Source of the DNA: a virus
Lineage: Duplodnaviria > Heunggongvirae > Uroviricota > Caudoviricetes
Strand: one strand, 5' to 3'
Length of the DNA stretch: 14,330 nucleotides
IMG/VR virus record: IMGVR_UViG_2695420809_000009
Span: 1-14,330 of that record
Position numbers and translations under genes: made by a program. Below, piece by piece: positions 1 through 14,330 of the stretch (position 1 is the first letter of the stretch; each line of letters opens with the position of its first letter). Below the pieces are notes generated by a model. That model was given only the letters and a program-made list of their open reading frames with translations, made no database searches and had not been told where the DNA came from.

Positions 1-258
1 ATGCAAACCGTTATTTTTGGTCGTCCAGGTTGCCCTTACTGTGTGCGTGCAAAAGATCTGGCTGAGAAATTGAGCAATGAACGCGATGATTTCCAGTATC
101 AGTATGTAGATATTCGTGCGGAAGGGATCACTAAAGAAGATCTACAACAAAAGGCAGGTAAACCCGTAGAAACCGTGCCGCAGATTTTTGTCGATCAGCA
201 ACATATCGGCGGCTATACCGATTTTGCTGCATGGGTGAAAGAGAATCTGGACGCCTGA
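1..258 (+). CDS. grxA: glutaredoxin 1
   Basis: 85-aa ORF starting at window base 1 with ATG; CPYC active-site motif (GRPGCPYCVRAKDL); near-identical to my recollection of E. coli Grx1; TGA stop at 256-258. Confidence 0.95.
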   Translation: MQTVIFGRPGCPYCVRAKDLAEKLSNERDDFQYQYVDIRAEGITKEDLQQKAGKPVETVPQIFVDQQHIGGYTDFAAWVKENLDA

Positions 259-267
259 TCGTCTGAC

Positions 268-300
268 AAGCCCTCGCGTTGAGGGCTTTATTGATTTTTT
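268..300 (+). terminator. rho-independent terminator after grxA (shared with convergent ybjM)
   Basis: Hairpin AAGCCCTC-GCGTT-GAGGGCTT (268-288) followed by TATTGATTTTTT; the ybjM stop on the opposite strand lies at the hairpin edge. Confidence 0.6.
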
Positions 301-665
301 CTGTGCTGTGGTTTAAACAAGCTACTGATAAATAAGAAACACAATGCCCCCAGCGCACACCAGAACACCGCACTTAATAACCATGCCAGCTCTTGCCAGA
401 ATGAGCGCGTCGGTGAAAAAAACAGCCGCATAATGAGCATCGAACAGGGTGCCGCCAGCATTGCGCCAAACAGAGGTTTCAGGACTTCTCTACGATGTGA
501 AAAGAAGCTGGCAACTGCACCAGGAAGAATGAAAAATAGCAAACCGATTTCAGGATGCCCGGCAGCCCGAAAAGCGCCTTTCATGTGCGTCGCCAGAAAA
601 AGACACACCACAATGAAGAGGACAAAACAGCAGATTGCCCCCGCCCAACGTTGTTTATGTTTCAC
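288..665 (-). CDS. ybjM: small inner-membrane protein YbjM
   Basis: 125-aa hydrophobic ORF convergent with grxA; matches my recollection of E. coli YbjM in length and sequence; position between grxA and ybjL as in E. coli K-12. Confidence 0.85.
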   Translation of the reverse strand: MKHKQRWAGAICCFVLFIVVCLFLATHMKGAFRAAGHPEIGLLFFILPGAVASFFSHRREVLKPLFGAMLAAPCSMLIMRLFFSPTRSFWQELAWLLSAVFWCALGALCFLFISSLFKPQHRKNQ

Positions 666-934
666 TCGTTCCTCCTGACACTGCGTCTATCGAACACATT
701 TTTCGCCAGTGTGGCGTTCAGTAAGATAAAGCCGCTTCGCATTCCATGCTAATATAGGCCAACGCAATTCATATAGCCGTTGATACCTAATGTGATTACA
801 CTAGTAAAATATATTGTTACTTTACTATCGTTTAGGTGCGCTGAATGAATCTGCGCCCTGAATTCTGGTAAAAAACATTATCGTAAATTACCATTTCTTT
901 CAACAGCTTACTAGTAAACAAGAAGTTAGCCTCC

Positions 935-2620
935 GTGAATATAAACGTCGCCGAATTGTTAAATGGGAATTACATTCTGTTATTATTTGTGGTCCTCGCG
1001 CTTGGGCTATGTCTCGGGAAATTACGACTTGGTTCGATCCAACTGGGTAATTCCATTGGCGTTTTAGTCGTATCGCTGTTATTAGGCCAACAACATTTCA
1101 GCATTAACACCGACGCGCTTAATCTTGGCTTTATGCTGTTTATTTTCTGCGTCGGGGTCGAAGCCGGACCGAACTTTTTTTCCATTTTTTTTCGCGATGG
1201 GAAAAATTACCTAATGTTAGCACTGGTGATGGTTGGCAGTGCGCTGGTGATCGCCTTAGGGTTAGGTAAGCTGTTTGGCTGGGATATTGGCCTGACGGCC
1301 GGTATGTTAGCTGGCTCTATGACGTCGACACCGGTTCTGGTCGGTGCTGGCGATACACTGCGTCATTCCGGCATGGAAAGCAGGCAGCTCTCACTGGCAC
1401 TGGATAATCTGAGCCTCGGGTATGCCTTAACCTATTTAATCGGTCTGGTGAGTTTGATTGTTGGTGCGCGTTACTTGCCGAAATTGCAGCATCAGGACTT
1501 ACAGACCAGCGCCCAGCAAATCGCCCGCGAACGTGGCCTGGACACTGATGCCAACCGTAAGGTTTATTTACCGGTGATCCGCGCCTACCGCGTCGGCCCG
1601 GAGCTGGTGGCCTGGACCGACGGCAAAAATCTGCGTGAACTGGGTATTTATCGACAAACTGGCTGCTACATTGAACGTATTCGACGTAACGGGATTCTGG
1701 CGAATCCAGACGGTGATGCTGTGCTACAAATGGGCGATGAAATAGCGTTGGTAGGCTATCCCGACGCCCACGCACGACTCGATCCCAGCTTCCGTAACGG
1801 CAAAGAAGTTTTCGATCGTGACCTTCTCGACATGCGTATCGTCACTGAAGAAGTGGTCGTTAAAAACCATAACGCCGTGGGCAAACGTCTCGCACAACTG
1901 AAGTTGACCGATCACGGTTGCTTCCTTAACCGCGTCATTCGTAGCCAGATTGAGATGCCGATAGATGACAACGTCGTGCTTAACAAAGGTGACGTTTTAC
2001 AAGTCAGCGGCGATGCCCGTCGCGTAAAAACCATCGCCGATCGCATCGGCTTTATCTCGATTCACAGCCAGGTCACTGACTTGCTGGCATTCTGCGCCTT
2101 CTTTGTTATTGGGCTGATGATCGGGATGATCACCTTCCAGTTCAGCACATTCAGTTTCGGCATGGGGAACGCTGCCGGGTTGTTATTCGCCGGAATTATG
2201 CTGGGCTTTATGCGCGCTAACCACCCGACCTTCGGTTACATTCCGCAGGGTGCATTAAGCATGGTGAAAGAGTTCGGCTTAATGGTGTTTATGGCAGGCG
2301 TTGGTCTGAGCGCCGGTAGCGGTATTAATAACGGCCTGGGCGCGATTGGCGGTCAGATGTTGATTGCCGGATTGATTGTCAGTCTTGTGCCAGTGGTTAT
2401 CTGTTTCTTGTTCGGTGCTTATGTATTGCGAATGAACCGCGCACTGTTATTCGGCGCAATGATGGGCGCACGCACCTGCGCGCCGGCAATGGAGATCATC
2501 AGTGATACAGCTCGCAGTAACATCCCGGCGCTGGGCTATGCGGGCACCTATGCAATCGCCAACGTCCTGCTGACGCTGGCAGGGACAATCATCGTCATGG
2601 TATGGCCAGGATTAGGATAA
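935..2620 (+). CDS. ybjL: putative AAE-family transporter YbjL (membrane domains flanking two central cytoplasmic TrkA-C-like domains)
   Basis: 561-aa ORF with GTG start at 935; hydrophobic N- and C-terminal blocks with a soluble central region; length and sequence match my recollection of E. coli YbjL. Confidence 0.9.
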
Positions 2621-2732
2621 AACTGAAGTTGCCCTGAAAATGAAATTTTTTTGCACAACCGCAGAACTTTTCCGCAGGGCATCAGTCTTAATTAGTGCCA
2701 CTGCTTTTCTTTGATGTCCCCATTTTGTGGAG

Positions 2733-2779
2733 CCCATCAACCCCGCCATTTCGGTTCAAGGTTGATGGGTTTTTTGTTG
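2733..2779 (+). terminator. candidate rho-independent terminator downstream of ybjL
   Basis: CCCATCAACC (2733-2742) pairs with GGTTGATGGG (2760-2769), followed by TTTTTTGTTG; the 17-nt loop is longer than typical. Confidence 0.5.
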
Positions 2780-2855
2780 TCTGAAATTTATGCCGTTTAA
2801 AATCATGACGTTAGAAGCACTGTTTTTTAACGATGGCGACAAAATGGCGGCAGCG

Positions 2856-3074
2856 TCAAAGAGAGAGCGCCACCTGTCCTGATTTCATTGGATGCGGCTG
2901 AACCGGATTTGACTCTTTTGGCGTTGCAATCGAACGAACAAAAGTTTCATGGGTTACAAAAGTATGGCTGCAGTTAATATTCTGGCACTGGTTGTAACGC
3001 TCTTTGGTCAATGAAGATACCTGAAAACTGCTGCGAGTATGGGCGGCACTTCCACACAGTGGGCAAATCATCAT
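2856..3074 (-). CDS. ogr: Ogr/Delta-type zinc-finger late-gene transcription activator
   Basis: 72 aa from ATG at 3074 (MMICPLCGSAAH...YNQCQNINCSHTF...); two Cys pairs as in P2 Ogr. The ORF track extends further upstream to a GTG, but the ATG at 3074 gives the Ogr-like N-terminus. Confidence 0.8.
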   Translation of the reverse strand: MMICPLCGSAAHTRSSFQVSSLTKERYNQCQNINCSHTFVTHETFVRSIATPKESNPVQPHPMKSGQVALSL

Positions 3075-3164
3075 TTTTCGAGTTCTCCCCATTTTTGCTA
3101 AATTCACAATAATGATACCGCATTATTCCATTTTGCAAACTTAAAAGTTCTCCATTGCGAAGAA

Positions 3165-4265
3165 TCATTCCATTTCGAAATCATCAATCCTCACTTCAAG
3201 CTCCAGACTGGTCGTAAAACCGTTATCCGGGCTGACGGTATGCGTCAGAGTCGTAATGGTCCATTCCGCATCATCTATCGGCTGTTTAAAACCACTGACC
3301 TTCACAGGCATTTCCGTGTAGAGATCTGCCCGCCCTTCTGCCAGTTGTAGCGAAAATGACGCAACGCCGCGTTGCAGGCGTTCCCACTGCATTTTCGCCG
3401 CTCGTTCGGCGTTGCTCCGGTTGGCATAAGTGCGATTAAGTACCAGCACGTTTTCATCCGTACCCACCAGGTAATCGCCCTGCTTCGCTTCTGGCTCTTT
3501 CTTCTGCTTCTTAGTTCTGCGCTTACGCTTCACCGTGGTGCTTTCTTTCTTCGCAGGTTCGCGGGTATGCAACCAGCTGGCAATTACGCCCGTGTAGGCT
3601 CCGCGATCTGCCAGGGTAAATCGGTGACTGTCGCCGTCCTTGCGTGTGATAGTGATCACTGGCAGAGGTTTACCAGTGGCGCTTTTGCCCTGCCCCTGCC
3701 GGATGAATAACAGATTGCCATTTTTCACCGACGCGATGGCACCGTACTGTCGCGCCAGCCGCATCAGAAAACTGCCGTCACTCTCATTAGTCTGGTCTAT
3801 ATGCTCCACGGGCTTATCCGACAGGTCTTTACCCAGTGCCATCTTCAGCTTGTGCCGCGCGGCTATTTCCTTCACCACTTCCCCGACGGTGGTCTTATGC
3901 CACGATTTTTCACGGCGGGTATTCAGCGTTTCCCGAAAATCAGCACTTCGCGCCCGGATAGTCAGGCGGTCCGGTGCGCCAGTGTGTTCAATCTCGTCCA
4001 CTGTGAATGCCCCTTTCGGGAAAAGCGGCTGCCCCTTCCAGCCCAGCGCCAGCGTAATAACCGCACCACGGCGCGGCAGCACGATTTTTCCGTCAGCGTC
4101 ATCCAGCTCCAGATCAAGCTGGTCCGCTTCAAAGCCCCGGTTATCCGTCAGCGTCAAACTCATCAGGCGGTTATCCAGCACAGTGGTGATATCCCTGCCC
4201 TCAATACTGATGCTGAATGCGGGAGTTTTGTTGCCTTTGTTAAGCAGTTCAGAGCTGAAATTCAC
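3165..4265 (-). CDS. P2 gpD-like tail protein (late control gene D family)
   Basis: 366-aa ORF; sits immediately upstream of ogr as in P2; GTG start at 4265 overlaps the stop of the preceding U-like gene, suggesting translational coupling. Confidence 0.85.
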   Translation of the reverse strand: MNFSSELLNKGNKTPAFSISIEGRDITTVLDNRLMSLTLTDNRGFEADQLDLELDDADGKIVLPRRGAVITLALGWKGQPLFPKGAFTVDEIEHTGAPDRLTIRARSADFRETLNTRREKSWHKTTVGEVVKEIAARHKLKMALGKDLSDKPVEHIDQTNESDGSFLMRLARQYGAIASVKNGNLLFIRQGQGKSATGKPLPVITITRKDGDSHRFTLADRGAYTGVIASWLHTREPAKKESTTVKRKRRTKKQKKEPEAKQGDYLVGTDENVLVLNRTYANRSNAERAAKMQWERLQRGVASFSLQLAEGRADLYTEMPVKVSGFKQPIDDAEWTITTLTHTVSPDNGFTTSLELEVRIDDFEME

Positions 4266-4747
4266 GACAGCAGCCCTCCCACCGTTTTACTGATATCGCT
4301 TAAGGCAGACGTTGCCGTGTCCTGCAGATTATTCAGTTGCGCACTGAGATCACCGAACATATCGGACAGGGATTCATCCACTCGTTTGAGCGACAGGGTG
4401 AACTCAATCCGGCGCGGCATACCGTCGCGGAAAAACTCCGTTTTAGTCTGATTCAGTCCCTCAATCACATACATGCCGTAAATCGTGCCGCTGCCTTCAA
4501 TCAGGGGCCATGCTTTCCCCTGTTCTGCCATCTGCTCCAGTGCCAGCAACGACAGCCTGCCGCCTGTTATTTCCGGCATAAGAACACCGGAAAGCGTCAG
4601 CATGTCGTTTTCCGGTCCCAGAAACTGCGTGGACGGACGTCGGTTTACCCGACTGTTTGCCGCATGTCGCCAGCTGCGTTGATACTGCAGTTCCTGATAC
4701 GGAACGGTGCGCAGCATAAACACGTACAATCCCAGCACCATCATCAT
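4262..4747 (-). CDS. P2 gpU-like tail protein
   Basis: 161-aa ORF starting MMM; length and position (between tape measure and D) as in P2; start overlaps the stop of the upstream fusion ORF. Confidence 0.8.
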   Translation of the reverse strand: MMMVLGLYVFMLRTVPYQELQYQRSWRHAANSRVNRRPSTQFLGPENDMLTLSGVLMPEITGGRLSLLALEQMAEQGKAWPLIEGSGTIYGMYVIEGLNQTKTEFFRDGMPRRIEFTLSLKRVDESLSDMFGDLSAQLNNLQDTATSALSDISKTVGGLLS

Positions 4748-6411
4748 GCGTCGTATCCCCCCTGATCGCTGTAGTTACTCCTGGCTTTTGCCTTCAGCCT
4801 GCGTTCACGTTCATCAAGCTGGCGTGCCACCTCCCGCGCAATATCCTGCGCACTTTGTCCTGGCTGCGTCTGAATGATGATCTGCGTCGGTGCCTCAATC
4901 CGTTGAACGAGCGGCACAGTGGCTGCGCGACTCACAATTGCTTCTCCACCTTTCGCGGGAAGTGCCAAAGGGTGCAACGGTGGAAGCTCTGCTGGCGCGG
5001 CAGCAACGCCCATCATTCCGGCAACAACGGCAGCCAGTGCAGCTGTATTTCTCCGGCTGGTCACATTTGCCGGGCCGTTAACAATTTCCGGCCCGTTTTC
5101 ACCGACGATGCCAAACTGCCCGCGCGGGATATACCCGCCGCTGTCATACATCCCCGCAAAGCCATATCCCCATGATGGAAAACCACCCGATGGCATCATC
5201 ACTTTACCGTCTGCATTCACCGTCGCAGGTTGCTGACGCGTCACGCTTTCCGGCAGTTTTGCCTTTGCGGCCTCTTTACTGACAATGCCGAGCTTCTCCA
5301 GCAACCAGGAAACGCCGGATTTCAGGGAATCCAGCGGATGCATGACCATATTCAGCCCTTCCGCCAGTGCCTCCCCGAATCGCCGCCCCATTGCCGCTGC
5401 GCTCTGCAGTTCGGCAGAGGTCGACTTAACGGGCGTCAGCAGATCAGTAAACCAGCCCCACAGCGCCTGCACTTTGTCGCCAATCCACTGGAACACGGGC
5501 TTAAGCGGTTCGAACGCTGCACTGATGGGACCTGCCGCCGCTTTGAATCCTTCCACCACGCCACCGAGAAATGCGGTGATGGATTGCCAGTATTTCCAGA
5601 CAACCAGCGCCACGCCCGCCAGTGCAGTAACCACAAGACCTATCGGACTGAGCAGAGCACCTAACAGACCAGATACCGGGTCCTGCAGATCCCAGAACAC
5701 ATCAGCAGAAATTCCGGTGACACCGTTCACGCCCACGTTGGACAGGCTTTTGTGCCATCCAGTCTGCTCATCAATTTTGGCGCGCAGACCGAGCGCACGG
5801 GCGGTGGCATATGCCGTTGCTTCGGCATTCAGCACCGTGTCCCAGCCAGTAAAGTCAGGCCAGATCAGCATCCCTTCGCGCTGGCTGAAGTTTTCGCGGT
5901 AAGTGATCGCCTCCTGCACTGTCTTGCAGCCATACGCTGACAGGTAAGCAAACCCACGCAGGCTTTGCGCCACGCTCAGCAACTCAGTAGCTACCGCCTT
6001 GGTGTCGTGGCCTGGCACGCCGAGAATGCGCGGTTTAACGCCGAGCTGTGACTGGGCAGATAACAGGGCTTTCATACCTGTTTTTTTACCTTCAGCAGTC
6101 ACTGCGCCGATGATATTGGTCGTGGTTTCTTCTTCCGTTTCACCCTGCGGCACACGCACAACAACGGTCACGGGTTTTGCCTGGTCAGCGATGGCATCCA
6201 GCGAGCGGGCCAGTGTGCCGGACTCACCCGCTTTACCGCTGGCAGTCAGCACATCAGTGATCAGCACGGGTTTATTAAGAGGAAACATTTTTGCATCGGC
6301 ATCATCGCCCGTGCAGACCATCCCCACGATGGCGGTGCTCACCGTGGTAATGGATCGGGTGCCTTCGTTGACTTCAACAACGCGCACCCCGTGGTGGTAA
6401 TCCTGAGCCAT
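4744..6411 (-). CDS. in-frame fusion: N-terminal ~240 aa of a P2 FI-like tail sheath protein joined to the C-terminal ~310 aa of a tape-measure (gpT-like) protein; likely a deletion derivative
   Basis: N-terminus (MAQDYHHGVRVVEVNEGTRSITTVSTAIVGMVC...) matches my recollection of the P2 sheath N-terminus. After about residue 244 (around nt 5680) the sequence switches to a hydrophobic and Ala/Gly-rich tape-measure-like C-terminus. Strong AGGAGG Shine-Dalgarno upstream of the ATG at 6411. Confidence 0.7.
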   Translation of the reverse strand: MAQDYHHGVRVVEVNEGTRSITTVSTAIVGMVCTGDDADAKMFPLNKPVLITDVLTASGKAGESGTLARSLDAIADQAKPVTVVVRVPQGETEEETTTNIIGAVTAEGKKTGMKALLSAQSQLGVKPRILGVPGHDTKAVATELLSVAQSLRGFAYLSAYGCKTVQEAITYRENFSQREGMLIWPDFTGWDTVLNAEATAYATARALGLRAKIDEQTGWHKSLSNVGVNGVTGISADVFWDLQDPVSGLLGALLSPIGLVVTALAGVALVVWKYWQSITAFLGGVVEGFKAAAGPISAAFEPLKPVFQWIGDKVQALWGWFTDLLTPVKSTSAELQSAAAMGRRFGEALAEGLNMVMHPLDSLKSGVSWLLEKLGIVSKEAAKAKLPESVTRQQPATVNADGKVMMPSGGFPSWGYGFAGMYDSGGYIPRGQFGIVGENGPEIVNGPANVTSRRNTAALAAVVAGMMGVAAAPAELPPLHPLALPAKGGEAIVSRAATVPLVQRIEAPTQIIIQTQPGQSAQDIAREVARQLDERERRLKAKARSNYSDQGGYDA

Positions 6412-6487
6412 AGCGGCGAACCTCCTGATTGGATTAGGCTTCGCCCTATGTTGAAGTGATTGTGCCCGACAAACAGCTAAGTGTAGT

Positions 6488-6505
6488 TGTACAGTTATTC
6501 ACACA
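6488..6505 (-). promoter_or_regulatory. candidate Ogr-dependent late-promoter dyad (TGT-N12-ACA)
   Basis: TGTACAGTTATTCACACA-type dyad, TGT at 6488-6490 and ACA at 6503-6505, in the 142-bp gap between pin and the sheath fusion gene, centred about 85 bp upstream of the ATG at 6411. Chance occurrence of a 6-base match is not negligible. Confidence 0.3.
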
Positions 6506-6553
6506 AAATGACGGTATTTGTCTGCTTGCAGGGATAATCAAAATTATGCTGAT

Positions 6554-7120
6554 TCAGGGGGATTCATTGCTCTTATTTGCCGGAAATTTTCTATAAATGG
6601 TAGAAACGCCCACATCAAAAATCAGTGCAATACGCTGTCTTGATTCTCCGGCCTCGAGTAAACGTCCAATCTGTGCCCACTGTTCGGTGGTCAACTTAGG
6701 ACGGCGTCCACCTACTCTGCCTTTGGCGCGAGCTGCAGCAAGCCCCGCCCTGGTACGTTCAACTATCAGTTCGCGCTCCATTTCAGCCAGGGCCCCCATG
6801 ACATGAAAAAAGAAACGTCCCATTGGGGTACTGGTATCAATACTGTCAGTCAGGCTTCGGAAATTCACGCCACGCTGGCGCAGATCTTCTATCAGCGTAA
6901 CGAGATGCCGCATACTGCGCCCCAACCTGTCCAGCTTCCAGACAACCAGAGTGTCACCTGCCGATAATGTCCTGAGCAGTTTTTTCAGTCCCGGTCTGTC
7001 GGACTTAGTGCCACTGATTTTGTCCTCAAAAATCCGCTCACATCCCGCGCAGTTCAGTGCATTACGTTGCAAATCGGTGTTCTGGTCATTTGTTGACACG
7101 CGTACATAGCCAATAAGCAT
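6554..7120 (-). CDS. Pin/Gin/Hin/Cin-family serine DNA invertase (copy 1)
   Basis: N-terminus MLIGYVRVSTNDQNTDLQRNAL with catalytic serine context, plus C-terminal HTH; closely resembles my recollection of e14 PinE. Start taken at the ATG at 7120 (MLIGYV) rather than the ORF-track start at 7126. Confidence 0.9.
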   Translation of the reverse strand: MLIGYVRVSTNDQNTDLQRNALNCAGCERIFEDKISGTKSDRPGLKKLLRTLSAGDTLVVWKLDRLGRSMRHLVTLIEDLRQRGVNFRSLTDSIDTSTPMGRFFFHVMGALAEMERELIVERTRAGLAAARAKGRVGGRRPKLTTEQWAQIGRLLEAGESRQRIALIFDVGVSTIYRKFPANKSNESP

Positions 7121-7201
7121 GATCAATCCCCTGAATAAAAACCGGGGATGATGCCAGTTAGTCGTAATCGCTGCATTTTCTTAAACGTTGGTTTGAGAGA
7201 A
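7083..7201. repeat. left arm of inverted repeat (pin 5' end, leader, crossover site)
   Basis: Manual alignment: 7083-7201 matches the reverse complement of 9042-9160 with about 10 mismatches over about 120 bp; similarity continues outward through both pin genes and ends inward exactly at the crossover sites. Confidence 0.75.
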
Positions 7202-7822
7202 GGTTCATTTGGGTTCAGAAATCTGGTTGCCTTCACAACGGCTGGAGTAACAAGCTGGACTGTTCCTGAAGAGTTGCGCAAAGGAAGAAAATGTTACGTC
7301 AAAGTTATTGGTGGCGGTGCGTCAGGAGGGATAGGTTCAACAACCGCTTCAGCCGTTACATGTGGCGGAGGAGGTGGTGGGGGCGGAGTTGCTGAGGGGC
7401 TGGTAGATTTAACTGGTATAAACAGTGTTTCGATTACGGTTGGTACCGGTGGTGCGCCTGTGTCTGGTATTTCTGTAAACGGTAAAAATGGTGGCTCGAG
7501 CAGTTTCGGGACTTACATGTCAGCTTCCGGAGGCTATAGCGGAGGCCAGCCTTCCGGAGGGTTAGGCGCAGTTGGTGTCGGGGGAACAATTAATATATCG
7601 CTTGGGCCAGGTTCTCCAGGTTCCATTGCTTCTGCCGCATCGGGAGCTGGTAATGGTGGTTCTGGTGGTGGCCCCGGAGGAGCAGGTTCATTCAGAGATA
7701 CAGCTAACGGAAAAGCGGTATCAGCAGTTGGGCCTGGAGGTGGCGGAGCTGGATTATGTCCTAATTCATCAACGGGTCAGTCGGGTGCCGGAGCAGATGG
7801 CGCAGTTTATATTTACTGGTGA
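7148..7822 (+). CDS. tail-fibre variable C-terminal segment, glycine-rich (no constant N-terminal part present)
   Basis: 224-aa ORF beginning MMPVSRNRCIFLNVGL inside the repeat arm; in-frame TAA three codons upstream of the ATG; long Gly/Ser-rich body; reads into the invertible segment. Confidence 0.6.
   Translation: MMPVSRNRCIFLNVGLREGSFGFRNLVAFTTAGVTSWTVPEELRKGRKCYVKVIGGGASGGIGSTTASAVTCGGGGGGGGVAEGLVDLTGINSVSITVGTGGAPVSGISVNGKNGGSSSFGTYMSASGGYSGGQPSGGLGAVGVGGTINISLGPGSPGSIASAASGAGNGGSGGGPGGAGSFRDTANGKAVSAVGPGGGGAGLCPNSSTGQSGAGADGAVYIYW
7176..7201. other. 26-bp hix/gix/cix-like crossover site (left)
   Basis: TTTTCTTAAACGTTGGTTTGAGAGAA, an imperfect palindrome with AAACC/GGTTT half-site cores; sits at the boundary between the repeat arm and the divergent interior. 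Confidence 0.65.
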
Positions 7823-7829
7823 GGTTCAT

Positions 7830-8000
7830 ATGTGGGCAAGAATTGAAGAAAATAAAGTAGAAGAGATAACGGAAATTAATCCTGAAGGAAGATTCCATCC
7901 ATCATTAATATGGAAAGAATGCCCTGCTGACACACAGCAGGGGGATTTATATATTGATGGTGAGTTTATTGCGCAGTCTCCGGCAGTTCAGGCCAGATAA
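7830..8000 (+). CDS. small 56-aa ORF downstream of the Gly-rich fibre segment, possibly a truncated tail-fibre assembly gene
   Basis: ATG at 7830 preceded by GAGG; sits where a partner chaperone gene would be expected; its 3' end overlaps the convergent tfa gene. No recognisable motif, so this call is weak. Confidence 0.3.
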   Translation: MWARIEENKVEEITEINPEGRFHPSLIWKECPADTQQGDLYIDGEFIAQSPAVQAR

Positions 8001-8574
8001 CATCCGGCGCGGTGCTGGTATCTGTTGCCGTCACCGCGTCAATGTAATCCAACACCGTGTTAAGTCGGCTGGTTTCTGACTGCGTCAGATTCCGTCCGGC
8101 CTGTAATTTCAGCTGAATCAGACTAATGGAAGCCATTGCAGTATCAATCAGTGACTGACGCTGTGCTTCTGCCGCGTCTACTGCGGCGCTATGCTGTGCC
8201 TCAGTATCGGTCACCCATTTCTCACCATCCCATTTATCGTATGGCGTTAATGGGGCGATAGTGGTTGTATTTTCGGGGTGATCACCCGGTGCTGTGATTT
8301 CTTTGGCATCTCCCGTTTCGGTGTTATAGACGATTTCACCGCGATGGTCTGGCACATATTCCCATGAATTTAAATCTACAGAACGGCAAATTGTATAACC
8401 AGCCTTATATGTACCAGGAGCGTCTAAACAGGAATATGCTGGAATACCGACACCCACTGCAAGATATTCAGTTGATGCAGAAATATATTCCCGAGTTTCA
8501 CCATCGTAGTTATAGACGGTAATATTCCCCGCCTTCGTGGCAATAAACTCGCTATTTAATACTGCGTTATCCAT
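7966..8574 (-). CDS. tail-fibre assembly chaperone (Tfa family)
   Basis: 202-aa ORF ending ...DTSTAPDVIWPELPETAQ, the conserved Tfa C-terminal motif; ATG overlaps the stop of the upstream fibre segment (TAATG). Confidence 0.8.
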   Translation of the reverse strand: MDNAVLNSEFIATKAGNITVYNYDGETREYISASTEYLAVGVGIPAYSCLDAPGTYKAGYTICRSVDLNSWEYVPDHRGEIVYNTETGDAKEITAPGDHPENTTTIAPLTPYDKWDGEKWVTDTEAQHSAAVDAAEAQRQSLIDTAMASISLIQLKLQAGRNLTQSETSRLNTVLDYIDAVTATDTSTAPDVIWPELPETAQ

Positions 8575-9095
8575 TATGCAGCCCTTACGATAAAGTTAAA
8601 TGCAATATTTCGTGGACGGGTCTCACTCCCGCCAGTATTACCGATACTCCCTCGTGAATGAAGTGTCGGTGATGGGATCAGACTCCCTCCTGTATTTGTG
8701 GCATCAAGTCCCCGTCCTTGTGTGTATGTTTTTTTGAAAATCGTAGCCAGTTCCCATTCATCTTTTGTGTCGTAACCATCATTGGCAACAACAATATGGC
8801 GGTGTTTTTCCAGCATCCCAGCCTGAAGGCTCAATAAAGCACGTCCAGCATCAATACCACGCCCGTCATCCCAGCCACGAATAAACTCACCACGTAAATC
8901 TGGCAATTTATTTGTCGGGTAAGCCTTTGCCAGTTCCGGGTATTCTTCAGCAGAAAAAGCTGCTCCGTTGCATTTCAGCCAGCCTGTTGGCGGAGTGGCT
9001 GAAGGCCACGGAACAGGGACACCAACAGGTAATGCAGAGCCTTCTCCCAAACCAACGTTTAAGAAAATGCAGAGATTATGGCTAACTGGCATCAT
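8574..9095 (-). CDS. tail-fibre variable C-terminal segment with tail-collar-type receptor-binding motifs
   Basis: 173-aa ORF beginning MMPVSHNLCIFLNVGLGEG; motifs PVPWP...GWLKCNGAAF...LPDLRGEFIRGWDDGRGID are typical of Mu/P1/e14-type fibre distal domains; the crossover site lies in codons about 10-18. Confidence 0.75.
   Translation of the reverse strand: MMPVSHNLCIFLNVGLGEGSALPVGVPVPWPSATPPTGWLKCNGAAFSAEEYPELAKAYPTNKLPDLRGEFIRGWDDGRGIDAGRALLSLQAGMLEKHRHIVVANDGYDTKDEWELATIFKKTYTQGRGLDATNTGGSLIPSPTLHSRGSIGNTGGSETRPRNIAFNFIVRAA
9042..9067. other. 26-bp hix/gix/cix-like crossover site (right)
   Basis: TTCTCCCAAACCAACGTTTAAGAAAA, in inverted orientation to the left site and differing from it at one position. 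Confidence 0.65.
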
Positions 9096-9160
9096 CCCCG
9101 GTTTTTACTCAGGGGAATGCTCATGCTTATTGGCTATGTCCGCGTATCAACAAATAACCA
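9042..9160. repeat. right arm of inverted repeat
   Basis: Reverse complement aligns to 7083-7201 (see left arm). Confidence 0.75.
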
Positions 9161-9677
9161 GAATACGGAATTACAGCGTAATGCGCTGGAGTGTGCAGGA
9201 TGTGAGCTGATTTTTGAAGACAAGATAAGCGGTACAAAGTCCGACAGACCAGGACTGAAAAAGCTGCTCAGGACATTATCGGCAGGTGACACGCTGGTGG
9301 TCTGGAAACTGGACCGACTGGGGCGCAGTATGCGGCATCTTGTCGTGCTGGTGGAGGAGTTGCGCGAACGAGGCATCAACTTTCGTAGTCTGACGGATTC
9401 AATTGATACCAGTACCCCAATGGGGCGCTTTTTCTTTCATGTGATGGGTGCCCTGGCTGAAATGGAGCGTGAACTGATTGTTGAACGAACAAAAGCTGGA
9501 CTGGAAGCAGCTCGCGCACAGGGACGAATTGGTGGACGTCGTCCCAAACTTACACCAGAACAATGGGCGCAGGCCGGGCGATTAATTGCATCAGGCGTTC
9601 CTCGCCAAAAGGTGGCGATCATCTATGATGTTGGTATATCGACACTGTATAAGAAGTTTCCGGTCGGAGATAAATGA
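9123..9677 (+). CDS. Pin/Gin/Hin/Cin-family serine DNA invertase (copy 2)
   Basis: 184 aa from ATG at 9123 (MLIGYVRVSTNNQNTELQRNAL...); roughly 85% amino-acid identity to copy 1 by eye, so the two are diverged rather than recently duplicated. Confidence 0.9.
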   Translation: MLIGYVRVSTNNQNTELQRNALECAGCELIFEDKISGTKSDRPGLKKLLRTLSAGDTLVVWKLDRLGRSMRHLVVLVEELRERGINFRSLTDSIDTSTPMGRFFFHVMGALAEMERELIVERTKAGLEAARAQGRIGGRRPKLTPEQWAQAGRLIASGVPRQKVAIIYDVGISTLYKKFPVGDK

Positions 9678-9719
9678 AACCGTAGCACGTCGTATGCAAG
9701 AAGATCGTGCTGCGGTTTA
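9678..9719. terminator. stem-loop between convergent pin copy 2 and the GIY-YIG gene
   Basis: AAACCGTAGCACG ... CGTGCTGCGGTTT, a 13-bp stem with one G-T wobble and a 16-nt loop; no clear U-tract on either strand. Confidence 0.3.
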
Positions 9720-9737
9720 TGCTTATCACTTAAAGAC

Positions 9738-10607
<870 letters not shown>

Positions 10608-10687
10608 CTAAGTCTTTGAATTTACATAGTACAAAAAAGATACTTTTCCTCATAATGTGAATTAATTTTATGTTTCGTTTGATGATT

Positions 10688-10753
10688 GGACCGGTCTCGA
10701 AAACCGGAGTAGGGGCAACTCTACCGGGGGTTCAAATCCCCCTCTCTCCGCCA
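10688..10753 (+). other. 3' fragment of a tRNA-Ser(CGA) (serU-like) gene, an integration-site scar
   Basis: GGACCGGTCTCGAAAACCGGAGTAGGGGCAACTCTACCGGGGGTTCAAATCCCCCTCTCTCCGCCA: anticodon arm with CGA anticodon, long variable arm, T-arm and CCA end; no 5' acceptor or D-arm sequence upstream. Confidence 0.7.
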
Positions 10754-11335
10754 CTTTATCAATGACTTATCTCCCGACTTCCCGCCTTGCTTTTCCTAAA
10801 CAGAACAATCGTAGAATATTCTTGAAGGGTTAGATCGTCACTGTTTTCTGTTCGATACTGTGACATTCAGCACTTGATTCGCTATGGATCTGACAGGAAG
10901 GTTTCGAGCGAAAATCTGCAGTTATTCAGTCGTTTTCTTATCGGTCACCATTATTCTTTTAGACATTGATCCTACAAAGCTGCCGCAAAGTTGGTGGTGG
11001 GAACTGAAGTTGCGTAGAGAAGGGGTCAATACCCGGAGGCAAACATGGGCTGGCAAAAGTGTAGCGGTATTAGGCGCAGCTATTTAGCCTAGTTATGTTT
11101 TATGAAAACTTGATATCATATAAGTGTCTTACTTATTGGCTGTAAATAAGTTTTTCCTAAGGAATTGTTTCTTGAGTATCATTTGTAACTGTAACGGAAT
11201 TTATAATCCTTTGCTTTATTGTTACGGTATTTTTTATCACACCCTATTTTTAGTGGTTTTTTATACTGAAGTTTGGCAAAGTGAACTTTATATACATATA
11301 CTTCATCCTAGTTTCAGTTAAATTGGGTGGATGAT

Positions 11336-12079
11336 ATGGCAACTACATGTTCAGTTATATTGATTTTGGAGTCCTTTGATGTTTATTTCGGAAAAGAGAG
11401 TGTGTTTCTGGAGAGAGGTTCATCTGTACTTGTCGACTCTAGCTCTAGAGATTTTTTCCTGACATATCCTGAAAGAGTGATAGTGGCGGATTTTGGCGCT
11501 GAGTTTATTAGTCGCTATTTGAAAGCTAATAACTTAAGGGATATTTCTGATTGTAGGGAATATCCATCTTATTTAAAAATAAACTTTGCTGACTTCAGTT
11601 TAATTAAAGGATTAATTAGTTGGGCTAATCACTGTGCTGAATACATAGAAATTTTTGATGAGTCTATTGCTTTTACATGTCTCTCTGCATTTTCTTCTGA
11701 AAAACAATTTGGAGTATTTCTGTTTGGATGTTTGAAAAGCACAGGGGCTAAAGTTAAAACGATTATTCATACGGATTTATCTGCACCATGGCGTCTTAAG
11801 GATATATCATCAAGATTATATCTCAGCGAAAGTTTACTAAAGAGGAAATTGAAAGAAGAGGGGGTATCATTCAGTAAGATCATACTTGATGAGAGGATGC
11901 AAATGGCTGAATATTTACTCAGCACTCGTTGTTATCCTATTAGTAAAGTAGCTAAGGTCTGTGGTTATGCCAGTGTCTCATACTTTACTTATGTATTTAG
12001 ACGTTATTTTGGTGTTTCTCCAAGTCAATACTCTCAGAGGAGTTCAGAAAGTAAAATTCTTACTCACCAGGGAATCTGA
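11336..12079 (+). CDS. AraC/XylS-family transcriptional regulator, AppY/EnvY/Rns-like
   Basis: 247 aa from ATG at 11336, preceded by GGTGGA; N-terminus MATTCSVILILESFD resembles AppY; C-terminal double HTH signature (WRLKDISSRLYLSES...VAKVCGYASVSYFTYVFRRYFGVSPSQY); AT-rich codon usage. Confidence 0.8.
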   Translation: MATTCSVILILESFDVYFGKESVFLERGSSVLVDSSSRDFFLTYPERVIVADFGAEFISRYLKANNLRDISDCREYPSYLKINFADFSLIKGLISWANHCAEYIEIFDESIAFTCLSAFSSEKQFGVFLFGCLKSTGAKVKTIIHTDLSAPWRLKDISSRLYLSESLLKRKLKEEGVSFSKIILDERMQMAEYLLSTRCYPISKVAKVCGYASVSYFTYVFRRYFGVSPSQYSQRSSESKILTHQGI

Positions 12080-12087
12080 TCATTGTT

Positions 12088-12545
12088 CTTGCCCCCTTAT
12101 TTCCAGACAGGGGGTGTATCTTAAGTTAACGTTACCCGCTGACGTCGATATTCTCGCGGAGAGCGATAACCCAACGCACTGTGCGGATGGTTTTCATTGT
12201 AATGTTCGATCGCCACTGCAAGATTATGCAATGCCGTTCTTACATTCGGTTTCGGCATGAACGCGATGTAGTCTTCCTTCATCGTTTTCACGAACCTTTC
12301 TGCAATTCCATTACTCTGAGGACTGCTGATTGCCGTTGTGCAGGGCTCCAGATTCAACTCTCTGGCGAACTGCCGTGTTTCATGCGCTCTATACGCTGAA
12401 CCGTTATCTGTCAGCCACTGGATGGACTGTTCCGGTACTTTATCGCCAAAGCGTTTTTCTATCGCTCCTAACATGACATCCTGCACTGTCGCTTTATCGT
12501 AACCTCCCGTGCTTGCGGCCCAGTCTATGGCTTCACGATCGCAAC
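12088..12545 (-). mobile_element. IS2-like (IS3 family) element remnant, 3' portion only
   Basis: Reverse complement of 12088-12120 resembles the IS2 right terminal repeat (...TGTCTGGAAATAAGGGGGCA); the transposase-coding match stops abruptly near 12545. Confidence 0.6.
12121..12486 (-). pseudogene. IS2-like transposase (InsD/OrfB) C-terminal fragment
   Basis: 121-aa ORF (...[25 protein letters not shown]...[20 protein letters not shown]...[14 protein letters not shown]) aligns to the C-terminal third of IS2 InsD as I recall it; the catalytic N-terminal two-thirds are missing. Confidence 0.7.
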
Positions 12546-12833
12546 AGTCCAGGGCGATTCATCTGGGCCAATCCTTGCTCATAACAGGCATTCACTTCAG
12601 TCATGGCAGAAAGGTATGCATGCTGGAGAAGTCGTGAAAGAAAAGAAGACTGCTGCGCCGTTTGTCGTCACGTTTATCTTCATTGGCTATGCAAGTCGTA
12701 ATACAAGGTGGGACAAAACTGAGACACATAAGGCCTCGCAATGGCTTGCAAGGCTTTACATGTTTTGATGTGGTGGGACGTGTGAGCGCAGTGTTGATGG
12801 GGTAATGCTTTGAATTAGAAGCGGATTCTTATA

Positions 12834-12878
12834 ATTCGTAATGCGAAGGTCGTAGGTTCGACTCCTATTATCGCACCA
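12834..12878 (+). other. 3' fragment of a tRNA-Thr(CGU) (thrW-like) gene, an integration-site scar
   Basis: ATTCGTAATGCGAAGGTCGTAGGTTCGACTCCTATTATCGCACCA: anticodon loop with CGT, T-arm and CCA end; one base shorter in the acceptor 3' strand than my recollection of thrW; no 5' half upstream. Confidence 0.6.
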
Positions 12879-13032
12879 TTCTAACGTCTCCCCAAGTCTA
12901 CTCAAGTATTTAAAAACCTCTTATAATCAGTATATTAATGCCCCTTTTAGTCTTTTGACGTCTATTTAAGTACCCCAAACTCTACAAGCAATTGAGGGGA
13001 TTTGCTGTTCAGTTTAGTGGAGATACCCCCAA

Positions 13033-13371
13033 GTGAAACTCAATGCCCGTCAAATAGACACTGCCAAGCCAAAAGAGAAGGCTTACAAGTTGGCTGATGG
13101 TGGTGGTCTGTACCTCCTGGTAAAACCTGGTGGAGGAGAATATTGGCGTCTCAAGTATCGTGTAGCTGGTAAAGAGAAGCTGTTAGCACTAGGTGTGTAT
13201 CCTGAGGTCACCTTAGCTGATGCTCCTGCAAAACTTGAAGAAGCTAAAAGAGGTATCTCTGGGGGAATCGATCTGATGGAAGTGAAGCGAGAGGAAAAGA
13301 TTGCCCGGGAAACGCAGTTAAACAACACCTTCAAAGATATTGCCCTTGAGTGGCACAGTAACAAATTATAA
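13033..13371 (+). pseudogene. P4-type tyrosine integrase, N-terminal fragment only
   Basis: 112-aa ORF (GTG start) with the N-terminal arm-binding signature AKPKEKAYKLADGGGLYLLVKPGGGEYWRLKYRVAGKEKLLALGVYPEV; stops after about 110 aa where full integrases run to about 400 aa; lies directly 3' of the tRNA-Thr fragment. Confidence 0.75.
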
Positions 13372-13805
13372 TCACAATAATAGTGTATATAATTATACAT
13401 TGTATGCTTGGTAATCATATAATGATAAAAGCTTCCGATAATCAGTATGAGATTTGTCCTTAAACTCCGGGACATGCTTTTCTAAATCTTCCAATGGTAT
13501 ATGTCCATTTATACAAATAAAATTCTAGTGATAAATACCTTCAGGTATGATTAGACAACATCTTTATTCGATGGGGGTTAATCTATATTTGATATCTTTC
13601 TTTTAAATAACAACGCCATTAAAAACGCTTTGTTTAATGACGTTTTTTTATTGTTTCCTATATAAAGCCTAACCAGCATAAACATTGGTGGCTCTTATGC
13701 TCATTGTAATTAAATGAGAGTGTGATTAATGTCTTTATATATTCTGGTAGTTATTCTCTCCAGAAGAATACATTGTAAGAAGATGACTGTTAGCATGTTT
13801 TAACA

Positions 13806-14300
13806 TCAATTAACATTAAGGTTTGATAATAATTTTTTGTTGGCGAGTTCAAATGTTTTCATTTCATCATCTGATAGCCCGCTCCAGATTTTCTTTAGCA
13901 TTACATTTTGAGTGTTTATTAGTTTTTGAGCAAGTGTAACTCCGTCAGGGGTTAAGCAAATACTTTTGCTTCGACGATCGTTTTTATTATTAATTCTTTT
14001 GGCAATATTCTTTTTTTCTAATTTGTCTATGATGTGTGTGATGTTTGTTTTGGAGAATTGTAACTCCTTGTAAATATCAGAAGGGGACTGACAATAATCA
14101 TCAGACATATATAATGAAACTAACACCATAAATGTTGAAGTGTTTATTCTATACTCGCTCAATTCATTTTCTATAATACTCTGGATTTTGTCATTTACTC
14201 TAATATATAAGTGTATTAACAGACTCTCCTGAGCCGGGTATGCCGGATTTTTGATTTTTTTGTAGTTTGTTATAGTTTTTAATAAATCTATATTATTCAT
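13806..14300 (-). CDS. MarR-family (winged-helix) transcriptional regulator
   Basis: 164 aa from ATG at 14300, preceded by GGTGGA; central DRRSKSICLTPDGVTLAQKL resembles the MarR/SlyA wing region; strongly AT-rich; the ORF-track start at 14330 is at the window edge. Confidence 0.55.
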   Translation of the reverse strand: MNNIDLLKTITNYKKIKNPAYPAQESLLIHLYIRVNDKIQSIIENELSEYRINTSTFMVLVSLYMSDDYCQSPSDIYKELQFSKTNITHIIDKLEKKNIAKRINNKNDRRSKSICLTPDGVTLAQKLINTQNVMLKKIWSGLSDDEMKTFELANKKLLSNLNVN

Positions 14301-14330
14301 AATTCCACCACACGGCAAAAGAAAACTCAT

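Follow-up and report, generated by a model that had tools for sequence, protein, structure and literature searches.

A probable deletion scar joins the sheath and tape-measure genes in frame in a P2-like prophage remnant beside ybjL of Escherichia coli

The tail genes of phage P2 are arranged in the F operon, in the order FI-FII-E/E+E′-T-U-D, and are read from the Ogr-dependent promoter PF. Ogr-dependent late operons carry an activator dyad, TGT-N12-ACA, about 55 nt 5′ of the transcription start. The first product of the operon, the sheath, has relatives in pyocins and T6SS, and in these sheaths the C-terminal region comprises a conserved inner domain and a C-terminal arm which link the subunits. 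Genes of P2 ancestry persist in bacterial chromosomes in several forms. E. coli K-12 harbors a cryptic P2-type remnant of which only the attR-proximal end is left, with ogrK next to a gpD pseudogene. Other forms are domesticated defective prophages and tailocins; a tailocin depends on sheath, tube, tape measure, baseplate and fibres all being intact. Lastly, fused ORFs at the deletion junctions of cryptic prophages are commonplace.

Here we analyse a stretch of 14,330 nt, called the window below, all bases of which are 100% identical to contig CYEN01000001.1 (assembly GCA_001284385.1). It covers the E. coli chromosome at grxA-ybjM-ybjL and then the right end of a P2-like prophage. The prophage content is restricted to ogr, D, U, a fused ORF, an invertase gene, fibre-tip cassettes and tfa. 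According to the ORF list and Pfam, the window has no tube gene and no baseplate genes V/W/J/I, and it lacks most of the fibre gene H. The features on which the analysis relies are as follows.

2856-3074, minus strand: ogr/delta-type late activator gene, 72 aa
3165-4265, minus strand: gpD (baseplate hub) homologue, 366 aa (ORF list, Pfam)
4262-4747, minus strand: gpU homologue, 161 aa (ORF list, Pfam)
4744-6411, minus strand: fused ORF FI′-′T, 555 aa, ATG start, stop codon included (ORF list)
4744-5675, minus strand: tape-measure part of the fusion, T nt 2147-3078 (residues 716-1025)
5675/5676, no strand: deletion junction, 3,591 bp missing (blastn against the intact prophage L002)
5676-6411, minus strand: sheath part of the fusion, FI nt 1-736 (codons 1-245 and base 1 of the junction codon)
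6421-6426, minus strand: native FI Shine-Dalgarno sequence AGGAGG, 9 nt 5′ of the ATG, the same in the intact prophages L011 and L002
6488-6505, minus strand: TGT-N12-ACA dyad, candidate Ogr-dependent PF-type late promoter element
7176-7201: invertase crossover site, TTTTCTTAAACGTTGGTTTGAGAGAA
9042-9067: invertase crossover site, TTCTCCCAAACCAACGTTTAAGAAAA

In gene order and strand, the remnant resembles the P2 F operon. The likeness extends to the stop/start overlaps into U and D: the stop codon of the fusion overlaps the start of U (ATGA, 4744-4747), and the stop of U overlaps the start of D (4262-4265). As in P2, ogr lies downstream with its own promoter, for which a sigma-70-like match is present at 3139-3112. 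The center of the dyad is located ~ 85 nt 5′ of the fusion ATG and the annotated PF activator site of P2 ~ 82 nt 5′ of the FI ATG; this comparison refers to dyad position only, and the MAFFT alignment of the PF regions is poor. However, the window lacks 3,591 bp of the operon, which correspond to FII, E, E+E′, 37% of FI and 70% of T. It also differs in carrying a Din-family invertase gene upstream of FI, where P2 has fun(Z).

The sheath part of the fusion is ~ 68% identical to the sheaths of P2-type phages. The nearest solved structure to the intact sheath of the family is the R2 pyocin sheath PA0622 (PDB 3J9Q; residues 5-383, E = 6.5e-69). Relative to this structure, the fusion keeps the equivalent of intact-sheath residues 1-245 and is deprived of the C-terminal ~ 145 residues, namely Phage_sheath_1C and the end of Phage_sheath_1. 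Cryptic remnants of the K-12 type likewise went through an interior decay which left the ogr-D end beside a host gene, but the window remnant is younger, retains complete D and U genes and contains a chimeric ORF. With domesticated prophages and tailocins it shares the presence of tail genes of P2 ancestry in a bacterial chromosome. In contrast to tailocins, it has a truncated sheath and tape measure, no tube, no V/W/J/I and little of H, so that the complete tail-gene set (sheath, tube, tape measure, V/W/J/I, H) is not found in this remnant.

The breakpoint was mapped with L002 (NZ_OZ501623.1), in which the P2-like prophage at ybjL is intact and shows the gene order ogr, D, U, T (1,025 aa), E′, E, FII, FI (390 aa) and invertase. 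In blastn comparisons, window positions 1-5675 correspond to L002 3001-8675 and positions 5676-8618 to L002 12267-15209. The deleted interval is therefore L002 8676-12266, that is 3,591 bp or 1,197 codons, and contained FI aa 246-390, FII, E, E+E′ and T aa 1-715. FI nt 736 is joined to T nt 2147 at residue 245/246; the first base of the junction codon comes from FI codon 246 and the other two from T codon 716, and the protein reads ...DLQDP-V-SGLLGALL... across the junction. Microhomology amounts to 0 nt with the ATA allele of T and to 1 nt with the GTA allele. Both halves are close copies of intact genes. The sheath part shows no difference to the intact prophage L011 over 736 nt and the T part differs from L002 at 2 of 932 nt, while fusion residues 247-555 agree with T 717-1025 at 308 of 309 positions. 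The original prediction, made from the bare sequence, had described a single 555-aa ORF with a sheath-like N-terminus and a tape-measure-like C-terminus, joined around residue 244 by a deletion of roughly 3-4 kb that had removed the tube gene, the chaperone genes and the front of T. These alignments bear out that architecture, move the breakpoint to 245/246 and give the deletion its measured size; the N-terminal part, for which an origin outside the sheath had been named as the refuting outcome, is sheath-derived over 736 of 736 nt.

We regard the ORF as very probably the neutral scar of a recent deletion, left in a P2-like (Peduoviridae-type) prophage which is degrading next to ybjL in one small E. 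coli clone. A single illegitimate recombination with 0-1 nt of microhomology would have joined FI codon 246 to T codon 716 and excised the intervening 3,591 bp. By chance this length is divisible by three, so that one continuous frame results. The start codon, ribosome-binding site and promoter of FI would now head a frame which continues through the final 310 codons of T and then into the overlapping genes U and D. Since both endpoints lie inside coding sequence, the ribosome-binding site, the PF promoter and the T-U-D overlaps were left untouched by construction. As the retained signals lie beyond the ends of the deletion and mutation has had very little time to act, selection would not be needed to preserve them. 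The FI-T deletion preceded the loss of the remaining prophage, because one carrier (L005) has the identical fusion within an otherwise nearly complete prophage, including lysis, tail-completion and baseplate genes, a full-length fibre gene and some head genes. In the lineage of the window, a second rearrangement at a tail-fibre invertase crossover site would later have removed the rest.

The predicted product combines the outer part of a sheath subunit with a hydrophobic C-terminal tape-measure segment placed directly after it. Pfam detects two sheath domains, Gp18_domIII_N (PF22671; aa 27-87, E = 2.1e-11) and Phage_sheath_1 (aa 108-250). At the junction the latter match breaks off after position 141 of the 168-position profile, so that the last 27 positions are missing, whereas it covers profile positions 1-167 in the intact relative. 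Phage_sheath_1C (PF17482), located at aa 275-377 of the intact relative sheath, is not detected in the fusion. The tape-measure core is missing as well: intact T matches TIGR01760 at aa 200-567 and PF10145 (PhageMin_Tail) at aa 246-457, and the fusion has no match to PF10145, TIGR01760 or any other NCBIfam model. Within the T-derived part, neither Pfam nor NCBIfam recognizes a domain. This part opens with a strongly hydrophobic segment (aa ~ 247-273; mean Kyte-Doolittle value reaching 2.4 near aa 254-266) and gives a weak match to tape-measure chains of solved tails (9j1k_J, E = 5e-4). The tube gene and the frameshifting chaperone genes E and E+E′, which should lie upstream of the tape-measure part, are missing and fall within the deleted interval. 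The fusion would be unable to build a tail because the tube, the chaperones, the tape-measure core and the C-terminal domain of the sheath, which is required for polymerisation, are gone. Judged by its predicted domains, it is neither a functional sheath, nor a functional tape measure, nor a tailocin component, and is related to these only by descent from their genes.

Expression of the chimera is conceivable. The 160 nt 5′ of the fusion ATG are identical to those of the intact prophage L011. On sequence grounds, the dyad at 6488-6505 together with ogr at 2856-3074 would place the remnant among the Ogr-dependent late operons. A PF-like promoter of this kind would presumably need Ogr or a related activator. 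The window offers ogr, D, U and a credible late promoter in intact form, so that expression upon trans-activation is possible: once switched on by Ogr or by the activator of a superinfecting P2/186/P4-type element, the promoter would direct synthesis of a ~ 59-kDa chimera. The preserved frame, the AGGAGG and the coupled U and D genes to which the original prediction drew attention are all present, in their native form and as in intact relatives.

The carriers of the junction point to a very recent event. The junction is found in ~ 30 assemblies, GCA_001284385.1 and GCA_012915865.1 among them, which form one tight clone; over the 6-9 kb that can be compared, 1-3 SNPs separate the carriers from the window. 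The junction occurs in none of 5,426 complete E. coli genomes. The sources comprise NCBI assemblies, Logan assemblies of separate runs and an ENA metagenome. Only two alleles of the fusion exist, S277 on 5 contigs and the ancestral P277 in 29 blocks of the protein collection; the third member of its protein cluster is an ENA contig. Since the deletion, the remnant has undergone three changes in all: P277S in the fusion (window lineage), Q173* in D (L006) and the silent S121S in D (L009). For purifying selection across diverged lineages, the material offers one clone and just these three changes, two of which alter a protein, including the stop in D. From their closeness, the carriers are one recent clone, and the post-deletion changes look like neutral drift, although three events are too few to give a dN/dS test power in either direction. 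An event this recent leaves no room for decay, as the closeness of the carriers (≤3 SNPs per 9 kb) indicates.

A comparison with related prophages at the same locus had been proposed as a check; further remnants and related contigs revealed other deletions in the operon. Seven junctions into T, the window excluded, were resolved at the DNA level.

L014: first codons of FII joined to T-411, in frame
L018: W-52 joined to T-716, in frame; U and D also lost
L019: CII joined to T-716, in frame
L015: invertase joined to T-632, out of frame
L017: FI-117 joined to T-340, out of frame
L027: GPO joined to T-716, out of frame
L028: partner without a long ORF in the T frame joined to T-716, no ORF fusion

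Three are in frame and four are not, a small sample which is compatible with one in three. Two further deletions (L001, L016) have endpoints upstream of T.

How firmly these data speak against a role for selection has to be weighed, since the original prediction considered the intact signals unexpected for inert debris and suggested that a fusion product, or the continued expression of U and D, had been selected. Selection could act in two ways. The chimera might serve as a decoy which, when the late promoter of the remnant is switched on by Ogr-type activators, poisons the assembly of tails by superinfecting P2-like phages, or U and D might be kept expressed via translational coupling. It is true that the window retains an intact frame, Shine-Dalgarno sequence, PF-like dyad, ogr, U and D, that the retained T segment starts exactly at the hydrophobic helix, and that many in-frame fusions to the T C-terminus are present in E. 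coli protein collections, some of them on 28-46 contig blocks. However, a protein database shows in-frame cases only, by construction, and out-of-frame junctions occur at the same nucleotide (L027, L028) as well as elsewhere in T (L015, L017). One deletion in three would be in frame by chance, the signals are native and the event is very recent; the claim that the arrangement is unexpected for debris is not supported. The fusion clone is rare and very young, and the sole change in the fusion is a missense mutation. Two further observations speak against selection: in one lineage of carriers (L006) D has acquired a nonsense mutation, and both U and D were deleted in L018, which has a T-716 junction too. 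We consider it improbable that the fusion, or read-through into U and D, is kept by selection, and this estimate covers the two versions jointly. More generally, an intact frame, a strong ribosome-binding site and coupled genes are no evidence of selection if a deletion is young and its endpoints are intragenic.

Two other readings concern the nature of the ORF itself. One source names the exact protein a ‘TP901 family phage tail tape measure protein’, as if it were a complete, unusual tape measure with a merely sheath-like N-terminus. This is refuted by the alignment to intact relatives and retains practically no credibility: an intact gene for a 390-aa sheath (L011) begins with the same 736 nt as the fusion (100% identity), an intact T gene for 1,025 aa matches the final 932 nt of the fusion with its own 3′ end (99.8% identity), and FII, E and E′ separate the two genes in intact relatives. 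Consistently, no NCBIfam tape-measure model matches the fusion, and none of 50,697 phage records covers ≥80% of the protein in one place. The draft state of the assembly from which the window stems might also suggest a collapsed or chimeric contig. We hold such an artefact to be extremely improbable, as the junction recurs base-identical in at least eight loci from different projects and assemblers and is not flanked by any repeat able to mislead an assembler. A neutral scar is the reading we retain, and the fusion itself is a product of ordinary prophage decay, a known kind of pseudogene-type chimera.

The recurrent breakpoint in T is a modestly interesting lead and perhaps matters more than the fusion. 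The deletion described here is one of a recurrent class which ends at a nucleotide-precise hot spot of this prophage family, whose T gene occurs in ~ 1,000 of 5,426 complete E. coli genomes (about one fifth). The T-side breakpoint (T nt 2146/2147, window 5675|5676) is common to at least 17 independent deletions within 1-3 nt. The mapping of 122 proteins onto T, and of seven fusion junctions at the DNA level, shows that the retained T DNA begins at nt 2146-2149 with (N)TATCTGGTCTG... Searches with the fusion protein return dozens of E. coli chimeras in which a piece of another prophage protein precedes the last ~ 310 T residues. The left partners from this search are sheath-245 (the window), sheath-118, sheath-252, L, J, W-95, two internal T positions, CII, two positions in the replication endonuclease, an ORF after dam, and the invertase. 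DNA searches add W-52, GPO and a non-coding partner, and the sheath-118 junction is also seen at the DNA level in a viral contig. The DNA-level check was made since long T fragments may be lost from view by clustering at 90%, and ORF calling misses events that are out of frame.

Other remnants of this class at ybjL are among the closest known counterparts of the window arrangement. They include P0026, the 426-aa sheath118-T716 class (‘tolA’ in some sources), and P0083, a CII-T716 fusion from strain LR-27. The locus, the T-side nucleotide and the retained T′(716-1025)-U-D-ogr block are the same, with microhomologies of 0-8 nt. In contrast, the left partners are others, the deletions span 1 kb to ~ 25 kb and some junctions are out of frame. 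Some of these remnants are much more widespread than the allele of the window.

Because many independent deletions use the T site, the cause is to be placed in DNA breakage or joining at this site and not in the function of the protein. The out-of-frame junctions at the same nucleotide likewise argue for a cause at the DNA level. We examined several candidates, none of which accounts for the site. A hairpin or other secondary structure is not favored, as folding of the DNA within ± 80 nt yields no stability above that of shuffled sequence (z = +1.3). A pseudo-origin of the replication endonuclease does not fit, the annotated P2 nick site GCGCCTCG^GAGTCC being unlike GCC(A/G)^TATCTGG. The crossover sites TTTTCTTAAACGTTGGTTTGAGAGAA and TTCTCCCAAACCAACGTTTAAGAAAA do not resemble the T site either, and the variable left ends argue against a quasi-site of the Din invertase. 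Inspection by eye for Chi showed only one nearby octamer, GCTGGTTG (coding strand, ~ 65 nt downstream), which is mismatched and in the wrong orientation for the retained side. Finally, a cleavage motif K-TA-TC-Y-GG, suggested by T-716, T-671, the CII site and the sheath-118 site, is better explained by microhomology of 6-8 nt. Microhomology of this length is found in two of the hot-spot events and is 0-3 nt in the others; T-716 partners outside the K-TA-TC-Y-GG sites share 0-3 nt only.

Some other constraint could contribute to where the deletions end.

We tentatively propose, as a possibility we ourselves doubt, that T nt 2146/2147 and a few other positions in the hydrophobic-repeat region of T are specific sites of breakage or strand transfer which drive one-ended deletions of 0.3-25 kb. 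Such a site might be cut by a nuclease or nicked, act as a cryptic transposase-type end, or be a topoisomerase site. A weaker variant would see the T′-U-D-ogr remnants, including the in-frame chimeras, as decoys against related phages. If specific break sites exist, the decay of a very common E. coli prophage family would be channelled and not random. A defined breakage or joining mechanism would offer a tractable system for how bacteria dismantle prophages, and would explain the odd ‘tape measure’, ‘tolA’ and ‘CII family’ annotations of chimeras at this locus. In a literature search of limited reach, nothing was found on the T hot spot or on sheath/tape-measure fusions.

The abundance of broken T genes was surveyed in several collections. 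A metagenome scan yielded two hot-spot junctions only, both out of frame, and in IMG/VR one of 120 examined sites is broken at the hot spot. In complete genomes, 22 of 1,022 records match a 300-nt hot-spot probe only partially. Besides T-716, minor breakpoint clusters lie at T-602, T-615/620, T-632 and T-671. Partial matches to a probe over T aa 558-657 amount to 24 of 1,008, and those to a control probe over aa 333-432 to 3 of 988; a second control window of T falls in a region too divergent for comparison.

In the tape-measure gene T, deletions end recurrently, to the nucleotide, between T nucleotides 2146 and 2147 (window 5675|5676; residue 716). This endpoint is joined to at least 17 different left partners, with both in-frame and out-of-frame cases, and beyond the window it is shared by the loci L018, L019, L020, L023-L028 and L031. 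Residues 602, 615/620, 632 and 671 of T mark smaller clusters of breakpoints. Comparison with a hairpin, the P2 nick sequence and the Din crossover sites, and a search for Chi by eye, yielded no mechanism for the hot spot.

The microhomologies at many of the in-frame junctions (junction table) are built on CTG-G or similar codon-phased strings, CTG-G being a leucine codon followed by a codon that starts with G. Where co-oriented genes are joined by microhomology-mediated deletion, such codon phasing would make in-frame products more frequent than one in three.

In L006, one carrier lineage of the same sheath/tape-measure fusion, gpD is split by the nonsense mutation Q173* (equivalent to window 3749). 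The remnant in E. coli P276M (L018, NZ_CP044293.1) contains two deletions: one joins residue 52 of the baseplate protein W in frame to T residue 716, and the other runs from about residue 940 of T to just upstream of ogr, so that U and D are gone. A GmrSD-type restriction gene is among the phage genes left in this remnant.

Public names of the chimeras which end in the T C-terminus, including P0021, P0026, P0031, P0055 and P0083, are misleading; pipelines label by whichever fragment scores. The labels comprise ‘tolA’, ‘phage regulatory CII family protein’, ‘baseplate assembly protein V’ and ‘replication endonuclease’.

Two genes for Din-family invertases (82-83% identity) lie in opposed orientation with a tail-fibre cassette segment between them:

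6554-7120, (-), Din-family invertase gene
9078-9677, (+), Din-family invertase gene
6659-7206 and 9037-9584, inverted arms
7176-7201 and 9042-9067, 26-bp crossover sites of the classic type

The invertible fibre segment (window 7285-9036) is oriented opposite to its counterpart in the intact prophage L011. Another carrier of the fusion, L004, differs from the window solely at the left crossover site (7187-7204), which is consistent with ongoing or recent switching.

The right-hand crossover site is also the exact point at which the fibre gene H is cut (window ~9055-9058). Beyond the cut, window 9059-14330 holds an island of pinE, GIY-YIG, AraC and integrase-fragment genes, whose O157:H7 counterpart is located ~4.43 Mb into the chromosome and adjoins its own invertible fibre segment. 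The junction of H and the island looks like the product of an invertase recombining two separate invertible systems, with a large inversion or a deletion as the apparent outcome. The LEM-3-like gene adjoins pinE, and other E. coli conserve it along with the island.

9738-10562, (-), LEM-3-like GIY-YIG nuclease-domain protein, 274 aa
12121-12486, (-), IS-type integrase-core fragment (rve_3)
13033-13371, (+), Arm-DNA-binding integrase N-terminal fragment
13806-14330, (-), MarR-family regulator

The last three features, past the pinE island, are further mobile-element debris.

Follow-up and report, generated by a model that had tools for sequence, protein, structure and literature searches.

Organization of the locus

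How does a tail-fibre cassette come to lie between two invertase genes, and does such an arrangement exist in the bacterium? The question is raised by the window analyzed here, a stretch of 14,330 nucleotides of viral DNA (IMGVR_UViG_2695420809_000009:1-14330). In this window an intact pin gene is found on each side of the cassette, which agrees with a sequence-only reading that had described both flanks as invertase-side. The deposited contig matching the window at 100% is CYEN01000001.1 of assembly GCA_001284385.1. The double-invertase arrangement is present in this deposited contig; its presence in the bacterium is a separate question.

The two genes, pin1 (6554-7120, minus strand, 188 aa) and pin2 (9123-9677, plus strand, 184 aa, annotated pinE), are both full length and intact. 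They encode small serine recombinases of the Pin type, with an N-terminal catalytic domain (Resolvase) and a C-terminal HTH domain (HTH_7), and are transcribed outward, away from the cassette between them. The proteins are identical at 153 of 181 residues (85%), in line with the difference of about 15% that had been read from the sequence. Together with their upstream flanks, the pin genes form a 548-nt imperfect inverted repeat (6659-7206 and 9037-9584, 82% complementary), whose arms are separated by 1830 nt.

Between these genes lies a standard Pin/Gin-type invertible tail-fibre cassette, with two alternative tips and a chaperone. It measures 1,868 bp from core to core (7188-9055) and encodes a Gly-rich fibre tip (up to 7822, plus strand; Gly_rich_2 in Pfam), a 115-aa ORF (7653-8000, plus strand), a tail-fibre assembly chaperone (7966-8574, minus strand; Caudo_TAP in Pfam) and a Collar-domain fibre tip (8574-9053, minus strand; Collar in Pfam). 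The outward-facing fibre ORFs, 7148-7822 on the plus strand and 8574-9095 on the minus strand, begin within the pin-proximal flanks (MMPVS...). The cassette is bordered by two mutually inverted 26-bp crossover sites of the Hin/Gin/Pin type, each composed of two 12-bp half-sites around a central dinucleotide: TTTTCTTAAACG-TT-GGTTTGAGAGAA on the left (7176-7201) and TTCTCCCAAACC-AA-CGTTTAAGAAAA on the right (9042-9067). The repeats of the e14 P segment are quoted as TTGGTTTGGGAGAAGG / CCTTCTCCCAAACCAA (PMC12529663); over the inner 16 nt, the right site matches them exactly and the left site shows 1 mismatch.

The content of the cassette is as expected for a Hin/Gin/Cin/Pin system, but the constant region that should read in opposite the invertase is absent. 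No fibre constant region was found on either side of the cassette, whether within the window itself or in locus L006, which extends it, and the earlier observation that the variable fibre segments have no constant N-terminal part upstream therefore holds for both. Such a read-in occurs at every reference locus for either half of the window, and reference genomes have these variable fibre parts joined to constant parts measuring about 94 aa or 340 aa. With a second invertase gene in place of the constant region, neither fibre tip would be expressible in this contig.

The resemblance to the e14 P segment/Pin, Mu G segment/Gin and P1 C segment/Cin systems extends to the small Resolvase + HTH_7 serine recombinase, the inverted 26-bp sites, the two opposed fibre tips with a chaperone in the cassette, and the mode of reading in, in which the fibre constant part enters through the site (LGL-R/G-EGS motif). 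Unlike those systems, this contig has the invertase gene of a second prophage where the fibre constant region belongs.

Origin of the two flanks

The left flank had been read as P2-like. Indeed, pin1, the invertase of a P2-like prophage, and everything leftward of it form the end of such a prophage beside ybjL. Annotated relatives (L001, L008) and Pfam assign 2856-6411 (minus strand) to the right end of a defective P2-like prophage beside ybjL/RybB, comprising ogr, D (3165-4265), U (4262-4747) and an in-frame sheath::tape-measure fusion (4744-6411), all on the minus strand. The fusion corresponds to a 3,591-bp deletion with its junction at 5675/5676, and it is through this deletion that the prophage copy is defective. 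The deletion was found in no complete genome; hence there is no closed relative of the lineage for comparison. A same-lineage draft assembly that shares the 3.6 kb deletion (L012) matches window positions 1-9058 at 99.956% in a single collinear piece, and then runs into the P2 H constant region. The block 5676-7182, containing pin1 and the sheath gene, is 100% identical only to P2-like references with this cassette, the other references showing 96.4-98.7%. Many P2-like prophages encode an identical pin1 protein; among the matches listed, the H fibre constant region invariably lies across the cassette from it. The D protein of the window has matches in 11,164 blocks, mostly from unrelated genomes.

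The right flank, in which the same reading had seen different cargo, does carry it: pin2 and everything rightward represent the end of a Mu-like-tailed prophage, of which pin2 is the invertase. This second prophage is HK97-headed and adjoins the GIY-YIG/AraC and thrW/vat/yagU region. The cargo and island to its right (9738-14330) extend from a LEM-3-like GIY-YIG gene (9738-10562, minus strand) to MarR, which adjoins vat (13806-14330, minus strand). They also include an AraC regulator (11327-12079, plus strand), an IS3-family fragment (12121-12486, minus strand) and a P4-type integrase arm fragment (13033-13371, plus strand). The integrase fragment has matches in 46,171 blocks, again mostly from unrelated genomes. 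The pin2 block (9068-9700) is 100% identical to five references (L004, L005, L011, L014, L017), all with the order ymfQ-stfP(constant)-cassette-pinE. This level of identity is restricted to second-prophage references with this cassette, those with other cassettes being 98.2% and 95.4% identical. Over 7183-12880, the window is 99.8% identical to L004, L005, L011 and L014, where ymfQ and the stfP constant region precede this segment.

The inverted repeat of the pin regions might also have arisen locally, if a single prophage had duplicated its invertase gene in inverted orientation and the two copies had since diverged. The 548-nt, 82% repeat is the only observation that favors such an event. 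Against it, pin1 and pin2, taken with their flanks, show 100% identity to pin genes from two different prophage types that are otherwise unrelated, and everything beyond pin2 belongs to another chromosomal locus. We attach almost no probability to this explanation, and a tandem or inverted pin duplication was rejected since each pin block is 100% identical to a separate prophage type. The view that the pins are no tandem duplication is thus upheld, each belonging to a different prophage. So is the attribution of the flanks to two prophages, as each half of the window matches a separate prophage type and locus.

The cassette is common to both prophage types

Base by base, the cassette interior is identical in P2-like references (L010, L012, L016) and in Mu-like-tail references (L005, L009), and BLAST mismatch counts indicate that it is likewise identical in L004, L011 and L014. 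The sole exception is a window-private SNP at 7596. The normal P2-like haplotype and the normal second-prophage haplotype have 7188-9055 in common, with no difference between them in this stretch. Second-prophage-type references part from the window at 7187, immediately beyond the TT core of the left site, and P2-like references part from it at 9056, immediately beyond the AA core of the right site.

Since the cassette is common to both normal haplotypes, no crossover point can be mapped. Moreover, the window contains no novel junction sequence: each of its halves corresponds to a normal haplotype already known, and the overlap between them is an exact repeat present in both. A junction at the central TT of the left site, leaving a 'hybrid' site, had been considered from L001 and L004; it was dropped because the left site of L012 is identical. 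The claim that the event was site-specific is therefore not supported by the comparison, each half being a normal haplotype with no mappable crossover point between them.

Geometry of the two loci

The relative position of the two loci can be read from Z1323HEC0423, a complete genome carrying both prophages. The loci lie ~631 kb apart, with both pin genes on one strand. The plus strand at 3.117-3.130 Mb matches the left half of the window; for the right half, the match is on the minus strand, at 3.754-3.759 Mb. The flanks are thus found at separate loci in a collinear relative, in the relative orientation that an inversion would explain. With the window halves on opposite strands of loci ~631 kb apart, inversion is the only viable rearrangement giving the junction. 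The prophages themselves were said to be in inverted orientation; this was wrong, as they have the same orientation, with both pins on one strand. The mutually inverted pair is that of the recombining sites, namely the invertase-side site of one prophage and the fibre-side site of the other. Because the required sites are mutually inverted, recombination between them inverts the segment rather than deleting it. A deletion was rejected on this ground and on the ~631 kb separating the loci in Z1323HEC0423. A deletion is also disfavored by the many essential genes in the interval, which on the K-12 map runs from about 0.30 to 0.89 Mb; on these positions the inverted segment would fall within one replichore.

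If the contig is correct, a Pin-family invertase may have recombined the sites of two unrelated prophages ~0.6 Mb apart and inverted the chromosome between them. Strand exchange would take place at the central dinucleotide, between the fibre-side site of one prophage and the invertase-side site of the other. Such an event would yield pin1-site-cassette-site-pin2 at this locus and, at the far endpoint, constant-site-cassette-site-constant. The geometry is in exact agreement: two prophages with same-strand pins ~631 kb apart supply the flanks, and the window halves match opposite strands of Z1323HEC0423. Both pin1 and pin2 are intact, and invertases of the Pin family act in trans on sites in other prophages (PMC12529663), which also argues for such an exchange. 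Fibre-segment 'translocations' have been reported among P2-like and Mu-like prophages in long-read ST131 genomes. It is possible to locate the haplotype switch at a site core, either 9055/9056 or 7187/7188; however, this core-precise boundary is undiagnostic, as both normal haplotypes contain the entire cassette. Similarly, the presence of an identical cassette in unrelated backbones, with identity ending at the site cores, would fit movement via the sites, but the linkage with pin blocks suggests instead that cassette and pin move together as units. The join is further limited to one draft contig, being absent from 5,426 complete genomes and from the same-lineage L012. Wild-type Hin and Gin invertasomes need Fis and an enhancer, which in such systems lies in the 5' portion of the invertase gene, and synapse sites within one plectonemic domain. 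Given these needs, recombination over 0.6 Mb should be very rare, and an intra-replichore inversion (on the K-12 map positions) should be counter-selected. A site-specific inversion thus appears quite unlikely.

The same ~0.6 Mb inversion could have been produced by RecA-dependent homologous recombination between identical 1.87 kb cassettes, with no need for an invertase. In E. coli, large inversions between kb-scale inverted repeats such as IS elements, rrn operons and prophages are well documented, and one of ~700 kb is flanked by ~1 kb repeats (PMC4272514). Here, the two parental haplotypes share 1,868 bp of perfect identity, and cassettes oriented as in L012 and L004 would be mutually inverted on the chromosome. 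However, independent support is absent to the same degree as for the Pin-mediated event, and the resulting sequence would be indistinguishable from that of the other explanations, so that nothing in the window favors this one. The intra-replichore inversion (again on K-12 map positions) would also be expected to cost fitness. We consider the homologous route very unlikely, and a real ~0.6 Mb inversion, by Pin or by homologous recombination, is unlikely even when the two routes are taken jointly.

Support for the join in other assemblies

The join is known from one draft contig, and related assemblies are broken at the cassette or normally arranged. CYEN01000001.1 belongs to a multi-contig draft and measures 596,576 bp. 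The ybjL-side ~313 kb of this contig correspond to an entire sister contig, CYDW01000005.1, which terminates ~65 nt into the cassette. Of the five contigs carrying the lineage-specific fusion protein, four group with the form broken at the cassette. Among the matches listed, long contigs with the same cassette or the same pin1 protein have the normal layout throughout, and the remaining matches fell into groups with these. No independent sighting of the join was made among lineage assemblies (L012 being normal) or the 5,426 complete genomes. Indeed, the flanks were placed together in none of these 5,426 complete E. coli genomes (0/5,426), where the best coverage of the window in a single place was 62%. 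A genome with the reciprocal junction would also hold the double-pin junction, which is absent from the same collection. A literature search found no mention of the assembly accessions. Thus, the claim that an inversion occurred is not supported, with a cassette (7188-9055) that is identical in both prophage types and a join seen in one draft contig.

The join is probably false or unsupported, and made across a collapsed repeat. As the linkage with the pin1 and pin2 blocks indicates, both parental haplotypes natively include the cassette, and two copies are therefore expected in the source genome. From this sequence comparison we infer that the cassette is present there twice. Both prophages of the source genome would then carry the same cassette, and 1.87 kb of exactly repeated sequence would occur at two positions ~0.6 Mb from each other. 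In the draft, the copies would have been collapsed into one and crossed by a single route, entering at the pin1 flank and leaving at the pin2 flank. Left and right flanks can be paired in four ways, two of them wrong, and this route would be one of the wrong ones. Between identical copies, read pairs that fall short of the cassette length would link alike whether the segment is inverted or not, so the contig leaves a low prior for the inversion unchanged. GC skew cannot discriminate either, because a chimera and a recent inversion share the same sequence. In other genomes each prophage has the canonical layout of constant region, site, cassette, site and invertase. The double-invertase arrangement most likely reflects a contig join that is chimeric, or in any case unsupported, rather than an arrangement within the cell.

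Several points count against a collapsed repeat. The window-private SNP at 7596 is simpler under a single-copy cassette. Co-residence of both haplotypes is undocumented in the complete genomes of the collection, and two exact cassette copies in one genome were found in no complete genome of that collection. Finally, trans-acting invertases (PMC12529663) make a real inversion mechanistically possible.

The join shares several characteristics with repeat-induced chimeric contigs. It crosses an exact repeat, whose length probably exceeds that of the library insert, without a novel junction, and related assemblies break at the same node. As in such cases, the repeat is often a stand-alone contig of <2 kb: the cassette lies on a contig <2 kb in 62 of 225 collection blocks, and is generally hard to assemble. 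Documented large inversions were established with closed genomes, PCR or mate-pair data (PMC4272514), whereas the present one would be based on one draft contig.

Significance and relation to known cassettes

If the join is an artefact, invertible fibre cassettes that co-resident prophages have in common form exact repeats, which a draft assembly is unable to thread, and 'unusual' cassette arrangements are not to be taken as biology without spanning reads.

If it is real, the locus would be one endpoint of a ~0.6 Mb inversion between prophages sharing a 1.87 kb repeat, to be compared with the large prophage, IS and rrn inversions. A phage invertase or a shared cassette would then have rearranged ~13% of the E. 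coli chromosome. A correct contig would imply an orphan cassette trapped between two invertase genes, and a reciprocal cassette entered simultaneously from two different fibre constant regions. This would represent the first of two steps in an invertase-driven swap by which co-resident prophages exchange host-range cassettes, and a concrete intermediate for the movement of such cassettes between unrelated prophages. Such a swap could explain the occurrence of the same 1,868-bp cassette, identical as far as the site cores, in unrelated backbones. A real join would extend known mechanisms and constitute no new kind of system, with moderate interest for phage evolution and genome structure.

Phase-variable P2-like fibre loci are known in EPEC E2348/69 (PMC4272514). 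As in E. coli P2-like invertible cassettes of this type, the invertase lies between the sheath gene and the H/G fibre genes, and when the window's right half is attributed to the other prophage, no difference from them is left. Active flipping is shared with them as well, the sister assembly having the cassette in the opposite orientation next to pin1.

Organization of the double-invertase region

Two intact serine-recombinase genes, each encoding Resolvase and HTH_7 domains, flank the invertible tail-fibre cassette (7188-9055): pin1 on its left (6554-7120, minus strand, 188 aa) and pin2 on its right (9123-9677, plus strand, 184 aa). They lie on opposite strands with diverging transcription, and their products are 85% identical across 181 residues. 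Together with their upstream flanks, both genes form a 548-nt inverted repeat, the arms of which are 82% complementary and 1830 nt apart. The stretch between the genes is delimited by two crossover sites of Hin/Gin/Pin type, each 26 bp long and inverted relative to the other, at 7176-7201 (TTTTCTTAAACG-TT-GGTTTGAGAGAA) and 9042-9067 (TTCTCCCAAACC-AA-CGTTTAAGAAAA). The inner 16 nt match the e14 P segment repeats quoted in PMC12529663 exactly at the right site and with 1 mismatch at the left site.

The cassette contains genes for two fibre tips, one glycine-rich and one with a Collar domain, and for a tail-fibre assembly chaperone, as well as a small ORF. Both tip ORFs start within the flanks next to the pin genes and lack a constant part; reference genomes have these same tips joined to constant regions via a site-encoded LGL(R/G)EGS motif. 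Thus, the sequence-only reading described the region correctly, as two invertases flanking a cassette that lacks a fibre constant part. Recombinases, sites and cassette content are those of canonical members of the Hin/Gin/Cin/Pin inversion family. However, the fibre constant region opposite the invertase, present in all references of each half, is absent only in this contig.

Origin of the two flanks

As had been proposed, the flanks derive from two different prophages, each matched in references. On the left, the cassette adjoins the right end of a P2-like prophage located next to ybjL and the RybB sRNA. From grxA-ybjM-ybjL at the left end of the window, the order continues with ogr, D, U, an in-frame sheath::tape-measure fusion and pin1. 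In normal copies of this prophage, the H constant part, then I, J, W and V, lie beyond the cassette. The RybB gene (2700-2778, plus strand; Rfam RF00110, 105 bits) sits between ybjL and the ogr end, indicating that the prophage is integrated directly beside it.

The fusion gene (4744-6411, minus strand, junction at 5675/5676) fuses a P2-type tail sheath, of which the N-terminal ~245 aa remain, to the C-terminal portion of the tape measure. A deletion of 3,591 bp gave rise to it, taking out the remainder of the sheath together with the tube gene, E/E' and the greater part of T; no microhomology was found at the junction. The fusion renders the P2-like prophage defective and marks the lineage. 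Its protein cluster has 3 members (3, 1 and 19 contigs), and the deletion was found in none of the closed genomes.

The identical 188-aa pin1 protein occurs in 1,264 blocks of the collection. Beside it, the ten displayed P2-like prophages (L019-L028) carry many different cassette contents, with gp53-like, Collar and Gly-rich tips and one or two chaperones. In these ten, one invariant invertase is backed by a striking diversity of cassettes.

On the right, the cassette adjoins the terminal part of another prophage, one whose head is of the HK97 type and whose tail is Mu-like. Its order is baseplate J, YmfQ, StfP constant region, site, cassette, site and pinE (pin2 in the window), beyond which lie a LEM-3-like GIY-YIG gene, an AraC regulator and an IS3-family fragment. 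Some strains further carry a P4-type integrase fragment, MarR and vat, adjoining yagU.

Comparison with reference haplotypes

Positions 1-9058 of the window gave a single collinear match (99.956%, 4 mismatches) to a P2-like locus of the same lineage (L012, GCA_023370635.1), which has the same 3.6 kb deletion and runs beyond the match into the P2 H constant region. Positions 7183-12880 matched four second-prophage loci (L004, L005, L011 and L014) at about 99.8%; in these, the StfP constant region precedes. The two haplotypes overlap across the whole cassette and are mutually identical over 7188-9055. P2-like references part from the window at 9056 and second-prophage references at 7187, just outside the central dinucleotides. 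Judged from these alignments, the window holds no junction sequence between the haplotypes. A breakpoint at the left site core, derived from a more distant P2-like reference, was withdrawn.

Across 7188-9055, the window differs from all references only at 7596, where a private T replaces C (Thr to Ile in the glycine-rich fibre tip). It may represent a genuine private SNP, a single allele from a two-copy repeat that was collapsed, or a sequencing error, the surrounding stretch being G-rich.

For the pin2 block (9068-9700), 100% identity is reached only by second-prophage references bearing this cassette; those with other cassettes reach 98.2% and 95.4%. Similarly, the block comprising pin1 and sheath (5676-7182) reaches 100% only with P2-like references bearing the cassette (96.4-98.7% for others). 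Since both pin alleles are linked with the cassette, both parental haplotypes natively include it. A genome with both alleles should, by this reasoning, contain two exact copies of the 1.87 kb sequence. Local duplication of a pin gene is extremely improbable, and is excluded by each pin block being 100% identical to references of a different prophage type.

The exact cassette was found in only seven complete genomes, apparently as one copy in each. The 1,868-bp sequence is base-identical in three unrelated prophage backbones (L004, L005, L009-L018): P2-like at ybjL, Mu-like tail beside GIY-YIG/AraC, and a Mu-like prophage near trp. Identity stops precisely at the central dinucleotide of each crossover site, and the adjacent pin allele is co-inherited in each backbone. 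Such co-inheritance suggests that the exchanged unit is the cassette plus invertase module rather than the cassette alone.

Geometry and support of the join

The complete genome Z1323HEC0423 holds both prophages, each in normal layout. The left half of the window maps to its plus strand (3.117-3.130 Mb) and the right half to its minus strand (3.754-3.759 Mb); the two pin genes share a strand and are separated by about 631 kb. Therefore, joining pin1 and the cassette to pin2 needs an inversion between the two cassettes. Deletion was rejected as the origin of the join because the recombining sites are mutually inverted in this genome. The strands thus fit the inversion suggested by the sequence-only reading, but the prophages themselves are co-oriented and not inverted: the mutually inverted pair consists of one prophage's invertase-side site and the other's fibre-side site. 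We take the interval to correspond roughly to 0.30 to 0.89 Mb of the K-12 map, in one replichore and with many essential genes, a further argument against deletion.

The window is 100% identical to CYEN01000001.1 (596,576 bp), a contig of the multi-contig draft GCA_001284385.1. About 313 kb on its ybjL side equal the full length of contig CYDW01000005.1 of a sister assembly (GCA_001283865.2). That contig ends about 65 nt into the cassette (L007, 1-65) in flipped orientation, with the opposite cassette end beside pin1; the segment therefore flips in this lineage. The site at its tip, AAACTTTTTTTTTGGAGAAGG, shows a series of G-to-T errors of the kind common at low-quality contig ends. The lineage-specific fusion protein is found on 5 contigs of the public collection, 4 of which group with the broken form while one reads through. 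Of 225 blocks in the collection, 62 have the cassette on a contig of its own, below 2 kb in length. All long contigs displayed with this cassette or with the identical pin1 protein have the canonical layout, and undisplayed ones are grouped with those.

If the cassette is present twice, paired reads spanning less than 1.87 kb would link its left end to both pin1 and the StfP constant region, and its right end to both the H constant region and pin2. The same links would be expected from a normal and an inverted chromosome, so that the contig would carry no evidential weight and the posterior would equal the prior. Hin-family invertases act under topological constraints; given these, the likely cost to fitness and the lack of any case in closed genomes, the prior for inversion is low. 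The join would be informative only with a single-copy cassette, which the linkage data make unlikely. We therefore regard a chimeric or unsupported contig join as probable, and the arrangement with two invertases is most likely not real.

The two flanks occurred together in none of 5,426 complete E. coli genomes, where the best single-place coverage of the window was 62%. This absence and the likely fitness cost argue against either form of real inversion. Pin-mediated inversion between the sites of the two prophages, which also faces the topological constraints, is unlikely, although Pin-family enzymes act in trans on sites of other prophages and PinQ, PinR and PinE each invert the e14 P segment (PMC12529663). 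Inversion by RecA between the two identical copies of the cassette is about as unlikely, even if mate pairs and PCR have confirmed a ~700 kb inversion flanked by repeats of ~1 kb (PMC4272514). With a window made of two normal haplotypes sharing a cassette, no junction, and closed genomes without the join, site-specific inversion between the prophages is not supported.

Long-read ST131 genomes have been reported to show rearranged fibre segments among P2-like and Mu-like prophages (bioRxiv 10.1101/2022.05.07.487787). Were the inversion real, it would be a variant of already known prophage-bounded inversions, leaving this locus with an orphan cassette and the opposite end with a cassette entered by two constant regions. 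A second exchange at the other site pair would swap cassettes between the prophages; speculatively, such a two-step swap could explain why unrelated backbones share an identical cassette.

Island beyond pin2

Low-GC cargo and an island occupy 9738-14330, including the LEM-3-like GIY-YIG gene, the AraC-family regulator (GC about 0.33), an IS3-family integrase-core fragment and MarR. The P4-type integrase arm fragment of the island (112 aa) is extremely common and always located beside MarR-vat-yagU. ARAGORN detected no intact tRNA in the window; tRNA-like 3' fragments are visible by eye at roughly 10.8 and 12.9 kb.

Follow-up and report, generated by a model that had tools for sequence, protein, structure and literature searches.

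The window analysed here, by which we mean the whole stretch of 14,330 nt, contains a segment of tail-fibre genes bounded by two 26-bp crossover sites and flanked on either side by a gene for a DNA invertase, pinL on the left and pinR on the right. The coordinates of these features and of the neighbouring genes are collected in Table 1.

Table 1. Features of the window, with coordinates and strand
Feature	Position	Strand	Remarks
Remaining genes of the P2-like remnant: ogr, D, U, in-frame sheath::tape-measure fusion	2856..6411	-	fusion from a 3.59-kb deletion, also in L018
pinL, DNA invertase of the P2-like remnant, 188 aa	6554..7120	-	between tail-sheath gene and segment
Candidate enhancer in pinL, gene nt 19-90	7031..7102	-	78% identity to cin enhancer, 88% to K-12 pinE stretch
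Glycine-rich tail-fibre C-terminal cassette	7148..7822	+	Pfam Gly_rich_2, E = 1.3e-10
Left crossover site	7176..7201	-	TTCTCTCAAACC AA CGTTTAAGAAAA, interior to outside; central dinucleotide 7188-7189
Invertible unit, central dinucleotide to central dinucleotide, 1,868 bp	7188..9055		interior is the shared cassette R, 7202-9041
56-aa ORF directly after the glycine-rich cassette	7830..8000	+	no Pfam match
Tail-fibre assembly protein, 202 aa, partner of collar cassette	7966..8574	-	Pfam Caudo_TAP, E = 8e-32
Collar-domain tail-fibre C-terminal cassette	8574..9095	-	Pfam Collar, E = 1.2e-15
Right crossover site	9042..9067	+	TTCTCCCAAACC AA CGTTTAAGAAAA; central dinucleotide 9054-9055
pinR, PinE-type DNA invertase of the thrW Mu-like-tail prophage, 184 aa	9123..9677	+	K-12 PinE homology
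Candidate enhancer in pinR, gene nt 19-90	9141..9212	+	78% identity to cin enhancer, 88% to K-12 pinE stretch
Right flank, thrW prophage: LEM-3-like GIY-YIG, AraC-family gene, IS3 fragment, P4-type integrase fragment	9738..13371		99.8% to relatives until 12880

Read from the interior outwards, the left crossover site is TTCTCTCAAACCAACGTTTAAGAAAA and the right site TTCTCCCAAACCAACGTTTAAGAAAA. The two lie in inverted relative orientation, differ at one position (7196 against 9047) and, like the sites of the Gin, Hin, Cin and Pin systems, are made up of two 12-bp half-sites about a shared 2-bp core, here AA; a pair with three or fewer mismatches arose in none of 200 dinucleotide-preserving shuffles. 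Each lies at the inner end of one arm of a 548-nt inverted repeat (6659-7206 and 9037-9584, 82% complementary), which comprises the 5' parts of the invertase genes and the regions upstream of them, and the similarity of the flanks ends a few bases to the interior of each site. A preliminary description of the window had reported two such sites with a single difference at the edge of the flank similarity, and in this it was correct; the picture it drew from them, however, has to be amended. In every normally arranged relative the outer half CGTTTAAGAAAA is restricted to the site beside the invertase, whereas the site beside the constant part of the fibre carries GGTATGCGAGAA where it adjoins P2 H or GGTTTTCGAGAG where it adjoins StfP, with 5-6 mismatches. 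The sites of the window are nearly identical because both are invertase-side sites and, judged against these relatives, their near-perfect match is a departure from the normal state of the system. The outer half of the left site and its base 7187 (G) are of the P2-like type, and base 9056 of the right site is C, as is typical of the pinE side; P2-like relatives have G at this position of their H-side site. The pinE-side site of e14 in E. coli K-12, TTCTCCCAAACCAACGTTTATGAAAA, equals the left site at 24 of 26 positions and the right site at 25 of 26 (one mismatch).

Both invertases conform to the family of small serine recombinases of about 185-195 aa that are colinear with Gin and have the catalytic serine close to the N-terminus and a C-terminal HTH. 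PinL aligns without a gap to residues 1-184 of Mu Gin (E = 1.9e-92) and is 86% identical in amino acids to K-12 PinE; PinR is 95% identical to K-12 PinE across its first 180 residues, and the identity of the two proteins to Gin, Cin and PinE spans 76-95%. Both genes are full length and Ser9 is retained in both, as the earlier claim of full-length open reading frames with an intact catalytic serine region had it. The Pfam matches are Resolvase and HTH_7, whereas neither the invertases nor the cassette proteins reached the cut-off of any NCBIfam family. Hin requires Gln151, Arg154 and Leu155 together with basic residues at 47, 48 and 51 for activation by Fis and the enhancer (PMC3798978), and both PinL and PinR carry the equivalents, Q150, R153, L154, K46, K47 and R50. 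The two genes are only 77% identical in DNA. In the record of phage P1 the enhancer is annotated at nucleotides 19-90 of cin, and by homology nucleotides 19-90 of each pin gene are a candidate recombinational enhancer. Two enhancer copies, as had been proposed, may thus be present, a stretch homologous to the cin enhancer occurring in both genes. The 15-bp Fis cores as we placed them are 49 bp apart by our count, against an expected spacing of 48 bp, and we rely only on the homology to cin. A simple sigma-70 scan found nothing promoter-like upstream of either gene, the matches in the region being not above those in shuffles, although the outcome of such a scan says little either way.

The interior of the segment, cassette R, is identical in P2-like prophages (L016, L018, L022) and in prophages with a Mu-type tail (L001, L015, L017, L020, L023, L024), the sole difference from these relatives being a SNP private to the window at 7596. 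The glycine-rich reading frame starts in the region upstream of pinL and is without a constant N-terminal part, i.e. in the 'off' position, and its exact product (224 aa) corresponds to no gene on record; in relatives this cassette is found 'on', fused to StfP (307 aa) or to P2 H (560 aa). The collar reading frame is likewise 'off', starting in the region upstream of pinR, and is 'on' in relatives as a fusion of 509 aa with P2 H or of 256 aa with StfP; the exact 173-aa frame adjoins pinE in normally arranged prophages. The exact 202-aa assembly protein recurs in either type of prophage and with either orientation, and the 56-aa frame, judged by its position, could be an accessory protein of the glycine-rich fibre. 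Of the features of a host-range switch, the constant N-terminal fibre part outside the segment is absent from the window and present in both parental prophages, and instead of a single invertase at one end, two invertases of different origin flank the segment. The segment as assembled has no constant tail-fibre part on either side, and its flipping would then alter no gene product.

The two sides of the window can be traced separately. Positions 1966-9058 differ from L018 by 4 mismatches in 7,093 nt (99.94% identity), L018 being a P2-like prophage of the rybB/ybjL type which has the same sheath::tape-measure deletion and the normal layout of H, segment and pin. Positions 7183-12880 are 99.8% identical to L001, L017 and L020, prophages of the thrW type with a Mu-like tail and the order StfP, segment, pinE, GIY-YIG. 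The only bases that tell the two parents apart are 7187 and 9056. Aligned to K-12, the left flank descends from ~890 kb to 888 kb (grxA, ybjM, ybjL, rybB) and the right flank ascends from the end of the thrW prophage to yagU and ecp at 303-311 kb, the two loci being ~590 kb apart in that genome. The gene order of the right flank also occurs in the complete genome CP148334, where a normal prophage is attached to it and the next genes are MarR, an autotransporter, yagU and ecp. The exact PinR protein stands, in all 10 places shown (33 longest contigs read), in the order baseplate, StfP, segment, pinE, GIY-YIG, with the cassettes in both orientations, and all 10 shown for exact PinL (24 long contigs read) have a single-invertase layout in P2-like prophages, the gene having the tail-fibre segment on one side and the sheath gene on the other, again with the cassettes either way round; a single invertase is found in all 20 places together (57 long contigs read). 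The source of the left half is thereby shown to be a P2-like remnant at rybB/ybjL, and that of the right half another prophage, situated at thrW.

The preliminary description had treated the segment and the two pin genes as one unit of one defective prophage, a native switch in which two invertase genes accompany a near-perfect pair of sites. Taken alone the window does invite this, being symmetric, with its 548-nt inverted repeat and two intact invertases, but its halves trace to two different prophages and we regard such a native switch as extremely improbable. Each of the two pin genes, which are 77% identical in DNA, is near-identical to the sole invertase of a different widespread prophage, the flank loci are separated by 590 kb in K-12, a normal layout with one invertase is seen in the closest relative, which shares the private deletion, and the constant fibre part is missing from both sides; the contexts of PinL and PinR and the identities of the flanks refute the idea so far as sequence comparison can. 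We consider instead that the switches of two prophages have been joined in the window via a shared 1.87-kb cassette and that the join is probably an assembly chimera. In this lineage the same cassette is present in both prophages; the contig passes into it beside pinL of the first and out of it beside pinR of the second, and a short-read assembler or scaffolder is unable to distinguish two exact copies of a 1.87-kb repeat. Both junctions of the window are ordinary 'off' junctions of the two normal prophages, and on this reading the true genome would have two standard switches with one invertase each: in the P2-like prophage H constant part, site, cassette, site, pinL and sheath, and at thrW StfP constant part, site, cassette, site, pinR and GIY-YIG. 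In each of these, invertase dimers would bind the two sites, Fis would bind the enhancer in the 5' part of the invertase gene, and strand exchange at the central AA would fuse the other C-terminal cassette to the constant fibre part; a requirement for Fis and the enhancer is likewise our expectation for this system.

The assemblies are consistent with a chimera. The lineage-specific fusion protein occurs in 5 contigs, of which CYEN01000001.1 is the only one to span the segment; the sister contig L004 ends 50 nt into the cassette, and the three others were grouped with L004 by their neighbouring genes. A contig with a neighbouring WGS accession prefix, CYDV01000012.1 (L040), consists of the StfP flank and 351 nt of cassette, then a single N, and thereafter the reverse-complemented pinE flank (784 nt), site, cassette, site and pinE flank; the same unique flank stands on both sides of the cassette, and this contig is demonstrably a false walk through the same cassette. 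From the accession series and this single-N join, the assembly pipeline was presumably Illumina-only with scaffolding. Both flanks around the cassette, in the assembled or the flipped orientation, were found in none of 5,426 complete E. coli genomes, the best coverage of 77-78% corresponding to the cassette plus one flank, and look-ups of exact PinL, PinR, Tfa and the collar frame gave no two-invertase layout besides the source contig and the artefactual L040.

Inversions in E. coli are known to arise from recombination between co-resident prophages, and the join could also be real, the two prophages having recombined and inverted the ~590 kb between thrW and ybjL, although we judge this unlikely. 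The exchange could have been homologous, within the identical 1.87-kb cassette, or Pin-mediated, at the core of one site, with one product that has the cassette between two invertase genes, as in the window, and a reciprocal product that has it between two constant fibre parts. Mapped on K-12, the left and right flanks point opposite ways, which is the signature of an inversion and not of a deletion or insertion; a deletion was rejected on the same ground, the flanks being head to head against both K-12 and CP148334. Both prophages appear to face the same chromosomal direction, and therefore the invertase-side site of one is inverted with respect to the constant-side site of the other, as an inversion needs. 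The source contig is free of N and of any sequence anomaly at either junction, and Pins work in trans on the segments of other prophages (PMC12529663). The limits of the exchange, 7188-9055, fall exactly at the central dinucleotides, but this interval spans the whole cassette and favours neither site-specific nor homologous exchange nor an artefact; the interior, considered as a guide to the crossover point, is identical in both parents and places the exchange only within that interval. Against a real event stand the single draft contig, with zero independent assemblies, and the absence of the join from the complete genomes in either orientation. A walk through a repeat, moreover, predicts the same appearance, and the assembly with a neighbouring accession prefix contains one. 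The reciprocal junction was not found in a protein search with the H::collar fusion of L018, whose best hit (P0002) led to an unrelated intact P2-like prophage. Conversely, the clean junctions of the source contig count against an artefact, and real recombination between prophages would yield an identical sequence, which counts against it as well. With slightly more reserve still, we can envisage that co-resident prophages recombined through the shared cassette, perhaps by the action of Pin across ~590 kb, and that about an eighth of the chromosome was inverted. Had this happened, the window would hold an orphan switch equipped with two each of invertases and enhancers, and its reciprocal cassette would be without a nearby enhancer; the two-invertase cassette could still flip, with two good sites, invertases and candidate enhancers in cis, albeit without output. 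The recombined state could be an intermediate for swapping whole cassettes between unrelated prophages, and the 590-kb block would be a potentially reversible giant invertible segment.

An assembly chimera remains our preferred reading, and the activity of the switch can be considered alongside it. In the P2-like prophage the exact cassette lies in L016, L018 and L022 in the orientation opposite to that in L019, and in the thrW prophage L017 and L020 are opposite to L021, and H1 to H101. The C/T marker of the inner half-site moves along with the cassette, and inversion in silico at the central dinucleotide reproduces the junctions of complete genomes with 99.9-100% identity; these comparisons show that, where it is normally placed, the cassette does flip and that the exchange takes place at the central AA. 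The sole hint of both orientations for the two-invertase layout comes from L004, in which the pinL flank is joined to the cassette end opposite to that in the window. It is conceivable that the switch is a fossil, intact in appearance but no longer inverting, for instance with its invertases unexpressed; the promoter scan, which found no promoter-like site upstream of either pin, and the clearly defective state of the P2-like prophage speak for this. We nevertheless hold it to be improbable, given that the same cassette stands both ways round beside exact PinR and PinL in many genomes, that the walk in L040 requires reads of both orientations from one culture and that L004 has the pinL flank on the other cassette end. 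The segments of e14 and of P2-like prophages, moreover, flip measurably in culture, where the P2-like orientations coexist, and active Pin-type switching is already known for both (PMC4272514). That a Pin-type switch is active in a defective prophage is a reasonable view, and inversion probably continues in this strain; a two-invertase switch is doubtful. The earlier suggestion of an active DNA switch in a defective prophage is supported by the sites, the invertases and the flipping of the cassette in relatives, but not in its two-invertase unit.

If the join is an artefact, invertible cassettes common to several prophages can yield short-read contigs that are false yet plausible, and features taken from such contigs, such as the two invertases and near-perfect sites here, should not be accepted as they stand. 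If the join is real, it would document recombination between two prophage switches and tie host-range switches to large-scale chromosome rearrangement and to the exchange of cassettes between unrelated prophages.

Under either reading the switch itself is the long-known Pin system of the e14/P2 type. PinQ of the Qin prophage inverts the P segment of e14, so that, within a single cell, an invertase works on sites that belong to a different prophage (PMC12529663). A Pin-mediated exchange of the two prophages of the window would presuppose such action in trans, although the inversion described there is within one segment and involves neither recombination between two prophages nor a large chromosomal inversion. 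The invertible tail-fibre segments of P2-like prophages (EPEC; Fels-2 with Fin, in Salmonella) have an invertase gene with the tail-fibre genes on one side and FI, for the sheath, on the other, and pinL with its flank has this arrangement; in the window, unlike these, the constant part of H and the remainder of the prophage are missing on the far side and replaced by a second invertase, that of another prophage, and the tail genes bear the 3.59-kb deletion. The G segment of Mu with Gin and the C segment of P1 with Cin share the recombinase family (76-84% amino acid identity to the pins), the architecture of the 26-bp sites (the core of cix is AA, as in the window, and that of gix TC) and alternative C-terminal fibre cassettes with assembly genes, face to face, and in P1 cin also has the annotated enhancer in its 5' part. 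They differ in half-sites and cassettes, neither phage has two invertases and, in P1, cin reads towards the segment. The e14 P segment with PinE in K-12 is situated at icd, with mcrA after pinE, whereas here the locus is thrW and a LEM-3-like GIY-YIG gene follows pinE; its cassettes are StfP/TfaP and StfE/TfaE and not the glycine-rich and collar types, and it has one invertase, with the constant fibre part opposite. It resembles the right side of the window, on the other hand, in an invertase 95% identical in protein to PinR, in an invertase-side site one base of 26 away from the right site, in a StfP-side site that is the same as that of thrW-type prophages and in its gene order of ymfQ, stfP, segment and pinE.

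By every feature tested, the system around the 1.87-kb tail-fibre segment belongs to the Gin/Hin/Cin/Pin family of DNA invertases. The preliminary description had proposed two inverted 26-bp crossover sites, mismatched at a single base, and two intact invertases carrying the catalytic serine; both proposals are borne out, the former to the nucleotide. A 548-nt inverted repeat (82% complementary), made up of the 5' parts of the invertase genes and their upstream regions, has the two sites at its inner ends, and no comparable site match was found in shuffled sequence. Alignment of the pinL product with residues 1-184 of Gin is gap-free (E = 1.9e-92), and identity to K-12 PinE is 95% for pinR and 86% for pinL. 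The residues identified as necessary for Fis/enhancer activation of Hin (Q151, R154, L155 and basic residues at 47, 48 and 51; PMC3798978) all have equivalents in pinL and pinR. The Cin enhancer is annotated at nt 19-90 of cin in the P1 record, and the same interval of both pin genes, our candidate enhancer, shows 78% identity to the cin stretch and 88% to its K-12 pinE counterpart. As judged from sequence, no component of a Gin/Hin-type system is thus missing, the enhancer being a candidate only.

Read from the interior outwards, the window sites are TTCTC(T/C)CAAACC AA CGTTTAAGAAAA. They have the AA core and general pattern in common with the cix sites of P1. The pinE-side site of the K-12 prophage e14 reads TTCTCCCAAACC AA CGTTTATGAAAA. 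In normally arranged relatives, CGTTTAAGAAAA is the outer half-site on the invertase side; on the fibre side the outer half is GGTATGCGAGAA where it adjoins the P2 gene H and GGTTTTCGAGAG where it adjoins StfP, and the paired sites differ at 5-6 positions in every relative with the normal layout. The near identity of the window sites is sufficiently explained by both being invertase-side sites. Their single difference falls at position 6 of the inner half-site (T or C) and labels the two cassette ends: TTCTCT always accompanies the glycine-rich end and TTCTCC the collar end, regardless of the flank that they face.

Features of the window and their coordinates
Feature	Position	Strand	Basis
Core E. 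coli genes grxA, ybjM, ybjL	window start		
RybB sRNA, full length	2700-2778	+	Rfam RF00110, 105 bits
P2-like remnant: ogr, D, U and sheath::tape-measure fusion	after rybB	-	
In-frame fusion of sheath N-terminus to tape-measure C-terminus, 555 aa	4744-6411, junction 5676	-	
pinL invertase gene	6554-7120	-	
Left crossover site	7176-7201		
Glycine-rich ORF, 224 aa			Pfam Gly_rich_2
56-aa ORF, right after glycine-rich cassette	7830-8000	+	no Pfam match
Collar ORF, 173 aa			Pfam Collar
Right crossover site	9042-9067		
pinR invertase gene	9123-9677	+	
LEM-3-like GIY-YIG nuclease gene, directly after pinR	9738-10562	-	
IS3-family integrase-core fragment and P4-type integrase N-terminal fragment (112 aa)	12121-13371		

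The rybB gene is flanked by ybjL on one side and on the other by the P2-like remnant, whose ogr end is 77 nt away. The attachment site of the P2-like prophage is probably at, or just past, the 3' end of rybB. Comparison with relatives reveals that the fusion ORF was created by a 3,590-bp deletion, with loss of the sheath C-terminus, the tube gene, E/E' and most of T. To the right of the GIY-YIG gene lie an AraC-family gene, the IS3 and P4-type integrase fragments, which are leftovers of successive thrW insertions located between the prophage and a MarR/autotransporter island, and a MarR-family gene. In e14 the slot of the GIY-YIG gene is occupied by the restriction gene mcrA, and the gene here is possibly one of defence; it is kept at the listed loci with an exact PinR, except for two contigs (L055 and L057) in which no gene is called there.

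The two halves of the window have separate close relatives. The left part (1966-9058) differs at 4 positions in 7,093 nt from contig L018, a P2-like prophage at ybjL that continues past the segment into a normal tail-fibre gene H and the remaining prophage; L018 carries the identical sheath::tape-measure deletion, which must therefore predate the join and serves as a lineage marker. The right part (7183-12880) is 99.8% identical to contigs L001, L017 and L020, whose prophage has Mu-like baseplate genes and the order ymfQ, stfP, segment, pinE, GIY-YIG, AraC. The complete genome CP148334 places this prophage at the thrW locus, since the integrase fragment and MarR gene of the window recur next to it there, with an autotransporter, yagU and the ecp operon beyond them. 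Between the two prophage kinds the interior (7202-9041) does not differ, and the window departs from both only at position 7596, the sole cassette base private to this assembly, where T replaces the C of all relatives and codon 150 of the glycine-rich ORF encodes Ile in place of Thr. The parents can be distinguished only at 7187, which is of P2 type, and at 9056, which is of pinE type; each of these bases adjoins a central dinucleotide, so that the switch of parent can be placed anywhere within 7188-9055 and no finer. The comparison points to a recent exchange of whole cassettes between P2-like and Mu-like-tail prophages, with either the conserved sites or the cassette as the place of exchange. 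The 1.87-kb cassette, with at most 2 SNPs, occurs in these two unrelated prophage types in many strains (L001, L015-L024).

In its normal contexts the cassette does flip. Both orientations occur in the P2-like prophage (L016, L018 and L022 vs L019) and in the thrW prophage (L017 and L020 vs L021, and the complete genomes H1 and H2 vs H101). When the window was flipped in silico, from central dinucleotide to central dinucleotide, and the junctions compared with complete genomes, the pinL flank with the flipped cassette matched AP021895 at 100.0% and the flipped cassette with the pinR flank matched CP145657 at 99.9%. Exact copies of PinL and PinR are widespread, with a single invertase at all 20 of the loci shown (57 long contigs were read), varied cassette pairs and either orientation. 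Coexistence of orientations in cultures has been measured for the segments of e14 and P2-like prophages (PMC4272514), and a Pin is able to work on segments that belong to other prophages (PMC12529663). The suggestion of an active switch is thus reasonable for the normal contexts, but the two-invertase layout to which it was attached is probably an artefact.

The whole region is absent from every complete E. coli genome, the best matches comprising the cassette and one flank; among the 5,426 searched, not one carries the two flanks around the cassette in the assembled or the flipped orientation. Relative to K-12 the two sides of the window are opposed: the left descends from ~890 to 888 kb and the right, which starts at the thrW prophage end, ascends in the direction of yagU (303 kb). 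If the contig is correct, this implies an inversion of ~590 kb between the two prophages, through homologous recombination within the shared cassette or through Pin activity at the sites, and a reciprocal junction of StfP, cassette and H would be expected elsewhere in the genome. We consider such an inversion rather unlikely; the contig adds little to its low prior, because a blind choice by the assembler is equally likely to give this contig from either genome.

It is reasonably probable that a short-read assembler instead took a path through the shared repeat of a normal genome. Short inserts are too small to span the 1.87-kb repeat, each window junction has an ordinary counterpart (L018 likewise joins the pinL flank to the glycine-rich end, and L020 the collar end to the pinR flank), and the join is seen in CYEN01000001.1 alone, which is identical to the window. 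The sister contig L004 (GCA_001283865.2, CYDW01000005.1, 1-76), which has the same fusion protein and to whose group three further contigs were assigned by neighbouring genes alone, stops 50 nt into the cassette; it joins the pinL flank to the collar end, opposite to the window, and its site reads TTCTCCAAAAAAAAAGTTTAAGAAAA, with each C in positions 7-15 changed to A, probably an error caused by low coverage where the contig ends. That spurious walks occur at this locus is shown by L040 (CYDV01000012.1, GCA_001284905.2), of neighbouring WGS accession prefix, whose plainly false path at 3886-8830 runs from the StfP flank and 351 nt of cassette through a single N (4244) and 784 nt of reverse-complemented pinE flank to site, cassette, site and pinE flank, with the same unique flank on both sides. 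Such a path needs reads of both orientations and so points indirectly to flipping of the segment in the L040 culture. An assembly artefact and a real inversion would both yield the sequence of the window.

In the normal prophages, family membership suggests that invertase dimers would occupy both sites, that Fis would bind the enhancer located towards the 5' end of the invertase gene, and that cleavage and strand exchange at the central AA would join the constant fibre part to an alternate C-terminal cassette, expressed with its own assembly protein. As assembled here, neither cassette ORF has a constant part, whichever way the cassette faces, and a simple scan found no promoter-like site at the start of either. 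Were the layout real, the cassette could still flip but without effect; on each side the outer flank is the upstream region of an invertase gene. The 56-aa ORF, which overlaps the 3' end of a convergent 202-aa assembly gene, may encode an accessory protein for the glycine-rich fibre.

The nearest described relatives are the P segment of e14, which has PinE, and the segments that invert in P2-like prophages; switches of these types, and the fact that they can be active in defective prophages, are already known. The sole unusual element, the two-invertase junction, is probably not real; if it is, it would represent the rearrangement product of two known switches and not a new kind of switch.

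Follow-up and report, generated by a model that had tools for sequence, protein, structure and literature searches.

The partial serine tRNA gene at positions 10688-10753 of the window (the whole stretch of 14,330 nucleotides of viral DNA that was analysed) is best explained, with a probability of about 85%, as part of a fossil attR junction that was internalised in the genomes of temperate phages and is now carried as inert cargo. The 66-nt fragment (hereafter serU', plus strand) is the core (O) of this fossil attR and not a functional tRNA. On its left, between a GIY-YIG nuclease gene and the core, lies the right-end DNA of a serU-integrating SfV-like phage (P arm, 10563-10687, plus strand), and on its right lie 278 bp of native chromosomal flank from downstream of serU, on the yodB side (B' arm, 10754-11031, plus strand).

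Direct alignment with serU of E. coli K-12 (NC_000913, 2043468-2043557, minus strand; a tRNA of 90 nt) showed that 10688-10753 is identical at 66/66 positions to nt 25-90 of this tRNA-Ser(CGA), in agreement with the preliminary description, which had placed about 66 nt from the 3' part of a serU-type tRNA at exactly these coordinates and had named a lack of similarity on direct alignment as the result that would speak against it. The match starts 2 nt ahead of the anticodon stem and takes in the CGA anticodon, the long variable arm and the T arm, ending with CCA. The 5' half had been described as missing, and the alignment with K-12 bears this out, as nt 1-24 of the tRNA, comprising the 5' strand of the acceptor stem and the D arm, are absent and the DNA left of the core has no relation to the serU locus. 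The same description had also pointed to a tRNA scanner as the means of revealing a complete fold; ARAGORN reported 0 tRNA or tmRNA genes in the whole window, so no intact gene is present. At the gathering score, Rfam recognised RybB alone in the whole window (2700-2778, 105 bits), and a permissive scan of 10300-11100 returned just sub-threshold partial matches over 10699-10750, among them the T-arm of tmRNA and an antisense plastid trnS-derived UTR. With no full cloverleaf and no scanner or thresholded Rfam tRNA match, serU' fails as a functional tRNA-Ser gene.

These data also bear on the proposal that the fragment acts as a functional RNA element, either as a tRNA-derived sRNA or as a 5' leader or terminator for the adjacent genes, which is extremely unlikely. 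In isolation serU' keeps the anticodon, variable and T hairpins of the tRNA while the acceptor stem is absent, and it is situated 583 bp upstream of the gene for an AraC-family regulator, both of which would suit such a role. Nevertheless, the stability of the fold is not above that of shuffled sequences (z = -1.27), and no Rfam family reached its threshold over the fragment. Promoter and terminator scans found nothing in the serU-derived DNA and no terminator-like site, and the sole promoter-like site for the regulator, at 11273-11302, lies beyond the serU-derived DNA.

The match to serU is not a product of chance, because the identity runs on for another 278 bp beyond the tRNA. Window positions 10688-11031 align with K-12 serU plus its flank at 97.7% identity (E = 3e-170), and the captured copy shares 99.7% identity with the native serU locus found in strain CB6886, which is regarded as a candidate for the donor-like lineage from which the serU flank may have been captured. 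In the loci that were read (K-12 and CB6886), the flank is positioned directly downstream of serU. Nearly all of the 5406 genomes with a match have homology to its first 276-278 bp, mostly as one copy, and nearly all have it at serU irrespective of whether a prophage resides there. Across the approximately 4,900 genomes that have the flank at serU alone, the homology stops at 11031, and past this position the window continues as AT-rich foreign DNA, not as yodB-proximal DNA. At the CB6886 locus itself (NZ_OZ392451.1, 4946905-4953182), yodB is absent and zinT comes after serU.

A chimeric query consisting of the left arm, the core, the 278 bp and the K-12 yodB-proximal sequence was searched against complete E. 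coli genomes, and the contiguous junction was found in 5 of them, namely MB15 and 4 others; the serU-occupied prophage state is thus still found in a few strains. On the left side of the MB15 prophage are mtfA, intact serU, three cargo genes and the integrase. The prophage, of about 39 kb, is SfV-like, with lambdoid early genes and a myovirus-type tail, and its right end consists of tail fibres, pinE, the GIY-YIG gene, serU', the 278-bp flank and yodB. The window is collinear with this attR end over 9041-11031 at 96% identity. Hence the three parts expected of an attR are all found in the window: the core is the 3' part of serU, the left side is the end of a serU phage, and the right side is the native flank, in this case 278 bp only. 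Because the attR of a native serU prophage matches the arm, core and flank of the window, the fragment is a genuine junction of phage arm P, core O and host flank B' from a serU phage. As judged from the MB15 sequence, a temperate SfV-like phage enters serU by tyrosine-integrase recombination, with an identity block of about 66 bp that starts just ahead of the anticodon stem and reaches the 3' end. Such integration remakes an intact serU at attL and leaves pinE and PD-T4-3 (the GIY-YIG gene), nt 25-90 of the tRNA and the native flank in succession at attR.

MB15 further helps to weigh a different reading of the 278 bp, according to which the window holds an intact phage attP (P-O-P') for serU, the 278 bp being phage DNA and the corresponding E. 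coli flank an ancient prophage remnant. The core and the 278 bp do occur together in viable phage genomes, and the complete identity block for recombination is present. At the attL of MB15, however, the DNA past serU resembles the 278 bp for no more than a few bases beyond CCA, so the phage arm P' is unrelated to it; the 278 bp is therefore host flank (B') and not a phage arm. The presence of the flank at serU with or without a prophage speaks against phage DNA as well. In addition, the block has no linked serU-type integrase, and its carriers use other integration sites, namely thrW in the Sp1/GF8 type and a position adjoining ybhB-bioA in an ev099-type prophage. An intact attP is thus considered very unlikely.

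The fossil junction is by no means confined to the window. The junction (10560-10900, coverage of at least 80%) was detected in 429/5426 complete E. coli genomes and the flank plus the AraC gene in 542 complete genomes, while the junction with exactly 278 bp fused at 11031/11032 to AraC/IS DNA is carried by about 10% of complete E. coli genomes. In the window, the AT-rich cargo joined to the flank at 11031/11032 contains the AraC-family regulator gene (11336-12079, plus strand; Pfam HTH_AraC/HTH_18). It is followed by an IS3-family transposase fragment (12121-12557, minus strand; Pfam rve_3/rve), which forms the right limit of the block common to lambdoid phages, and then by thrW' (12834-12880, plus strand), a 3' part of tRNA-Thr that serves as the attachment repeat closing the scar-bearing prophage. 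The identity of thrW' to thrW covers 40-48 bp, from nt 31 to the 3' end, and its core of 47 bp was set by overlap, as the homology to the EC21Z-014 prophage extends to 12880 and the homology to the thrW-vat region of ATCC 11775 starts from 12834.

In 3/3 genomes that were read (GF8, the O157-like strain 277 and EC21Z-014), the scar-bearing prophage is bounded by thrW and thrW', and the scar lies about 2.1 kb inside this true boundary of its carrier. In GF8, an apparently complete SfV-like prophage has the block at its right end and extends from intact thrW and an integrase to the thrW' repeat; next come a P4-like satellite, a third thrW fragment and then yagP'/pao, the genes normally found at the thrW locus. 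For most of its extent this prophage shares about 97% identity with that of MB15, the difference lying in the int/att module. In strain 277, which is collinear with window 9040-12879 at 97%, the block ends a short defective thrW prophage and a P4-like element follows. In EC21Z-014, the block is again at the right end of the thrW prophage, and window 7183-12880 is 99.8% identical to it. Sp1 and Sp2 of O157 are located at thrW (PMC8190617), and by sequence comparison the strain 277 arrangement is that of Sp1 plus Sp2, or CP-933H plus CP-933I, at thrW. Placement of the scar by an inversion between a serU prophage and another location was also considered and was rejected, given that the block is at an un-rearranged thrW locus in the three genomes read. 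One further record, the 64-kb circular 'plasmid unnamed3' of MS 69-1 (NZ_CP146678.1), bears the junction; it contains a copy of the thrW region (ecp, pao and the prophage end) with many frameshifts and probably reflects an assembly error, not an episome. This frameshift-ridden copy of the chromosomal region was set aside as uninformative about the scar.

The serU-derived stretch of about 340 bp (core plus flank) was also found in three sequenced lambdoid phages, ev099, mEp332 and PhiR70_1, at 98.8-99.3% identity. In ev099 and mEp332 the common stretch is longer and corresponds to window 10692-12557 at about 99%, covering the core, the 278 bp, the AraC gene and the IS fragment. In both phages the block is located between a tail-fibre assembly gene and an integrase-excisionase pair, a location equivalent to the lambda b region. 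Host flank joined to a hybrid att, with a serU-phage arm on its left, is therewith present in packaged phage genomes. The integration module that ev099 and mEp332 themselves possess is not of the serU type, and the attachment region of both lies immediately beyond the int stop. The mEp332 record is in prophage order with int first, and resident prophages remain homologous to the right end of ev099 up to a point about 70 bp short of the int stop. One ev099-type prophage, in which the block is cut by an IS1, adjoins ybhB-bioA, the lambda attachment region, and no thrW core was found in ev099 or mEp332. The left arm of the ev099 type differs from the window arm and is 95% identical over 123 bp to the serU attR arm of prophage SerU-LTIIb (KU052038), whose record has the order side tail fibre, 62-nt pseudo-tRNA-Ser, yodB. 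This lambdoid-arm version exists in 97 further complete genomes, and among the sequenced virion genomes of the phage collection the version with PD-T4-3 beside serU' was not found.

The preliminary description had ascribed the position of the fragment away from a serU locus to rearrangement of the ybjL-linked DNA. This explanation fails, as the same scar with the same 278 bp is present in thrW-bounded prophages, with the junction in 429 genomes, and likewise in the 97 further genomes and the three lambdoid phages. Since the scar occurs at other loci and in phages, it is carried passively as phage cargo. A matching att repeat and a nearby integrase had likewise been proposed as the partners to look for, and the window offers neither. 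There is no second serU core in the window and no 12-mer of the core recurs in it, and tblastn with the integrases of MB15 (serU-type), GF8 (thrW-type) and ev099 gave no match in the window, the MB15 query having none below E = 1. The sole integrase remnant in the window is a truncated Arm-type (P4-like) fragment of 112 aa (13033-13371, plus strand; Pfam Arm-DNA-bind_3), which belongs to the left end of the thrW-associated vat island and is unrelated to serU. Lacking both a partner repeat and a serU-type integrase in the window, the scar is not an active att site in its present place. The view of the fragment as the attachment repeat of a tRNA-targeting element thus holds for its origin, in light of the attR junction in MB15 and the 4 other genomes, and fails for the element in the window, of which it is not a repeat.

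The same evidence decides against the possibility that the fragment is an active attR or attL of a serU element and that the serU locus itself was moved beside ybjL by rearrangement. The junction is structurally a true attR and an inter-prophage rearrangement does exist in the window, but native serU DNA ends after 278 bp and AraC/IS DNA stands in place of yodB. Besides the missing partner repeat and cognate integrase, the occurrence of the block in phage genomes and at the un-rearranged thrW loci of GF8, strain 277 and EC21Z-014 makes such an active site highly improbable.

For the fossil junction, the comparison of copies suggests a single origin. All copies of the block have one breakpoint between the 278 bp and the AraC DNA, at 11031, and they share several distal substitutions within the 278 bp relative to the native flanks of K-12, MB15 and SerU-LTIIb. 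In the proposed course of events, an attR with 278 bp of host flank from a CB6886-like serU locus would have passed into a phage genome once, when a serU prophage excised imprecisely or underwent illegitimate recombination, in a manner resembling specialised transduction. The captured flank would then have been fused to the AraC/IS cargo and the resulting block would have spread between phages by modular exchange, during which the left phage arm may have been exchanged at least one time by recombination within the approximately 340 bp common to native serU attR sites. No intermediate with AraC/IS DNA next to the 278 bp was found at a native serU locus. Two independent captures from the CB6886-like lineage could also account for two phage arms on one block, but they are disfavoured because of the common breakpoint at 11031.

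In its present state, the scar would serve neither as a tRNA nor as an att site for its carrier, nor would it act as a promoter of the adjacent regulator. It is most probably inert, because it is not a tRNA, the repeats of the carrier are those of thrW, and the promoter-like site of the regulator is outside the serU-derived DNA. A more active part would fall to the scar if it were kept as a portable secondary attB or hotspot, at which serU integrases, or RecA acting on the 340-bp homology, swap modules or dock a phage. This would explain why two phage arms end exactly at one scar: two unrelated serU-phage arms, one SfV-like and one lambdoid, meet the same block exactly at the edge of tRNA identity, and the full core is intact. 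If so, whole arms would be swapped between myovirus-tailed SfV-like phages and lambdoid siphoviruses, or a second phage would be inserted in the first. However, the serU core has no informative differences, so that a site-specific and a homologous arm swap look the same in it, no prophage is inserted in the scar in any genome examined, and recent spread explains the identity among the copies. A docking role is accordingly judged rather unlikely, and the scar is preferably understood as inert cargo.

Two genes travel beside the scar. The gene directly adjacent to it, in the att-proximal cargo slot of the prophage, encodes a 257-aa GIY-YIG protein (9738-10511, minus strand) that was identified as the anti-phage nuclease PD-T4-3/CMoRE by a full-length PADLOC match (E = 2.7e-140) and contains the Pfam domain LEM-3_GIY-YIG. 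PD-T4-3 has been characterised under the name CMoRE and is a type IV restriction endonuclease that targets DNA with 5hmC and glucosyl-5hmC (PMC12923530). On the other side, the AraC gene is 99.6% identical at the DNA level to its counterpart in O157:H7, where it is in the prophage beside thrW, and it is also common to the lambdoid phages ev099 and mEp332. The order pinE, GIY-YIG gene, serU', AraC gene (PatE), IS fragment and thrW core is that of an Sp1/CP-933H-type right end, and the tail-fibre genes of CP-933H are Z0314 and Z0316. The regulator PatE is z0321 of OI-8; it activates genes for acid resistance and exerts negative control over LEE genes (PMC10877973). Because of this synteny and the DNA identity with O157, the AraC gene of the window is putatively assigned as PatE of O157 OI-8/CP-933H; the name 'PatE' is absent for this AraC protein in protein clusters.

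serU is a known site of phages and islands, as exemplified by Sakai Sp14 and PAI-serU. The serU attR junctions of Sakai Sp14, SerU-LTIIb and MB15 resemble the window in having the same core and the same downstream host flank, and that of MB15 additionally has the same phage arm ending in pinE and PD-T4-3. They differ in that they are at the serU locus, with yodB next and with an intact serU and the cognate integrase at the other end of the prophage, whereas the window copy has 278 bp of flank only, foreign DNA next to it and no partner or integrase. The right end of Sp1/CP-933H (O-island 8) is also similar to the window, from the tail fibre through pinE, the GIY-YIG gene, serU', the AraC gene and the IS fragment to thrW' (97-99.6%). 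In the window, unlike in Sp1/CP-933H, this right end is detached from the rest of a thrW prophage and joined instead to the P2-like prophage found at rybB; its other neighbour is the vat island, where Sp1/CP-933H has the P4-like Sp2.

In the lambda gal and bio specialised transducing phages, imprecise excision captures DNA that flanks the att site. As in these phages, the scar consists of prophage-adjacent host DNA on a hybrid att that is now in a phage genome beside the integration module. Unlike them, the capture is small (278 bp, with no host gene), evolutionarily fixed and widely disseminated, its carrier uses a different integrase and att module, and the excision step itself is inferred. 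The tRNA repeats of islands, such as UPEC PAI-serU and vat at thrW, are similar in that a partial tRNA copy arose from integrase recombination in the 3' part of the gene. However, such repeats mark the current boundary of the element, while the boundary of the carrier lies about 2.1 kb beyond the scar, which derives from another tRNA.

A partial tRNA beside phage genes is usually taken as an element boundary, and the scar would therefore mislead tools for calling prophage boundaries and islands in about 10% of E. coli genomes, including Sp1/CP-933H of O157:H7. The serU site (Sp14, PAI-serU), Sp1 and Sp2 at thrW, PatE and PD-T4-3 have already been published; a limited literature search found nothing on the serU scar inside these elements. 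The scar provides a dated, traceable natural case in which att-adjacent host DNA was captured by a temperate phage and passed between phage families, and the capture travels with two clinically relevant genes, for the defence nuclease PD-T4-3/CMoRE and the PatE-type acid-resistance regulator. It implies no new mechanism, and its value is mainly for annotation and interpretation.

The remainder of the window records a rearrangement of its own. The first part, from position 1 to about 7183, contains grxA, ybjM, ybjL and RybB along with the late end of a P2-like prophage. The ogr end of this prophage is within about 80 bp of rybB (window 2700-2855), and the P2-like phage appears to have inserted directly 3' of rybB, between rybB and the expected position of rcdA (ybjK). 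Compared with strain NRZ103545, a 3.6-kb deletion has fused the N-terminal part of the tail sheath in frame to the C-terminal part of the tape measure (4744-6411, minus strand, 555 aa, breakpoint 5675/5676). The prophage is defective because this deletion removes tail genes, namely gpE, gpE+E' and the gene for the tube, together with portions of the sheath and tape-measure genes. One invertible tail-fibre segment lies between two Pin/Gin-type invertase genes (window 6554-9677), one in each prophage: a Pin/Gin-type gene of the P2-like prophage (6554-7126, minus strand) and pinE, the Pin-type gene of the thrW prophage (9123-9677, plus strand). The 12-bp crossover motif AAACGTTGGTTT is at 7183-7194 and its inverted partner at 9049-9060.

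The homology switches exactly at the crossover motif at 7183-7194, with about 95% P2-like homology before it and, from 7183, 99.8-99.9% identity to EC21Z-014 at the right end of its thrW prophage. An inversion of about 600 kb between thrW and rybB, via the invertase site or homology of the segment, would leave the flanks oriented as they are. On the far side, thrW' is followed by the truncated Arm-type integrase and then by a MarR-type regulator gene (window 12834-14330). This stretch is the left end of the vat island and is 99.8% identical to the B2 type strain ATCC 11775, in which the same integrase pseudogene follows thrW and is in turn followed by MarR and vat. vat stands for the vacuolating autotransporter toxin, and its island is one found in B2 ExPEC strains; the presence of the left end of the island in the window suggests a B2-type source strain. 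The proposal that islands had been rearranged or stacked here was thus sound in itself, as the P2-like prophage at rybB is fused to a thrW prophage end that abuts the vat island, but this event is separate from the scar. Complete genomes contain no example of the rearranged arrangement, and it is 100% identical in a 596-kb draft contig of NCBI assembly GCA_001284385.1.
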